Source: Candidatus Latescibacterota bacterium
Lineage (GTDB): Bacteria > Latescibacterota > UBA2968 > GCA-2709665
Length of the DNA stretch: 64,000 nucleotides
Reading direction: 5' to 3'
Assembly: GCA_965248435.1 (NCBI GenBank)
Contig: OZ252100.1
Location: forward strand, 2,496,001 to 2,560,000
Shown here: piece after piece, positions 1-64,000 of the stretch
How positions within the stretch are numbered: the stretch's first letter is position 1
Layout: every line of letters begins with the position of its first letter
Translations under genes and position numbers: made by a program
The notes under the pieces: generated by a model
Told to the model about the DNA's origin: nothing
What the model saw: the letters and a program-made list of their open reading frames with translations, nothing else
The model's database searches: none

Positions 1-1088
1 AGTTCTGGGAGCGATCCGTGAGCAACGCCGTGGCCGCGGTCATGGCCGCCTCCAAGCTCAAGACAGAGGTCCCCGGCGGTATATTCACGACGGCCCTGCT
101 GCAGGACATCGGCACCTACGTCCTGGTTCGATACCTCCCCCTCGCCTATGGGGATTCAGCAGGCGTGAGCCGGGAGAGGAGTGTCCACCGGGTGCACGCC
201 GAACGAGATGTGATGGGGACCGACCACGCCGAGGTCGGTGCCCTGTTGTCAGAGAAGTGGAACCTGCCCCAGGCCATGCGAGTCGCCATCCGTCACCACC
301 ACTTTACTGAATTCAGCCCCAAACTCGATCCGGAAATTCCCCAGAACGGCGAGGCGACGATGGTGAAGATCATCAACGTCTCCAACTTGATAACCGACGT
401 GCTGTATGAAGAAGATGGGGAAGACCGACGGCCCGACCTGGATCAGCGCGTCAACGAGATCCTGGGCCTCCGACCCAATGATGTGGATGAGATCCTGGGC
501 AAGCTTCCCGAGGAGATCGAAGGCATCAAGTCCCTCTTCCAGCTCCACACGATGCAGGAATCCGACGTCGAGGAGACCTATCACGAATCCTGCCCGAAGT
601 GCGGCTCCGGAAAGAGCGTCAAGTACTGCGCGGACTGCGGGGGCTCGCTGATCCGGACGGGACCGGAAGAGGCACGAGAGGCCAGGAGAAAGATCGTCGT
701 CGCCGAGGACTCGGAGGCGATCAGGACCGCCATCGTCTCATTGCTCAAAAAGCGGGGCTACAAGGTCTTAATCGCGATCAACGGAGCGGAAGCCGTAGAA
801 ATAACGAAGGATGAACAGCCCGACATGGTCCTCATGGACATCCGCATGCCGATCATGGATGGAATCGAGGCGTTGAAAATCCTCCGACGTGATGTCCGCC
901 TGCAGTCCACACCCATCGTGATGCTGACCTCGATCACGGACCTCAACACCGTCACCGAGGCGATCGAAGCCGGGGCGAACGACTACATCGCAAAGCCCTT
1001 CAAGGTCAGCAAGCTCCTCGAAAGCATCGAAAAATACGTGCACGCGAGTGCCGGCCCGGATCCTGCCTCCGAATACAACGTCAATTAG
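1..1088 (+). CDS. HDOD domain + CxxC..CxxC zinc ribbon + C-terminal response-regulator receiver (5' end lies outside window)
   Basis: Frame is open to the window edge (FWERSV at 3-20); LLQDIG, DHAEVG..L..W.LP, IRHHH HDOD motifs; CPKC/CADC; AEDS..LMD..MP..LT..KP receiver. Confidence 0.85.
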   Translation, partial: FWERSVSNAVAAVMAASKLKTEVPGGIFTTALLQDIGTYVLVRYLPLAYGDSAGVSRERSVHRVHAERDVMGTDHAEVGALLSEKWNLPQAMRVAIRHHHFTEFSPKLDPEIPQNGEATMVKIINVSNLITDVLYEEDGEDRRPDLDQRVNEILGLRPNDVDEILGKLPEEIEGIKSLFQLHTMQESDVEETYHESCPKCGSGKSVKYCADCGGSLIRTGPEEAREARRKIVVAEDSEAIRTAIVSLLKKRGYKVLIAINGAEAVEITKDEQPDMVLMDIRMPIMDGIEALKILRRDVRLQSTPIVMLTSITDLNTVTEAIEAGANDYIAKPFKVSKLLESIEKYVHASAGPDPASEYNVN

Positions 1089-1104
1089 CCTTCCCGACCC
1101 CGCC

Positions 1105-1794
1105 TCAGATCAGATCAGGCCGAGCTACAAGGAGCTCGGCCTCTTTTGTGATTCGGATGGCGAATGGGGCCCGGTCGATATCCAGCGCGATTTCACGATC
1201 TTCAGGATGGAAGTGCGGCTGCTTCGGATCGCCGAATTTCTTTGACTCGTGCGCGTCGAGAATCAAACTTTTCACGGCCTCTGGATCCGGCTGCAGTCCC
1301 CTCAGCAGGTTACGCAGGTAGAGCGCACACTGTTCGTCCTCATCTGTACGCTCCGCAGCAGCCCAGCCCATCGCCACCAGCGTCACGACGTCTGGGGCGT
1401 CACGCAGAATCGCCTTCGCCGTTCCGCCCGCCACCAAAAGGGACCCTGCGTAAATCTGCGTGGCCCGTGTCGCGGCCGCCACGCCCACCGTGCCGGCCCG
1501 CGTCGACTGAATCAGCGTCTTCCCGGCCACATCCACCCCGGAGAGCTCGTGGGGAGAGTTGCCGAAGTCAAACCCTTCGGGGCGTTTCCCATCCACTTCG
1601 CCCACGCACAGACTTCCCACACCGCTCGCCTTGAGTGACAGTGCCTCGTCCACCTCGGCCACGAGAACGATCTTCTCCGCGCCCCGGAGAAACGCCACGG
1701 CCGCCGTCGTAAACGCCCGGTAGACATCGATGATGACCACGGTCCCTTCGGAGTTCTGTGCCCCCGCCAGAAGGCTCTCCAGTCGAATCTCCAC
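1105..1794 (-). CDS. 2-phosphosulfolactate phosphatase family (ComB-like)
   Basis: VVIIDVYRAFTT, GE..G....GFDFGNSP, STRAGT, EDEQCA motifs; GTG start at 1794 after AAGGAG. Confidence 0.85.
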   Translation of the reverse strand: MEIRLESLLAGAQNSEGTVVIIDVYRAFTTAAVAFLRGAEKIVLVAEVDEALSLKASGVGSLCVGEVDGKRPEGFDFGNSPHELSGVDVAGKTLIQSTRAGTVGVAAATRATQIYAGSLLVAGGTAKAILRDAPDVVTLVAMGWAAAERTDEDEQCALYLRNLLRGLQPDPEAVKSLILDAHESKKFGDPKQPHFHPEDREIALDIDRAPFAIRITKEAELLVARPDLI

Positions 1795-1820
1795 CCGATT
1801 CTCCTTTGATAGCACAAGCG

Positions 1821-1849
1821 ATTGAGACGCCCCAACGGGGCGTCTCAAC
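1821..1849. repeat. GAGACGCCCC..GGGGCGTCTC REP-like hairpin
   Basis: ttgagacgcccc-aac-ggggcgtctcaa; same core at 42068-42114 and 42949-42993. Confidence 0.75.
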
Positions 1850-1856
1850 AGCGACG

Positions 1857-1910
1857 GATGACGGTTTTACGGTACCCGGTACCCGTGTTTTGACTTCCCG
1901 GTGCCCGACT
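1857..1910 (+). repeat. GGTACC-core intergenic repeat, partial copy overlapping ndh 3' end
   Basis: gacggttttacggtacccggtacccgtgttttgacttcccgg matches copies at 4330 and 19508. Confidence 0.8.
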
Positions 1911-3192
1911 TACCCCTATCTCCAATCACCGGCAGAGGATCCAGCCCCGTTATCAGCCTGGCGCCCCGTTTCCTCGTGAAAAAATTCCACGCCCACTGGA
2001 AGAGCACGAGAACCTTGTTGTCGAACTCGATCAGGTAGGCGATGTGGATAAAGATCCACATCAACCAGGCCGGGAAGCCGCTGAATCGCAGGAAGCCGAA
2101 GTCGGCAACCGCCGCCTTTCGGCCGATCACCGCCAGGTTCCCCTTGTCGCGATATCGAAAGGGCCGTGACCGCTTCCCTGAGATCCGGGCACCGATCTGC
2201 GAAGCGACGTACCGGCCCTGCTGCATCGCCACCGGTGCGATGCCCGGCAGGGGACGCTCTCCTTGATGTCCAAAACACGCAAGATCTCCGATCACGAAAA
2301 GCTCGGGATGTCCGGGAACCGTCAGATCGGGCGCTACGATAACCCGTCCGGCTCGGTCCAGCGCGACGCCCGTCTCACGGGCAATCATCGCCCCGAGCGG
2401 TGAGGCCTTCATCCCAGCCGCCCACAGGACCGTGCGACACTGGATCTCTCGCTCGATTTCGCCCTGCATCACCGTAACAGAACCATCCTCGATCCGCGTC
2501 ACCAGCGTCCCGGTGCGCACCTCTACACCCAGTCGCTTCAAAGCGCGTTCAGCTCGGGCCGAAAGCAGCTGGATACGGCGGGAGCACGCGGTCCGTCCCC
2601 TCCAGCAGAAAAACTGCCGCCTCCCGCGTATCGATATGTGAAAAATCCCGCTTCAGTGTGTTGTGGGCCAGTTCGGCCACGGCACCAGCGAGCTCGACGC
2701 CCGTCGGACCCCCGCCCACGATCACGAAGTTCATCCACGCACGACGCGTCTCCGAGTCCGTTTCTCGCTCGGCCGCCTCGAAGGCCGTGAAGATGCGCCG
2801 CCGGATCTCGAGCGCATCTTCGATCGACTTCAGTCCGGGTGCGGTCTCGCTCCATTCCGGATGGCCGAAATAGTGATGACTGGAACCCGTCGCGATGACC
2901 AGGAGGTCATACAGCAGCTCACCGTCCCGGAGCACGACGCGACGGTCCGACACACTGAGGTCCACGACTTCCGCCTGAACGACACTGACATTCGGTGACC
3001 GGGCCAGGACGGCCCGCAGCGGAGAGGCGATGTCCCCGGGAGAGAGGCCGCCGGTGGCCACCTGGTAAAGCAGCGGCTGGAAGAGGTGAAAATTTCTTCG
3101 GTCCACCAGGGTCACGCGGACCCGGAATCGACCAAGTCGCTGGGCCGGTAAAGTCCGGCAAAACCGCCGCCTACGATGACCACGTGAGGCAC
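1867..3192 (-). pseudogene. ndh: Type II NADH dehydrogenase split by two frameshifts (or assembly errors)
   Basis: VVIVGGGFAGLY (3192-3148), TLVDRRNFHLFQPLLYQVATG and VGGGPTGVELAG (2549-3115), WAAG, FVIGD, APVAMQQG, YRDKG (1867-2541); breaks at ~3147 and ~2567. Confidence 0.85.
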
Positions 3193-3233
3193 GTCCTTTT
3201 CCAAAGCCACTGGATTACCTCATTACCCGGATC

Positions 3234-3262
3234 TTGACAAAATCCATTCGGAAAGATATACT
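3234..3262 (+). promoter_or_regulatory. sigma70-type promoter
   Basis: TTGACA-17 nt-TATACT upstream of HDOD gene. Confidence 0.7.
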
Positions 3263-3352
3263 GTCTTCACGCCTCCGAGTCTGGATAGGCGATTCCCGGG
3301 CTCTGCGCGAAAACCGAAAAGGGTGTGGCCGGGACTGAACCTGGAGACAAAC

Positions 3353-4216
3353 GTGGACAGAGAAGACATCCGACTGGCCGTCCGAAACATCAGGAACCTT
3401 CCAACACTTCCCACCGTTGTAACCCGAATCCTCGAGGCCGCTCAGGACAAGAGTGCCAACGCAAAACAGGTGGCCGAGATCGTATCCAACGATCAGTCCA
3501 TCTCTGCCAAGGTACTCCAGCTTGCAAACTCCGCCTTTTACGGTTTTTCCAGACAGATCACCACAATTACCCAGACGGTCGTCATCCTCGGGTTCGACAC
3601 CGTCAGAAGCCTGGCCCTCAGCGTCTCCACCTTCAACACCCTGTCACAAAACCTCGAAGAGAGCAACTTCGACCGCGGTGGGTTCTGGCTGCACTCCATC
3701 GGCTGCGGCGTGGCAACCAGGCCCATAGCCAAGAAGCTTGGTATACGCGACGCCGGAACACTCTTCGTCGCGGGCATTCTTCACGACCTGGGAAAAGTGA
3801 TTCTGGACAACTACTTTCGGGAGCCTTACGAGCTGGCGGTCCAAAAAATGAAGTCCGAAAGGCGTGCCGCGCACGAAGTCGAAATGGAGATTATGAACAT
3901 CGATCACGCCGAAGTCGGCGGCTGGCTCGCTTCCCGCTGGCACTTTCCGCCATCCCTCATCGTTCCCGTCCAGTACCACCACGATCCCCTGGCCGCGGAC
4001 GAGGAATATCGCAGAGACGCCATGATCGTTCACCTCGCGAACATAATGGCCAAGCAGCTCCAGATCGGCGTCTGCTACGAGGCGGAAGTCCCGGATCCAG
4101 ATGAAGCCATCCTCAACGAGTTGAACCTCACCCCCGATGACATCCAGCTCCTCCTGGAAGAACTCGAGGGCGCCAAAGAAGAGATCGACGAATTCTTCAA
4201 GTATCTGCACGGATAG
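3353..4216 (+). CDS. HDOD domain signal-transduction protein
   Basis: LPTLP, ANSAFYG, FWLHS, GILHDLGK, DHAEVG, YHH; GTG at 3353 after GGAG. Confidence 0.9.
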   Translation: MDREDIRLAVRNIRNLPTLPTVVTRILEAAQDKSANAKQVAEIVSNDQSISAKVLQLANSAFYGFSRQITTITQTVVILGFDTVRSLALSVSTFNTLSQNLEESNFDRGGFWLHSIGCGVATRPIAKKLGIRDAGTLFVAGILHDLGKVILDNYFREPYELAVQKMKSERRAAHEVEMEIMNIDHAEVGGWLASRWHFPPSLIVPVQYHHDPLAADEEYRRDAMIVHLANIMAKQLQIGVCYEAEVPDPDEAILNELNLTPDDIQLLLEELEGAKEEIDEFFKYLHG

Positions 4217-4244
4217 TTCTCAGGCATCAGAACCACCCGTCTCG

Positions 4245-4278
4245 AGTCCCCTCTTTTGGAAGGGGATTTTTTTTTTTG
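4245..4278 (+). terminator. Rho-independent terminator
   Basis: tcccct-cttttgga-agggga followed by a long T run. Confidence 0.65.
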
Positions 4279-4329
4279 ATCCTCTCTGCACCCTCCGCGC
4301 CTCTGCGGTAAAGTTTGTTTTTCGAACGG

Positions 4330-4437
4330 TGAACGACGGTTTTACGGTACCCGTGTCTTGCTTTCCCGGGGCGACGCCTGCGTCGCCCCAAAACCGTCAG
4401 GTCTCTGTAGCCCATCTACTGTATCCCGGTACCCGAG
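4330..4437 (+). repeat. GGTACC-core element, long (~110 bp) copy
   Basis: Colinear with 19508-19621; internal acggtttt/aaaaccgt and ggggcgac/gtcgcccc inverted pairs. Confidence 0.8.
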
Positions 4438-4462
4438 TCTTTACGATCCACGATCCACGGTT

Positions 4463-4810
4463 TTAAAGCATCTTCTTTAAAGCCATCCACGTCCGTTCCA
4501 GCGTCTCGTCTATGTCTGCCTCCGTATGCGCAAGCGAGATGCTCCCCTGCTTCGTCGCCACCGGAACTGTTTCCAGAACCTTCTGCACCGCGCCGGTCAC
4601 GTCCGGATCTGCGTGTCCAAGAATGTAGGGTGCGAACGCAGCGTGATAGTCGATGTACTCGTTCCCGTCCGCGTCCCACACCCGGCATCCCTTCCCCCGA
4701 ACGAAAGCGATTTCAGGTTCCACCGCCCGATTCACGGAGACGAATCCCCCTGGAATCACCTTCCGGTTCCGCTCGTGAATCTTTGCTGACTCTCGATGGC
4801 TCAGACCCAC
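4463..4810 (-). pseudogene. Class III aminotransferase (glutamate-1-semialdehyde aminomutase-like) with large in-frame internal deletion
   Basis: N-terminal IPGG..S..R, GKGCRVWDADGNEYIDY, ILGHA joined directly to C-terminal ISLAHTEADIDETL; only 115 aa. Confidence 0.8.
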
Positions 4811-4879
4811 AGTCCTCTACTCCTTCCTGTGCGGCTCGATCTTTTTCGTGGAATTTCGTGTGCTTTCGTGATCCAGCCT

Positions 4880-4910
4880 TTCCGCAATCCCAAATCCGCA
4901 ATCCGCAATT
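4880..4910 (+). repeat. AATCCGC heptamer tandem array
   Basis: ttccgc aatccca aatccgc aatccgc aat. Confidence 0.75.
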
Positions 4911-4975
4911 AAAAAGGGATCCTGCCTTTCCTCCGGATCCCCTTCTCGTTCTATCTCTCACACTGAACGTTCCGG

Positions 4976-5977
4976 CTATCGCGCTTCCTGGAAGAACGCC
5001 TCTGCCTCCTCCACATCTTCGGCGCTTCCGATCACCAGCGGCACGCGTTCGTGTAGTGCCTTTGGCTGTTTATCAAGAATGCGCTCCCAACCCGTCGAGG
5101 CCAGCCCACCTGCCTGGTGGACGACGAAGGCCAGGGGTGCGGCCTCGTACATCAATCGAAGCTTCCCCTTTCCTGACTTTCGTTCCGGCGGATAGAGAAA
5201 GATCCCGCCCTTGAGCAGGTTCCGGTGAAAATCGGAGACCAGGGATCCGATGTAGCGTGCCGAGTAGGGCCTGCCGGTCGCCTTGTCTTCCTCCTTGAGA
5301 TGGTCCACATATCTCTGAACGCCTGGATCCCAGCGATGATAGTAGCTCTCGTTGACGCTGTAGACCTTCCCACGCTTTGGGATCTTGATATCTTCGTGCG
5401 ATAGCAGGAACTCGCCCACGGTGGGATCGAGCGTAAACCCGTGCACCCCAAGTCCCGTCGTGTAGACGAGCATCGTGCTCGAGCCGTAGATGATGTAACC
5501 CGCGCACAGCTGCTCTGATCCCTTCTGCAGGAAATCGTCGAGGTCGGCCCGCTGACCCTCCTTCTTCGCGCGGCGAATCGAGAAGATCGTACCGATGCTC
5601 ACGTTGACATCGATGTTCGACGACCCGTCCACCGGGTCGATCAACAGGACATATTTCCCCAGAAGCTTCTCATCCGGAATCTGATAGATCTCCTCCATCT
5701 CCTCCGAGGCCAGCCCTGCCAGGTGTCCGGTGTGATCCACCGACTTGATGATCGTGCTGTTCGCGTATTCGTCCAGCTTCTGCACTTCCTCCCCGTGTAC
5801 GTTCATCCGCCCAGTAAGCCCGAGCACCTGAGCCAGACCGGCCTGATTCACCTCCCTGGAAATGATCTTTCCCGCCGTCGTCAGCTCCGAAAGCAGCTCC
5901 GTGAACTCACCCGTCGCTTCGGGAAGTTTACGTTGTTCTTCAATAATGAATCGCGTCAGTGTTGTACCTTTTTCCAT
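4976..5977 (-). CDS. fbp: Fructose-1,6-bisphosphatase class I
   Basis: GEEVQKLD, ASEE, DPVDGSSNIDVN.SIGTIF, RYIGSLV.DFHR.L, GKLRLMYEA. Confidence 0.97.
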   Translation of the reverse strand: MEKGTTLTRFIIEEQRKLPEATGEFTELLSELTTAGKIISREVNQAGLAQVLGLTGRMNVHGEEVQKLDEYANSTIIKSVDHTGHLAGLASEEMEEIYQIPDEKLLGKYVLLIDPVDGSSNIDVNVSIGTIFSIRRAKKEGQRADLDDFLQKGSEQLCAGYIIYGSSTMLVYTTGLGVHGFTLDPTVGEFLLSHEDIKIPKRGKVYSVNESYYHRWDPGVQRYVDHLKEEDKATGRPYSARYIGSLVSDFHRNLLKGGIFLYPPERKSGKGKLRLMYEAAPLAFVVHQAGGLASTGWERILDKQPKALHERVPLVIGSAEDVEEAEAFFQEAR

Positions 5978-6039
5978 GGTTTTTCCTGTCTTGTCGCGCC
6001 TACAACTTCAGATCTTCTTTACTGCCGCTTTTGCCCTTC

Positions 6040-6071
6040 AATCCGCAATCGCCAATCCGCAATCCGCAATT
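6040..6071 (+). repeat. AATCCGC heptamer tandem array
   Basis: aatccgc aatcgcc aatccgc aatccgc aat. Confidence 0.8.
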
Positions 6072-6094
6072 GACTCACTCGACTTTCCCGACCC

Positions 6095-6129
6095 ACGATA
6101 CCCGTGTTTTGTCTTCCCGGTACCCGGTT
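6095..6129 (+). repeat. GGTACC-core repeat, short copy
   Basis: tacccgtgttttgtcttcccggtacccgg. Confidence 0.7.
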
Positions 6130-6131
6130 AA

Positions 6132-6716
6132 TTACTTCTCTTCTACCAAACCCCCTGCTTCTAAGATGCGCCAGAAATCAACATCCGCCTGGTGCACGAT
6201 CGTGTTCTCCAGGCTCCGCACAACGAACTCCCCCTCCGCCGAGTGCCCGCCTGCGATATGCGCGACTTCCTCGGGAAGCCCAACGGTCAGGCAGATGTGA
6301 ACGCCATACCCGGGGTGTCGGATCGAGGGCCACCCTTTGGCACGAGGATCTTCCTTCCAGCGCACCTGGCGCTCGGGATCGAACTCCCAGGGTTTGCCCA
6401 CGTCGTGACACAGCCCGCCGGCGATCAGGGTGTCCCTGTCGACCTTCAGGTCCGGAAACATCTCCATCAATTCGTCAGCGATGCGCACGGCCAGCCGGGT
6501 CACGCCGCGGATATGGTCTGTCTGTGTACCTGACTTGAGCGGTGGGGTATCCGGGTTTCCCGAGGGTCGGATCTCGGATATCGATCCGAAACTGCTCCCG
6601 GCGAGCGAAGTGGCCCAGGCCTCGACGACCTTGTCCCGTAGCTCGGGATCCGAAATGTCCTCCACCTCTGGCAGGTCCTCACGAACCCTGGATCGCAGTT
6701 CATCTGTCACGGTCAT
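6132..6716 (-). CDS. HD-domain metal-dependent phosphohydrolase
   Basis: DH, CHDVGK, IRH, AHI.GGH, HQAD motifs. Confidence 0.85.
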   Translation of the reverse strand: MTVTDELRSRVREDLPEVEDISDPELRDKVVEAWATSLAGSSFGSISEIRPSGNPDTPPLKSGTQTDHIRGVTRLAVRIADELMEMFPDLKVDRDTLIAGGLCHDVGKPWEFDPERQVRWKEDPRAKGWPSIRHPGYGVHICLTVGLPEEVAHIAGGHSAEGEFVVRSLENTIVHQADVDFWRILEAGGLVEEK

Positions 6717-6825
6717 AGCCTACCCAGCCCCATATGAAACTTGGAGTGCTTCTGGCGCAATAATCTATTTCCCTCTAAACACGATGTCAAGCCAAGTCCC
6801 ACCGGATTCCTTTTTTTGACACCCC

Positions 6826-7806
6826 TCAATCCCTCACCGTGAGCACGACCTTCCCGATGTTCCGATTCTCTGCGAGCATTTGGTGGGCCGCTTCTGCCTC
6901 AGTGATGGGCAGTACAGTGTCGATGATCGGGATGATCTTGCCGTCGACCAGATCACCCCAGAACCGCTCGGCGAATCTCCTGGCGATCGTCGTCTTCTCA
7001 TCGAGCGACCGGCTGCGCAGTACAGATCCGATAATCCGCAGCCGCTTTCTCATCACCGTCCCCAGGTCGATTTCCGCCCGCGCTCCGGTCAGCAGGGAAA
7101 TCACCACCAGGCGACCTCCGGTCTTCAAGACCTCTATGTTGGAGGCCAGGTAGCCGCCCCCAGCGATGTCCAGGACGACATCTACGCCAACGTCGCAATG
7201 ATCCAGAATCGTCCTGACAAAATCCTTCTCCTTGTAGTTCACGCCGAATTCCGCGCCTAATGCCCTGCAGCGTTCCAGCTTGGCCTCGCTCCCGGCCGTA
7301 ACGAAGATTCGACACCCTGCCTCTCTCGCCAGCTGAATCGCCGCAGTGCCGACCCCGCTCGCCCCGCCGTGGATCAGCACCGTCTCTCCTTCATCCAAAC
7401 CTGCTTCCATGAACAGATTCACAAAAGCTGTGTAGAACACTTCCGGCACCGCGGCAGCATCGGTGATGCTCCACCCGTCTGGAATGCGCATCAGGATCGA
7501 AGCAGGGACGGCGACCTTTTCCGCATAACCTCCTCCTGGAAGCAATGCACAGACGCGGTCGCCGGTCTTCCAGCCAAGAATACCAGGATCCTTGTCAGTA
7601 ATCACCCCCGCCATCTCCAACCCCATGTATGGAGAGCCGCCCGGCGGCGGCGGATACAGCCCGGCCCGCTGGAGAAGGTCCGCACGGTTTACGGCGGTCG
7701 CGTGAACCTCCGCGAGAACCTCGTCCTCTTTGGGGACGGGATCCGGGACCTCCTGCCAGTTCAGAGCGCGCCCCTCGCTTTCGGTGTCGATCACGATCGC
7801 CTTCAA
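6826..7806 (-). CDS. NAD(P)H-quinone oxidoreductase, PIG3/zeta-crystallin family
   Basis: VNRADLLQRAGLYPPP, GLEMAG, GGGYAE, LIHGGASGVGTAAIQ, GKVVL. Confidence 0.92.
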   Translation of the reverse strand: MKAIVIDTESEGRALNWQEVPDPVPKEDEVLAEVHATAVNRADLLQRAGLYPPPPGGSPYMGLEMAGVITDKDPGILGWKTGDRVCALLPGGGYAEKVAVPASILMRIPDGWSITDAAAVPEVFYTAFVNLFMEAGLDEGETVLIHGGASGVGTAAIQLAREAGCRIFVTAGSEAKLERCRALGAEFGVNYKEKDFVRTILDHCDVGVDVVLDIAGGGYLASNIEVLKTGGRLVVISLLTGARAEIDLGTVMRKRLRIIGSVLRSRSLDEKTTIARRFAERFWGDLVDGKIIPIIDTVLPITEAEAAHQMLAENRNIGKVVLTVRD

Positions 7807-8549
7807 GCTGTCGGGACCCCTCTGATTTTATCGTTGGACGGTGTGCAGAGCGTTTCGGAGGCCCAACCCAGCTCGACGAACAGGGCTTCGACCTCCTCCG
7901 GAACGGGACACTCTATATTGACAGGCTTTGAACTGTAGGGGTGCTCGAAGGCCAGGTCTGATGCGTGAAGCAAGAGCCGCCTGATACAGAACGTATCCCT
8001 GAAGAATCGATTCTGCTTCCCGTCGCCGTGCGTCGTATCCCCGATCACCGGGTGGGAAACGTGTGAGAAATGCCTGCGGATCTGATGGAACCGTCCCGTC
8101 AGCGGCATCGCCCTCACGAGCGAGAATCGCGCACTCGGATGAGGGCCCACAGGAAGCGGCAGCTCCACGGTCGCCTCTCTTTCATATTCCGTAATCGCAT
8201 CAGCGGGGTCCTTTTCCGGCGTTTCCCGAAGCGCGTGATGAATCCGGCCTCGCTCCGGGGTGTGACCCCGGACCACGGCAAGGTAGCCCTTCTGCACCAG
8301 ACGTCTCTCGAACAGCAGACACATCTTGTTGGCAGCTTCTGGATCGAGCGCGAAGGTCAGGATGCCCGACGTCGCCCGATCCAGGCGGTGAACCGGGTAG
8401 ACGCGCCTGCCGATCTGGTTGCGCAGCATCATCATGCACGTGGGTTGTCTGCGCGCAAGCCTTGTGGGGTGAACGAACAGACCGCTCGGCTTGTGGACCG
8501 CAATGTAATGATCGTCTCGGTAAATGATATCCAGCAGCGTTTGGCTCAT
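7803..8549 (-). CDS. truC: tRNA pseudouridine synthase, TruC/RluA family
   Basis: KPSGLFVH, VHRLDRATSG, PLTGRFHQIRRH, HPVIGD..HG, LLLHA. Confidence 0.8.
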   Translation of the reverse strand: MSQTLLDIIYRDDHYIAVHKPSGLFVHPTRLARRQPTCMMMLRNQIGRRVYPVHRLDRATSGILTFALDPEAANKMCLLFERRLVQKGYLAVVRGHTPERGRIHHALRETPEKDPADAITEYEREATVELPLPVGPHPSARFSLVRAMPLTGRFHQIRRHFSHVSHPVIGDTTHGDGKQNRFFRDTFCIRRLLLHASDLAFEHPYSSKPVNIECPVPEEVEALFVELGWASETLCTPSNDKIRGVPTA

Positions 8550-8652
8550 AGCGTAGTTTATCGTGATTGGTTGTTACTCACCCAAATCAATCAACCGGTC
8601 CGGTATTGTCATATGACGAACGACGATTCGCGAACCACGATGCTCGATTTTG

Positions 8653-8772
8653 CGGTACCCTGTTTTGCCTTCCCGGTACCCCGTGTCCTGCCTTCCCGGT
8701 ACCAGTGTCCTGCCTTCCCGGTACCCGTGTCCTGCCTTCCCGGTACCCCGTGTCCTGCCTTCCCGGTACCCG
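8653..8772 (+). repeat. Tandem array of five 21-23 bp units (CGGTACC-CGTGTCCTGCCTTCC) plus a sixth core
   Basis: Directly visible head-to-tail units with no unique spacers. Confidence 0.92.
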
Positions 8773-8774
8773 TT

Positions 8775-9482
8775 CTATTTGATGGCGACCAATTCCACCT
8801 CAAATACCAGCGTCGAGTTCGGCCCGATCGTCCCCCCTGGGCCTCGCGGCCCGTAGGCCAGGTCCGAAGGGATGTAGAGCTCCCACTTCCCCCCTACCTT
8901 CATCAACTGGAGGGCCTCGGTCCACCCGGCGATCACCTGGTTCACTCCAATATCCAGCGGCTTTCCACGCTTGTAGGAACTGTCGAACTCTGTGCCGTTG
9001 ATCAAACGCCCCCGGTAGTGCGCGCTCACGGTCTGGGTCGCCGTGGGGGACCCACCTGTACCGCGCTTGAGTACTTTGTACTGCAGGCCGCTCGGCAGAG
9101 TGACGACACCCTCTTTTGTCATATTCTCCTTTAGAAACGCTTCCCCCTCCTTGCGATTTCTCTCCGCGACTCCTGAAGCCGCTTCACCGCCCGCCGGTTT
9201 ATCCACGGCCTGGGACTCGGCCATCCGCTTCTGGAGCGCCATCAGGGCGTCGCTCATCTCAGATTCCGACATCAGGCGTTCCTCACCCTCGAAAACGTCC
9301 CTGAAACCGGTCGCGAAGGCCTTTGCATCCAGGTCCACATCCTGGCCTTTCAGCGTCTTTCCGATCGAAACGCCCATGCTGTAGCTCGCCTTCTCCTTGT
9401 CGGTCTTCAGTTCCATCTTGCCCTGCTCCGTCTGGCATCCCAAGAAACAAACCAGAAGCACCAAACCGGTCACGCGACTCAT
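8775..9482 (-). CDS. FKBP-type peptidyl-prolyl isomerase (FklB/Mip-like), probable lipoprotein
   Basis: FLGC lipobox-like, KASYSMG, SGLQY, HYRG.LINGTEFDSS, VIAGWTE, LAYG, LVFEVEL. Confidence 0.93.
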   Translation of the reverse strand: MSRVTGLVLLVCFLGCQTEQGKMELKTDKEKASYSMGVSIGKTLKGQDVDLDAKAFATGFRDVFEGEERLMSESEMSDALMALQKRMAESQAVDKPAGGEAASGVAERNRKEGEAFLKENMTKEGVVTLPSGLQYKVLKRGTGGSPTATQTVSAHYRGRLINGTEFDSSYKRGKPLDIGVNQVIAGWTEALQLMKVGGKWELYIPSDLAYGPRGPGGTIGPNSTLVFEVELVAIK

Positions 9483-9522
9483 GCCGACTCCTTATCGTGA
9501 GAAATGACCACCCCGAGCTCGT

Positions 9523-11058
9523 TCAGAGCTCGAAACGGGCCTCCACTTCCGCGAGGACAATCCTCGGGATATCCTCCTGCTTCTCCACAGGGTAGACGCA
9601 GATGTTCTTGGACGGATTCACGGCCTCCCTGAACCGTTCTGTCTCCTGGCTCCTGCCCACGTGAACCGCGGTCACGCGACATTGGGCCCCCTGAAGGTAG
9701 CTCGTCACCGCCTCCAGATTCGTAATCTGCATGTCCGTGATGATGAAAATGTCCGATCGTTCGCGTCTCAACAGATCGAAATCGGGAAGGTGAAGCGCCG
9801 TCCCCCCGCCGAAGTAGCGGCACAGGGCGCCGTAGACCTTCCTTCTGTCCCGGGTGAACGGCACCATCTCACGCCCCCCTGCGGGGGCGTCGCTGAAATT
9901 GTAGACCGCAACGCTCCGATCTCGATTCAGGTAGGCGTCCACCGCGCATCCCGCGCCCAGAACCGCATACGACAGCTCCTTGCACGGATTCGTCATGCTT
10001 CCGGACGAGTCGATCACGACGAGGCAGTCCGGGGTACCCTCATCCGTCCCGTGCGTCTCCCCCTGCTTGCGTTCCCAGACCTGTGAAATCCCGGGAAGCA
10101 CCTTTCCGAAGCTCGTCCAGACGTCGATGTCTTCCACTGGACGGCCCACCTCCCACGGCGAATGAGAATGGGGATGCAGTCCGCCCACCTTCTCCATCGG
10201 GAGTGTTCGGACCCGAAGGGCGTAGGACCCTGCCCGATTCATGTAGAACAGGACGTCCGCATCACTCGGAATCCCTTTTCCCCGCCCCATCCCACCCTCC
10301 GGCAGGTTTCCGGTGACCTCCAGCTCTTCACGGAAATCCTCTACCATCGCTCGAAAAGCGTAATACCCTCGCTCTGCGAATCGCTGGAGCCCCTGGTCGA
10401 CCTCTTCCGCGGAGTACTGCTGGGCGCCGTGGGATCCCATCATCCCGTCTCCATCCAGTCCGGTCCGATCCTCCTCTTCTTCGAGCAGCGGCGCCACGAC
10501 GTTTGAAAACGCCTTCAACGCCTCCCCCCAGCGCGCGCGATCCAGATACGGAATCCGCGAAAGTCGCGAAACCGCCTCCGGCTCGATCTCGACGCCGAGG
10601 TCGACGCCCCAGATCCGCTGATACAGAGCCCTGAGCACCTCCTCGACCCCGCCCCCGCGCACCTGTCGATACAGCTCCGGCAGCCTCGAGTCGCGTTCCT
10701 TCACGCAGTGTGTATCCACGACGACATCCGAAAAGTAATTCACCACCCGCTTGACTAGCTCGCCGTCCAGCAGCACCGGCTTCAGCTCAGCATAAAGCGC
10801 CAGGTGGGTATCGAAGTCCCAGGGACAATACGTATGGTGCGCCACTCCGTGGTCCAGCAGAGCCTCCACCACCTCCTCTGCCGGGAGTTCCGCTGCCAGT
10901 TCTTCCACGTGCGCGCGGCTGAGACCGAGCTGCTTTCCGACCATCTCGATGCGAACGGCCTCTTCATCGTCCGAAATCTGCGGCACGGGCAATTCAGGGA
11001 AGAGATGCCTCTCTCTGACCTTCGGCCAGACGTTTTCTATGATCTGTTTCAGATCCAT
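9523..11058 (-). CDS. VWA (MIDAS) domain protein with N-terminal degenerate metallopeptidase-like region
   Basis: IDSSGSM, GGT, IITD MIDAS residues; LDHGVAHH..CPWD in N-terminus; ATG at 11058 abuts upstream stop. Confidence 0.8.
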   Translation of the reverse strand: MDLKQIIENVWPKVRERHLFPELPVPQISDDEEAVRIEMVGKQLGLSRAHVEELAAELPAEEVVEALLDHGVAHHTYCPWDFDTHLALYAELKPVLLDGELVKRVVNYFSDVVVDTHCVKERDSRLPELYRQVRGGGVEEVLRALYQRIWGVDLGVEIEPEAVSRLSRIPYLDRARWGEALKAFSNVVAPLLEEEEDRTGLDGDGMMGSHGAQQYSAEEVDQGLQRFAERGYYAFRAMVEDFREELEVTGNLPEGGMGRGKGIPSDADVLFYMNRAGSYALRVRTLPMEKVGGLHPHSHSPWEVGRPVEDIDVWTSFGKVLPGISQVWERKQGETHGTDEGTPDCLVVIDSSGSMTNPCKELSYAVLGAGCAVDAYLNRDRSVAVYNFSDAPAGGREMVPFTRDRRKVYGALCRYFGGGTALHLPDFDLLRRERSDIFIITDMQITNLEAVTSYLQGAQCRVTAVHVGRSQETERFREAVNPSKNICVYPVEKQEDIPRIVLAEVEARFEL

Positions 11059-11059
11059 C

Positions 11060-11770
11060 TCAGCTTCCCGTTTCTGCGGACGTGCCGGACGCCTCCGAAG
11101 GATAGACCCTCCGGCTCCGGTGGTAGATCTCCCCGCCGAGCGGCTTCCCCATCCCGCCGATCTTTCCGAACAGGTGGATCTCGCCACCGATCATCTGCTC
11201 TCCGATGAAGCGACCCGCTTCCCCCTTTATGTCCGTCCGTCCTTTCGTCATACCGGCTCCAAGATAGCGACCGACATTGCCACGGACTTCGAGATGACCC
11301 CCATCCAGCGAAATCCCGACCAGGTCACCCAGGTCGCCCTCCACTGTCAGGCTGAGTCCCGTCCTCAATCGATAGCCAAGAAGCGGAATGCGTGTGCCGC
11401 GCGTCCCGAGGTTCATCCGGATTTCGGTCGACGTGCAGGCGTTGCACAGGGCGGACAGATACAGCCCCAGGGGACCCATCAGAAAAAACCCCGGGTCACT
11501 GCTCTGCGTCGCGTGGAGACAGAAGGCCTCGATATCCAGGGCCTCGAACTCTATCTCCGCAACGATTCCTTCAGCGTGTTCATATACCCGGACGATCGAA
11601 TCCGCGTCCGGCTGCCAGGCACCCTCATCCGCTTCGTCGGAAACGAGCAGTTTATATCCGTCCTCCAGCCGGGACATCACCGAGGCGTGAGCCTCCAGAA
11701 TCTGATCCAGGGGGATCTTCCGCTCTGGCGGGGCCGCGTAATCGCGAAACTCTTCGAAGGGGTTGTTCAT
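11060..11770 (-). CDS. GXGXG beta-helix protein (FwdC/GltB C-terminal-like)
   Basis: Repeats VEGDLGDLVG, VRGNVGRYLG.GM, IKGEAGRFIG.QM.GGEI. Confidence 0.75.
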   Translation of the reverse strand: MNNPFEEFRDYAAPPERKIPLDQILEAHASVMSRLEDGYKLLVSDEADEGAWQPDADSIVRVYEHAEGIVAEIEFEALDIEAFCLHATQSSDPGFFLMGPLGLYLSALCNACTSTEIRMNLGTRGTRIPLLGYRLRTGLSLTVEGDLGDLVGISLDGGHLEVRGNVGRYLGAGMTKGRTDIKGEAGRFIGEQMIGGEIHLFGKIGGMGKPLGGEIYHRSRRVYPSEASGTSAETGS

Positions 11771-11841
11771 CTCACCTTAGGTAAAAATCGTGATCTACGG
11801 ACCACGGACCGCTCAAGCCCAAAACATCACACTATTCATCC

Positions 11842-11870
11842 CGCGGTCTGCCGTCTGTGGTCTGCGGTCC
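11842..11870 (+). repeat. CTGCGGT heptamer array between AAA and beta-helix genes
   Basis: cgcggt ctgccgt ctgtggt ctgcggt. Confidence 0.65.
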
Positions 11871-11879
11871 GATATGGCT

Positions 11880-13226
11880 TCACTTTGCTTCACCCATCGG
11901 GACCGGCGGCTCCATCCCCAGGTCCCGCATGATCTGGGCGTAGATGGGATGATCTCCCTCCACCGCCTTCTCCTCCGCGCCATCGAAGATCCTGCAGGCC
12001 GTCGCGAGTGCGCCCTTGATCCGATCGCCCTGTTCACTGTAACGTCGGAACACCTCTCGTACAGCCTCGCGGGTGCGGTGAATCGGAAGGATGTCCTGCC
12101 GCCTGCCATCGACGCCGTTATGATCATCCCGCCACTGGACCCGATGAGCGGAAGCGTAGGGGAGGACGGCACGCAGGTGCTCCACGTCTACGGTGGCACT
12201 TCCTGAGAGCCAGGCCAAAGCTTGTGCATATCGACGGACAGACATCGGGAGACGATTCGACGGACAGTTCGTAACCGCGTAACAGAGATACCCCGTGTAA
12301 TGGCATCCCTCTCCGCAGACTTCGTTCGACCGCTTCTGGCCGTACTTGCAGCAGAAGGACAGCTCTGCCAGATAGGTTCGCATAAACCCGCTGGCATCCT
12401 CGTCAAAATCTAATCCCGCTACCTCCGCACGAGCGGCATCCCGCTCGGCCCGACCGAGGGTCGGCACGCCAAGTCGTCGTTCCAGGGCGGCACCGTATCC
12501 ATCGCAGACCGAATCCAGCCCTTCAAGGCCGTTCGGCTTCTTCAAGCAGTCTCGCAGCGCGGTCTCGTGTTCCTCGTCCCGCAGCAGGTGATACGGAGGG
12601 TCTTCCTTACCGATCATCCACGACAGGTTGGGACCGGGGTGCTTCGATTCCACCATCACGTCGAACCGATCCAGAAGGGGCGGCACGATCGTATTCGTCC
12701 CTCGATCCTGATAATTGCACGTCGCGAAAAGGGAGAACTCCCGATTGATCACCGCCTGGTTCAAGTAGGTCCAGTTTCCACGGTCCACGCCGTCCAGAAT
12801 CATGCTCTGTTTCGTCTCCGGAAGGCGGTTGATCTCGTCCACCACCTTCACCGGAAGCAGGGCGAATCCGGACCAGACGACCTCCTCGATCCCCTTGTTG
12901 AGCTGCCCCAGGTCGGGACGTCCCACGATCTTTTCCTCGGTCTGTTCGGGGTGTCCCGAGACCTCCGCCTCCCAGATCGTCCCCAGGGGAAGCCGGTAAA
13001 GCAGCGCGCCGATATACTCGGCGGATGTCGTCTTTCCGAGTCCGGGCTCCCCGACGATCAGCTCCTTGCCGCCGACCAGTCCCGTCAGCAGGCCGAACAG
13101 GACGGCCGCGTTCTGCTGCTCCCCTTTGACCTCCAGATCAGGCCGATTGAAGTAGAGCCGGTCCTGAATGAACGCCAGAATGTCCTTCAGCTTTCCTCTG
13201 AGTGCATCAGAATTCATTCGTGCCAC
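11880..13226 (-). CDS. MoxR-like AAA+ ATPase with Cys-rich insertion
   Basis: Walker A GEPGLGKT, Walker B VVDEINR, ATCN, LLDRF; CCKYG..C...CHY..YLC....C cluster; start may be 13217. Confidence 0.85.
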   Translation of the reverse strand: MARMNSDALRGKLKDILAFIQDRLYFNRPDLEVKGEQQNAAVLFGLLTGLVGGKELIVGEPGLGKTTSAEYIGALLYRLPLGTIWEAEVSGHPEQTEEKIVGRPDLGQLNKGIEEVVWSGFALLPVKVVDEINRLPETKQSMILDGVDRGNWTYLNQAVINREFSLFATCNYQDRGTNTIVPPLLDRFDVMVESKHPGPNLSWMIGKEDPPYHLLRDEEHETALRDCLKKPNGLEGLDSVCDGYGAALERRLGVPTLGRAERDAARAEVAGLDFDEDASGFMRTYLAELSFCCKYGQKRSNEVCGEGCHYTGYLCYAVTNCPSNRLPMSVRRYAQALAWLSGSATVDVEHLRAVLPYASAHRVQWRDDHNGVDGRRQDILPIHRTREAVREVFRRYSEQGDRIKGALATACRIFDGAEEKAVEGDHPIYAQIMRDLGMEPPVPMGEAK

Positions 13227-13374
13227 CCGTTTTCATGCTGAGAAACGGAAAATAAAATATCCAATGTCCAATGGGAGAGAGCTTGCCCCGGTATGCCTAA
13301 AGCCGGGGTGCTTTAAGCGGGGGATGCCGAGCCCCTCGACAGGCTCAGGGTAAACTCCGCGAGGCAGGATGAGG

Positions 13375-13424
13375 GCCCGTGTTTTGCCTTCCCGGTACCC
13401 GTTCTTTGCTTTCCCGGTACCCGC
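13375..13424 (+). repeat. GGTACC-core repeat, two tandem units
   Basis: cccgtgttttgccttcccggtacccgttctttgctttcccggtacccg. Confidence 0.8.
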
Positions 13425-13427
13425 TCT

Positions 13428-14228
13428 TTAAGGGCGATCCTCTGCCCGATCCTGCGGAACGTATCCCACTACCTCTCTGGCGTGTTCGATGTCCACCCAG
13501 ATGTACTGATTATTCGATATCCCATAAAAGATGTCGAACCTGAGCGCATCAGGCGCATCCACGCAGCGCTCGGCGAGCTGCACCACGTCCCGCTGGCTGG
13601 ACCAGACCGGGGCGAGCGCCAGACTGACGGGCCGGTCCGGGGCGTTGACGGCTCCGATCCGAAGGCAGATGCATGAAAGCCCGTGCACGTCCGAGTAGAT
13701 CCTGGCCAGTGCTTCACCCCACACCTTGCTCGCCGAGTAGGGCTCCGTCGGCCGCGGCGGATCCAGGTGCGTCACCTTTGGAATCTCAGCAGGAACGTCA
13801 TCAAATCGACCCTCTTTGATTGCCTTGTAAGGCTCATCGAACTGGTAGCCCCACGAAGCCATAATCGAGCTGGCGAAGACGATCCGCTTCACGCCCGCCA
13901 CCCTGCTCGCTTCGAACACGTTGTAGGCACCGATCATGTTGCTGGACAGAATCTGCTCCCAGCTCGCCTGGGGCCGCGGATCCGCCGCCATCTGCACGAC
14001 CACATCCATCCCCTCTACGGATCGCCTCACGGCGTCAAAATCTGAGAGGTCGGCCAGAAAGAACCGGTCATCCGGGATGTCCAGGACCAGGTCCTGGGAG
14101 ACGCGCTCCGAAGGCACTCGCCTTCGGGCAAGGGCATAGACCTCATACCGATCCGTCAGCTGGACTAATCGTTGATAGATGGCCGCGGCAATCAGTCCGT
14201 ATACGCCAGTAATAAGAACCTTCTGCAT
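13428..14228 (-). CDS. NAD-dependent epimerase/dehydrogenase (uronate dehydrogenase-like)
   Basis: VLITGVYGLI, N.IGAYNVFEA, VFASS, YSASK.WGE, CLRIG. Confidence 0.85.
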   Translation of the reverse strand: MQKVLITGVYGLIAAAIYQRLVQLTDRYEVYALARRRVPSERVSQDLVLDIPDDRFFLADLSDFDAVRRSVEGMDVVVQMAADPRPQASWEQILSSNMIGAYNVFEASRVAGVKRIVFASSIMASWGYQFDEPYKAIKEGRFDDVPAEIPKVTHLDPPRPTEPYSASKVWGEALARIYSDVHGLSCICLRIGAVNAPDRPVSLALAPVWSSQRDVVQLAERCVDAPDALRFDIFYGISNNQYIWVDIEHAREVVGYVPQDRAEDRP

Positions 14229-14346
14229 AGAACAATCCTTTAGGTAGGGACGGTGATTTTCCATCCATGCCAGCCAAAATCTCAACCATAATTGGGATAA
14301 ATTCCGTCCATGTCAAACGGATTCCTCTAAAGGTCGATGAATTTCG

Positions 14347-14374
14347 TTGACAGGTTTTTCGGCCTGTCTATATT
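14347..14374 (+). promoter_or_regulatory. sigma70-type promoter for pyrH-purD-purE
   Basis: TTGACA-16 nt-TATATT. Confidence 0.6.
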
Positions 14375-14420
14375 AGGCCAAGATGGCTGCCCAAACCTAC
14401 CTTAACGGAACTGCTGCGGA

Positions 14421-15155
14421 ATGAGATACAAGCGCATCTTGCTCAAGCTGAGCGGCGGGGCGATCGCAGGCGAACGGGGATTCGGATTTGATTCGACCTC
14501 GCTGGACTACATCGCCGACGAGATCCTCAGCGTTCACGAACTCGGGGTACAGATTCCGAGTGTGATCGGGGGTGGGAACATCTTCAGAGGGGAGCAGGGC
14601 GCCCAGTGGGGCATCGAGCACTCCGAAGCGGACAACATAGGAATGATGGCCACGGTCATCAACAGCCTGATGCTACGCGGCGTTCTAACTGCGAGAGGGA
14701 AACACGAAGTCCGGGTGATGACGGCGATCCCGATCAACACCGTTGCCGAGCCCTATATCCGGCTTCGCGCCATCCACAACATCGAGAAGGACTACCTGAT
14801 CCTGCTCGCCGGAGGCATCGGTAACCCCTACGTCACAACCGACTACACCGGGGTTCAGAGGGCGTTGGAGCTTCGAGCAGACGCCATCTTCTTTGCCAAG
14901 CATCAGACCGACGGGGTCTATACAGACGATCCGAACGAAAACCCGAAGGCCAAGCGTTACCGAAGGGTCAAGGCGGCCACCGTCATCCAGAAAAACCTGG
15001 GGGCGCTCGACCAGTCGGCCGTCCTCCTGGCCCGGGACAATGACCTCCCCATTCACGTCTTCGATTTCGACCAGGAGGGATCTATGCGCCGAATCCTGGA
15101 AGGCGAGGACGTCGGCACCCTGATTTCCCAGGTGTCCGAAGACGAAATCGAGTAG
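14421..15155 (+). CDS. pyrH: UMP kinase
   Basis: KRILLKLSG, IGGGNIFRG, AD.IGMMATVIN, GNPYVTTD, DGVYTDDP. Confidence 0.9.
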   Translation: MRYKRILLKLSGGAIAGERGFGFDSTSLDYIADEILSVHELGVQIPSVIGGGNIFRGEQGAQWGIEHSEADNIGMMATVINSLMLRGVLTARGKHEVRVMTAIPINTVAEPYIRLRAIHNIEKDYLILLAGGIGNPYVTTDYTGVQRALELRADAIFFAKHQTDGVYTDDPNENPKAKRYRRVKAATVIQKNLGALDQSAVLLARDNDLPIHVFDFDQEGSMRRILEGEDVGTLISQVSEDEIE

Positions 15156-15277
15156 CAGACTCACATCCGCTTTACAGGTCGAGCAGCAAAGAGGCCCGTT
15201 CGTTCTCCTCCGATTGATCTGATCCGTCCGAACACCACAACCCGTCAATCGAACAAGCAGGAAGGAGAGGCGCCCCG

Positions 15278-16564
15278 ATGAAGATCCTCGTCGTGGGGAG
15301 TGGGGGTCGCGAACACGCCATCGCCTGGAAGATCGCGCAGAGTCCGCGCGTGACCCAGCTCTTTGCCGCGCCAGGAAATCCCGGCATGGCCCGCCAGGCC
15401 GAGTGCCTCGATATCGGAGTCGATCAACTGGATGATCTCATCTCGTTCGCCGAAGCGAAAGAGATCGACCTGACCGTCGTCGGTCCCGAAGCGCCTCTTG
15501 CGGCCGGCATCGTCGACCGCTTCAAAGAAAAAGGCCTGCCGATCTTCGGCCCCACTCAGGCCGCAGCTCAGATCGAATCCGACAAGGATTTCGCACTCGG
15601 CCTGATGCATCGACACAACATTCCCACGGGTCGTTTCGAAACCCATACAGACGCAGAATCGGCGCTGCACTGCCTCCGGGATTGGGGCGCCCCGGTGGTG
15701 CTCAAGGCCAATGGGCTCGCAGCGGGAAAAGGGGCCATCGTCTGTCAGACACTGGAAGAAGCGGAACACGCCGTCGATCAAGTGATGGTCCAGTCTACCC
15801 TGGGGTCGGCCGGGGACAAACTCGTAGTAATGGAATATCTGGAAGGGGAAGAGGCTTCGATCTTCGGGTTCACGGATGGAAGCGACCTCGTCTGCCTTCT
15901 ACCGTCACAGGACCACAAGCCAATCGGGGAAGGGGATACCGGGCCCAACACAGGAGGAATGGGCGCCTACGCGCCCGCTCCCGTCGTCACCCCCGATTTG
16001 GAACGTGAGATCATCGAACGAATTATGCAGCCCACCGTCCGCGCCCTGGCGCAGGAAGGCCGGCCCTACACAGGCATCCTCTACGGCGGTATCATTTTCA
16101 CCGCAGAAGGCCCCAAAGTCATCGAGTTCAACTGCCGGCTCGGAGATCCAGAGGCCCAGGTCGTCCTCCCCCTCCTCAAAACCGACCTCGTCGAGCTTTT
16201 GCTGGCGGTGAACGAAGGCAGACTCAAAGACCTCACCGTCGAGATCGAGGATCGAGCGGCAGCCTGCGTCGCGGCCGCCTCGGGCGGATATCCCGGGAGC
16301 TACGAAACCGGTCTCCCGATTTCTGGCATCGGGGAGGCCGAGGCCCTCGGTGACGTCGTCCTGTTCCACGCAGGCACCCGTCTCGAGAACAATCAACTCC
16401 TCACTTCCGGCGGGCGCGTGCTTGGCGTCACCGCTATCGGTGACGACATCCCCGCGGCGCTTCAAAAGGCCTACGACGCGGTCCAGAAGATCGAATTCAA
16501 AGACATCTACTACCGTAAAGACATCGGCTACCGGGCGCTCGGACACATCGAGGCGAACGCCTGA
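15278..16564 (+). CDS. purD: Phosphoribosylamine-glycine ligase
   Basis: [56 protein letters not shown]. Confidence 0.97.
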
Positions 16565-16584
16565 CCGAATCGGAGGTTGACCTT

Positions 16585-17043
16585 ATGGCCAGTCCACTCG
16601 TCGGTATCATCATGGGCAGTAAATCGGACGAACCCGTCATGCAAAAGGCCGCCGCGATCCTGGACGAGCTCGAAATTCCTTATGAAATGACCGTCTCCTC
16701 CGCCCATCGGAAACCCGGTCCGACCGCCGACTACGCCAGCACCGCGGCCGAGCGGGGTCTGAAGGTCATCATCGCCGGCGCGGGTCTCTCCGCCGCCCTG
16801 CCGGGTGTCCAGGCGGCACACACCACGCTTCCCGTCATCGGCGTCCCCATCGCCTCGGGGGCACTCAACGGCGTGGACGCCCTCTATTCGATCGTCCAGA
16901 TGCCACCCGGCGTACCCGTCGCCTCTGTCGGCATCGACAACGCGCGCAACGCCGCAGTCCTAGCAGCACAGATCCTCGCCCTCAGCGACGAAGGCATTCG
17001 CAAGAATCTCGAGGCCTACAAAAAGGGGCTAGCCGAAGGCTAG
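16585..17043 (+). CDS. purE: N5-CAIR mutase
   Basis: IMGSKSD, SAHR, IAGAG..AALPG, PVIGVP, SIVQMP.GVPVA. Confidence 0.97.
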
Positions 17044-17185
17044 CCCCCACGTCACTCCTTCACGCTCCCGATGCCTACCGGCTAATCCTCTTTCTCCTGA
17101 CGTAAACCCCTGCTTCACGTTTTGCAGTCCCTGCCTTCGCAAAGGTTACAATCAAGAAGCTTCCTTTCCGCTTCCTATTCTTCGC

Positions 17186-17884
17186 TTAGAAAAGCTTCTC
17201 CAGTTTTAACCCAACAATACGAGGGCTGTCCCCGCTTTGAATGGACATGACGCCTTCAATGATCTTCTGATACTTTACTTCTTGCTCTTGTAGTAAAGAC
17301 TCCACCCAATTCTCCAGAATCTCCTGCAGCAGTTCCGGTTCGATGCCGTCCACAGCTGAGCTGACGGCGGACTTAAGAAACTCGTCCGAGATGTCTGGCA
17401 CGAGTTTTTCCAACTCAAAAACACCTTCTCTTCGGGCGATCTCTGTCAGTTCTACAAACAACTGATTGATCTCATCGAAGTTCAGCATAGACAAGGGACG
17501 TTGAGTCGTAGTCACTATGGACCGTTTCATGGAACTGTATTTCTTGCTCAACTTTGGTTTACGCGTCGGTGCCGCTTTCGAAGAGGGCCAGGCAATCTGC
17601 CCAACCTCTTTTAGCTCCTGGGCAGCTTGCGCAATTCCCCGTTGCACAGCTTCCACCTCGCTTGCCTCAAGTTGATCGGAAAACTCCATTTCCTCTTTGA
17701 TCAACTCCTCAACCCGCGTAGAGACGTTCGAAAAGATGCGATTCCTTAGTGCTTTGCTCGCCCTGTTCATTGCCGTGGCCAGATCCCTTGTGTCGACTTC
17801 CCGCAAGAGCAATTGAATTTCGCGGTCTGTCAGCTTCGGAATATCTTCAAAGCGGATCTCTTTGTCTGTCCGTCTCTTCGCCAT
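17186..17884 (-). CDS. FliG C-terminal domain fused to MotA-like cytoplasmic segments (no transmembrane helices)
   Basis: aa ~11-100 align with the C-terminus of the two FliG proteins in this window; aa ~135-232 carry MotA motifs ARREG...LE, FL......VDG..PE....ILE and IIEGV.SIQ.G..PR; RBS AAGGAGG. Confidence 0.8.
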   Translation of the reverse strand: MAKRRTDKEIRFEDIPKLTDREIQLLLREVDTRDLATAMNRASKALRNRIFSNVSTRVEELIKEEMEFSDQLEASEVEAVQRGIAQAAQELKEVGQIAWPSSKAAPTRKPKLSKKYSSMKRSIVTTTQRPLSMLNFDEINQLFVELTEIARREGVFELEKLVPDISDEFLKSAVSSAVDGIEPELLQEILENWVESLLQEQEVKYQKIIEGVMSIQSGDSPRIVGLKLEKLF

Positions 17885-17917
17885 GACAATACCTCCTTCT
17901 TCCTCGTAAAGAGAACG

Positions 17918-18625
17918 CTAGTAGAATGCTTGGACGATCGCTAGAAACTCTTTCCAGCCCAGCACCACTGCATCCGGCTCGACCCCGTCGTTGGGATCAC
18001 CGACCCGGTTATACCAGACCCCTGTCATCCCTGCGCTCTTGGCCCCTCTTACGTCGTACTTCAACGAATTCCCCACATACCACACGTCCTTCGGTTCGAG
18101 ACCCAGTTTAGCCGCTGCCGTCTGCATGATCAAGGGGTGGGGTTTAGAAACCCCATAGTCTGCACTCGACATCAAAAATTCGAAATAGTCTGCCAGGCCC
18201 TGCCGCTCCAGTTCCGACGAAAGCGTACGTCCGCTGAAGGTCGCGTTGCTCACGATCGCCATGGGAAGTTCCATTCGAGTGAGCGCCTGAAGCGTGGATT
18301 CAATCTCCGGCTCTCGGGTGAACTTCATGGAGGTCTTGAAGAACTCGAGTTCGACCTCCTCCTGCGAAAGACTAAACGTAATCCCGTGAGCTTCGTAAAC
18401 GAGACGATGGACCCAATCAGAACGAAGTTCCAGCATCGACGCGTCCCTTCGAGCTTCCAGGTCTTCCCACAATTCCGCGACAAGATCCTGTACATCTCGT
18501 GCACTCAGGCCCCTTGGATTTTCAGCAAACTGGAGGACGTGTTCGGTCCCGGATAAAGGATCCATCCCTTCGTAGGTCAGAAGGGTATCCCCCAGATCGA
18601 ACAGAATGCCTTTCGGTCTTCTCAT
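17918..18625 (-). CDS. HAD-superfamily hydrolase
   Basis: LFDLGDTL, IVSN, KPHP, YVGNSL.YDV.GA. Confidence 0.88.
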   Translation of the reverse strand: MRRPKGILFDLGDTLLTYEGMDPLSGTEHVLQFAENPRGLSARDVQDLVAELWEDLEARRDASMLELRSDWVHRLVYEAHGITFSLSQEEVELEFFKTSMKFTREPEIESTLQALTRMELPMAIVSNATFSGRTLSSELERQGLADYFEFLMSSADYGVSKPHPLIMQTAAAKLGLEPKDVWYVGNSLKYDVRGAKSAGMTGVWYNRVGDPNDGVEPDAVVLGWKEFLAIVQAFY

Positions 18626-18655
18626 GTTGGTGTTTTGAACCATGATCAATCCTTA

Positions 18656-18713
18656 TTCCCTCTCCCATTTATGGGAGAGGGACGCCGAGCGAAGCGAGGC
18701 AGGGTGAGGGCCC
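18656..18713. repeat. CCCTCTCCC..GGGAGAGGG..GGGTGAGGG palindromic repeat
   Basis: Nearly identical to 40925-40980. Confidence 0.8.
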
Positions 18714-18721
18714 GAGGGTTG

Positions 18722-19480
18722 TTATGGCTTCATAGCAGAGAACAGCGTACGCCGAAAGGCGTAGAGGATTTTCTCCGTAGGGTAGAGCCCACGCAGCCGG
18801 GCGCGGTATTCATTCAGGAAGGCGGTCTTGACCTCGCTGGAGAGTCGGTCGAAATAGGGAAGGAGAACCGTCCCGGAGGTCCATTCCACGAGTGCGTCGG
18901 CGTCCTTCATAAGATGCGGGTACACCTTCTCGAACACCTCGATCTCCCCTCCTCCGTGCTCGTGCAGCAAGACCGCGTACTCATCTACGCTGAGCACCGG
19001 AAAGGTTCGAACCCAGCCGTTCAGGGCGCTCCGGAAAGGCTCCTCGCCGGCGATCTCAACGATCGTCCGATACACAGGATGGTGATGGTTCGACGGAAGC
19101 TGAACGGCCAGCTGGCCGCCTGGATTCAGCAGGGCCAGAAGCCGGGGGACGAGCGCCTGATGATCCGGGACCCACTGGATGGCCGCGTTCGAAAACACCA
19201 GGTCCCACTGCCCCTCTATGCTTTCGATCTCCCCGCTCTTGAACGCCAGGCCAGGCCCCACGTACTCCTTCGCCTTTTCCAACATTTCTTGCGAACTGTC
19301 GATCCCCAGGACATCACTTCCCGGCAAACTGTCCGAAAGCCTCCGGGTCATCTCGCCCGTCCCGCACCCCAGATCGATCACGGACAGCCCATCGCGAACT
19401 CCGATCAGCTTCAGCAGATCCGCGAACGGGGCGAATCGCTCCGCCTTGAACTTCAAGTAGCACTCAGGATCCCAGGGCAT
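18722..19480 (-). CDS. SAM-dependent methyltransferase (trans-aconitate methyltransferase-like)
   Basis: WDP..Y.KF..ER..P, IDLGCGTG, FSNAAIQWVPDH, LAVQLP. Confidence 0.85.
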   Translation of the reverse strand: MPWDPECYLKFKAERFAPFADLLKLIGVRDGLSVIDLGCGTGEMTRRLSDSLPGSDVLGIDSSQEMLEKAKEYVGPGLAFKSGEIESIEGQWDLVFSNAAIQWVPDHQALVPRLLALLNPGGQLAVQLPSNHHHPVYRTIVEIAGEEPFRSALNGWVRTFPVLSVDEYAVLLHEHGGGEIEVFEKVYPHLMKDADALVEWTSGTVLLPYFDRLSSEVKTAFLNEYRARLRGLYPTEKILYAFRRTLFSAMKP

Positions 19481-19507
19481 TCTTTCTCCGCGGTTTTGCG
19501 CCTTCCT

Positions 19508-19621
19508 TGAACGACGGTTTTGCGGTACCCGGTACCCGTGTTTTGATTTCCCGGGGCGACCCAGCGTCGCCCCCAAACCGTAAGATCCTTGTAACCTATC
19601 TACCTATCCCGGTACCCGGTC
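19508..19621 (+). repeat. GGTACC-core element, long (~110 bp) copy
   Basis: Colinear with 4330-4437. Confidence 0.82.
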
Positions 19622-20605
19622 CTAACTGTCAACCGTCTGTGTCTTGCCGGTCCGAGCTGCCCGATCAAGCGCATTGCAGAGCGCCACTGTGCGCGCCGCG
19701 TCTCGCGCATCGCACAGCGTATCGCCGTTCGTTTCGATCGCCTCCACCAGGTTCGCCAGCATCGAGGCCTTCATCTGATCTTCCTCAGATACGGCATCCG
19801 TCTCCAAGGTCTCGATGTCGCAGCCGCCGAAGTCTACCCGACTGATATGCGCCGAAAGCACGGCGCTTCGTTCGCCGTCCCACACCTCGCAGAACCACTT
19901 GGACACGTAGGGGTTCTGTCCCTGATCGCAGCTGATGACCGTGGAGAGTCCGCCGCTCTTCCACAGAACCGTGCCCACCAGACCATCCGGAAACCCCTCG
20001 GTTCCCTTGTTCTCTCCAAAGACTTTCCCCTCGGCATAGACACGATCGGGCACGCTGTCCATCAGAAACGAGATCAGATCGATCGTGTGTACCGCAGTCC
20101 CGATGACCAGACCCCCGCCCTTCTCCTTATCCCAGACCCAGGTGGAGCCGCTTGCTCGTAATTCGTCCATCGCCAGCTGACCGTGACTCATCCGGGGGTG
20201 GGGCAGCAGCTCTCGAACCTTCTGGACCGTCGGCGCGATCCGGAACTTGCAGTTCACGACCAGCTTGACACCGGCCTTTTCGACCGCCTCGGCCACCTCA
20301 GTGGCCTGGGCATACGTCAGGCAAATGGGCTTTTCCACCAGCAGGTGTTTGCCTGTTTGCGCACCCCTCATCGCCAGCGGGTGGTGGGTGTCGTGCTGCG
20401 TGGCGATCACCACCAGGTCGACGCTGTCGTCGCCCATGATCCTTTCCGGATCGGTCGTCACAAACCCACTGCCCACTTCGTCGCTCAACTTCTGTGCAGA
20501 GGCCTCCACGATATCGCAGAGGCCAGCCACCTCCAGCCCCAGCTCCTTTCCCCTGACCGCGTGACTGCGTCCTGCCCATCCACAGCCGATGATCGCCATT
20601 TTCAT
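19622..20605 (-). CDS. Gfo/Idh/MocA family oxidoreductase
   Basis: IIGCG..G..H, H..VEKP, GGG.....VHTID. Confidence 0.88.
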   Translation of the reverse strand: MKMAIIGCGWAGRSHAVRGKELGLEVAGLCDIVEASAQKLSDEVGSGFVTTDPERIMGDDSVDLVVIATQHDTHHPLAMRGAQTGKHLLVEKPICLTYAQATEVAEAVEKAGVKLVVNCKFRIAPTVQKVRELLPHPRMSHGQLAMDELRASGSTWVWDKEKGGGLVIGTAVHTIDLISFLMDSVPDRVYAEGKVFGENKGTEGFPDGLVGTVLWKSGGLSTVISCDQGQNPYVSKWFCEVWDGERSAVLSAHISRVDFGGCDIETLETDAVSEEDQMKASMLANLVEAIETNGDTLCDARDAARTVALCNALDRAARTGKTQTVDS

Positions 20606-20683
20606 ATCTCAAAACTCCTCTTTTGCGGGATTTCTAGGTGTACAAGCCACATCTGTGAATTCCAGTTTGTTCAAAAAAGGGGG

Positions 20684-20724
20684 TTGACAAACATCCGTTT
20701 TTACATAAATTTTATGTGTAAAAT
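20684..20724 (+). promoter_or_regulatory. AT-rich promoter region with palindromic operator-like site
   Basis: TTGACA followed by ACATAAA-T-TTTATGT inverted repeat (20703-20717). Confidence 0.5.
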
Positions 20725-20787
20725 GTGTACACTTCCCCTTCCCCACGGAATTGACTTCCCTGTAATTATACCCACAAGGAGACCTGA

Positions 20788-21078
20788 ATGGCCACTGCGG
20801 CGGGGAAGACAATGACTCTGATTTCCTCGACGGAGGAAACCACAGAGAACTCAAAGACAGGAAGGAGGGACAAAGACCAAAAGAGGTATAACCTTGTCTT
20901 GCCTAAAGAGCTCTATGAAGAAGTGCGACAGTTGGCAGACAAGCGACAGACAACTGTGGTAGACCTGCTACGCCGATTCATAAAACTAGGGCTCCTGGCT
21001 ACATCCATCGAAGAAGCGCCAAACTCCTCATTGCTAGTCAAGGAGAACGGCGTCGAGCGAGAGATCATCCTTCTTTGA
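20788..21078 (+). CDS. Ribbon-helix-helix (CopG-like) DNA-binding protein
   Basis: KRYNLVLPKELYEEVRQLA.....TVVDLLRRFI pattern; AGGAG RBS. Confidence 0.7.
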   Translation: MATAAGKTMTLISSTEETTENSKTGRRDKDQKRYNLVLPKELYEEVRQLADKRQTTVVDLLRRFIKLGLLATSIEEAPNSSLLVKENGVEREIILL

Positions 21079-21262
21079 GCCAGAGCTTAAGTTTCGTCCC
21101 GCGCTGAACTTCCCTACACGAAGCAGGTCTGGGCTCCCCTATCTTAACCCAGAATTTCTCCCCCGTTCCCCAATCTCCTCCTCTTCCCTTGGATTCCCCA
21201 TGTTGCCGAGAGCATTGAAATGTGCTCCCCACGGCACACATAATGTAAGGAGTTTAGTAAAC

Positions 21263-21487
21263 ATGGGCGAAATGCAACTCGAGAAGGTCGGGGTGGATGA
21301 ACTTGCAGCAGAGAAACTCCGAACCGACGTTGTGGATGTCCTAGCTAAGATCGAGCTTGTCATCACAAAGGATGATTTCATTGAGGTTAGAGCGAGGATG
21401 CCGCTCAGCAACGTCCGTAAGGTCTGCGCCGTAGTTGGAGGCGTAGCTGGTGCTATCTGGGCGTTCTGGGAGCTTGTTGCAAGATAG
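21263..21487 (+). CDS. Small hypothetical protein with C-terminal hydrophobic helix
   Basis: AAGGAG upstream; ends VCAVVGGVAGAIWAFWELVAR. Confidence 0.5.
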   Translation: MGEMQLEKVGVDELAAEKLRTDVVDVLAKIELVITKDDFIEVRARMPLSNVRKVCAVVGGVAGAIWAFWELVAR

Positions 21488-21495
21488 CAGATTCC

Positions 21496-23223
21496 TCAAG
21501 CCCTGGGAATAATCGGCAGCACGATATGCGAAGGATGTTCCTGCGTGTGGAGAATCGTCTGATGGGCGACTTCCATCCGTGTCCCCGTGAATATGCCTTC
21601 TCCTGTATTCAGGTTGCGATCGAACCGGGGGAAGTTCGAGCTCGAAATCTCGACGCGTAGACGGTGCCCTTTCAGAAACAGATTACTCGTGGGGGCAATT
21701 TCGATCCGGTACGTCTCCACACGACCCGGCTCAAGCAGTTCTTCGCGCTCCAGACTGTTTCTGTGGCGGGCCCGGAGGATCCCCTCTGCCAGATGGATCG
21801 CTCGCCCATCCGGGTGGACGTCCACGAGTTTCGCTGTAAAGTCCGTATCGCGCGCCGACGTCTCCGCGTAGAGCACCACCTCCAATGGCCCTGTCACCTC
21901 CAGATCTCGCTCGAGCGTCTCACTCGTGTAGACCAGAACATCCTCCCGAGCTTCCACCGGCCTCTGATCGAGTGGTCCCGGCAAAACCGGATCGGGCGAG
22001 TACATCACCATCGTCCACGTCGAGTTGTTCCCGCCGAGCGTGGGCACCGGGTTCTCCGGATCGTAGTCATATCGATCGGGCGGCTCGTCTCCCGGCGAGG
22101 TCGTATTCAACGTCCCGTCACCGTCGAGCGAGTTCGCGCTTCCATCGCTATGGAGGTAATAGGGCGTGTACTCGGTTCGCCCGAGCGGCCAGGCCTCTTC
22201 GAAGCGCCACACGTTTTCCCCCATCACGAAAATCCTGATCGGCGGCTCGTCCGTAATGCCGTTGCCTGCTCCCTTCAGCCAATAGTCGAACCAGCGGAGG
22301 TCCTCTTCTCTCACGTCCACGTCAGCGTCGGGCCCGAACACCTGGGGGTCCGAACCCTCCGGGGCGGCGTGTGACCACGGCCCGATCCAGATCTTCTGAT
22401 GCTTGCGGGCGAGTTCGGTGCCCGCACGCTGCCTCAGGCTGTTCCACATCCGGAACATACACCCCACGTAGGGATCGTACCAGCCGCCCTGCTGATAGGT
22501 GGGCACTTGGATCTGTTCAACGCGCTCTTCCGCGTTCACTTCCTTCCAGTAATCGTCGTAAAGGGTGTGTTCGACCCAATCGCGGTAAAAACCGATCTTA
22601 CGGCCGATCGCAGCCACATCGGCATCGATAAGCGGAAGGTGTCTGAGAAAACGCTGATCGCCGAACAGATAGGTGCATCCCCTCTGGATCAAGTTGATGC
22701 TGGAGGGAAACAGAACAGCTCCAAGAATCGTCAGCAGCCACTGGACTGCGCCCCCGATGCGGTGGCAGTCGCGAAAAAAATCGATGCAGACCACGTGCGG
22801 CGCCATCGCCGTCAGATGCGGACTCCCCAGGGGCGCGGCCAGCCACTGTACGAGTGCGGCGTAGGACCGGCCGTTCATGCCGATCTTCCCGTTGCACCAG
22901 GGCTGATTCGCCATCCACTCGAGCGTATCGTGTCCATCCTTTGCCTCGTCGTGGTAGGCATAAAAGGTGCCACCCGACTCGAACTTTCCGCGCGTGTCCT
23001 GAACGGCGGCCGCATACCCGCGACTCGCAAACCAGGCCCCCCACTCGATCAGTCCCGGCAGTGTGCTTTCGTAGGGCGTCCGCCACAGGATGGCAGGGAA
23101 GGGGCCGCCCTCACGGGGCAGGTAGACATCGGTGGACAGCTCGACGCCGTCCCGCATCGACGCCTTCAGATCGTACAGCATCCGGATATCGTGAGTGGGT
23201 TGAGATGCGTTTGCGTTTTTCAT
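21496..23223 (-). CDS. CocE/NonD family hydrolase
   Basis: MRDGV.L.TDVY.P, RTPY, QDTRG...S.G, GRSY, GGWYD, IGPWSH, SSSNFPRFDRN; start uncertain. Confidence 0.9.
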   Translation of the reverse strand: MKNANASQPTHDIRMLYDLKASMRDGVELSTDVYLPREGGPFPAILWRTPYESTLPGLIEWGAWFASRGYAAAVQDTRGKFESGGTFYAYHDEAKDGHDTLEWMANQPWCNGKIGMNGRSYAALVQWLAAPLGSPHLTAMAPHVVCIDFFRDCHRIGGAVQWLLTILGAVLFPSSINLIQRGCTYLFGDQRFLRHLPLIDADVAAIGRKIGFYRDWVEHTLYDDYWKEVNAEERVEQIQVPTYQQGGWYDPYVGCMFRMWNSLRQRAGTELARKHQKIWIGPWSHAAPEGSDPQVFGPDADVDVREEDLRWFDYWLKGAGNGITDEPPIRIFVMGENVWRFEEAWPLGRTEYTPYYLHSDGSANSLDGDGTLNTTSPGDEPPDRYDYDPENPVPTLGGNNSTWTMVMYSPDPVLPGPLDQRPVEAREDVLVYTSETLERDLEVTGPLEVVLYAETSARDTDFTAKLVDVHPDGRAIHLAEGILRARHRNSLEREELLEPGRVETYRIEIAPTSNLFLKGHRLRVEISSSNFPRFDRNLNTGEGIFTGTRMEVAHQTILHTQEHPSHIVLPIIPRA

Positions 23224-23340
23224 TTTCTTAAACCCATGGTCGATTCGGCATATGAACTGCTTCATATCTAGCACGGGCAGACAAGCTGCCCGTGGCACCG
23301 GCAGCTTGCTGCCGGTGGCTTGTATCTAGCCGCGGTCTGC

Positions 23341-24912
23341 CTATCGTCGAAGCACTTCACCCGCCCGCTCGCCCGTGAGTTTACCGTACCGAAGGGCCAG
23401 CACGCCGTTAACAACCACGTGGGCCATGCCCTTCGCGATTTGATTGGGCTCGAACGTGGTCCCGGTTTCGCCGAACATCTCAGGATCAAAGATGGCGAGG
23501 TCGGCGTGCGCACCCTTTCGGATGACGCCGCGATCCGACAGCCCCAGCGTCCGAGCAGGCTGCCCGGTGATCTTGAAGATGGCGGCCTCCGGCGTAAACG
23601 TCCGTGTCTCCCTCACCATCCGGCGATAAAACCAGGAGGCCCAGGTGTAGGCGCCGTGGAACACCGAATCCTCCAGCGGCCCGTCAGGCCCCAGGGCCGT
23701 CGCGTCCGAGCCGACCATACAGCACGGATGCTCGTAGGTCATCCTCAGGAGGTCCTCGGTATAGGAATGGAGGATCACCATCGGGCGATGCAACGCGTCG
23801 ACCTCCGCGATCAGAAGGTCATACGCACAGTCCAACGGATCCGCTCCCATCTGCTCGGCGATCTCTGCAAAATTCTTGCGCGAGAATTCTGGAAAGGTCG
23901 GATTGTCCAGAAGCACGACACGTTCCCAGTCGCCCAGCGAGGCGATCAGATTTCGGAACCCCTTCATCTCCGCTCGCGTCGCAGGATCTCGCAATCGCTC
24001 TACGATCTCTTCCTTACTGCCGTCCAGCACCCGATGCGGCAAAACGGTCTTGAGGTAGGTCGTCCCGAACAGCCGGGTATGCATGTCGAAAGCGACCTCA
24101 ACGCCCCGTCCGAGCGCTTCGTCAACCAGTTTCATAGAACGCTCTGCGTCGGCCGCCCCGCTCCGGGGGGTCAGGTGTGAGATCTGAAGCCTCGCGCCGG
24201 CGTTCTCCGCCGTTCGAATCGCCTCCTCGATCGCCTCCACCGCCTTCTCGTCCCGGTTTCGGGTATGCGTTGTGTATAGCCCCCCTGCCCGGGCGGCCAG
24301 TCCAGAGAGCGCCGTGACCTCCTCCTCCGGCGTCTCTGCCTCCGGCCCGGATTCCAATCCCGTCGAAAGGCCGAATGCCCCCTCTTCCATAGAACGCGTC
24401 AGGAGATCCTGCATCTGTTTCAGCTCGTCGGGTCGAGCAGGTCGCCCTTCTCTCCCCATCGTGGCCAGACGCAGCTGCCCGTTAGGAACCAGAGTCACTA
24501 CGTTGACCGCCGGCTGCGCCGAGTCCAGCTGCTCGAGGTATCCCGCCGTGCTGCGCCAGGAAATATCGACTTCCGGAGTGTATCCATAGATAAACTCCTT
24601 CGCAAGCTCTGGATCGCCCACCACGGCGCATCCGTATCCGCAGTTTCCGACCACTTCGAGCGTCACGCCCTGGCTGATCGAGCTCGCCGCACGCGGATCT
24701 ACGAGCAGCGTAAAGTCCGAGTGGCTGTGAATATCGATGAACCCGGGCGCGACGATCAGACCCGATGCATCGATAACGTCTGCTTCGCCATCCCCGTCCG
24801 CTTTCCCGACGTCAACGACCCGTCCATCGACGACGGCTAAATCACCGTGAAACGGCTTTTCGCCCGTGCCATCGACGATCGTACCTTCCCGAATCAAGAT
24901 GCTCTTACTCAA
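23341..24912 (-). CDS. N-acyl-D-amino-acid deacylase family amidohydrolase
   Basis: IVDGTG, APGFIDIHSHSD, GNCG, STGL, GSD, ADL.IFD, V.VNG; TTG start inferred. Confidence 0.9.
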   Translation of the reverse strand: MSKSILIREGTIVDGTGEKPFHGDLAVVDGRVVDVGKADGDGEADVIDASGLIVAPGFIDIHSHSDFTLLVDPRAASSISQGVTLEVVGNCGYGCAVVGDPELAKEFIYGYTPEVDISWRSTAGYLEQLDSAQPAVNVVTLVPNGQLRLATMGREGRPARPDELKQMQDLLTRSMEEGAFGLSTGLESGPEAETPEEEVTALSGLAARAGGLYTTHTRNRDEKAVEAIEEAIRTAENAGARLQISHLTPRSGAADAERSMKLVDEALGRGVEVAFDMHTRLFGTTYLKTVLPHRVLDGSKEEIVERLRDPATRAEMKGFRNLIASLGDWERVVLLDNPTFPEFSRKNFAEIAEQMGADPLDCAYDLLIAEVDALHRPMVILHSYTEDLLRMTYEHPCCMVGSDATALGPDGPLEDSVFHGAYTWASWFYRRMVRETRTFTPEAAIFKITGQPARTLGLSDRGVIRKGAHADLAIFDPEMFGETGTTFEPNQIAKGMAHVVVNGVLALRYGKLTGERAGEVLRR

Positions 24913-25134
24913 GCGTGGACAAACCCCTTTCCGGCTCTTCGTGCTCCTTCGTGTATTTCGTGATTCAAAATAGATCACCCGGAACCGAAGTCAAGCACTC
25001 CTCGGATCCTTCAGTTGAAGGCTTGTTTCAGGCGGAAAAGGGGTTTGCCAAAGGGGTGGGCCTTCACTATAATGAAGCCCTGTTTTGGACCACTTCCGAA
25101 TGTATCACTCATAAGCTGTTTCCTCCCTTCTGCA

Positions 25135-26070
25135 ATGAATAATTTCCATATAGACGCCGAAGAAATCAATCTACCCGGTGCGGCCACACCCAGGTTCCGC
25201 CGCATCCAGGTCCGGTGGAAGGACCGCCCGATCACGGACCTGACTCAGGGCAATTTCAGATGTTACCTGTATCCCGTCTACGCCCCCTCCGGAGTCCCTC
25301 TTACGGCGGAAAGCCCGGTAGATCACCCGCATCACGACTCCATCACGGTCGGCGCAGATGCCTTCCGCGTCAAGCTCCCACCCCTGACTCCGCATATCAC
25401 TAAGCACGAAGAGCTGGCGACCTACAACCTTTACGTCAATCAGGTCTTTCAAGGACGCGCCCCGGGCAGGACGTGGGGGACATCGTTCGAGAGCAAGGAA
25501 ATCTCGGAGAATCATCTAAGGGTCATCCAGAACGTCGAGTGGCAGGGCCCTGAGGAGTGGGGTGCGGCCGATGGCCGCAGGGTCCTCGCGGAGGAGACGC
25601 GCACGATCGACATCCATCCCGGTGAAGTGGCGAATGTGATCGACATCCGCTCTCAGCTCAACCCGACAGAGTGGGACATTGAAATCGGGCCGACACGCCA
25701 CGCCTACTTCACGATCCGCCTTGCCGATCGGTTGAGGGTCGTGTCAGGTGGAACCCTCAGCGACTCTGAGGGCCGCATTGGAGACGAGGCCATTACCGGC
25801 ACCACCTCGGATTGGGTGGATATGTCCGGCCCCGCGTCTCACGGTCAGCAGGCAGGGATTACCGTCATCCCACATGCCTCCACGGCAGGGATTCCGTGGG
25901 TCGCCTACGACTGGGGCACGATCAACGTCAACCCCTTCCTCGAAAAGAAGTGCGAATTGCCGAGGGGGGAAACGTTGGATCTGGGCATCCGGATCCTCGC
26001 TCACGACGGCGACGCCCTCGAAGCCGGTATCTCCGACCTCTTCGAGTCGTTTAAGCCTGACACCAATTGA
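25135..26070 (+). CDS. Uncharacterised protein of the DUF6807 / 'PmoA-like' family
   Basis: YLYPV..P.G..LT..SP.DHPHH, EE.R.I, W.D.SG motifs recalled for this family. Confidence 0.6.
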   Translation: MNNFHIDAEEINLPGAATPRFRRIQVRWKDRPITDLTQGNFRCYLYPVYAPSGVPLTAESPVDHPHHDSITVGADAFRVKLPPLTPHITKHEELATYNLYVNQVFQGRAPGRTWGTSFESKEISENHLRVIQNVEWQGPEEWGAADGRRVLAEETRTIDIHPGEVANVIDIRSQLNPTEWDIEIGPTRHAYFTIRLADRLRVVSGGTLSDSEGRIGDEAITGTTSDWVDMSGPASHGQQAGITVIPHASTAGIPWVAYDWGTINVNPFLEKKCELPRGETLDLGIRILAHDGDALEAGISDLFESFKPDTN

Positions 26071-27161
26071 TGTCATCTGCAGTGTTAAGCGATTCTGAAT
26101 CGGTCACCATCGATTTCGATGCGGCACGCCGGTTGCTCTCCGACATCATGCAGCGGTTGAATGTGCCCCCCGACGAGATCGAGATCGTCGCCGAGACCCT
26201 CATGGAGGCCAGCCTGTCCGGTCACGACACACACGGGGTCGGCCGCATCCTGATGTATGTCAAGGGCATCCGCAGAGGGACGATGGTTCCCGGCGCGAAA
26301 ATGAAGGTCGTTCACGAGTCCGAATCCACGCTCCTGCTGGATGGCGGCGCCGGATTGGGTCCCGTTACCGCCAGACACGCGTTTTACATCGCGAGCGAGA
26401 AGGCAAAGAAAACCGGAATCGGCTGTGTTTCCACGCGAAACTCGAACGACATCGCCCGGCTCGGGTCCCACGTGATGAAGCCCGCTGAACGCGGCCTGAT
26501 CGCGATACTGATGGTGAACGACGCGGGCCTCGGACCCTACGTCGCCCCCTTCGGCGGCACGCAGCCCTTCCTGAGCACCAACCCTATCGCCGCTGGCATC
26601 CCGAGAGAGGCTGAAGACCCGATCGTCATCGACATCTCCACGAGCGTCGCCGCGGCCGCCAAGGTGAGCGCGGCGGCAGATCGAGGGAAACCTGTTCCTG
26701 AAGGTTGGCTGATCTCCGAAAATGGCAGCGCAACGACCGACGCCGCCTCGTGGGTCGAAAAACAGAGCGCCCTCCTTCCACTGGGCGGGATGGTCGCGGG
26801 CCACAAGGGCTTTGCCCTCGCCCTGCTGGTCGACATCCTGGCGGGCGCGCTCGGCGGCGCCGGATGCGCGGGCTGGAATCCCGATGTCGAAAACTACGAC
26901 CCGAACGCGATCTTCGCCCTCGTGATCGATCCGGAAAAGTTCGGTCCGCTCTCGGAATTCACCCAGTCCGTCGAAGGACTGATCCAGCGACTCAAGACCG
27001 TCAAGAAGGCCCCGGGCGTTGAAGAGATCCTCGTTCCTGGAGAACGCGCCGCGCGTGAACGCCGAAAGCGAGAGAAAGAGGGCATCCCGTTGGATGCGAT
27101 CACCTGGTCCGAAATCTCGAGCGTCCTGAAAGAACTCGGCATCGAAGAAGAATATGTTTAG
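26067..27161 (+). CDS. Ldh_2 family oxidoreductase (malate/L-lactate/sulfolactate dehydrogenase-like)
   Basis: GHDTHG..R, DG..GLG, TNPIA, D.STS, LLPLGG...GHKG..L, PGE. Confidence 0.9.
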   Translation: MMSSAVLSDSESVTIDFDAARRLLSDIMQRLNVPPDEIEIVAETLMEASLSGHDTHGVGRILMYVKGIRRGTMVPGAKMKVVHESESTLLLDGGAGLGPVTARHAFYIASEKAKKTGIGCVSTRNSNDIARLGSHVMKPAERGLIAILMVNDAGLGPYVAPFGGTQPFLSTNPIAAGIPREAEDPIVIDISTSVAAAAKVSAAADRGKPVPEGWLISENGSATTDAASWVEKQSALLPLGGMVAGHKGFALALLVDILAGALGGAGCAGWNPDVENYDPNAIFALVIDPEKFGPLSEFTQSVEGLIQRLKTVKKAPGVEEILVPGERAARERRKREKEGIPLDAITWSEISSVLKELGIEEEYV

Positions 27162-27859
27162 AAGACGTGAGCTTTCTCCCCCTTCCCTTTAGGGAAGGTT
27201 CTTCGCCGAATGTTGGGGTCAAGCTAATGAGCTCTGTTGCACCGCTGAATGCCATCCGGGCCGCGGTGTGCGACTCCCTTTCGTGATGCATCTTGAAATC
27301 CCCCTCAGTCCCCCTTTTCCAAAGGGGGAAGAGTTTCATTAATGCGTGTGTTTGAACGAAAGCAATGTCATCGCTCAAAACCATCAGGGCCGCGGTGTGC
27401 GACTCCCATGCAACCTCGTTCTTTCACCTCCCACGCGGTTGGGCCCTCTGCGCCGGTCCCATCGAGGACGTCAAGCGGGGCAGGAATCCCGCCCTGATTG
27501 CCGCCACCGTCCTTTCCGCTGAGGGTGAGGTGCCGCGGCCGAAGCCCCCGCGGCGTTTGAGCAGCGCCCTTCTTTTGCCTTCGGGCGCGGCACGCCGCGC
27601 CCCTACGGCGAAATCTTGGAGTGTAGAGGCACAGCCGCGCTGTGCCCAAGGGTGGTGGTTGCGGTAGCCCTTTTCTTGTGGCGAGACAAGAAAAGCATGC
27701 CCTGAGCTTGCCGAAGGGTGGACCGCCGGAGGCATGGGGTTCTGGGGTGGGGCGAACAGATTAGGGAGCAACGAGAGATAGCCACTTTTTCCTCTTGCCC
27801 TCCCCTAGATTCGGTGAAGAGCCTTAGCGAAGGGGGGCTGGGGGGGGTTAGGTCCGAGA
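27162..27859. repeat. Non-coding mosaic of palindromic repeats
   Basis: 27-bp direct repeat (27252, 27381); tcccctt..aagggga hairpin; gcggcacgccgcgcccctac; ccctgagcttgccgaaggg; G-rich tract at 27832-27852. Confidence 0.65.
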
Positions 27860-29617
27860 ATGTCACGTAATTCTAATTTCACCCTATCCTGCACCGTCGA
27901 CTTCCCGGACGACATCATCTACGGTCCGTACAGCGAACCCCTCCTGGACAAAATGATGCAGAAGATGGTGAGCATGGGCGTCAAGCGCATCTTCTGGAAT
28001 TTTTACGAGAACGAAATTTTTGATCGGTCCGTCTTTCGATATGGATACCAGACGCTTTCTCTGATTGGCGAACCCGTCAAGGCCGCGGTTCCGGTTGCAC
28101 ACAAGCACGGACTGGAGATCTACGCGGGGATAAAGCCGTTCAACGCAGGAACTTCAGGCTCTTTTCCAGAGGGATCGCCTGATGCCCGCGACCGCACGCT
28201 CTCCTGCATAGGGGGCAAGATCGCCCACGCCATGCCGTTTGTCGAAAATCACCCGGAGAAGAGGATTCGCAGGCGGGAATGCGACATATCGCCTGACCAC
28301 CCCGTCGAGAAGATCCGTCTTATCAAAAGAGATGACGCGCCCACACGGCTGAGAAAAGAAAACCTGGAGATCTGGACGAGCCAGAACAACCATCTCTACG
28401 AACGCAGACCCATCGAGTTCTCGCTCGAGGAAAATGTGCAGCCCGCACCACGTGAGATCATCGACTATTTCGGTGCCCTCGTGACGTCCAAAGGCGCCCC
28501 CGTCCAAGTGCTGACGCTGAAGGGCCTGAATCTCACCGATCGGTATATTCTTATCACCACAAATTTCAAGGACGATGCGGGCGATTTTCAGAACACCGCG
28601 GTCGGAATGATCGAAGCTTATGGGCCCGGTGATGAACGCTTGTCGATCGTCGTCGCGACGAGAAGGGCCGCGCTTTGTCGAACGCGTGATTTCAGAACTT
28701 ATGGTCTGGAATTTGACTCCGGCCTGGGGCCGGTCCAATTCTCGCTGGACGTATACAACGCGCCGGGTGGAGGAGAGGGCGGATACCTCATCGCCGAACA
28801 GGGCGGCGTCATCGCCTTCGCCAGGGGCAAGAACCAATACCTGCCCTGTGCACCCTGCGAGGCGTATCCGGAAGTCCGCGATTACTGGATGGGACAGGTT
28901 CGTCAAATGCTGGATGCCGGCGTGGATGGAATCGACATTCGCACCTCCGCGCACGGCAGCAATTCCGACGAGCCTCACGAGTTCGGGTTCAACGAACCGA
29001 TCGTAGATGAGTATCGGAGGAGATTTGGAAACGACCCGACCACTGATCAGGAAGACCTGAAGAAGATTGCCGAATTGCGCGGCGAGCACTACACCGCTTT
29101 CTTGAAAGAGGCTAGCCAGGCCGTCCGGGAAAATGGAAAGAAGATGCACGTCCACCTCCACGCCGAGGCCTTTCGCCCCGATCCTTGCTACGGTCAGCTG
29201 ATGGCCTTTCCGGCGAATCTCCACTTCGATTGGAAGCGCTGGCTCAGAGAAGGGCTGATCGACAGCGCCACGCTGCGAACCAGCTGGTGGGAGGCCGTAG
29301 AGGATGCATCCGACAAGGAACCCAGCCGAAGCCGACTGGAAAATGCGCTGGAGGATCCCGTTGTGAAGGAGATGCTCTCAGTCTCCAACGAAGTGAACGT
29401 CCCGGTCACGATCAATCGATACGTCCACCGTGCCGTCGGCACCGAAGAGTACGTCTCCGACCTGGAGACCATCTTCAACGATAACCGGTTTTCGGGCTTT
29501 GACCTTTATGAGTTCAAGAACCTCGCGCGCCCCACGCCGGATGGGTCTCGGTTGATCCATTACGAGGACAGGATCGATCGCATCATCCCGAAGGTGACCG
29601 AGCTCGGTCTTTTGTAA
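27860..29617 (+). CDS. Hypothetical protein, possibly glycoside-hydrolase-like TIM barrel with inserted domain
   Basis: 585-aa ORF; MGVKRIFW, AHKHGLEIYA, PEVRDY, GVDGIDIR, DWKRWL.EGLID resemble DUF187/GHL10-type strands. Confidence 0.55.
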   Translation: MSRNSNFTLSCTVDFPDDIIYGPYSEPLLDKMMQKMVSMGVKRIFWNFYENEIFDRSVFRYGYQTLSLIGEPVKAAVPVAHKHGLEIYAGIKPFNAGTSGSFPEGSPDARDRTLSCIGGKIAHAMPFVENHPEKRIRRRECDISPDHPVEKIRLIKRDDAPTRLRKENLEIWTSQNNHLYERRPIEFSLEENVQPAPREIIDYFGALVTSKGAPVQVLTLKGLNLTDRYILITTNFKDDAGDFQNTAVGMIEAYGPGDERLSIVVATRRAALCRTRDFRTYGLEFDSGLGPVQFSLDVYNAPGGGEGGYLIAEQGGVIAFARGKNQYLPCAPCEAYPEVRDYWMGQVRQMLDAGVDGIDIRTSAHGSNSDEPHEFGFNEPIVDEYRRRFGNDPTTDQEDLKKIAELRGEHYTAFLKEASQAVRENGKKMHVHLHAEAFRPDPCYGQLMAFPANLHFDWKRWLREGLIDSATLRTSWWEAVEDASDKEPSRSRLENALEDPVVKEMLSVSNEVNVPVTINRYVHRAVGTEEYVSDLETIFNDNRFSGFDLYEFKNLARPTPDGSRLIHYEDRIDRIIPKVTELGLL

Positions 29618-29763
29618 TCGGGCACTTTTGGCTGTGGACCCGACCCCGGCTTGAGGCACGCCGGGGCACGTCCAGTCGGGGAAAGGGCTATTGGCAGGGC
29701 ATTCAGGCCCGTGATTTGGGGTGCAGGGGTCACCTATGATTTTTCGAACACACTAGAACGGAT

Positions 29764-30663
29764 ATGAGCACAATGGGAAATAAAACATCCGCCGGAAAGG
29801 CTTTCAGACAGGCCATTGCGGAAGAACAGCCGCTCCAGGTCGTGGGGACCATCAACGCCTTTTCTGCCTTGATGGCAAAGCGTGCCGGGTTCCGGGCGAT
29901 CTACCTCTCCGGCTCTGGCGTCGCGGGCGCATCCTACGGGCTTCCCGACCTGGGGATCATCACGCTCGATAACGTCCTCGACGACACCCGCCGCGTTACT
30001 GATGCCGTGGACCTTCCTCTCCTGGTCGACATCGACACCGGATTCGGGGGCACGGAGTTCTCGATCGCCCGCACCATTCAGACTCTGGAAAAAGCGGGTG
30101 CTGCCGCAGTACATTTGGAAGACCAGGTGCTTCAAAAGCGGTGTGGCCATCGTCCGGGCAAAGAGGTCGTCTCACGGGAAGAGATGTCCGACCGCATCGG
30201 AGCCGCCGTCGACGCGCGGTCCGATCCCGAGTTCATGATCATCGCCAGGACGGATGCCTTCGCCAGCGAAGGGCTGAAGGGTGCTCTCGAAAGGAGCAAA
30301 GCCTATGTGGATGCCGGAGCGGACGCCATCTTCGCGGAAGCCCTGACGACAGTCGAGGAATACGAGACATTCACGAAGGAACTCTCGGCCCCTGTCCTCG
30401 CGAATCTGACCGAATTCGGAAAGACCCCCCTCTTCTCGCTCGAAGAAATGCGTAAGGCCGGTGTGGCGATCGTCCTCTATCCCCTGTCGGCATTCCGGGC
30501 GATGAACAAGGCGGCAGAAGAGACCTACCGAACGATCAGGGGGGAAGGGTCGCAATCCTCGTTTTTGGACAGCATGCAGACACGAGAGGAATACTACGAC
30601 CTGCTCGACTACTACGCCTATGAAAGCACGGCCGATCGCTTGCAGAAGGGAGAACAGGAATGA
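29764..30663 (+). CDS. prpB: 2-methylisocitrate lyase
   Basis: [21 protein letters not shown]...KRCGH, ARTDA, N.TEFGKTP. Confidence 0.95.
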
Positions 30664-31787
30664 GTACGGACAAGAACGAAACGACTGCCCTTGGATTGCG
30701 AGGAATAAAGGCGGGTCACACATCGATCTGCACGGTAGGCGGGGAGGGACACGGCCTCCACTATCGCGGCTACTCGATCGAAGACCTTGCGCCCAAAAGC
30801 AACTTCGAGGAGGTATCCTACCTGCTGTTGAACGGAGAGCTGCCTTCTCGGGGAGAGCTTGACGAATGGTCCACGCGGCTGATGCACAATCGCCACCTGC
30901 CAGAATCCGTCAAAGGCATCCTCTCTTCTCTTCCTGCTGATGCGAATGGAATGGACGTCCTGCGCACGGGCGTCTCCGTCCTCGGAATCGCAGAGCCCGA
31001 AATCGGTCTCGAAAATGGAAAAGAACGGGCCGTCCGGCTGCTCGGCGCACTACCCTCCATGCTGGGTTGCTGGATCCTCGGGACGAGCGGCTCCGAGGTG
31101 CCCTACGACATCGAGACAGACAGCTTCGCAGAATACGTTCTGAGGATGGTAAAGCCCGAGGCGCCCAACGAACTCGAGTGTAAGATGATGGACTGCTCCC
31201 TCATCCTCTACGCGGAGCACGAGTTCAACGCCTCGACCTTCACAGCCCGAACGTGCGCGTCGACCCTCTCCGATTTTTATTCGTGCATCACCGCAGCGAT
31301 CGGTACGCTCAGAGGCCCTCTGCACGGCGGCGCGAACGAAGCCACGATGGAACTCGTCAGCCGCTTTTCTAATCCGGACGAAGCGGTCAAGGGCATCCAC
31401 GAAATGCTCAACGAAAAGCAGATCGTGATGGGATTCGGGCACGCCGTCTACAAGGTCCGGGACCCCAGAAACGAAACGATAAAGGAATGGGCCCGAAGGC
31501 TCTCTGAGGCCAGGAACGACACGAAGCTTTTCGATATATCGAAGGCCATCGACGAGTTGATGCACGAAGAGAAGGGCCTCTTCCCGAACCTCGACTTCTA
31601 CTCCGCAACGGCCTACCACATGGCCGGCATCAAGACAGAGCTCTTCACGCCCCTGTTCGTCCTGAGTCGGACCAGCGGCTGGTCCGCCCACGTCCTGGAA
31701 CAGCGGAGCAATAACAAACTCATTCGTCCGCTGGCCAACTACCAGGGCCCCGAGCCGCGCGAATACATCCCGATCGAGACACGCTGA
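30660..31787 (+). CDS. prpC: 2-methylcitrate synthase
   Basis: [37 protein letters not shown]; between prpB and prpD. Confidence 0.93.
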
Positions 31788-31801
31788 CCTCGCTCCCGGC
31801 C

Positions 31802-33244
31802 ATGTCCTCCCATACTCCGTCAAAGAGCCGTCCCGATTTCGATTCCGAAATCGTGGACATCGCGGACTACGTCCTCAAGTCTCGAATCGATTCGGCCGAG
31901 GCCGTCAACACGGCACGACTCTGCCTGATGGACAGCATCGGCTGCGCGATCCTCGCCTTGAAATTCCCGGAATGTCGCAAAATGCTGGGCCCGATCGCGC
32001 CGGATGCCGTCTGTCCCTCGGGCGCGCGTGTGCCGGGTACCGCATACGTGTTGGATCCCGTAACGGCAGCCTTCAACATCGGCACCACGATCCGCTGGCT
32101 GGACTTCAACGACACCTGGTTGGCCGCAGAGTGGGGACACCCCTCCGATAACCTGGGCGCCATCCTCGCGGTCTCAGACTGGCTCTCGCGCAGGCCCTCC
32201 GGGACGAGGCCGAAGAAAATTTCCGACGTTCTCACCGCGATGATCAAGGCCCACGAAATCCAGGGTGTGATGGCCCTGGAAAACAGCTTCAATCAGCGCG
32301 GCCTGGATCACGTCATCCTCGTCAAGCTCGCGAGCTGCGCCGTCGCTGCCGGATTGCTGGGATGCAGCGAGGAGCAGGTCGCGAACGCCATCTCTCAGGT
32401 CTGGTGCGACCTCGGGCCGCTGCGTACTTATCGCCACGCGCCGAACACAGGCTCCAGAAAGAGCTGGGCCGCCGGTGACGCTACGAGCCGCGGCCTCTTT
32501 TTGGCCCTGCAGAGCGAACGTGGAGAAATGGGTTATCCCACCGCCCTCACGGCCCCGGAGTGGGGATTCTATGACCGGATCTGGGGAGGTGAGCGCTTCC
32601 GATTCCAGCGGTCGTACGGGTCCTACGTCATGGAGAACCTGCTCTTCAAGGTCTCCTACCCGGCGGAGTTTCACGCCCAGACGTCGGTCGAGGCGGCTAT
32701 CCAGCTTCATCCCCAGGTGTCGGAGCGCCTGGATGACATCGACCGGATCGAGATCATCACGCACGAGGCCGCCGTTCGCATCATCGACAAGAAGGGCCCC
32801 CTACACAACCCGGCAGACCGCGACCACTGTCTCCAGTACATGACTGCCGTCGCGCTCATCTTCGGCGACCTCACGGCGGAAGATTACGAAGCGGAAAGGG
32901 CCGGAGATCCTCGAATCGATGCGCTGAGAGACAAAATGCGGGTCGTCGAAGACCCCGGCTACACGAAGGACTACCACGATCCCGAAAAACGGTCGATCGC
33001 CAACAGACTGCAGGTCTTCTTCAATGACGGGTCCTCCACCGAGCCAGTTACGGTCGAATATCCGATCGGCCACCGTCGACGCAGACAGGAGGCGATTCCC
33101 CTCCTGGAGCGCAAGTTTACCGAGAACATGAGGACCTGTTTCGCCGATGACTTCGTTAGTGAACTTCTGGATCTGCTCAGGGATTCCGAACGCCTAGAGC
33201 AAATGCCTGTCGATCAGTTTATGGGCCTGCTCCAGAAGTCTTAG
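31802..33244 (+). CDS. prpD: 2-methylcitrate dehydratase
   Basis: [55 protein letters not shown]. Confidence 0.97.
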
Positions 33245-33328
33245 TACACTGTAAAACGGAATTTGACTCCCGCAGGGCTCGTGCTCTACGGGTCCGTTGA
33301 TCAATGAACTGTTCACGTATTGAATCTG

Positions 33329-33399
33329 GTAGGAGCCAGCTCCTGCTGGCGAAGGCGAGCATCGGGGTGAAGGGTTCGCCGCCTGGAGGCGGCCCCTAC
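33329..33399. repeat. Inverted pair of GTAG-type REP palindromes
   Basis: gtaggagccagctcctgctggcga ... ttcgccgcctggaggcggcccctac. Confidence 0.65.
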
Positions 33400-33435
33400 C
33401 GAACCAGGCGAGACACGGAGGTTGCAAACCCGCAA

Positions 33436-33477
33436 AAATGATATCCGCGACAACGCGTGTCGTCGCGGATATCATTT
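33436..33477. terminator. 16-bp-stem hairpin between convergent genes (possible bidirectional terminator)
   Basis: aaatgatatccgcgac / gtcgcggatatcattt. Confidence 0.6.
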
Positions 33478-33497
33478 CCAGACAGTTCGGCATGCGC

Positions 33498-34229
33498 TTA
33501 CGAGAAACCGATCTTGAGACAGGATTCATCGCGCCATCTCGGGCTCGTCTTCTCCTGTTCTTTGGTCCATCGTGCGATGCAGGAACAGTTCTGCGCAATC
33601 ACTTCGAAGGTCCGGTTCGCGACGATCCGGTGTCCGAGATCGTTCGCGTGCACACCGTCGTAATGGATCATCCACTCCGTCTCCTGGTACGCGTCCAACA
33701 GGTCTACGTATAGACAATCCAGCTCACCGGCCAGTCTGCCGATACCTTGGTTGTATTCCTTGAAGACGCCCAGATCACCCAGTCCGAATCCAGACTCGTG
33801 GCCCAGATTGAAATCGGTCATAAAGTAGGGCCCGGGCAGAACGATCACCGGATCGATCGCTTCGCGCACGCGTTCGACCAGCTGCGTCATCTCCTCCAGA
33901 AACAGATCCAGCGGCGTACCGCCTCTGGCATCGTTCAGACCATAGGAAATTACGAGCAGATCCGGCCCTTCCTCGATGACCTGCTTGTCCAGTCTCTCAT
34001 TCGCCGCCGGCTTCCCACTCCCCTCATAACACGGGCTGCGCGTCGAGATCACGTTCGCCCCGATGCCCATGTTCACGACCTCTGCCGGCGCCTCCTGAAA
34101 ATCGTTGATCAGGTCGCCAAGCCGGCTGACCCAGCACCTTTCCCGGCGCGTCGACCACCCGCCCGCTGTCGTGCTCTCGCCCAGCGCAACAAACTTTTTG
34201 AACTCGTCAGACCTGTAGTCTTTTTTCAT
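33498..34229 (-). CDS. SGNH/GDSL hydrolase
   Basis: ALGESTT.G, NMGIG, YGLND, DGVHAN..GH. Confidence 0.85.
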   Translation of the reverse strand: MKKDYRSDEFKKFVALGESTTAGGWSTRRERCWVSRLGDLINDFQEAPAEVVNMGIGANVISTRSPCYEGSGKPAANERLDKQVIEEGPDLLVISYGLNDARGGTPLDLFLEEMTQLVERVREAIDPVIVLPGPYFMTDFNLGHESGFGLGDLGVFKEYNQGIGRLAGELDCLYVDLLDAYQETEWMIHYDGVHANDLGHRIVANRTFEVIAQNCSCIARWTKEQEKTSPRWRDESCLKIGFS

Positions 34230-34297
34230 GGTTCTTCCTATCGAATTTGATTTGATTTTCTCTGCAACCTCTTTGTCTCTGCGGTGAGTTATGTTTC

Positions 34298-34330
34298 AAT
34301 CCGCAATCTAAAATCCGCAATCCGCAATTG
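34298..34330 (+). repeat. AATCCGC heptamer tandem array
   Basis: aatccgc aatctaa aatccgc aatccgc aat. Confidence 0.8.
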
Positions 34331-34413
34331 AAACCCCCCTGGATAAGAAACGCGCAAGATAATAAACGCGTCTACAAAGTCAACATTCCCAATCTGAATC
34401 CTTGGAGGCTCTT

Positions 34414-36051
34414 ATGCAGTCACCACACGGCGTGAACTTCACCGCATTTCGACCCTCTGTCATGGCCCGGAACGGGATGGTCACATCCGGACATCCCCTG
34501 GCGTCACAGGCCGGAATTCAGGCGCTGCAGTCCGGAGGAAACGCAGTCGATGCCGCCATCGCCGTCGCCGCCGCCCTCGGCGTTGTGGAGCCCAACATGT
34601 CCGGCGTCGGCGGTGATGGGTTTATCCTAATCTACTGGGCCGACGATCAATCCGTCTCTGCGGTCAATGCGACCGGACCGGCCCCACAGGCTGCAACACG
34701 TGAACGCTACGTAGAGCAGGGCGGCATCCCGATGACCGGAATCCTGAGCGTCTCCCTCCCAGGAATGGTCGACGGCTGGCTGCTCGCCCATCAACGATAC
34801 GGCGCGCTCAAAATGGAAACCCTGTTCGAGTCAGCAATCTCACTCTGTGAAGACGGTTTTCCGGTGAGTCATAGGCTGGTCAAGGATATCGATTCCGCTG
34901 GCCCCAACCTCTTTTCTGAACCCAGCACGCGTGCCGTGCTAAGCCATAACGGGTCACCTCTCAAGACAGGGGAGCTCCTCGTCCAAAAGGACCTCGGGGC
35001 GACCCTTCGCAAGATCGTGGCCCAGGGCCGCGAGGCGCTCTACGAAGGTGAAATCGCCAGGTCGATCGTCAAATTCTCGGAGGCCAACGGGGGGCTGCTC
35101 CGCGAAGCGGATTTCGCAGGCTATCACGCCCATTGGGATGACCCCATCCACACGAACTACCGGGGCTACGAAGTCTACGAGATGCCTCCCAATTCGAGCG
35201 GTCACATCCTGCTGCAGGAGTTGAATCTGGTCGAACGATACGACCTCCTGTCCACGGGCTGCAATACCGCAGAGAGCGTCCATATCATGGTGGAGGCGAA
35301 GAAGCTCGCCTTTGCTGACCGGGAAAAGTATGTCGCCGACCCCGAGTGGACCGACATCCCCCTCCAGGGCCTCCTATCCAAGGCCTATGCGGAGGAACGG
35401 GCTGCCCTCATAGATCCGGACAGGGCCGCGCCCTCGTTCTCGGCCGGACTGCCCGAGTCGACCGGAGACACGACCTGTTTTTGCACCGCCGACGGGCAGG
35501 GCAACCTCGTCTGCGTCCTGCAGTCTATCCAATCCTCCTTCGGCTCACAGGTCATCGCCGGGGATACGGGGATCCTGCTCAACAACCGGATGACCTACTG
35601 GCATCTCGAGCCCGACCATCCCAACTGCCTCCAGCCGGGCAAGCGCGTTCGCCATACCATGAATCCCGTCATCGTCACCTACGAAGGCAGGCCCTATCTC
35701 ACCTGCGGCACCCCCGGCGCGGATACCCAGGTCCAGACCAACCTCCAGCTGATCACCCACATTCTCGACTTCGGCATGATGCCGCAGGAGGCCGTGGAGG
35801 CCCCTCGGTGGAGGAGCTGGCAGGACCCGATGGAATCCACCGTTCCTCACACTTGTGAGAACGTTCTGGACGTAGAAGCCAGATTCTCCGAGGAAGCGAA
35901 GGAGGGTCTCCGTGGGAAGGGCCACTCGCTTCAGATCCTGGCCGATTGGGGCGGGCCCGGCAGTGCGCAGGCCATTCACGTCCACCCGCAATCGAACGCA
36001 CTTATCGGGGGGTCAGATCCACGGAGAGACGGCTATGCGGTTGGATGGTGA
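34414..36051 (+). CDS. ggt: Gamma-glutamyltransferase family
   Basis: GGNAVDAA, SGVGGD.F, PPNS.G, AFADR, DTT nucleophile, LNNR, GTPG, SDPRRDG. Confidence 0.9.
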   Translation: MQSPHGVNFTAFRPSVMARNGMVTSGHPLASQAGIQALQSGGNAVDAAIAVAAALGVVEPNMSGVGGDGFILIYWADDQSVSAVNATGPAPQAATRERYVEQGGIPMTGILSVSLPGMVDGWLLAHQRYGALKMETLFESAISLCEDGFPVSHRLVKDIDSAGPNLFSEPSTRAVLSHNGSPLKTGELLVQKDLGATLRKIVAQGREALYEGEIARSIVKFSEANGGLLREADFAGYHAHWDDPIHTNYRGYEVYEMPPNSSGHILLQELNLVERYDLLSTGCNTAESVHIMVEAKKLAFADREKYVADPEWTDIPLQGLLSKAYAEERAALIDPDRAAPSFSAGLPESTGDTTCFCTADGQGNLVCVLQSIQSSFGSQVIAGDTGILLNNRMTYWHLEPDHPNCLQPGKRVRHTMNPVIVTYEGRPYLTCGTPGADTQVQTNLQLITHILDFGMMPQEAVEAPRWRSWQDPMESTVPHTCENVLDVEARFSEEAKEGLRGKGHSLQILADWGGPGSAQAIHVHPQSNALIGGSDPRRDGYAVGW

Positions 36052-36087
36052 GTGCTAGAGGAATTCTTGGCGGGAAGCATCGACCGT

Positions 36088-36816
36088 TCAGTCGGTCTGA
36101 CTCAGGATTCCCAGGTAGGCCTTCACCGTATTCGCCAGGCCCATCTCCAGGGCCTCCCCTGTGAGGGCGTGGCCGATCGACACCTCCAGGATGCCCGGGA
36201 TCGAGCAAAACTTGCCCACGTTCTCCAGGTTCAGATCGTGCCCTGCGTTCACGCCCAGGCCGGAACCCCGGGCCGCGCGTGCCGCTTCACCGTACTCCTT
36301 CCAAATCGGTTCGGGATCACCTTCCCGAAATGCGGTCGCATAAGGCTCCGTATAGAGCTCGATTCGATCCGCGCCGATCTCCTTCGCACCAGGAATCTCG
36401 TCCGAGTCGTAGTCCATGAAGAGGCTGACCCGGCTGCCCAGGTCCTTCATTTCAGCGATCAGTGGGCGAAGGCGCGCGCCGTCCTTCTGGAGTGTCCAGC
36501 CGTGATCGGAGGTGACGGCATCGGGCGAGTCAGGCACAAGCGTGCATTGCGTCGGCTTCACCTTTCGCACGATGTCCATGTAGCTCCCCTCGAACGGGTT
36601 TCCTTCGATGTTGAACTCCACTGAGGTCACTAGATCAGCGAGCTCATACACGTCCGAAAAACGGATGTGTCTCTCGTCCGGACGGGGATGCACGGTGATC
36701 CCGTAGGCGCCCGAATCGATGCAGATCCGCGCCGCCTTCGTCACGCTCGGGATCCCGATCGTCCGCTGATTTCTGAGCAGCGCGACTTTATTCAAGTTGA
36801 CGCTCAGGTGGGTCAT
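36088..36816 (-). CDS. pdxJ: Pyridoxine 5'-phosphate synthase
   Basis: LSVNLNKVA.LRN, TVHPRPDERHI, TSDHG, IELYT, NAGHDL, EVSIGHA. Confidence 0.96.
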   Translation of the reverse strand: MTHLSVNLNKVALLRNQRTIGIPSVTKAARICIDSGAYGITVHPRPDERHIRFSDVYELADLVTSVEFNIEGNPFEGSYMDIVRKVKPTQCTLVPDSPDAVTSDHGWTLQKDGARLRPLIAEMKDLGSRVSLFMDYDSDEIPGAKEIGADRIELYTEPYATAFREGDPEPIWKEYGEAARAARGSGLGVNAGHDLNLENVGKFCSIPGILEVSIGHALTGEALEMGLANTVKAYLGILSQTD

Positions 36817-37000
36817 CTTTTGGGCCTTTCTCCGATCTTCGCAGTGCGGGAAATCGACTCGATTCCGTTAACAAAATGCTGTGAAGTTTGACCTTTGTCA
36901 AGATCACCGGCGTGATGCAAAGGCCTTGGATCTCTCTATAGGGCTGCATATATTCAAAATCGCTTTGTAACCTCCACTCCTCTTACCAGGAAATGCCTCC

Positions 37001-38452
37001 TTGAAACCGACCAACCTCCTCTTCATCATGTCGGATCAGCACAGCCGGGACAAAACCGGCTGCTACGGCCATCCCCTGGTCCAGACGCCGCACATCGACG
37101 GCCTCGCCTCGCGCGGCACCCGATTTTCGAACGCTTACACGAACTGCCCGATCTGTGTCCCTGCCCGTGGGGCTCTGGCGACGGGGCGATACGTTCATCA
37201 AACCGGTTTCTGGGACAACGGCATCCCCTACGACGGCAGCGTGCCGAGCTGGGGCCACCGCCTCAAGGAGCAGGGCACAACCGTCGATTCGATCGGCAAG
37301 CTCCACTTCCGCAGCGCAGATGACGACAACGGATTCTGCGAGGAAATCGGACCGTTGCACGTCGTAGATGGCCTTGGGGATCTCCTCGGCTGCATACGGT
37401 CGGAGGGCCTGTCCCGAGACAGACGGTCCAATGTACTGGGCGCAGGCCCGGGGGACTCCACATATCTTCAATACGACGGGCTGAACGCGGATCGCGCGTG
37501 CAGCTGGCTGGCCGATCACGCCACGGAAACCAGACCGTGGGTCCTCTTCTTGTCGTTCGTTTGTCCTCACCCTCCTTACATCTCCCCGAAGTCGCTTTTT
37601 GATCTCTATCCCGCGGAGGACATCCCGCTGCCTCCGCAGTGGCGCCCCGAGGACTGGCCCCATCATCCCGCGATCGAGGAATTCCGGAGATTCCTCCACT
37701 ATGCGGAACCCTTCGACGAGTCGGTCGTACGCAACGCCTCGGCGGCTTACTATGGAATGTGTACCTATCTCGACGGGCAGATCGGCGGGGTGTTGCGTGC
37801 GCTCGAAGAAAGCGAGCTGAGCGAGACAACCCGCATCATCTACACTTCAGACCACGGCGACAGTCTAGGGGCGCGTGGACTCTTCGGAAAGTTTACAATG
37901 TACGAAGAGTCCTCCGCCGTCCCGCTCATTCTCTGCGGCCCCGACGTGCCGGAAGATCGCGTGGTTAACACGCCCGTTTCTCTCGTCGACATTTTTCCCA
38001 GCGTTCTGGATGCCGTCGGCGCGGCGCGATCCCCAGAGGACAGCGACCTTCCAGGAGCATCGCTCTGGCCAATCGCGAGTGATTCAGACGCGGAGCGGAC
38101 CGTCTTCAGTGAGTACCACGCCCTCGCTTCGAAGAATGCCATCTACATGCTTCGAGACTTGCGCTATAAGTACATCTACCACGTCGATGGCCCTCCCTTA
38201 CTGTTCGATCTGGAGATGGATCCCGACGAAACGAGCGACCTCTCGGCGCTCCGAGAATCAGAGCCCGTCCTGAGTGCGTTTGAAGCCCAGCTTCGCGCCC
38301 TGCTGGATCCCGAAGCGACTGACGCCCGAGCAAAGGCAGACCAGAGGGCAAAAATCGAGGCCTTTGGCGGAGAGACAGAAGTCAGGAAGCGTGGTGCCTT
38401 TACGAATTCTCCAGTCCCCGGGGAAGCGGCCGCGTTCAAGCAATACAGTTAG
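37001..38452 (+). CDS. Sulfatase (choline-sulfatase-like)
   Basis: SDQH, CVPAR formylglycine motif, GKLH, PHPP, SDHG, MYE.S..VP. Confidence 0.9.
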   Translation: MKPTNLLFIMSDQHSRDKTGCYGHPLVQTPHIDGLASRGTRFSNAYTNCPICVPARGALATGRYVHQTGFWDNGIPYDGSVPSWGHRLKEQGTTVDSIGKLHFRSADDDNGFCEEIGPLHVVDGLGDLLGCIRSEGLSRDRRSNVLGAGPGDSTYLQYDGLNADRACSWLADHATETRPWVLFLSFVCPHPPYISPKSLFDLYPAEDIPLPPQWRPEDWPHHPAIEEFRRFLHYAEPFDESVVRNASAAYYGMCTYLDGQIGGVLRALEESELSETTRIIYTSDHGDSLGARGLFGKFTMYEESSAVPLILCGPDVPEDRVVNTPVSLVDIFPSVLDAVGAARSPEDSDLPGASLWPIASDSDAERTVFSEYHALASKNAIYMLRDLRYKYIYHVDGPPLLFDLEMDPDETSDLSALRESEPVLSAFEAQLRALLDPEATDARAKADQRAKIEAFGGETEVRKRGAFTNSPVPGEAAAFKQYS

Positions 38453-38463
38453 GAGACGACGAC

Positions 38464-39228
38464 GTGACGGCCGAACAAAAGTTCATGTTCGACCTGGAAG
38501 GATATCTCCTTCTCAAGAGCATCCTTACCGCGGATGAAATTGCGGAGCTGAATGCCGTCGCCGACCGGGTCTGTACCGATGAATACCCCGAATCGGGAAC
38601 CAAACAAATCTTTAACATCTCAAAATGGGGTCGAGCCTACCAGGACCTGATCGATCATCCAAAAATTGTACCCTACCTGCTGGAGCTGGTCGGTCCCAAG
38701 TTTCGGATTGACCACGACTACTGCATCTTCATGAGGACAGGCGGTACGCGCGGGCGCCTGCACGGCGGCTCCATCGATCACATTACGAACCGTAATGCCG
38801 ACCACTGGTACAAGTGGCGGGACGGCGTCATCCGAAACGGTCTCACCGTCGTAACCTACTTCCTTGCGCCCGCCGGGCCGGGAGACGGTGGCTTCTGTTG
38901 CGTTCCCGGCAGCCACAAGAGCAACTGCGTGAGGAACGTGCCGGAGGACGTTCGCCATTTCAAACGTCCCGCTCATTATGTCGTGCCGCTCGAAGCGGAA
39001 GCGGGAGACGCGGTCGTTTTCACCGAGGCCCTCATCCACGGCACCATGCCCTGGACTGCAGAACACGAGCGGCGGACCCTCCTCTACAAATACACGCCCG
39101 GTCATTCATCCTGGTCCAGCGACTACTACCGCCTGGAGGACTATGAAGGCCTTACGGAACAGCAGAAGCGAATCATGGCCCCACCCTTCATTGATCGAAG
39201 ACCTTTCACGGTAGAAGACAGCGAATAG
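38464..39228 (+). CDS. Phytanoyl-CoA dioxygenase-family protein
   Basis: FDLEGYL, LHGG, GG...VPGSHK, AGD...F.E...HG, RR.L.YKY. Confidence 0.8.
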   Translation: MTAEQKFMFDLEGYLLLKSILTADEIAELNAVADRVCTDEYPESGTKQIFNISKWGRAYQDLIDHPKIVPYLLELVGPKFRIDHDYCIFMRTGGTRGRLHGGSIDHITNRNADHWYKWRDGVIRNGLTVVTYFLAPAGPGDGGFCCVPGSHKSNCVRNVPEDVRHFKRPAHYVVPLEAEAGDAVVFTEALIHGTMPWTAEHERRTLLYKYTPGHSSWSSDYYRLEDYEGLTEQQKRIMAPPFIDRRPFTVEDSE

Positions 39229-39230
39229 GA

Positions 39231-39347
39231 AAGTTTCTAGTTTCTGGGTTCGAGTTTCTAGTTCACATCAAATCAGCTGAGAATTCGCATACTGTTTTGT
39301 TTTTGAACTCGAAACCTTAAACTCGAAAACTTAAACTCGAAAACTTA
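39231..39347. repeat. Inverted pair of heptamer arrays (AGTTTCT/GAGTTTC versus AAACTCG/AAAACTT)
   Basis: agtttct agtttct gggttcg agtttct ... gaactcg aaacctt aaactcg aaaactt aaactcg aaaactt. Confidence 0.75.
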
Positions 39348-39369
39348 TTCAGCCGATCGGAGAACCAGA

Positions 39370-40854
39370 ATGCCTACCAAACTAGAACCCTGCCCCCTTT
39401 TCATCGGAGGAGAATGGGTCGCCTCCTCCGCGTCAGAGACCGAGCCGGTCTACAATCCCTCCGAGGGCATCCAGATCAGTGCGACGCCCCTGTGTGGAAA
39501 AGATGAGGTGGACAAAGCCGTCCAGGCTGCTGCGGATGCCTTTCCGGAATGGGCGAATACGCCGGTCGTGGACCGAGCCCGGATCCTGTTCCGCTATAAG
39601 CACCTGCTCGAAGAACAGTTCGAGGAGCTTTCCCAGACGCTCACCCGCGAGCACGGCAAGACCCTGGAGGAATCCAGGGGCTCCGTTCGGCGCGGCATCG
39701 AAGTCGTTGAGTTCGCGTGCGGCGCGCCCTCCCTCATGATGGGCGAGTCCCTCGAAAACATCGCCGCGGGGATCGACTGCGATACGGTCCGCACACCGCT
39801 GGGCGTCTGCGCGGCCATCACACCCTTCAATTTCCCCGTGATGGTCCCGCTCTGGACCCTTCCCGTCGCCATCGCCTGCGGAAACACCTTCATCCTGAAG
39901 CCTTCCGAGAAGGTTCCGCTCAGCGCCATCCGCCTCGTAGAGCTCCTGGAGGAGGCAGGACTCCCACCCGGTGTCTGCAATCTGGTCCACGGCGGGCGCG
40001 AAGCTGTAGACACGCTCTTGAACCATCATCAGGTCCGAGCCATCTCCTTTGTCGGCTCGACGCCCGTCGCGAAATACATCTATGAAACCGCAACCCGCAA
40101 CGGCAAGCGGGTCCAGTCATCAGGGGGGGCCAAAAATTTCATGGTCATCCTGCCCGACGCAGACCTCGACAGCACGATCACCGCCATTATGGGTTCTGCT
40201 TATGGATGCGCAGGGGAACGGTGTATGGCCGGAAGCGCGCTCGTCTGCGCGGAGGGCGCGGGAGACCGATTCATGCCGCCACTGAGCGACGCCGCAAGAC
40301 AGATCCGTGTGGGTCCCACCGATCGCGACGCCGATGCGCAGATGGGACCTCTTGTGACGGCCCAACACCGCGACCGGGTCATCGAACATATAGACCGGGG
40401 CGTGTCCGAAGGAGCAGATCTGGTCGTCGACGGGCGGGGCGTGAGGGTTGAAGACACACCCAACGGATTCTATGTGGGCCCCACAATCTTCGATCAAGTC
40501 ACATCGCAGATGAGCATCGTCAGAGACGAGATCTTCGGCCCCGTCCTCTCCGTGATGCGAACCGATGACCTGAACGCCGCGATCGAAGCCTGCAACAACA
40601 GCGGCTACGGTAATGCCGCGGTCCTCTTCACGTCCAACGGGAGCGCCGCCCGCGAGTTTCGTCACTCTGTCAGCGCGGGCATGGTCGGCATCAACATCGG
40701 CGTCCCCGCGCCTATGGCTTTCTTTCCCTTTGCAGGGTGGAACAATTCTTTTTATGGTGACCTCCACGTGCAGGGGCGCGAGAGCATCGCCTTCTTCACG
40801 CAGCAGAAGGTCACAATCAGCCGCTGGGCACCCAGCCAGAAAACGATTTTTTGA
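39370..40854 (+). CDS. mmsA: Methylmalonate-semialdehyde dehydrogenase (CoA-acylating)
   Basis: ITPFNFP.MVP, LKPSE, SFVGST, GKRVQ..GGAKN, AGERCMA, EIFGP, GINIGVPAP. Confidence 0.92.
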   Translation: MPTKLEPCPLFIGGEWVASSASETEPVYNPSEGIQISATPLCGKDEVDKAVQAAADAFPEWANTPVVDRARILFRYKHLLEEQFEELSQTLTREHGKTLEESRGSVRRGIEVVEFACGAPSLMMGESLENIAAGIDCDTVRTPLGVCAAITPFNFPVMVPLWTLPVAIACGNTFILKPSEKVPLSAIRLVELLEEAGLPPGVCNLVHGGREAVDTLLNHHQVRAISFVGSTPVAKYIYETATRNGKRVQSSGGAKNFMVILPDADLDSTITAIMGSAYGCAGERCMAGSALVCAEGAGDRFMPPLSDAARQIRVGPTDRDADAQMGPLVTAQHRDRVIEHIDRGVSEGADLVVDGRGVRVEDTPNGFYVGPTIFDQVTSQMSIVRDEIFGPVLSVMRTDDLNAAIEACNNSGYGNAAVLFTSNGSAAREFRHSVSAGMVGINIGVPAPMAFFPFAGWNNSFYGDLHVQGRESIAFFTQQKVTISRWAPSQKTIF

Positions 40855-40860
40855 ATCGAA

Positions 40861-40980
40861 GGCCCTCACCCCCGGCCCCTCTCCCACACGTGGGAGAGGG
40901 GAGAAATGCTAAATGTTTGTCTTTTCCCTCTCCCATTTACGGGAGAGGGATGCCGAGCGAAGCGAGACAAGGTGAGGGCC
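40861..40980. repeat. Inverted pair of CCCTCACC..CCCTCTCCC..GGGAGAGGG repeats
   Basis: ggccctcacc at left end and ggtgagggcc at right end; right copy matches 18656-18713. Confidence 0.82.
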
Positions 40981-42051
40981 GTGAATAGTCGCCTCAAGAA
41001 GCTCACTAGAGATCTCCTATCGCTGCCCACCGCCCCTTTCCATGAAGAGGTGGTGCTCGCCTACATCCGAGAGTTTGCCAGAAAACGCGCGCTGGATCTA
41101 AAGTCGGATCGCTATGGAAACCTCGTTGTTCGATACCGGAACGGGGATCGTCCCAAACCGGTCGCCCTCTCTGCTCACACCGACCATCCCGGATTTGAAA
41201 TCCTGGATGTGTGCGGGCTTGACATCGGCGCCCGGTGGCTCGGCGGTTGCGATCCGAATCACTTTCCCGGTGGCGCCGTGACCATCATCTCAGGCGGGGA
41301 GGAGATCGCCGGCCGCGCCACATCGCCTCTCGCGAGGGACAAAACCTTCGCCGTCCGTTCCCGGAGGGCGCTGCCGAACGCAAACGGATTCGGCTATTGG
41401 CGTCTGAAATCAGTCGACTTCGACGGGGACCGGATCAAGACCAAAGCGGCAGACAATCTCGCCGGCTGTGTCGCCATCCTGGCCACGCTGGACCGCCTTC
41501 AACAGATGGGTGAGGTCGCGGACCTGCGCGCGGTGTTTACACGCGCCGAGGAGGTCGGGCTTCTGGGCGCCGGAGGAATCGTCCATGCGAAGACGCTGCC
41601 GAAACGCGTGCCGTTGATTGTGCTGGAGGCGAGCAAGGAACTTCCCGGCGCGAAAATCGGAGACGGTCCGGTTGTCCGCGTCGGGGACGCGATGACCGTC
41701 TTCGACCCGAAAATCGAATTCTCACTCCATACGAAGGCCGCGAATCTTCAAAGGACGAAACGCAATTTCCGATATCAGAGGCAGCTCATGAGCGGAGGCG
41801 TCTGTGAGGTCACCCTCTACGCCCTCCACGATCTGCCGGTCGGAGCGCTGGCCTTCCCCCTGGGGAACTACCACAACCAGGGCAAACGCTGGCCCGCTCA
41901 GGAAGTCATCTCCGCCTCAGACCTGGCGGGGATGATCGAGCTCTGCTTTGCGATCGCCGTGGATCCGCCTTCAGGCAAAGCCTGGCGCCCCATCGCAAAG
42001 CGGTTCTCTTCCGCCTTCAACAAACAGAAACGCCGCCTGATGCGAACCTGA
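40981..42051 (+). CDS. M20/M28/M42-type metallopeptidase
   Basis: AHTDHPG, ADNL.G, RAEEVG, GPV.R.GD, GG.CE, LGNYHN; GTG start after repeat. Confidence 0.8.
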   Translation: MNSRLKKLTRDLLSLPTAPFHEEVVLAYIREFARKRALDLKSDRYGNLVVRYRNGDRPKPVALSAHTDHPGFEILDVCGLDIGARWLGGCDPNHFPGGAVTIISGGEEIAGRATSPLARDKTFAVRSRRALPNANGFGYWRLKSVDFDGDRIKTKAADNLAGCVAILATLDRLQQMGEVADLRAVFTRAEEVGLLGAGGIVHAKTLPKRVPLIVLEASKELPGAKIGDGPVVRVGDAMTVFDPKIEFSLHTKAANLQRTKRNFRYQRQLMSGGVCEVTLYALHDLPVGALAFPLGNYHNQGKRWPAQEVISASDLAGMIELCFAIAVDPPSGKAWRPIAKRFSSAFNKQKRRLMRT

Positions 42052-42067
42052 ATCACATCAACTAGGG

Positions 42068-42114
42068 GCCCCACCTGTAGAGACGCCCCGGTGGGGCGTC
42101 TCTACAGGTGGGGC
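42068..42114. repeat. Perfect 22-bp-stem palindrome with GTAGAGACGCCCC REP core
   Basis: gccccacctgtagagacgcccc-ggt-ggggcgtctctacaggtggggc. Confidence 0.85.
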
Positions 42115-42141
42115 TCTCTACCTTTCCAACGGGGGTTTATT

Positions 42142-42933
42142 ATGTCCGAATTCGAAAACAAAGTCGTCGTCGTAACCGGTGGGGCCAAGGGCATCGGCAG
42201 GGGAATCAGCCTGGCGTTCGCTCGAGAAGCTGCTCAGGTCGTGTGCGCGGATATAGACGAGGAGGCAGGCGAGAAGATCTGCGAGGAGGCTCAGCACCTG
42301 GCAGGCAGCATCCTCTTCAAAGCCGGAGATGTAGCCAAGAACAGCGAGTGCGAAGCCGTGACCGAAACCGCTGTGTCTGAGTTTGGAGGCGTCGACGTCC
42401 TTTGCAACAATGTCGGTATCCAGCCCCTGGACGCCTACTTACCGGCCCACGAATATCCCGAAGCGTTGTGGGATCGGATTATGGACGTCAATCTCAAGAG
42501 TTATTTCCTGATGGCCAAATGCTGCATCCCTCAAATGCTGAAGCGGGGTGGAGGAGCAATCATCAACACGGCGAGTGTGCAGGGGCTGCAATCGATGAAA
42601 GGCGTCTCTGCTTACGCAGCGAGCAAGGGCGGAATCCTGTCATTGACCCGTCAGCTCGCCCTGGAATATGCTGCAGACAACATCCGGGTACTTTCCGTGA
42701 ATCCCGGCGCCATCAAGACCCCCATGATGGTGGACAGCGTGGCCTTTATGAGCGACGATCCGGACGCGCTCAAGAAAATGGCCGAGAACGTCCCGGCCAA
42801 GCGACTCGGAACGCCCGAGGACATCGCCGAAGTCGTTCTCTTCCTCGCAAGTCCCAGGGCCTCCTACATGACGGGCGAATACGTCTGCGTCGACGGCGGA
42901 TACATGGCCTTCGGGCAATGGGGTGAGGTGTAA
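42142..42933 (+). CDS. Short-chain dehydrogenase/reductase
   Basis: VTGGAKGIG, NNVG, YAASK, VNPG, VDGG. Confidence 0.93.
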   Translation: MSEFENKVVVVTGGAKGIGRGISLAFAREAAQVVCADIDEEAGEKICEEAQHLAGSILFKAGDVAKNSECEAVTETAVSEFGGVDVLCNNVGIQPLDAYLPAHEYPEALWDRIMDVNLKSYFLMAKCCIPQMLKRGGGAIINTASVQGLQSMKGVSAYAASKGGILSLTRQLALEYAADNIRVLSVNPGAIKTPMMVDSVAFMSDDPDALKKMAENVPAKRLGTPEDIAEVVLFLASPRASYMTGEYVCVDGGYMAFGQWGEV

Positions 42934-42948
42934 TTAATATTCAATATG

Positions 42949-42993
42949 GTAGAGACGCCCCCGGTGGAGTGTTTCCTCCGATGGGGCGTCTCT
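42949..42993. repeat. GTAGAGACGCCCC REP hairpin
   Basis: gtagagacgcccc..ggggcgtctct. Confidence 0.75.
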
Positions 42994-43015
42994 CAATTTC
43001 GAAAGGAGCATCATT

Positions 43016-43333
43016 ATGGTATACGAACAGCGCACCTACATCGTTCCCGAAGGGCGAATGCCGGACATTCTCGACCGATTTGAATCCACGACCTTCGGGC
43101 TCTTCGAAAGGCACGGTATCGAGGTCGTGGGCTTCTGGACCCGGACCGATGCCAACGAGCTCGTCTACCTTTGCAAATTCGAGAGTGAGGCGGCAAAGGA
43201 AACCGCCTGGGACGCCTTTCGGTCGGATCCGGAATGGGTCGCGACCCGGGAACGGACGGAAGCCAACGGCGCCATCGTTGGCGAAATCATCTCACACATC
43301 CTTGTCCCGACCTCTTTCTCTCCCATGCAGTAG
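43016..43333 (+). CDS. NIPSNAP family protein
   Basis: YE.RTY....G, F.RHGI..VGFW, W.AF..DPEW, L.PT.FSP. Confidence 0.9.
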   Translation: MVYEQRTYIVPEGRMPDILDRFESTTFGLFERHGIEVVGFWTRTDANELVYLCKFESEAAKETAWDAFRSDPEWVATRERTEANGAIVGEIISHILVPTSFSPMQ

Positions 43334-43399
43334 GTACCCGATCCTATCGTCTTCTCATCTGCGTGTAATTCGCTATTTCTTTGCGTCTGCGGTGAGACT

Positions 43400-44689
43400 T
43401 TAGTCCTTTAGGATGAGCTCGATTACGGGGACCGCCACATCCGGCCTCTGAACGGGCAGAGCCAGGGTCACGAGATCCTCTCCCAAATCTCTGGGCGTCG
43501 TGTTGCCGCCGCCTATTGGAGGCACGTATCTCTGGATCTCAGACCCATCATTGAGCAGCTGTGCGTAGGCCACTCGATCCCTCAGGCCCTCGAGATGCAC
43601 GTGCTTGAACGGCCATTCGAACAGGTGGAGATAGAGCCGGTTTCCTCGCTGCGTATACCGACAGCCCGTCGGCGCCAGGAATTCGCTCTGTGTCGCACCG
43701 GTAATCGATCGGTCGTGCAGGCGCATCCATTCTCCAATGTCCTCGAGCGTCTGAAGTGCTTTCGGATCGAACTCACCCCGGGCGGTCGGCCCGACGTTCA
43801 GGATGAGATTACCGCCCTTTGAGACCGTGTCGATCAGCATTTGGACCAGCATGTCCACAGGCTTCCAGTCCAGATTGTCCCGATCATATCCCCAGCTGCC
43901 GTTAAGCGTCTGGCATGCCTCCCAAACCACCGGCTTTCCGTCTACCTGAACCCACGCACGGGGTTGATGCTGTTCCGGGGTGGTGTAATCTCCGGGCAGT
44001 TCGGTTCGGTTATTGATCAAGATGCCGGGCATGAGCTCTCTGACCATGCCGACCAGCTTCTCCGACTGCCAGTCTTCCTTACCTTTCCCTTCTCCCCATT
44101 CCAGTGCTCGATCTGAATAGGAAAAATCCATGAACAGGACATCGATCTTCCCGAACCCGGTCATCAGTTCGCGGACCTGACCGTGCAGGTATTCGGCGTA
44201 CTTTCGAATGTCACGTCCCGCTTCCCGTTCTTTGAAGGCGATGTCGTTGCGCTGAGGGTGGAGGGCGTCCACCGGAAATTCCGGATGGTGCCAATCGATC
44301 AGGGAGTGGTAAAAGCCGATTTTGAGACCCTCCGCCCGGAAGGCCTCCACCATGGGCTTGAGAAGATCCCTCCCGGCAGGCGTATTTGGAGCTTTGTAGT
44401 CGGTCAGCTTGGAGTCCCAGAGACAGAATCCGTCATGGTGTTTCGTCGTCACCACAAAATATTTCATCCCGGCTTTCCTGGCGGACGCCGCCCACAATTC
44501 AGGATCGTATAGATCCGGATCGAACTGTTCAAAATAGTTTTGATACGCCTCATCCGCGATCTCCTCTCTGTTCTTGATCCACTCGTGGCGCCCCGGAAGG
44601 GAATAGATGCCCCAGTGGATAAACAGCCCGAATCGATCTTGGACGAACCAGTCTCTGTCAGCTGGCGTTGAATCTGGCTGTGGTATCAT
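43400..44689 (-). CDS. Alpha-L-fucosidase (GH29)
   Basis: FGLFIHWG, TTKHHDGFCLW, SLIDWHHP, NNR, TPEQ, WE.C.T...SWGY, GGN..LNVGP. Confidence 0.93.
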   Translation of the reverse strand: MIPQPDSTPADRDWFVQDRFGLFIHWGIYSLPGRHEWIKNREEIADEAYQNYFEQFDPDLYDPELWAASARKAGMKYFVVTTKHHDGFCLWDSKLTDYKAPNTPAGRDLLKPMVEAFRAEGLKIGFYHSLIDWHHPEFPVDALHPQRNDIAFKEREAGRDIRKYAEYLHGQVRELMTGFGKIDVLFMDFSYSDRALEWGEGKGKEDWQSEKLVGMVRELMPGILINNRTELPGDYTTPEQHQPRAWVQVDGKPVVWEACQTLNGSWGYDRDNLDWKPVDMLVQMLIDTVSKGGNLILNVGPTARGEFDPKALQTLEDIGEWMRLHDRSITGATQSEFLAPTGCRYTQRGNRLYLHLFEWPFKHVHLEGLRDRVAYAQLLNDGSEIQRYVPPIGGGNTTPRDLGEDLVTLALPVQRPDVAVPVIELILKD

Positions 44690-44707
44690 CTCAGGACTCC
44701 TTCCAAA

Positions 44708-44830
44708 TTGTGGATTTGGGATTTCGGATTGCGCGTTATTCACTGCTCTTTTCTGCGCTCCATTCGATCTGCATATTCTTCACCGGTTCTGCCCTTCAAT
44801 TCGCAATCTCAAATCCGCGATCCGCAATCG
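44708..44830. repeat. Inverted pair of AATCCGC heptamer arrays
   Basis: ttgtgga tttggga tttcgga ttgcg ... aattcgc aatctca aatccgc gatccgc aatc. Confidence 0.75.
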
Positions 44831-45014
44831 GAGGGTTATCAAATTAGCCGACAGGAAACGTTTTGTTACACGGATGGCTCGGTCTCGAGAAGCAGGGCTA
44901 TCTTTTGGCGGAGCCCAAACTGCCTTGTTTAGGCGAAGATAGGAGTCCCCCGCCAACGATCAACTCCCTGGCATTCCCTTTGCTGTCTGACGGACCCAAA
45001 GGGAAGCACCGGAA

Positions 45015-45203
45015 ATGGATAGCGAAAAAATGATGCGCCGGCAGATCCTCGATGGACTTGAAGCCCTGCACAGACTCATCCTGAAGTACGCGGAAGGAGA
45101 TCTGTCAGTCAAGCCGGAACGAGACCGGCTCGAAGGCGCCCTCCAGGTCAAGTTCGCCATTTGGCGTTCCCTGGCCAGGGATCGCTCAAACTCGTCACCC
45201 TGA
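45015..45203 (+). CDS. Small hypothetical protein
   Basis: 62-aa ORF with amphipathic helical pattern directly upstream of next ORF; no family recognised. Confidence 0.35.
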   Translation: MDSEKMMRRQILDGLEALHRLILKYAEGDLSVKPERDRLEGALQVKFAIWRSLARDRSNSSP

Positions 45204-45216
45204 AGCAGGACGACGA

Positions 45217-45768
45217 ATGGTTAAGATCAGTCAGTCGATCTTGTCTGTCGCATTGGCCTTGTCACCCGGCGACAGCGCGATTGCACAGCGCCATCTTCCG
45301 AACCTGCAGGTCTTTACAGTGCAGGTACCGATCCTCGTCGATGCGCAAGTCGAACATCCCGCCGTCTACAGCGGATCACCCTCGTTGTCTCTACCCGGCA
45401 TAGGGAAAACTGTCAAGTTTCAACTGTTCTCACCTCTTGCCAGCGGCCAGGAAGTGTTCGAATACAGTGTTGAAATAGAAGATCCGGACTACGAGTTTTC
45501 AGACATCTTCCGTGTTGTCTCCGTGAAAGACTGGGACAAAAGAGAACTGAAGCCCCTCCCCGGATCAAGGAGCACACGGCACACTGCTACGCGCCTGGAT
45601 TTCGTGGTCCTGCCCCCCACAGGCCACGTGGTCACTGTCGAGGTGACCCGGGTAAAGGAAGTCGAGGAACGTCAACCCATCAGAGTAAAACTTTCGGTCA
45701 CGACGGTTTCAGATCCCCCTCGTCGCGTCTCGCGGATGCAGGGTCGGCAGGAACTCCCCTGGCTTTAG
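45217..45768 (+). CDS. Hypothetical, possibly exported beta-rich protein
   Basis: Signal-peptide-like N-terminus ending AIA-Q; no family recognised. Confidence 0.55.
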   Translation: MVKISQSILSVALALSPGDSAIAQRHLPNLQVFTVQVPILVDAQVEHPAVYSGSPSLSLPGIGKTVKFQLFSPLASGQEVFEYSVEIEDPDYEFSDIFRVVSVKDWDKRELKPLPGSRSTRHTATRLDFVVLPPTGHVVTVEVTRVKEVEERQPIRVKLSVTTVSDPPRRVSRMQGRQELPWL

Positions 45769-45783
45769 CTGGAAACAAAAAAT

Positions 45784-45824
45784 CGGGCAGAACGTCTCGG
45801 AGAACAACTCCGTGTTCTGCCCAT
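45784..45824. terminator. Hairpin between convergent genes
   Basis: gggcagaac ... gttctgccc. Confidence 0.45.
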
Positions 45825-45893
45825 TCATTTCTCCAGTCAATCTTCTTTCAGAAGGGTTCCTGCTGTTCCCCCACCTTCATTCCATTCAGACCT

Positions 45894-46136
45894 TCACGGA
45901 ACGATCTGCTTTCCCTCTTCATCCAGAATGATCAGTGCGTTGGCCGGACAAACAGTACAGGCATCTATCAGACGCTCACGGTCTACCTGTTCCGGTTCCA
46001 GAAAGGTTACGATGTCATCCTCCCCAAGAGAAAAAGCTTCGGGGGCAATTCCGAGGCAGTCCTTAAACGCGGCGCAGGACGTTCTGTCTATACGAAGCGT
46101 TAACCCTCCAACCTTCCTCTCGCGCGCGTCGCTCAA
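45894..46136 (-). CDS. Single-cluster ferredoxin (3Fe-4S-like)
   Basis: IDR..CAAFKDC...APE.F and AC.VCP..A; second cluster Cys position is Phe. Confidence 0.8.
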   Translation of the reverse strand: MSDARERKVGGLTLRIDRTSCAAFKDCLGIAPEAFSLGEDDIVTFLEPEQVDRERLIDACTVCPANALIILDEEGKQIVP

Positions 46137-46164
46137 GGGGAGTCCCCTCCTTCTTCTCTAAACT

Positions 46165-46533
46165 CTATTTACTCCCACTCAGTACTTCCTCAACGGCTTC
46201 CAGCATTTCTTTAGAACTAAACGGCTTCACGAATGTGCGTTTGGCCCCCAGGTTATCCGCGGCCGGAATCCGGCTAAAACTTCCCCTTACACCGGTTATC
46301 GCAATCACCTTGACATCAGGATAATCACGTTGAAGTTCCCTGATGGTTTCGACACCGTCTTTCTCGGGCATAAACAGATCCGTGATAACGAGGTCTGCAG
46401 GGTCCTCTTTGTAGGTCTGCACGCCTTCAACGCCGTCCGGGGCGTCCTCCACGTCATAACCCGCTCCCTCAAGCATCTTACGAAGGACCTCCCGCACTTG
46501 TTCGTCGTCTTCGATCACAAGGATACGTGCCAA
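46165..46533 (-). CDS. Single-domain response regulator (receiver)
   Basis: ILVIEDD, VITDLFMP, AITG, KPF; TTG start after GGAGG. Confidence 0.9.
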   Translation of the reverse strand: MARILVIEDDEQVREVLRKMLEGAGYDVEDAPDGVEGVQTYKEDPADLVITDLFMPEKDGVETIRELQRDYPDVKVIAITGVRGSFSRIPAADNLGAKRTFVKPFSSKEMLEAVEEVLSGSK

Positions 46534-46597
46534 AACTACCTCCAACCCTGCCGACTCCGTTGGAAAACACCCAACAGGCCGTTTCAGAAACCTCGCT

Positions 46598-46894
46598 TCA
46601 TTCTAGGGGAACTGAAAGGGCCTGCTTGAGGATCTTCCCAGGCTTGAAGGCCACCCTTCGTCGGACCGGGATAGACACTCGCTCGCCTGTTTTTGGATTA
46701 CGAGCAAACGGCCGGGGGTTTGTTCGTTTCACGGTCCACGCCCCGAATCCCCTGATCTCGATCCTTTCCCCATGATTTATGGCGTCGACCAAGGCATCGA
46801 ACGCAGCGTCGACGGCCTGTCTGGCCAGAGCCTTGCTGCACCCAAGCACATCGGAAAGCATGTGAGCCAGGTCGGACCGCTTCACAGTGCTCAT
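46598..46894 (-). CDS. Integration host factor / HU family protein
   Basis: GERIEIRGFG, ARNPKTGE.V, V.FKPGK.LK. Confidence 0.92.
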   Translation of the reverse strand: MSTVKRSDLAHMLSDVLGCSKALARQAVDAAFDALVDAINHGERIEIRGFGAWTVKRTNPRPFARNPKTGERVSIPVRRRVAFKPGKILKQALSVPLE

Positions 46895-47129
46895 ATCCCC
46901 TCCAAGGACTTGCAGCTGGTCCTGACACGCGACCCGAAAACAGGCCAGATTATCTAAAAAAGAATCCAAAAAAATAGCACACCTATCTCGGTGCGCTGCC
47001 CCTATTCACCTCACGTCCCGCCGCCAAGCGATTTGTACGGCGTCCACTATAAACAGGATTCGAAAAGATGTCAATCAGAAACTTTCGATACCTCAGCGAC
47101 CTGAATCTTGACATCTATTTAGACAGCCG

Positions 47130-48188
47130 CTACCCCTGCCGCCTTTCGGTCGGTTCAGGGATGCTCCTGGCGCCGCGAGTTTCGCCCACGGCGAGGCGCG
47201 CTGCAAACGCGTGCTCTAGGGTGAGTTGCAGCACGTTGATGTCGCACGGTTTTGTCAGATACTCGTACGCGCCCAACTCGATCGTCTTTCCGGCGATCAC
47301 CTCGTCCTCAACCCCCGTCAGGATCAGAACCACCATCTGATCGTTCAGCCTCTTGGCCTGCCTAAGGACGCTTATGCCATCAGTCCCGGGCATCCGAAGA
47401 TCCACAAGCGCTGCGTCATACCGAGCTGTTCTCAGCATACGGGTCGCCTCTTCTCCACCCTCCGCCACCACAGCGAGATACCCGAGCGCTTCAAGAGCAA
47501 GGGCGATGCCCTCCGCCAGTGACCGGTCATCGTCCACGACAAGGATGCGTTCTGACTTCCGCTCTGATGTTCCTCCTGACGGCCCTTTCGAAATGATTCT
47601 TCTCATGTCGCATCCGAACATCTCCTCGAGGCACCACTGAACTATTCGGAGGGCGTCGGCCAGTCTAAATGGCTTTCTCAGATAGTAGGATGCCCCCAAT
47701 TCCAGTATGGCCTTTCGGGCCATTTCGTAGGTTGCAAACCCCGAAATCAAAATCACCTTGGCTCCCGGCGAGGCCTCCTTGATGGCCTCGATAACCTGTA
47801 GGCCCGAAACGTATTCACCTCTCACCGCTACAGGATTGATCAGTTTGATGTCAACCAGGGCGATCCCTATCGGCCTCTCCCTCGCGAAAACAATGGCCTC
47901 CTCTCCCGATGCGAATACATGAATGGCCTCGGTAGGATAGTCAAGCGTCTCGAACTGATTGGTGAGAAAATCAGTAATCAACAATTCGTCATCGACGATC
48001 AGCAGGTTCGGTGCACGGCTGACGAAAGTAAACCGGCCCGGAGCCACGTCATCCGTGGTGTTCTCTTCTGACAGGAAAAGTGAGACGAGGTGTCTCAGAT
48101 CGGCGTAGCGCGTAGGAGGAATGGACGGATCCTTTTCTGCGTCCGCAAAGCATTGCCGGCTAACCTGGTGGGATTCGGCAAAGTCCAT
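47130..48188 (-). CDS. Tandem double-receiver protein with N-terminal extension
   Basis: Two REC domains (LIVDD..LVD..ISG..KP; LVVDD..LVD..MP..LTG..KP), no output domain. Confidence 0.85.
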   Translation of the reverse strand: MDFAESHQVSRQCFADAEKDPSIPPTRYADLRHLVSLFLSEENTTDDVAPGRFTFVSRAPNLLIVDDELLITDFLTNQFETLDYPTEAIHVFASGEEAIVFARERPIGIALVDIKLINPVAVRGEYVSGLQVIEAIKEASPGAKVILISGFATYEMARKAILELGASYYLRKPFRLADALRIVQWCLEEMFGCDMRRIISKGPSGGTSERKSERILVVDDDRSLAEGIALALEALGYLAVVAEGGEEATRMLRTARYDAALVDLRMPGTDGISVLRQAKRLNDQMVVLILTGVEDEVIAGKTIELGAYEYLTKPCDINVLQLTLEHAFAARLAVGETRGARSIPEPTERRQG

Positions 48189-48450
48189 TCGGATCTCCGT
48201 AAAAAAAAAATGGGCGTACCCTGTCCGAGTGTACACCACAGGAGATGGATCAATAATCAACCCACGAGAACGACAATCTGCTCCTAAGTCCCAGTATACC
48301 AACAAGTTGATCGAGTTGTCAACCCATTTTCCGTCGGCATTTACTTTGGCGAATCTCAGCCCAAAACTGCAAGAAATCTACCAGGCGCGGTTCCGCTGTC
48401 CTTGTGCCGCCTTTCCCGGTCCCTCCGGAGAATACACATTAGATAAAGAT

Positions 48451-48463
48451 TAACAAACGGTTA
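48451..48463 (+). promoter_or_regulatory. IHF-binding-site-like sequence
   Basis: TAACAAACGGTTA versus WATCAANNNNTTR (one mismatch), with AT-rich 5' flank. Confidence 0.5.
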
Positions 48464-48500
48464 TGCCTGTGACCACGAACGCTGTCCGGATCCCCGTCAG

Positions 48501-48516
48501 TGGCACGGAGCATGCT
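48501..48516 (+). promoter_or_regulatory. sigma54 (-24/-12) promoter
   Basis: TGGCACGGAGCATGCT: GG-N10-GC with TGGCAC and TGCT. Confidence 0.7.
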
Positions 48517-48559
48517 GTTTAGTATATTGTAAAGAACAACATTCAAAGGAGGGAAGAAG

Positions 48560-48676
48560 ATGACCTTATTCATATTTCTCCTCGTAATCAGCTTGCCGAT
48601 CTTCCACATTTTCCTGGGCAGACGACTCGTGGAAGCCCGGAAAACTCTGGACGAGATAAAATCGAGACGTCACTAA
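48560..48676 (+). CDS. 38-aa single-pass membrane peptide (not in ORF track)
   Basis: AAGGAGG RBS; MTLFIFLLVISLPIFHIFLGRRLVEARKTLDEIKSRRH-stop; follows sigma54 site. Confidence 0.6.
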   Translation: MTLFIFLLVISLPIFHIFLGRRLVEARKTLDEIKSRRH

Positions 48677-48837
48677 CCTCTGTTGGCGCACTTCTACGCG
48701 TCCCGCAAGGGCTTTGGCACTCGAACATCGCTTGACACGGACCCATCCCCTGCCTTTCATGGTGATGCAGTAATCAGATCCGTCTCTAGAATCGATTAGA
48801 TAAAGCCCCCGAGGGCATCAGGATTGCGGAGACTGAG

Positions 48838-49194
48838 ATGGCTCAGCTGCTCGTCATCGAAGACGACGACACCGTGCGAGGGCTGATACGGGTGATGCTG
48901 GAGAATGCGGGTCACGAGGTTCTTGAGGCCTCGGATGGTGAGGAAGGGGTGAGGCTCTACCGTCAAAAAAACCCCGACCTCGTCATTACCGATGTTCCAC
49001 TTCCCAAAAAAGACGGCCTGGAGGTGATGCAGGAGCTTCGAAATGACTTTCCCGACATAAAATTCATCGTCATCACGACCCACGTACTGCCAATCCTCGC
49101 CAAAGCCCTTCAGCTGGGCGCTCGCTACGCCTTTACCAAACCTTTCCGGATGCAGAAATTCCTCTCAGCCGTCGAGGAAATCCTGGCAGAATAG
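48838..49194 (+). CDS. Single-domain response regulator (receiver)
   Basis: LVIEDD, VITD, VIT, KPF. Confidence 0.88.
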   Translation: MAQLLVIEDDDTVRGLIRVMLENAGHEVLEASDGEEGVRLYRQKNPDLVITDVPLPKKDGLEVMQELRNDFPDIKFIVITTHVLPILAKALQLGARYAFTKPFRMQKFLSAVEEILAE

Positions 49195-49219
49195 TCCTCG
49201 AGCGTCCCTGTCTACCCTA

Positions 49220-49684
49220 CTACAACCGTGACTGCTTAGCGTAGTTCTCCACCTGGATGTTCGCTCCCATCAGGCGTTCGCAGAGAATCTCAACCATATT
49301 TTCGTAAATCTTGAGGCGCAGCACCTGGTCCCGAAGCAGGGTCTCCAGATCGCCGCGGCGGATTACGAAACCGGCAGACTTCTCCAGCGCGACGATGTTT
49401 GCAGATCGGGCCTGCCCGGTGAACACCCCCATCTCGCCTGTCGTCGATCCGGGAAATACCTCGCCCAGCGTTGCCCCCGACTCATTCGTGGCCCTCAGTC
49501 TCCCCTGGACCAGAATCAACATTTCGTCGCCCGGTTCTCCGATCCGGTAAATGAGCTCACTTTGACCGTAAGCTCTGTATTCACAAAATTTTAAAACACG
49601 TTGGGCCTCGCTCATCGTCAGCCGCTTAAACACCCTGACCTTCTGTATAATCGACTTAACCCGTTGAATATGCTCTCGATTCAT
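49220..49684 (-). CDS. Stand-alone cyclic-nucleotide-binding domain protein
   Basis: IY..GEPGDEM..L.QG, GEMGVFTG..RSA; no HTH. Confidence 0.85.
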   Translation of the reverse strand: MNREHIQRVKSIIQKVRVFKRLTMSEAQRVLKFCEYRAYGQSELIYRIGEPGDEMLILVQGRLRATNESGATLGEVFPGSTTGEMGVFTGQARSANIVALEKSAGFVIRRGDLETLLRDQVLRLKIYENMVEILCERLMGANIQVENYAKQSRL

Positions 49685-49800
49685 GTCCCATCTCTTCCAG
49701 GCGAAGGCTTTAGAAACCGCCCTGAGGAACCGATACTAAATAATGAATATAAGGGGAACCCATCGTCCTGTCTACGATACAATTCTGTAGACATTTCCGG

Positions 49801-49830
49801 TTGACACATACCAGTGTAAATGTTTAAGTT
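49801..49830 (+). promoter_or_regulatory. Possible sigma70 promoter upstream of fliG copy 1
   Basis: TTGACA-17 nt-TTAAGT in AT-rich tract. Confidence 0.45.
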
Positions 49831-49897
49831 TAATCAGGTTAATCAATCACTTAGCAGGTCTTATCCCCGTCCCGATCCGAAAGGTGGTGGTTGAGCC

Positions 49898-50914
49898 TTG
49901 GCTGAAGAAGAGGCTTCTGAAGAAGTATCTGCACGATCGAAAGTCGCGATCTTGATGATCGCCCTGGGCCAGGACACGACCGCCGAAGTCATGAAGTACC
50001 TGAGCGAATTCGAGATCGAGGGGATCGCACAGGCCATCGCCGAAATGGACGTGGTTACCACCGAACAGGAAGACGATGTCCTCGAGGAGTTTGAACAGCT
50101 CCTCATCGCCGGAAAATACGTCTCTCAGGGCGGGATGGATTTTGCGAGGGGTGCCCTGGAAAAGGCATTGGGTCCACGCAGAGCACAGGGCCTCCTGGAT
50201 CGCGTGACCAGCACTACCTCCAGTGGTTTTTACATGCTCCGCAATGTCGATCCGAACCAGATCATCCCCTTCATCGCCAAGGAGCACCCACAGACCATCT
50301 CGCTCATCCTCTCACAGCTGGATTCGTCTCAGGCTGCCGGCGTGCTCAACGGACTGCCCGAGGAACTTCAGGCCGACGTCTCCTACCGCATCGCGATGAT
50401 GGAGAACATCTCTCCCGAGGTGCTGCGTGAGCTCGAAGAGAGCCTCGCGCAGGACCTCCAAACGATTCTGGGCGGTCAGATCACAGAAATCGGCGGCCCA
50501 AAGGCCGTCGCCGAGATCCTCAACCGCACCGGGCGGTCCACCGAAAAGGCGGTGCTGGAGCGACTGGATGCACAGGACCCTGAGCTGGCCGAGGAAGTAC
50601 GCAACCAGATGTTCGTTTTCGACGACATCGCCAAGCTGACCGACCGCGAGATCCAGATGATCCTAAGAGAGGTGGATACAAAAGACCTGGCCGTCGCCTT
50701 GAAAGGCGGCAGCGAGGAACTGCAGGACCGAATCTTCGGCAACGTATCAGAGCGCGTCGGCACGATGATCAAGGAAGAGATGGAATTTTCGGGGCCGGTG
50801 CGGATGAGCGACGTGGAAGACGTGCAGCTCCGGGTCGTCCAGACGGTAAGGCAGTTGGAGGAAGCAGGCCAGGTCACCATCGTAAGAGGCGACTCAACAG
50901 ACTCCTTTGTCTAA
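49898..50914 (+). CDS. fliG: Flagellar motor switch protein FliG, copy 1
   Basis: K.AIL..LG, GG..FA, EHPQT, GG linker, MFVF, NVSERV...IKEE torque helix. Confidence 0.95.
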   Translation: MAEEEASEEVSARSKVAILMIALGQDTTAEVMKYLSEFEIEGIAQAIAEMDVVTTEQEDDVLEEFEQLLIAGKYVSQGGMDFARGALEKALGPRRAQGLLDRVTSTTSSGFYMLRNVDPNQIIPFIAKEHPQTISLILSQLDSSQAAGVLNGLPEELQADVSYRIAMMENISPEVLRELEESLAQDLQTILGGQITEIGGPKAVAEILNRTGRSTEKAVLERLDAQDPELAEEVRNQMFVFDDIAKLTDREIQMILREVDTKDLAVALKGGSEELQDRIFGNVSERVGTMIKEEMEFSGPVRMSDVEDVQLRVVQTVRQLEEAGQVTIVRGDSTDSFV

Positions 50915-50988
50915 ATCAGGAATACAACTCTAGCATACGGAATCAGGCCCCACCCTGCGGATGGGGCCGTGTTATTTGGGAGGACACA

Positions 50989-51339
50989 TTGGCCAGAATT
51001 CTTGTGATCGATGACGACGAGTCGATCCGGATCGGGATCCGCACGGCCCTCACGGTCGACGGTCACATCGTCGACGAGGCCGAAGACGGAGAGACTGGGC
51101 TCGATCATTACCACGAGAACTCGGCTGATATCGTGATCGTCGACCTCATGCTCCCCGATAAACAGGGCCTCGACATCATACAGGAAATCAGAACAGATCA
51201 TCCGGAGGCAAAAATCCTTGCCCTTTCCGGACGCCCGGAGATTCTCAAAAAGGCAGTTGGGCTGGGTGCAGACCAGGCATTCGAGAAACCCATAAGGATG
51301 CTCGACCTGCTCGAAACGATAAAGGGAATGCTAAGGTAG
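50989..51339 (+). CDS. Single-domain response regulator (receiver)
   Basis: ILVIDDD, VIVD, ALSG, KP; GGAGG RBS. Confidence 0.88.
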   Translation: MARILVIDDDESIRIGIRTALTVDGHIVDEAEDGETGLDHYHENSADIVIVDLMLPDKQGLDIIQEIRTDHPEAKILALSGRPEILKKAVGLGADQAFEKPIRMLDLLETIKGMLR

Positions 51340-51388
51340 ACCTTGATGTCGTGCGGCTATCCAGTGCACACCAGGAAGGAGGTAAGGT

Positions 51389-52405
51389 TTGGCTGAAGAA
51401 GAGGTTGCTGATGAAATGTCTGCGAAGATAAAAGTTGCGATCTTGATGATCGCCCTGGGCCAGGACACGACCGCCGAAGTCATGAAGTACCTGACCGAAC
51501 TTGAGGTCGAGGGGATCGCACAGGCCATCGCCGAAATGGACGTGGTTACCACCGAAATGGAAGACGATGTCCTCGAGGAGTTCGAACAGCTCCTCATCGC
51601 AGGGAAATATGTCTCCCAGGGCGGGATGGATTTTGCGAGGGGCGCCCTGGAAAAGGCCCTGGGTCCGCGCAGAGCGCAGGGCCTCCTGGATCGCGTGACC
51701 AGCACCACCTCCAGCGGTTTTTACATGCTCCGCAATGTCGACCCGAACCAGATCATCCCCTTCATCGCCAAGGAGCACCCACAGACCATCTCGCTCATCC
51801 TCTCACAGCTGGATTCGGCTCAGGCTGCCGGCGTGCTCAACGGACTGCCCGAGGAACTTCAGTCCGACGTCTCCTACCGCATCGCGATGATGGAGAACAT
51901 CTCTCCCGAGGTGCTGCGTGAGCTCGAAGAGAGCCTCGCGCAGGACCTCCAAACGATTCTGGGCGGTCAGATCACGGAAATCGGCGGCCCCAAGGCCGTC
52001 GCCGAGATCCTCAACCGCACCGGGCGGTCCACTGAAAAGGCGGTACTGGAGCGCCTGGATGCACAGGACCCCGAACTGGCCGAGGAAGTACGCAACCAGA
52101 TGTTCGTCTTCGACGACATCGCCAAGCTGACCGACCGCGAGATCCAGATGATCCTCAGAGAAGTGGATACAAAAGACCTGGCCGTCGCCTTGAAAGGTGG
52201 CAGCGAGGAACTGCAGGACCGAATCTTCGGCAACGTATCAGAGCGCGTCGGCACGATGATCAAGGAAGAGATGGAGTTCTCGGGGCCGGTGCGGATGAGC
52301 GACGTGGAAGACGTGCAGCTCCGCGTCGTCCAGACGGTAAGGCAGCTGGAGGAAGCAGGCCAGGTCACCATCGTCAGAGGCGACTCAACAGACTCCTTTG
52401 TCTAA
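51389..52405 (+). CDS. fliG: Flagellar motor switch protein FliG, copy 2
   Basis: Same motifs; 12 aa differences from copy 1 by my count. Confidence 0.95.
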   Translation: MAEEEVADEMSAKIKVAILMIALGQDTTAEVMKYLTELEVEGIAQAIAEMDVVTTEMEDDVLEEFEQLLIAGKYVSQGGMDFARGALEKALGPRRAQGLLDRVTSTTSSGFYMLRNVDPNQIIPFIAKEHPQTISLILSQLDSAQAAGVLNGLPEELQSDVSYRIAMMENISPEVLRELEESLAQDLQTILGGQITEIGGPKAVAEILNRTGRSTEKAVLERLDAQDPELAEEVRNQMFVFDDIAKLTDREIQMILREVDTKDLAVALKGGSEELQDRIFGNVSERVGTMIKEEMEFSGPVRMSDVEDVQLRVVQTVRQLEEAGQVTIVRGDSTDSFV

Positions 52406-52464
52406 TTCCCCACTTCAGAACAGCTTTGTAATCCCCCACCTTGATGATCCTATCCGGAGGCCGA

Positions 52465-53583
52465 GTGTCAAAACTCGAACGGCGTGACTTTCTGAAAAAA
52501 GCATCCGCGGCCACGCTGGCCGGCGGTGTGTCGGTTGTTGCCGGCTGCGCCGCTCCGGGAGAAGAGCAGGCACCCACAATCAGGTCTGACAAGAAGTTCG
52601 AGTGGAAGATGGTCACGACCTGGCCCCCTCACTTTCCAATTCTGGGCGAGAGCGCCGACTTGATCGCGAAGTGGGTGGAGGAAATGTCGGATGGTCGGCT
52701 CAAGATCCACGTCTACGGCGGAGGAGAACTGATCCCCCCGTTCGAAGGATTCGACGCCGTCAGCCAGGGCGTTGTGGAAATGTGCCACGGCGCATCTTAC
52801 TACTGGGCCGGGAAGGCACCCGCCGCGCAGTTCTTTTCCGCTGTGCCGTTTGGGATGAATGCCCAACAGATGAACGCCTGGCTCTACAGTGGTGGAGGTT
52901 TGCAGCTTTGGGAAGAGCTATACGAGCCATTCGACCTCGTGCCCATGCCGGTCGGGAACACCGGGTTTCAGATGGGAGGATGGTTCAACCTGGAAATTCG
53001 CTCCGTAGCCGATCTGAAAGGCCTGAAGATGAGAATCCCTGGCCTTGGTGGCAAAGTAATCGCAAAGGCCGGAGGCTCGGCGGTGCTTTCCGCGGGCGGA
53101 GAGGTCTACACCAACCTGGAGCGAGGGGTAATCGACGCGACCGAATGGATCGGTCCCTACCACGACTACCTGATGGGCTTCTACAAGGCCGCAAAATACT
53201 ACTATTACCCGGGCTGGCACGAACCCGGGACGGCCATCGAACTCGTAGTCAATAAGACCGCCTTTGACCAACTGCCCAAGGATCTCCAGTCCATCGTGAG
53301 ATCGGCTGCAGCGCGCTCGAACCTCTGGTCCCTTTCCGAGTTTGAATCAAAAAACAACACCTACATGCGGACCTTGATCGACAAACACGATGTCCAGCTC
53401 AGGAAGTTTCCGGATGAAGTGCTCCGTGCCTTTCGGGCCTTCTCGGAGGAGGTCGTCGATGAACTCGTGTCCACCGATCCGATGAGCAGAAAGGTCTTCG
53501 AGTCGTTCGATACGTTCCGACGCGACGTCTCGGGATGGGCAGAGGTCTCTGAGAAAGTGTATTACTCTAGCATCGGCGGTTAG
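52465..53583 (+). CDS. TRAP transporter substrate-binding protein (DctP/TakP-like, Tat signal)
   Basis: RRDFLK Tat motif, WKMVTTWP, SYYW.GK, GNTG.QMGGWF, KMRIPGLGG, YYPGWHE. Confidence 0.92.
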   Translation: MSKLERRDFLKKASAATLAGGVSVVAGCAAPGEEQAPTIRSDKKFEWKMVTTWPPHFPILGESADLIAKWVEEMSDGRLKIHVYGGGELIPPFEGFDAVSQGVVEMCHGASYYWAGKAPAAQFFSAVPFGMNAQQMNAWLYSGGGLQLWEELYEPFDLVPMPVGNTGFQMGGWFNLEIRSVADLKGLKMRIPGLGGKVIAKAGGSAVLSAGGEVYTNLERGVIDATEWIGPYHDYLMGFYKAAKYYYYPGWHEPGTAIELVVNKTAFDQLPKDLQSIVRSAAARSNLWSLSEFESKNNTYMRTLIDKHDVQLRKFPDEVLRAFRAFSEEVVDELVSTDPMSRKVFESFDTFRRDVSGWAEVSEKVYYSSIGG

Positions 53584-53610
53584 CTGGCAGCACGCAATCT
53601 ACAAGTAAAA

Positions 53611-53643
53611 GAAAACCCGGAATTCGTTTCCGGGCTTTTTTTA
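53611..53643. terminator. Rho-independent terminator between convergent TRAP genes
   Basis: aaaa-cccgga-attcgtt-tccggg-cttttttt. Confidence 0.75.
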
Positions 53644-53688
53644 TGCCGATCTTCCGATCCACGATCCACGCCACCAAGGTCCTGATCT

Positions 53689-55008
53689 CTATTTAGACAG
53701 GAACTCGGGCAGCCAGGTAGCCATCTCCGGGAAGAGCACAACCAGACCCAATCCGACAAGCTGGATCACGACAAAAGGTACGATGCCCCTGTAGATCTGC
53801 CCGGTTCGAATCTCGGGTGGGGCCACACCCTTCAGATAGAAGAGTGAAAATCCGAAAGGGGGTGTGAGGAACGACGTCTGCAGGTTCATCGCGATGAGTA
53901 CGCCGATCCAAAGCAGGTTCATGTCGAGCGCAGTGAAGATAGGGGCGACAACCGGGACAATGATAAACGTGATCTCGATGAAATCGATGAAAAACCCTGC
54001 AACGAAGATCATCACCATCACTAGCGCCAGGAACGTGTGAGGACCCATCTCCGCATCCAGAATGAGGCGCGTCAAATAAGCATCTCCGCGCATTCCCCTG
54101 AACACGAGTCCGAACGCCGTCGCGCCGACGAGGATGATGAATACCATGCAGGTAAGATGGGTCGTGGATGCCATAACCGATCTCAGCGTCTCATACGTGA
54201 GCTTCCTTTGCGCCACCGTCAGTAGCGTCGCGCCCAGGGCGCCGACCGCAGCCGCCTCAGTCGGGGAGGCCACGCCGGCGAAAATCGATCCAAGAACCGC
54301 CGTAATGAGGAGGAAGGGGAGAAAAAAGGCCCGCATCACCCGAACGACCATCGCCCGCCCTTTAAACTGATCAAGCACCTCTTTCGGCATCGCGGGCGCA
54401 GACTTCGGGCGGAAGATGCTCACGCAAACGATCCAGAGCAGATAGAGAGAGACCAGCGAAAAGCCAGGCACGACGGCACCTAGAAACATGTCGCCGACCG
54501 AGACGTTCAGGACGCTGCCAAGCAGGACGAGCACGATGCTGGGCGGAATGATCTGGCCGAGCGTTCCCGACGCCGAGATGGTCCCTGTCGCCAGGCGAGG
54601 ATCGTAGCCCCGCTTCAACATCGTGGGCAGACTCAAAAGGCCCATCGTAACCACTGTCGCTCCCACGATCCCCGTCGATGCCCCCAGAAGCGCACCCACC
54701 GCCACGACGGAAATGGCGAGCCCACCCCGAAGGCGGCCGAACAGCAACGCCATCGTCTCCAGGAGATCCTCGGCCAGCCCTGACTTTTCCAACATGACCC
54801 CCATGTAGACGAACAACGGAACCGCGATCAGAACGTAATTCGTCATCACGCCCCAGATCCTGAGTGGGAGCAGGTTGAAGAAGTGCATCCCGAATGTCAA
54901 GTAACCGAGGATAAAAGAGACCCCCCCCAGCGTGAACGCCACAGGGTACCCAAACAACAGCGCGACGAAAAGCACCAGGAAGAGGATCAGGGGCATGCTC
55001 TCCATCAT
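53689..55008 (-). CDS. TRAP transporter large permease (DctM)
   Basis: [41 protein letters not shown]. Confidence 0.93.
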
Positions 55009-55541
55009 AGCACCGGCCGCCTTTCATCACCTCCGCCTTCCACAATCTTCAGCAAAGATTTCAGTGCCAGGGAGATGCCCTGCAGGGCCAGCAAAAGGAA
55101 TCCCGTGGGGATCGCAGCCTTCAGGACGAACCTCGCCGGAAGCCCGCCAGGATCGGGCGACGTCTCTCCGATGATGAACGCACTCGTGACAAACGTCTTC
55201 GAACTCCATATCGCGACGAGGCAGAACGGGATCAGGAAGAGCACGCTCCCGAAAAAGTCGACCCAGGCCTTCGACTTTTTTGAAAGTCTCCCGTAAACCA
55301 CATCCACGCGGACGTGACCGTCGTGCTTCAGGGTGTAGGCCGCACCGAACAGAAAAATCACGGCGAACAGGTGCCATTCCAACTCCTGCACGGCAACGAT
55401 ACTGCTCTTCAGCAGGTAGCGCGTGAACACGTCATAGCAGACCACGAGCACCAGCAGCGTGGTCAGCCACGACACCCCGGAACCGACCTTTTCGTTCAGA
55501 CCATCTATGAACCGAACATACGCACGTGCAAATCTCACCAT
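55005..55541 (-). CDS. TRAP transporter small permease (DctQ)
   Basis: [21 protein letters not shown]; four hydrophobic segments. Confidence 0.92.
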
Positions 55542-55555
55542 GACCTCACTCGTCC

Positions 55556-56929
55556 TCAGTAAGCCCGTCGGATGCCTTCCAGCTTCTGGTTTTCCTTCGC
55601 GCTCGCATCCACCGCTTCTGGATCAACAATGCTGCAAAGTGCCTCGTGCAGCTCGGACTGAACGTGTCGAAACACCGGATCCTGAGAGAGGTCCCTGAAT
55701 TCACCCGGGTCCTCCTTCACGTTGAACAGCTGGGGACCGTGCCCGACATAATAGTTGTACTTGAAGTCACCTGTCTTGATCATAAAACCTGCGTTCAACA
55801 TGCCCTGGGCGTGGTACTCGCTCAAAACGATCTGGTCCGAATTGTCCATGCCGTCCAGATATCCCGTCAGGCCCTTCCCTGGAAGACCCCCGGGGACTTC
55901 GAGCCCCGCCAGTTCCAGGATTGTCGGCACGCAGTCCACGAGACTCACATTTTTGTCGACCCGTCTCCCCCCGGGGAGGTCGGGCGTTCTAACGAGCATC
56001 GGGACCCGGACAGATGGCTCGTAAAAGCACTGTTTCTGCCAGATTCCGTGCTGCCCTCCCATCTCTCCGTGGTCGCTCACGTAAATGACCACCGTGTTCT
56101 CCCTCAGACGGGAGCTGTCGATCGCCTCCAGCATTCTACCGATGTTATGATCGGTCATTGTAATCAGGGCATAATAGCTCGCTAGGGCCCGGCGGGTCAG
56201 TTCCTCGGGAAGTTCATCCTCGTGGTGATGGTAGCGCCTGAGGTGTCGGATGACCGGATGCTGGCTTTCCAGCGTTTCCTCGTTCAAATCCGGCAAATCG
56301 ATCCGATCCGGGTCGTAAATCTCGAAATAGGCTTCGGGGGCGATCAGCGGAAAGTGCGGGCACATAAGCCCGCTCACCAGCAGCCACGGGTCATCGTCCG
56401 GAGCTTCAGCCCGGCTTTTGAGAAACCTCACGGTGAGATCGGTCACCGTATCATCGTAGGTCTGGTAAACGCTTCCTCCCGGCCCGCATTCCGCCACGTG
56501 CGAGTTGCTGCCGCGCCTGGCCCCCTTTGTTCGTTTCGGTGTCTGGCTGTAGGACTGCCACCTCGTGATGTCATCGTAGAGTCGCCTTCCAAATCCGTGA
56601 AGACGGTCTTCTCCGATCATATGCATCCGGCCACAAAGCACCGTACCGTATCCTGCCGCTTCAGAATAGTGGGCGAAGGTCGGAATTTCGGACTTCAGCG
56701 GCGAGCCGTTGTCCCAGACGCCGATCTGATGGCAGTATCTGCCGGTCAGAAAAGACATCCGCGAAGGGACGCATAACGGTGAATTGCAGTAGGCATGGTC
56801 AAAAACGACACCCTCGCGCGCCATCCTATCGAGATGAGGGGTTTGCACGACCGGGTGACCGTAGCAGCCGGTCACGGAAGGATCGTGCTCGTCCGACAAG
56901 ATCAAAAGAATGTTGGGTCGTTCGATCAC
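55556..56929 (-). CDS. Sulfatase (choline-sulfatase-like)
   Basis: SDEH, CVPSR, GRMH, PHFP, SDHG, K..FYE.S.RVP. Confidence 0.9.
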
Positions 56930-57089
56930 AATCCGTGCCTGTAAGTCGTGTCGACGCGTTGAACGGTTCGGGTGGCGATTCAGTGAACCAATGATATGTC
57001 CTGATCCTGCTTTGTAAAAGCGAGTTTTTTCTGTTTATTCCGTTTCAGAGACACCTGTCCCAAGAACCCCCTACGGATTGATCAATACG

Positions 57090-57686
57090 ATGCCCAGAGG
57101 AAAGCCGTTCCAAATCGTCGGTGTAGACCTGGCGGGTTCTCCAAACCGCCCGACGGGTCTGTGCATCCTGTCTGGCAGGACGGCGCGCACACAGGTGTTA
57201 TTCGAGGATGCGGAAATACTCGAGGCCGTTTTTCGGACCAGGCCGAATGTCGTCCCAATCGATGCGCCGCTGAGTCTTCCGGAGGGAAGAAAATCGATTC
57301 ACGACCGCAACGGCACCCATCTCAGAAAATGTGACCGTGAGCTGCAGCGCCTGGGCATCAGGTTCTTTCCGATTACCCTCGGTCCGATGCGCATGTTGAC
57401 GGAGCGCGGACTTGAAATCAAGAAAAAAATAGAAGCCATGGGATACCGTGCTGTAGAGTGTTACCCCGGCGGGGCTCAGGATGTGTGGAATATCCCCCGC
57501 AAGCAGCACGATATGGCCGGGCTCCGTTCCGGGCTTACCAGATTAGGAGTAAAGGGGATTACAGCGGAGATGGACGACCACGAACTCGATGCCGTAACGG
57601 CCGCACTCGTCGGCCGTTACGAGGTAATGGGAAAAGCGGAAATGTTGGGAGGAAGCAACGGCATCCTGATGCCGAGGTCAAGTTGA
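57090..57686 (+). CDS. DUF429-like predicted nuclease (RNase H fold)
   Basis: GVDLA, IDAPL, R.CD.EL, E.YP, HELDA..AA. Confidence 0.75.
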   Translation: MPRGKPFQIVGVDLAGSPNRPTGLCILSGRTARTQVLFEDAEILEAVFRTRPNVVPIDAPLSLPEGRKSIHDRNGTHLRKCDRELQRLGIRFFPITLGPMRMLTERGLEIKKKIEAMGYRAVECYPGGAQDVWNIPRKQHDMAGLRSGLTRLGVKGITAEMDDHELDAVTAALVGRYEVMGKAEMLGGSNGILMPRSS

Positions 57687-57712
57687 GCATCGGAGCACCC
57701 GGCAAGTTGTGT

Positions 57713-57741
57713 TTGACAATGATGCCCCGTATGACCATAAT
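57713..57741 (+). promoter_or_regulatory. sigma70-type promoter
   Basis: TTGACA-17 nt-CATAAT upstream of receiver gene. Confidence 0.7.
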
Positions 57742-57792
57742 TCTGGAGTAGGGGTGACAGAACCGGATGAATCGGAATCACGGAGGCACAGA

Positions 57793-58158
57793 ATGGCCCG
57801 AATCTTGATCATTGAAGACGACGAGATGATGTCTAAAATGGTCGCCCAGGCGATTCAAAATCAAGGCCACGAGACCATTCAGGCCGCCGACGGTGATGAA
57901 GGCCTGCGACTCTTTCGCGAAAACCCGACCGATGTCGTCATCACGGACATCCTCATGCCGGAAAAGGAAGGCATCGCCACGATCCACGAACTGAAGCGTG
58001 AGTTTCCCGATGCAAAAATTATCGCGGTCTCGGGCGGAGGATTCACGGGCAAAGATTACCTTCCCATGGCCAAGGACCTGGGCGCCGACTATACCTTCCC
58101 GAAGCCCTTCCGGATCGAAGAGCTCATTCAGGCCTTGAATGAACTGCTTGCGAAATGA
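57793..58158 (+). CDS. Single-domain response regulator (receiver)
   Basis: ILIIEDD, VITDILMP, AVSGG, KPF; GGAGG RBS. Confidence 0.9.
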   Translation: MARILIIEDDEMMSKMVAQAIQNQGHETIQAADGDEGLRLFRENPTDVVITDILMPEKEGIATIHELKREFPDAKIIAVSGGGFTGKDYLPMAKDLGADYTFPKPFRIEELIQALNELLAK

Positions 58159-58174
58159 TCCGGAGAGATGAGGA

Positions 58175-58699
58175 GTGCCGAAAATGAATGATGGACAAAA
58201 ACTTACTGAGGACACACTCCAAAGTGTTGAGGTCTTCAATGGCCTCAACCCGGACGAAATTCAACGTCTTCTCTCGATCTGTATCTTTCAGTCATTCGAA
58301 GAGAGTCATACGATCTACAGTGTGGATGCCCCGAGTGATGACATGTTTATCCTGCTTACGGGACGTCTCCTTGTCAGGAGTAAGACTAGAGAAATCCTCG
58401 GAATGGTCCTTCCTGGAATGCCTACCGGCGAGATGGGGCTCTTCACCGGAAGGCCGAGGTCTGCAGATGTGATCACCGACGAAGCGTCGACAGGTCTGTT
58501 GATTCGCAAGTCGGATCTGATCCCCATCCTTCAAAGAGATCTCCAACTGCACAACAGGCTGTTGCAGAACATCGTCGAGCTTCTGTGCAAGCGAATCATG
58601 GACGCGAACTGGTACATCGACACCTACGCCCTGGTCGTACACGAAATCCAGGATGAGATAGAAACGACGCTGGGCAGAAAGAAGAAGGACGCTGAATAA
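58175..58699 (+). CDS. Stand-alone cyclic-nucleotide-binding domain protein
   Basis: GEMGLFTGRPRSA; paralogue of 49220-49684. Confidence 0.85.
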   Translation: MPKMNDGQKLTEDTLQSVEVFNGLNPDEIQRLLSICIFQSFEESHTIYSVDAPSDDMFILLTGRLLVRSKTREILGMVLPGMPTGEMGLFTGRPRSADVITDEASTGLLIRKSDLIPILQRDLQLHNRLLQNIVELLCKRIMDANWYIDTYALVVHEIQDEIETTLGRKKKDAE

Positions 58700-58877
58700 G
58701 GGTCTGCAGCGGCTCCCGCTCCACCTACAAGATTTCAGCAAAGAACTCTCCCTGGATTCAATCTTTTTTACCTCATGGAAAGCCTGATTGGCTTTCCATT
58801 TTTGTTTCTCTATATTGGGGCCTGCGTTTAGGAGGGCCCGGCGCGATTGGTTCACGCCGACAAGAAGACGAAAGCGC

Positions 58878-60206
58878 ATGGCAAAGATCGTATTCATTGG
58901 AGCGGGAAGTCACGTATTCACGCGCAATCTGGTCAGGGACATCCTCACCTTCCCCCTGCTGGAAAATGCGGAAATCGCCCTCGTCGACACCAGCAAAGAG
59001 CGCCTCGATTTTTCCCGCAGGGTCTGTGAGAAGATTCTACGGATGGGCGGATACCCGGCCACCGTCACCGCCACGACGGAGCGCCGGGAGGTCCTGGAGG
59101 GGGCCGATGCCGTAGTCGTAACCATCCTTTGCGGCTCTTCGAGGGTGTGGCAGCACGACATCTTGATTCCTGAGAAATACGGAATCGACATCAACGTAGG
59201 TGACACGAGGAGCCCCAGCGGCGTCTTCAGGGCATTGCGCACCATCCCGACGATGCTGGAGATCTGCCGGGACATGGAGCGGCTTTGTCCCGACGCCCTC
59301 ATGCTCAACTACACCAACCCGATGGCGATGCTGTGCCACGCGATGCACCTCCAGAGTTCGATCAGAGTGACGGGGCTGTGTCACAGCGTGCAGGGAACAG
59401 CCAGAATGCTCGCGGGGTGGCTCGGTGTGCCGAACGACGAGCTCGATTACGTCTGCGCCGGCATCAATCATATGGCGTGGTACTTGAAGCTGGAACACAA
59501 AGGACGTGACCTGTATCCCGGGCTGCATCGCATCGTCTCCAGGAACAAGAAGGTCTACAACGAAGAACAGGTGCGAAACGAGATGTTCCTGGCCCTGGGA
59601 TTCTACGTCACCGAATCCTCGGGACACAATTCGGAATACAACTGGTGGTTTCGAAAACGTCCGGACCTCATCCAGAAGTACTGCACTAACGGGACGAACT
59701 GGAACCCCGGCCATCACGCTTACATCCTGAATAGGTATCGAACACGTGAGAAATCGTGGAAGAATGAAATTCGTGAATGGCTTGGGAGCGACGAGCCGAT
59801 TCCCCTTGAACGGGGTGATGAATACGCAGCATCGATCATCAACGCCTTCGCAGGGGGTGAGCCCTTCGAATTCAACGGCAACGTGTCGAATGATGGGGTC
59901 GTTTCGAATCTCCCGGAAGGCGCTTGTGTCGAAGTGCCTGTTTTGGCGTCCAGGAAGGGCCTTTCTCAGATCCACGTGGGACGCCTTCCCGACGCCTGCG
60001 CGCCGCTCACGAGTCTGAGCGCCCAAGTCGAGATGATGGCCGTCCAGGGCTGCCTCGCAGGGGATGCCCGGCTCGTCTATCAGGCCGTCGCACACGATCC
60101 GCTGACCGCGACGAAGCTTTCCCTCGCCGAGATCAAGAAGATGGTCAAAGAAATGTTTCGGAAGAACATGCGGTATCTTCCTCACTTCAAGCTGATCGAT
60201 CTTTGA
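58878..60206 (+). CDS. melA: Alpha-galactosidase (GH4)
   Basis: [45 protein letters not shown]. Confidence 0.9.
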
Positions 60207-60220
60207 GGGTGTAAAACGAT

Positions 60221-62066
60221 ATGTCGACTGACTATGACAAGATCTATACACGCTCGATGGAGGACCCTGAAGGCTTCTGGGCCGACGCCGCCGAGGATCT
60301 CCACTGGTACAAGAAATGGGACCGTGTTCTCGATGATTCACAACAGCCCTTCTACCAGTGGTACAAGGGTGGCCTGATCAACACCTGTTACAACACCCTC
60401 GATCTCCACGTAGAAAACGGCCGGGCTGAACAGCTGGCCCTCATCTACGACAGCCCCGTCACAGACACGATCAAAACGTTCACCTATCGGGAGCTGCTGG
60501 ATCAGGTCGCCCGATTCGCCGGCGTGCTGGCCTCCCAGGGCGTAGAGAAAGGTGACCGCGTCATCATCTACATGCCGATGGTCCCCGAAACCGCCATCGC
60601 GATGCTCGCCTGCGCGCGGATCGGTGCCGTCCACTCGGTGGTGTTCGGGGGTTTCGCGGCCAACGAGCTGGCCACCCGCATCGACGATGCAAGTCCGAAA
60701 CTGATCCTTTCCGCCTCCTGCGGCATCGAAGCCAACCGCGTGATCCATTACAAGCCGCTGCTCGATGAAGCGATCGAACGAGCGTCTACCAAGCCACAGC
60801 GCACCATCATCCTTCAGCGCCCACAGGCCGAGGCGTCGATGGTTCCCAGGCGGGATCTGGACTGGACTGAACAGATTTCTCAAGCCGAGCCGGTCGGCTG
60901 CGTCGCGGTCGCGGCAACAGACCCCCTCTACATCCTCTATACGTCAGGGACGACCGGTGTCCCGAAGGGTGTCGTTCGCGACAACGGGGGTCACCTCGTC
61001 GCCCTCAAATGGAGCATGAAGAATATCTACGGGGTCGATGCCGGGGAGACCTATTGGGCTGCCTCGGACATGGGATGGGCCGTAGGCCATTCCTACATCG
61101 TCTATGGTCCGCTGTCCAAGGGATGTACGACGATACTCTATGAGGGCAAACCGGTCGGCACGCCGGACGCTGGCGCGTTCTGGCGCGTCATCTCCCAGCA
61201 CGGTGCATCCGTCCTGTTCACCGCGCCTACGGTTTTCCGTGCCGTGAAGCGGGAGGATCCAAACGGCGACCACATTCGAAAATATGACCTCAGCAATCTG
61301 CGCACCCTCTTCCTGGCTGGCGAGCGATGTGATCCAGACACGTTACTATGGGCACAGGAAAAGCTCGACGTCCCGGTGATCGACCACTGGTGGCAGACGG
61401 AGACCGGCTGGCCTGTCGGTGCGAACTGCGTCGGTCTGGGGATGTTCCCGGTCAAGCCGGGCTCCTGTACAAAGAGCGTACCCGGCTACGACGTTCGCGT
61501 GTTGGACGACGCCGCCAAGGAAGTGCCGGCCGATCAGATCGGGAGCATCGTCATCAAACTGCCCATGCCTCCGGGATGCCTGCCGACACTCTGGAACAAC
61601 GACGCCGGCTACAGGGAAACCTATCTCACCGAATTTGAAGGCTACTACACGACAGCGGACGCCGGGTTCAAGGACGCGGACGACTACCTCTGGATCATGA
61701 GCCGGACGGTTGTCTGCCCACCCAGATGTGGCCGAGTGCGCGGTTCTGGGCGTCGAAGACGAAATCAAGGGCGAGGTCCCGGTTGGAACGATCGTCCTCA
61801 AGGCGGGCGTGGAACGCCCCCATACTGAAATCGTTCAGGAGGTGATTCACATGGTCCGGGAGAAGATCGGCCCCGTTGCATCGTTCAAAGTAGCGACCGT
61901 CGTCAAGCGCCTCCCGAAGACCCGGTCAGGCAAAGTACTCCGAGGGACCATGAAAAAGATCGCCGACGGCGCGGAGTATCGCGTGCCGGCCACGATCGAC
62001 GACCCTGCGATCCTGGACGAGATTACAGAGTCATTTGTCGAACTCGGGTATCCACGCAATCAGTGA
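60221..62066 (+). pseudogene. prpE: Propionyl-CoA synthetase / acyl-CoA synthetase with deletion and frameshift at ~61709
   Basis: YTSGTTG.PKG, DHWWQTETG, TADAG in frame 1; AHPDVAECAV, LPKTRSGK in second frame; hinge segment absent. Confidence 0.8.
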
Positions 62067-62211
62067 ATTCAAGACGCCCCCATATCCGGTAGGAGCCGTC
62101 CCCTCGACTCGCTGGCGCTCGCTCGGGACAGGCTCCAGACGGCGAACAATTCGATCACGATTTTGTCTCCATCAACAGAAAACCGTCTCCAGACAGCGAA
62201 CAATCACCAAG

Positions 62212-62955
62212 ATGCCCACCGTCCAGTACACCGCGCAGAACGAAATCAAGGTCATTCCTGACCTGGAATATCAGGGTGAAAAAACGGTTCAGAACCTGGA
62301 CCTCTATCTCCCGCTCGCTCCAAAACCCGAGAGAAAATTCCCTGCCGTCATCGTGATGCACGGCAGTGGCTTTACGGGCGGCCATAGGGCGGGGCCTCGG
62401 GTACAGCAGATCGCCCGGACGCTCTCTGAGTCAGGTTATGTCAGCATCAGTACCAATCGTACGGTGGCCTCGTCGGACGAGGAGGTGGAAGAAACGATCC
62501 CCACGATCATCCGCGACTGCAAGCGGGCGGTATTGTGGCTGCGCAGCGAGGGACTGAAGCACGGCGTCAATCCCGAGAAGATCGGCGCGATCGGCGCATC
62601 CGCCGGCGGGTGGCTCGCCCTCTGCCTGGGGCTGACGGCGGGTGACAGGGAGTACGACCCCGAAGGTGAAGGAAGGACCGATGTCCAGGCGGTGGTTAAC
62701 ATGTACAGTCCAACAGAGCCGTGGACCCCTCTGATTTCTCCCGACACACCACCCATCCTGACCCTTCACGGCAGCGAAGACGATATTGTTTCTCCACGGC
62801 ATGCATACGCACTCGACAAAGTTGCGACGAGCGTCGGCGCAAATCACCAGCTCATCGTGGTGGATGGAGCCGGCCATAGCCTTAGGTTGTTCTCGGAAAA
62901 GTGGGACTATCGTCCCCAGGTGATTCAGTTCTTCGACACGTACCTGAGAGCGTAA
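62212..62955 (+). CDS. Alpha/beta hydrolase (esterase)
   Basis: LDLYLP, HGSGF, GASAGG, HG..D..V, GAGH. Confidence 0.88.
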   Translation: MPTVQYTAQNEIKVIPDLEYQGEKTVQNLDLYLPLAPKPERKFPAVIVMHGSGFTGGHRAGPRVQQIARTLSESGYVSISTNRTVASSDEEVEETIPTIIRDCKRAVLWLRSEGLKHGVNPEKIGAIGASAGGWLALCLGLTAGDREYDPEGEGRTDVQAVVNMYSPTEPWTPLISPDTPPILTLHGSEDDIVSPRHAYALDKVATSVGANHQLIVVDGAGHSLRLFSEKWDYRPQVIQFFDTYLRA

Positions 62956-63004
62956 GTCTGATGACATTCGGGCGCAAAGGCGAACACATACAAAGGAGCG
63001 AGAC

Positions 63005-63952
63005 TTGGCTCGCACACCACAGAAACTGAAAGATGAAATCGTCGGGGTCGTCGCCGGACTCCCCACCCTGTTTAACCCGGATTATTCGATCAACCACGAA
63101 GGGATGCGGACGCACGTGGACTTCCTCGTGGAGAACGATATCGACGTACTGATGTTGAGTCGTGAGATCTCCGAGTTTCACTACCTGACTTACGAGGAGA
63201 TCAAGGCCGCCACCAAAAACGTCGCGGAGGCCGTTGGAGGCCGCGTCCCTTTTGTCGCGAGCGTCTTCGAGTGGTGGACCGGGCAGGCCGTCGAGTTTGT
63301 GAAGTATGCTCAGGACGTGGGCGCCGATGGCTGTCTCGTCATGCCGCCCTATCTCTACAGACCCTACGACCCTGCCGTACACGACGACACGTTCTACAAG
63401 CACTTTGAGACGGTCGCGGAAGCCACCGACATCGGACTGCTGATCCACGAACGGAACGTGCTGTCGCGCCTCGGTCCAGGTAAGCCCCTGTCAACCTCAC
63501 TCGTCGACCGCCTGGCGAGCATCGACAGCGTCGTAGGGATGAAGATGGAGGGCGGAGACCTGCTCTACGCGCAACAGGTCGTGAGGAAGACGAAAGACCG
63601 GCTGGCCATCATCGGCGACTGGGGGGACGAGGCCTGGTTCTTCACACACGAATACGGCGTGCCCTCCTGTATCACGGGCATCGGTCAGTTCGCGCCCAGG
63701 GCATCGGTCGAGTTCTGGAATGCCTTGAGAGATGGACGCCTGGAAGAGGCACGAAAGATGGTTAACGACGTTCTGACGCCATACTACTTACCGGTAGCCG
63801 AGATGGACTGGGTAGCCGCGATAAAGGTCTCCATGGAATTCGTCGGACTGCCGCCCAGTCCCATGCGTGCCCCCAACGCACAGCTGACGGAGGCTGAGAG
63901 GGAAAGCCTCAGACAGGCCATGCTCGAAACTGGCCTCTTGTCCAATCAGTAA
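63005..63952 (+). CDS. Dihydrodipicolinate synthase (DapA)-family aldolase/dehydratase
   Basis: PT.F..D.SIN, EF..LT.EE, GRVP, GADG...PPY, VGMK, K......G....MR.P. Confidence 0.8.
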   Translation: MARTPQKLKDEIVGVVAGLPTLFNPDYSINHEGMRTHVDFLVENDIDVLMLSREISEFHYLTYEEIKAATKNVAEAVGGRVPFVASVFEWWTGQAVEFVKYAQDVGADGCLVMPPYLYRPYDPAVHDDTFYKHFETVAEATDIGLLIHERNVLSRLGPGKPLSTSLVDRLASIDSVVGMKMEGGDLLYAQQVVRKTKDRLAIIGDWGDEAWFFTHEYGVPSCITGIGQFAPRASVEFWNALRDGRLEEARKMVNDVLTPYYLPVAEMDWVAAIKVSMEFVGLPPSPMRAPNAQLTEAERESLRQAMLETGLLSNQ

Positions 63953-64000
63953 TAAGGTCTCTGTCCGTCTGAAATTGTTCAGCAGTCATTATTTGTGAGT

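Follow-up and report, generated by a model that had tools for sequence, protein, structure and literature searches.

Within a 64,000-nucleotide stretch of the genome of a Candidatus Latescibacterota bacterium (the window, hereafter), two nearly identical full-length fliG genes, fliGa (49898..50914, forward strand) and fliGb (51389..52405, forward strand), flank a gene for a stand-alone receiver of 116 residues (50989..51339, forward strand; Pfam Response_reg). FliG is the part of the flagellar rotor that is pushed by the stator and reverses the motor, and textbook systems have one fliG, locked between fliF and fliH. The pair belongs to a whole class of uncultured bacteria that breaks this link and carries 2–10 fliG matches beside a single fliF, which raises the question of whether the C-ring may be built from, or switched among, several FliG isoforms, and under what control. 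Taken alone, the tandem is real, looks functional and is mostly explained by known processes. The class-wide exit of fliG from its operon and its multiplication were not previously known to us, and the literature searched, a body that leaves out most subscription journals, yielded no report of several fliG copies in Latescibacterota.

Identity of the two FliG proteins

Judged by their sequences, fliGa and fliGb encode ordinary full-length FliG. Both open reading frames specify 338 residues from a TTG start, and since the frame is open for 339 codons only, a start further upstream is impossible. Each protein shows the three-domain layout FliG_N, FliG_M and FliG_C over some 330–340 residues, with Pfam E-values of 7e-36, 1e-31 and 1e-41, respectively, for fliGa and of 7e-35, 5e-32 and 2e-41 for fliGb. 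Against an equivalog cut-off of 226.7 bits for NCBIfam TIGR00207, fliGa scored 372.1 bits on its own, and the whole-genome scan returned 371.4 bits for fliGa and 368.7 bits for fliGb. In an alignment of 34 FliG proteins fliGb retains all 56 invariant columns, E129-H130-P131-Q132 among them, and none of the sites at which the two copies differ falls in these columns. In their three domains, EHPQ motif and length the proteins are thus like canonical FliG, and they share 45–53% identity with FliG of Zixibacteria, Ignavibacteria and Fibrobacterota MAGs.

Between the two copies, identity is 96% in amino acids and 95% in nucleotides. The 12 amino acid differences lie at residues 6, 7, 8, 10, 13, 14, 36, 38, 40, 57, 144 and 159, that is, 10/12 within residues 1–57 and none beyond 159. 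The genes differ at 50 bases, and 31 codons, scattered from codon 12 to codon 329, carry a synonymous difference alone. Beyond the start and stop codons likeness is gone from the very first base: in a gapped blastn comparison that included 400 nt of flank on either side, the coding sequences alone matched (95.3%), apart from the trivial overlap of the extracts. An earlier note on this DNA had described twin fliG genes around a receiver, with 12 differences sparing the C-terminal half, scattered synonymous changes and an end of similarity at the stop codon; all of this holds, and the boundary at the start codon is equally sharp.

The rest of the flagellum is also encoded. The genome has one FliF, one full FlhA, eight flagellin_N matches, FliM and FliN, as well as FliH, FliI, FliJ, FliK and FlgD, and its one flagellar motA cluster also holds the hook and rod genes. 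Besides the three full-length genes (fliGa, fliGb and fliGc), one FliG_N+M gene lies within a second switch-like operon, and five further frames bear FliG_C. One gene in the window (17186-17884, reverse strand) fuses FliG_C to the MotA cytoplasmic loop and has no membrane helix, in agreement with the FliG–MotA fusion noticed earlier; with the three full-length copies and the other FliG-domain genes, the proposal of an expanded FliG family is likewise correct. This genome also encodes fusions of ECF sigma factors to FliG_C, to FliM or to a fragment of FlhA.

Presence of the tandem in independent assemblies

The window derives from a metagenome-type assembly, in which strain variants of a single fliG might have been joined in tandem. 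We therefore turned to Logan contigs from three studies, rather than to single spanning reads; runs X1 and X2 represent one sample, possibly the source, X5 belongs to another study and X6 to a third. Three junctions are bridged by contigs of X1 and X2, namely upstream flank to fliGa (49400-49975), 3′ end of fliGa to fliGb by way of the receiver (50803-51466), and 3′ end of fliGb to downstream flank (52294-52900), so that both outer junctions are covered, and distinct a-type and b-type contigs of 246 nt were both found. In X5, one contig joins the upstream flank to fliGa (49623-49975) and another (50885-51466) begins 30 nt before the end of a fliG and runs across the spacer and the receiver to 78 nt into fliGb; a contig of X6 covers 50173-51016. 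The junction of a fliG 3′ end, a receiver and a fliG 5′ end thus recurs in X1, X2 and X5.

In X1 and X2 no contig covers 51857-52207, the central and 3′ part of fliGb, as an artefact would allow, but this gap is explained by the collapse of two copies into one contig, because the X2 contig 50252-50832 has the fliGb base at 3/3 of its differences. Moreover, collapsed pieces have about twice the depth of the flanks in X1 (18.9–20.9 versus 11.5–12.3), contig depth not being a copy number. That the earlier note's caveat of a strain-chimeric assembly applies here is scarcely credible. Of the 22 read variants listed, 10 show the base of the other copy at a site where fliGa and fliGb differ; they are not counted as exchange in the population, because collapse of copies can make a Logan contig a mosaic. 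Other datasets matching the stretch are mostly seawater or marine metagenomes, with a small share of matches, and no habitat is claimed on this basis. Among the datasets listed for the stretch none was of RNA.

Exit of fliG from its operon and copy number in the class

The fliF–fliG–fliH context, typical of fliG although not defining, is lacking around fliGa and fliGb, and none of the three full-length copies in the genome has a flagellar neighbour. The single fliF lies about 1 Mb from the pair, in keeping with the absence of fliF and fliH neighbours reported before; fliF, fliH and fliI follow one another 6 nt apart, and no fliG intervenes. The same arrangement, fliF–fliH–fliI without fliG, was seen in 5/5 genomes of this class examined. 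Neighbours of the fliF/fliH/fliI kind were found at 0/31 Latescibacterota-type fliG loci versus 49/49 outgroup loci, 45 of which show both neighbours while the other four end early. Accordingly, the lack of such neighbours is general in the class rather than special to the pair. Unlike the canonical fliF–fliG–fliH–fliI order of the 49/49 loci, fliF here adjoins fliH, and fliG lies elsewhere in several copies. In families f3 and f4 the fliG loci are orphans (6/6), and in other classes of the phylum all four loci lie in fliF–fliG–fliH.

Between 2 and 10 fliG matches per genome occur in 49 of the 54 fliG-positive genomes of the class, these being matches rather than curated genes, with partial or broken copies included. 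Relatives with a single fliG in a normal operon and no paralogues, the observation that would have spoken against an expanded family, are not what the class shows. Outside this class, a single fliG is usual in the phylum (15/16), with more than one match in 1/16. FliF gave one match in each of seven genomes carrying 1–9 FliG matches. The order fliG–receiver–fliG was not found among the 32 listed loci of relatives (L014–L045), and the flanks of fliGa and fliGb have no synteny with any other fliG locus in the genomes compared.

Evidence for concerted evolution of the copies

In the relative G004, homology between four dispersed fliG copies (92–96% nucleotide identity, dS 0.15–0.31) likewise goes no further than the start and stop codons. 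Copies group by genome, with UFBoot values of 100 for fliGa and fliGb and 98 for G004 in the nucleotide tree, and SH-aLRT values of 99 and 99 in a quick protein tree; the nucleotide tree comprised 30 rows, without the long-branch rows L128, L041, L042 (two), L043, L123, L129 and L132 and eight outgroup rows. The faster-evolving member of the pair is fliGb (branch length 0.047 versus 0.014 for fliGa). Two sets of copies with common flanks are positional orthologues. The first consists of fliGc and L126_G004, the latter showing 83% nucleotide identity (dS 0.5–0.6) to other G004 copies and 73% (dS 1.7) to fliGc. The second consists of L017_G004 and L038_G005, the latter being 94–95% identical in amino acids to G005 copies and 89% to L017_G004. 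The grouping by genome, the confinement of homology to coding sequences and the greater closeness of these two positional orthologues to paralogues of their own genome together indicate that fliG copies have evolved in concert in this class. Conversion is not universal, because the paralogues of the JAYODI, JBLHJX and JABIFK loci group by position, with dS of 2–3.

No positional orthologue of the fliGa/fliGb locus was found in the other genomes searched. The case for conversion in the pair itself, which we infer by analogy, accordingly rests on the coding-sequence-limited homology and on the G004 and G005 copies. Between fliGa and fliGb a run of 77 codons (119–195) is free of synonymous change (permutation P 0.006); it includes both non-synonymous differences at 144 and 159, an unexpected feature if the run were one recent conversion tract.

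Selection along the pair

Overall dS between fliGa and fliGb is 0.162 and dN 0.020. Omega is 0.65 in codons 1–57 versus 0.019 in codons 58–338, with dS alike in the N-terminal part (0.165) and in the rest (0.161); at finer scale dS is 0.38 in codons 58–118, 0 in codons 119–195 and 0.18 in codons 196–338. The earlier note attributed the likeness outside the N-terminus to homogenisation by gene conversion or strong selection. Gene conversion is indeed the best reading of the coding-sequence-limited identity, but the C-terminal half has not been homogenised in DNA, because it holds 16 synonymous differences (dS 0.18); there, purifying selection alone would account for the identical protein.

As to the N-terminal differences, 9 of the 10 sites are freely variable across the family, and residues 6–14 precede the first conserved block, in a poorly conserved segment. 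The sole N-terminal change at a conserved site is Q57M in fliGb, where 30 of 34 relatives have Q. The N-terminal share of 10/12 nevertheless exceeds the family baseline of 74/215 in other close pairs (P 0.0007). Equally young G004 copies show no such concentration (0/5, 3/7 and 3/8). Some N-terminal specialisation of fliGb is therefore possible on this comparative evidence.

Explanation of the pair

A G+C-rich hairpin with a T-rich run behind it lies 3′ of fliGa (50946..50971, forward strand; terminator-like matches 50953-50971) and is a weak candidate for a terminator. Terminator-like (four) and promoter-like (three) sites were no more numerous than in shuffled sequences, and the z-scores of the spacer folds were −0.65 (the spacer with the hairpin), 0.28 and 0.09. 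The receiver gene (50989-51339) ends 49 nt upstream of fliGb, with which it is probably co-transcribed. The two fliG genes probably belong to separate transcription units, fliGa alone and fliGb right behind the receiver.

The account that we favour, with a confidence only somewhat above even, is that fliGa and fliGb are two working rotor genes for one basal body, kept alike by purifying selection and conversion, with their supply under two controls. In the class fliG has left fliF–fliG–fliH and exists as several scattered copies per genome; all of these would serve one basal body, as the single fliF, flhA and flagellar motA cluster suggest, and both proteins would enter the same C-ring. Their near-identity would have two reasons, namely very strong purifying selection (omega 0.02 outside the first 57 codons) and gene conversion between copies, whereby identity would span exactly the coding sequence; the N-terminal differences mostly occupy the few sites at which FliG of the clade tolerates change. 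Since there are probably two transcription units, the likely gain would be a differently controlled supply of rotor protein, whether for dosage or for specific conditions, rather than two machines.

A simple alternative would be a recent duplication without conversion, in which a single fliG was duplicated at about dS 0.16 and its two copies have yet to diverge. Such a history is compatible with the fully supported sister relationship of fliGa and fliGb, with the similar dS of both gene parts, with the want of any positional orthologue that would mark the locus as old, and with the absence of the block cNMP gene–fliGa–receiver–fliGb from the syntenic G004 locus. At this dS, however, co-duplicated flanks would be expected to be about 85% alike, and likeness ends at the first base outside the coding sequences. 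As the exact boundary is repeated in four dispersed G004 copies and two positional orthologues are nearer to their own genome's paralogues than to each other, we hold a plain duplication to be unlikely. The earlier note instead proposed diversification at the anchor-binding end; on such a reading the copies would differ in function at the FliF-binding N-terminus, through other anchoring or another partner, giving rotors of different properties or positions. Rotors that differ in this way have been proposed for Borrelia FliG1 and FliG2 (PMC7225975), a spirochaete precedent. The concentration of differences on which the proposal drew stands, being above the family baseline; the contrast in omega along the gene, Q57M and the retention of both a-type and b-type N-termini in the X5 strain (49623-49975 and 50885-51466) point the same way. 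Diversification at that end is nonetheless possible rather than established, given that omega remains below 1, the sites concerned mostly vary across the family, the genome has a single FliF and G004 copies of equal age lack the pattern, and we regard functional divergence of this kind as rather unlikely.

Very unlikely, in our estimate, is a use of one or both copies outside the rotor, for instance as partners or decoys of the FliG_C, FliM and MotA-loop fusions and of the ECF sigma fusions. The genome does reuse flagellar domains, as these fusions and the second switch-like operon attest, but both copies are full-length and far above the FliG equivalog cut-off, and their FliM- and stator-facing domains are under extreme purifying selection. 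In addition, FliG and FliF occur together in 7/7 relatives, and neither was found in 34/34. The non-standard roles that the earlier note derived from the expanded family thus find no sign in fliGa and fliGb themselves. It is tempting to speculate, although the odds are clearly against it, that the rotor ring is a multi-isoform part, made from interchangeable FliG genes that are concertedly kept compatible and expressed under different signals. If so, adjacent receivers and cNMP adaptors would supply the control, and by remodelling its rotor the cell would alter torque, switching or the choice of stator, much as stators are exchanged in other bacteria. Isoform tuning would then have begun with the N-terminal differences of the fliGa/fliGb pair, and the ECF sigma fusions to FliG_C, FliM and the MotA loop would couple motor state to transcription.

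Comparison with known systems

Spirochaete genomes with several fliG genes possess just one set of genes for flagellar export, and their FliG paralogues are old and divergent, with distinct phenotypes reported. Several full-length fliG genes are described for Borrelia burgdorferi (FliG1 and FliG2) and Leptospira interrogans (three FliG) in PMC7225975 and PMC11800159, and the present genome is like these in having more than one full-length fliG, with extra copies away from fliF. It is unlike them in that the copies are 96% identical and apparently evolve in concert, that up to 10 matches occur, and that even the 'main' copy lies outside the fliF–fliH operon.

To our knowledge, concerted evolution has been documented in few bacterial genes, tufA and tufB being a case in which homology is confined to the coding sequence. 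Like tufA/tufB and tandem flagellin genes, as treated in PMC6053082 and PMC5485169, fliG encodes a subunit of a stable complex, and its paralogues are more alike within a genome. It is not among the 26 concertedly evolving genes listed in PMC6053082, and the term 'fliG' appears 0 times in the main text of that paper. Unlike in the known conversion cases, the process here extends to as many as four or five dispersed copies, and one lineage is not homogenised.

Receivers and cNMP-binding proteins around the pair

Around the pair is an island made up of stand-alone receivers together with a small cNMP-binding protein; the island is probably a motility-control module, its regulatory role being suggested by phyletic pattern. 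Divergent from fliGa is a gene for a protein of 154 residues with a Pfam cNMP_binding domain (49220..49684, reverse strand). Farther upstream lie a stand-alone receiver of 118 residues (48838..49194, forward strand; Pfam), whose counterpart adjoins DctP in G004, a protein of 391 residues with two Response_reg stretches (47130..48305, reverse strand; Pfam) and, at the edge of the island, a stand-alone receiver of 126 residues (46165..46545, reverse strand; Pfam), absent at the locus of G001 and present in G004.

The receiver between the fliG genes has the receiver fold with phospho-acceptor Asp and Lys (Response_reg E-value 7e-23; D8–D10, D52 and K100 conserved in the alignment). It falls under every NCBIfam equivalog cut-off, the best CheY model (NF041367) giving 63.2 bits versus a cut-off of 200, and no receiver of the island attains the CheY cut-off. 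Its subfamily occurs in 5/41 relatives, all flagellated, and the cNMP family, which has 12 matches in this genome, in exactly those 7/41 relatives where FliG and FliF are both present. The double receiver has matches extending beyond its C-terminal receiver in flagellated relatives only; a near-full-length match was found in G004 alone, where it adjoins the same TRAP locus. In the non-flagellated congener G001, HU adjoins DctP, and the receivers, the cNMP gene and both fliG genes are absent. This pattern, which makes the receiver subfamily and the small cNMP-binding protein candidate motor regulators, rests on about six flagellated and four non-flagellated genera, the genomes being kin rather than 41 independent points. 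Within 1.5 kb of the cNMP orthologues of five relatives there is neither a receiver gene nor fliG, so the adjacency to fliG and receiver genes is not conserved.

YcgR binds FliG/MotA according to PMC11800159. The island is like CheY- and YcgR-type systems in placing small receivers and a nucleotide-binding protein beside rotor genes, in flagellated genomes only. It is unlike them in that no receiver reaches the CheY level, that the adaptor domain is cNMP-binding rather than PilZ, and that FliG binding is here putative; a complex prediction for FliGb and the intervening receiver scored 0.00 in both runs, without controls, and bears neither way on binding. A second receiver gene (57709-58158), with partial NCBIfam matches that are all under cut-offs and support from the alignment, and a second cNMP-binding gene (58208-58633) occur as open reading frames 5 kb downstream of the pair (57709..58633, forward strand); the latter is a paralogue of the cNMP-binding protein beside fliGa, with which it shares 42% identity.

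The tandem fliG pair

The genes fliGa (49898–50914, + strand) and fliGb (51389–52405, +) each encode a protein of 338 residues with the Pfam domains FliG_N, FliG_M and FliG_C, and they enclose a gene for a 116-residue receiver-domain protein, as identified by Pfam (50989–51339, +). Since both frames are open over 339 codons at most, TTG is the first possible start in each. Base-by-base comparison of the two genes revealed 50 base differences and 12 amino acid differences, the latter at residues 6, 7, 8, 10, 13, 14, 36, 38, 40, 57, 144 and 159; a further 31 codons, ranging from codon 12 to codon 329, carry synonymous changes only. The likeness is gone from the first base 5′ of TTG and 3′ of TAA, and gapped blastn of the two copies with ±400 nt of flank returned the coding sequence (95.3% identity) as the sole match. 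The description of the pair in the earlier note was exact, its coordinates, lengths, TTG starts and difference counts having all been re-derived.

The arrangement was tested with Logan contigs of public sequencing runs, which are contigs and not single molecules. In runs X1 and X2, both from a single sample from which the assembly itself may derive, contigs join the upstream flank to fliGa (49400–49975), lead from the 3′ end of fliGa through the spacer and the receiver gene into fliGb (50803–51466) and join the 3′ end of fliGb to the downstream flank (52294–52900); separate a-type (50036–50281) and b-type (51527–51772) contigs occur at similar depth. Part of fliGb is without an X1/X2 contig because the two copies were collapsed into one, the X2 contig over 50252–50832 carrying the base of fliGb at all three of its differences. 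Among runs from two further, independent studies, X5 covers 49623–49975 and 50885–51466, the latter contig including on its fliGa side just 30 nt of a fliG 3′ end, 1 nt below the 31-nt criterion, and X6 covers 50173–51016. A chimera of strains is an unlikely source of the pair, since it would not yield a junction running from the end of one fliG through the receiver to the start of another; as this junction is seen in the contigs, an assembly artefact can be given almost no weight.

fliG outside its operon

A search of the same genome by tblastn and a FliG_C scan revealed a third full-length gene, fliGc (C1:4871009; 83% amino acid identity), and none of the three adjoins any flagellar gene. 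The main flagellar cluster runs fliF–fliH–fliI–fliJ, with 6 nt between fliF and fliH and the slot of fliG empty; the fliF–fliH–fliI adjacency recurs in all five genomes of the order examined (the genome itself, G000, and its relatives G004, G008, G037 and G038). The rest of the flagellum is encoded, with one FliF, one full FlhA, rod and hook proteins, FliM, FliN, FliH, FliI, FliJ, FliK and FlgD, and MotA lies inside the main cluster. The filament gene is multi-copy too, as indicated by eight flagellin-N matches (C1:1555035–1569168, 229005–232319, 1650564, 5500115 and 3502438).

The earlier note had remarked that the pair lacks fliF and fliH neighbours. This is true of the pair and yet not peculiar to it, being the rule in the class. 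Within the DNA examined, none of 31 Latescibacterota-type fliG loci (L014–L044) has fliF, fliH or fliI beside fliG, and five of them are fliM–fliN–fliG–fliN operons. By comparison, fliG stands beside fliF and/or fliH in all 49 outgroup loci (L045–L093; Zixibacteria, Ignavibacteria, Fibrobacterota and others), beside both in 45, the other four being cut short on one side. Loci from other classes of the phylum display fliF–fliG–fliH in four of four cases (one cut before fliH), and loci from families f3 and f4 of the same class an orphan fliG in six of six.

When 168 genomes of the phylum were surveyed with the full-length FliG model (E ≤ 1e-40), a match was found in 70, matches here being places rather than curated genes, with some partial or broken copies included. 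Two to ten matches occur in 49 of the 54 FliG-positive genomes of the class (families f1–f4), and the five single-match genomes are 58–86% complete; the 16 positive genomes of other classes have one match in 15 cases and two in one. Operon exit and multiplication of fliG thus go together at class level. Of 41 genomes of the order, the seven in which FliG was found are also those in which FliF was found, each with one FliF match and one to nine FliG matches. The family also loses members, since broken copies are present in three relatives: G038 (C1:7920425–7921306, two in-frame TGA codons), G008 (C43:35749–36171, several stops) and G005 (locus L038, frameshifted near residue 115).

Multiple FliG genes, as found here, are already known from spirochaetes: the fliG1 and fliG2 of Borrelia burgdorferi differ in role, FliG1 being asymmetrically located (PMC7225975), and Leptospira interrogans has three FliG proteins (PMC11800159). 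A study of single-cell genomes of Latescibacteria reported that they encode flagella and does not mention FliG in its main text (PMC4454575). Few prokaryotic genes are documented to evolve in concert; most of them, tuf and flagellin among them, encode parts of stable complexes, and a survey of these genes does not name fliG in its main text (PMC6053082). In an incomplete literature search, the exit of fliG from the fliF–fliH operon, its class-wide expansion to as many as ten matches per genome and its concerted evolution appear to be undescribed.

Divergence and probable concerted evolution of the copies

Nei–Gojobori estimates for fliGa against fliGb gave dS 0.162, dN 0.020 and ω 0.12 over the whole gene, with dS 0.165, dN 0.108 and ω 0.65 for codons 1–57 and dS 0.161, dN 0.003 and ω 0.019 for codons 58–338. 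Within the latter, dS was 0.383 for codons 58–118 and 0.177 for codons 196–338 (dN and ω 0 in both), and 0 for codons 119–195 (dN 0.012, ω not defined). Comparison with fliGc gave a saturated dS of about 3. The C-terminal half is not homogenised at the DNA level, as it contains 16 synonymous differences; purifying selection suffices to explain the identical protein. A run of 77 codons without synonymous change exceeds the expected length (permutation P 0.006) and hints at a recent conversion tract, albeit imperfectly, since both non-synonymous differences at 144 and 159 fall inside it.

Four observations point to gene conversion among fliG copies, as judged from sequence comparison. At a dS of 0.16, co-duplicated flanks should still be recognisable, yet the likeness of fliGa and fliGb stops at the start and stop codons. 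The 8-Mb genome of G004 contains four dispersed copies with the same CDS-exact boundary and TTG start, at 92–96% identity (dS 0.15–0.31). In a nucleotide tree of 30 rows, copies group by genome (UFBoot 100 for fliGa and fliGb, 98 for the four G004 copies and 96 for those of G005 and G008), and a quick protein tree recovers these clusters with SH-aLRT values of 99, 99 and 100. Finally, positional orthologues fail to pair. fliGc and the G004 copy L126 have flanking genes in common on both sides, but the latter is 83% identical in nucleotides (dS 0.52–0.60) to other G004 copies as against 73% (dS 1.70) to fliGc, and falls with the G004 copies in the nucleotide tree (96). Likewise, the frameshifted L038 of G005 shares its flanks with L017 of G004, but has 94–95% amino acid identity to G005 copies as against 89% to L017. 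Conversion is not universal, since the two paralogues of the JAYODI, JBLHJX and JABIFK MAGs cluster by position (dS 2–3).

No positional orthologue of the a/b locus was present in the genomes searched, and conversion within this pair itself is what we infer. Alternatively, the pair may be a recent duplication without conversion; this would need improbably exact end points and seems rather improbable.

In G004, a 1257-nt stretch that starts 28 nt past the stop of one fliG copy is 100% identical at L017:7036–8292 and L022:1817–3073 and resembles an insertion sequence; L017 and L019 have an exact repeat of 360 nt in common.

Roles of the two genes

The reading that we hold, by a modest margin over even chances, is that both genes provide the standard rotor protein under two controls, and that selection together with conversion maintains their interchangeability. 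Both would encode standard FliG for a single basal body, probably from separate transcription units: one of fliGa by itself, with a weak terminator-like hairpin after it, and one with fliGb, which begins 49 nt past the receiver gene; terminator and promoter calls for the pair are no better than chance. The duplication would place the supply of rotor protein under two controls, the copies may stay interchangeable through conversion and strong purifying selection, and the N-terminal differences would mostly represent tolerated drift, faster in fliGb.

A non-rotor role is very improbable. The NCBIfam FliG equivalog model scores fliGa at 372.1 bits (cut-off 226.7), and a whole-genome scan with the FliG model gave 371.4 bits for fliGa and 368.7 for fliGb. 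fliGb retains all 56 columns that are invariant among 34 aligned FliG proteins, including E129-H130-P131-Q132, and none of the 12 differing sites lies among them. Functional specialisation of the N-termini is unlikely, though less so. The earlier note had proposed diversification at this end, and the excess of change there is real: 10 of 12 differences lie in the first 57 residues, as against 74 of 215 in 13 other close within-genome pairs (P 0.0007), and G004 copies of equal youth have 0 of 5, 3 of 7 and 3 of 8 there. Relaxed constraint nevertheless accounts for the excess better than directed diversification does, since the change is at tolerant sites and ω is below 1. The 12 positions mostly vary freely among 34 relatives, the exception being residue 57 (Q in 30 of 34, M in fliGb). 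fliGb evolves faster than fliGa (branch lengths 0.047 and 0.014).

A receiver and cNMP island

The genome has few regions as dense in receivers as that around the pair, where five receiver loci lie in 16 kb; at least five occur in only 11 of 2821 sliding windows, and there are 97 receiver-like loci genome-wide. Upstream of the pair are a receiver (46165–46545, −), an HU-like gene (46598–46969, −), a double receiver (47130–48305, −), a receiver (48838–49194, +) and a cNMP-binding protein (49220–49684, −); beyond fliGb, a TRAP transporter precedes a further receiver and cNMP gene (57709–58633; cNMP gene 58208–58633, +). FliG and FliF, the only flagellar genes searched there, were not found in G001, a member of the same genus whose genome (one contig, 97% complete) is 1.5 Mb smaller. 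Its syntenic locus (L152) has the flanking genes of the island at 79–89% amino acid identity, separated by an HU–DctP gap of about 540–580 nt, and is without the four receiver genes, the cNMP gene, both fliG and the sulfatase gene. The flagellated G004 has the same TRAP locus, followed by a receiver and the double receiver and, further on, a receiver and a ferredoxin; no fliG and no cNMP gene are present there. Downstream of one G004 fliG copy, a receiver follows at 178 nt, and another three lie within 6 kb of this copy.

The cNMP proteins (roughly 140–155 aa, with the cNMP-binding domain only) belong to a family (E ≤ 1e-15) found in exactly the seven of 41 genomes with FliG and FliF, in 1–12 copies, usually several; this genome has 12 matches, ten of them besides the two named above. 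Members of the receiver subfamily (E ≤ 1e-18) were found in five of the 41 genomes, all flagellated (18 matches here, 16 in G004). The double receiver has matches beyond its C-terminal receiver only in flagellated genomes, near full-length in G004 alone and partial in G008 and G038. As the compared genomes are kin (about six flagellated and four non-flagellated genera), this pattern is suggestive rather than statistical, and relatives do not conserve the position of the cNMP gene beside fliG or receivers. The island is probably a motility-control module, and the cNMP proteins may serve the motor as second-messenger adaptors.

Other proteins with switch and motor domains

A second switch-like operon (L095:8206–12219, +) comprises an ECF sigma factor gene, an unknown gene and genes for FliM+FliN_C (344 aa), FliN (102 aa), FliG (334 aa) and FliN (92 aa); its FliG has the N and M domains with an N-terminal extension and is without the C-domain. 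Akin fliM–fliN–fliG–fliN sets occur in relatives, two of them in tandem in L042.

Five further frames bear FliG_C: two ECF sigma–FliG_C fusions, a 571-aa membrane-anchored protein, a short fragment and the FliG–MotA fusion of the earlier note, which proved real as FliG_C joined to the MotA cytoplasmic loop (17186–17884, −; 232 aa). FliG_C occupies residues 5–97, and residues 133–197 match positions 72–136 of the 259 of the MotA model (E 1.6e-15). No membrane helix was detected in the protein, which is predicted to be soluble. Both halves are matched only in G004 (30% identity, 752-aa frame); a 138-aa protein of G038 matches the MotA-loop half only. The fusion combines the rotor and stator sides of the rotor–stator interface in a single chain.

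Five ECF-type sigma factors (Sigma70_r2/r4) carry C-terminal flagellar domains: FliM in two, FliG_C in two and an FlhA fragment (FHIPEP positions 322–408) in one (L099:4971–6122, +; 14159–15316, +; 17278–18123, −; 1472–2377, +; and L102:9599–10201, +). Such fusions may link transcription to motor state; 'FliG' does not occur in two reviews on ECF C-terminal extensions. Near the 571-aa FliG_C protein, a sigma-54 activator (receiver and AAA+, then lid and HTH_8; L100:5940–6971 and 7966–8325) is apparently split by an integrase-core (rve) gene (L100:6949–7641, −).
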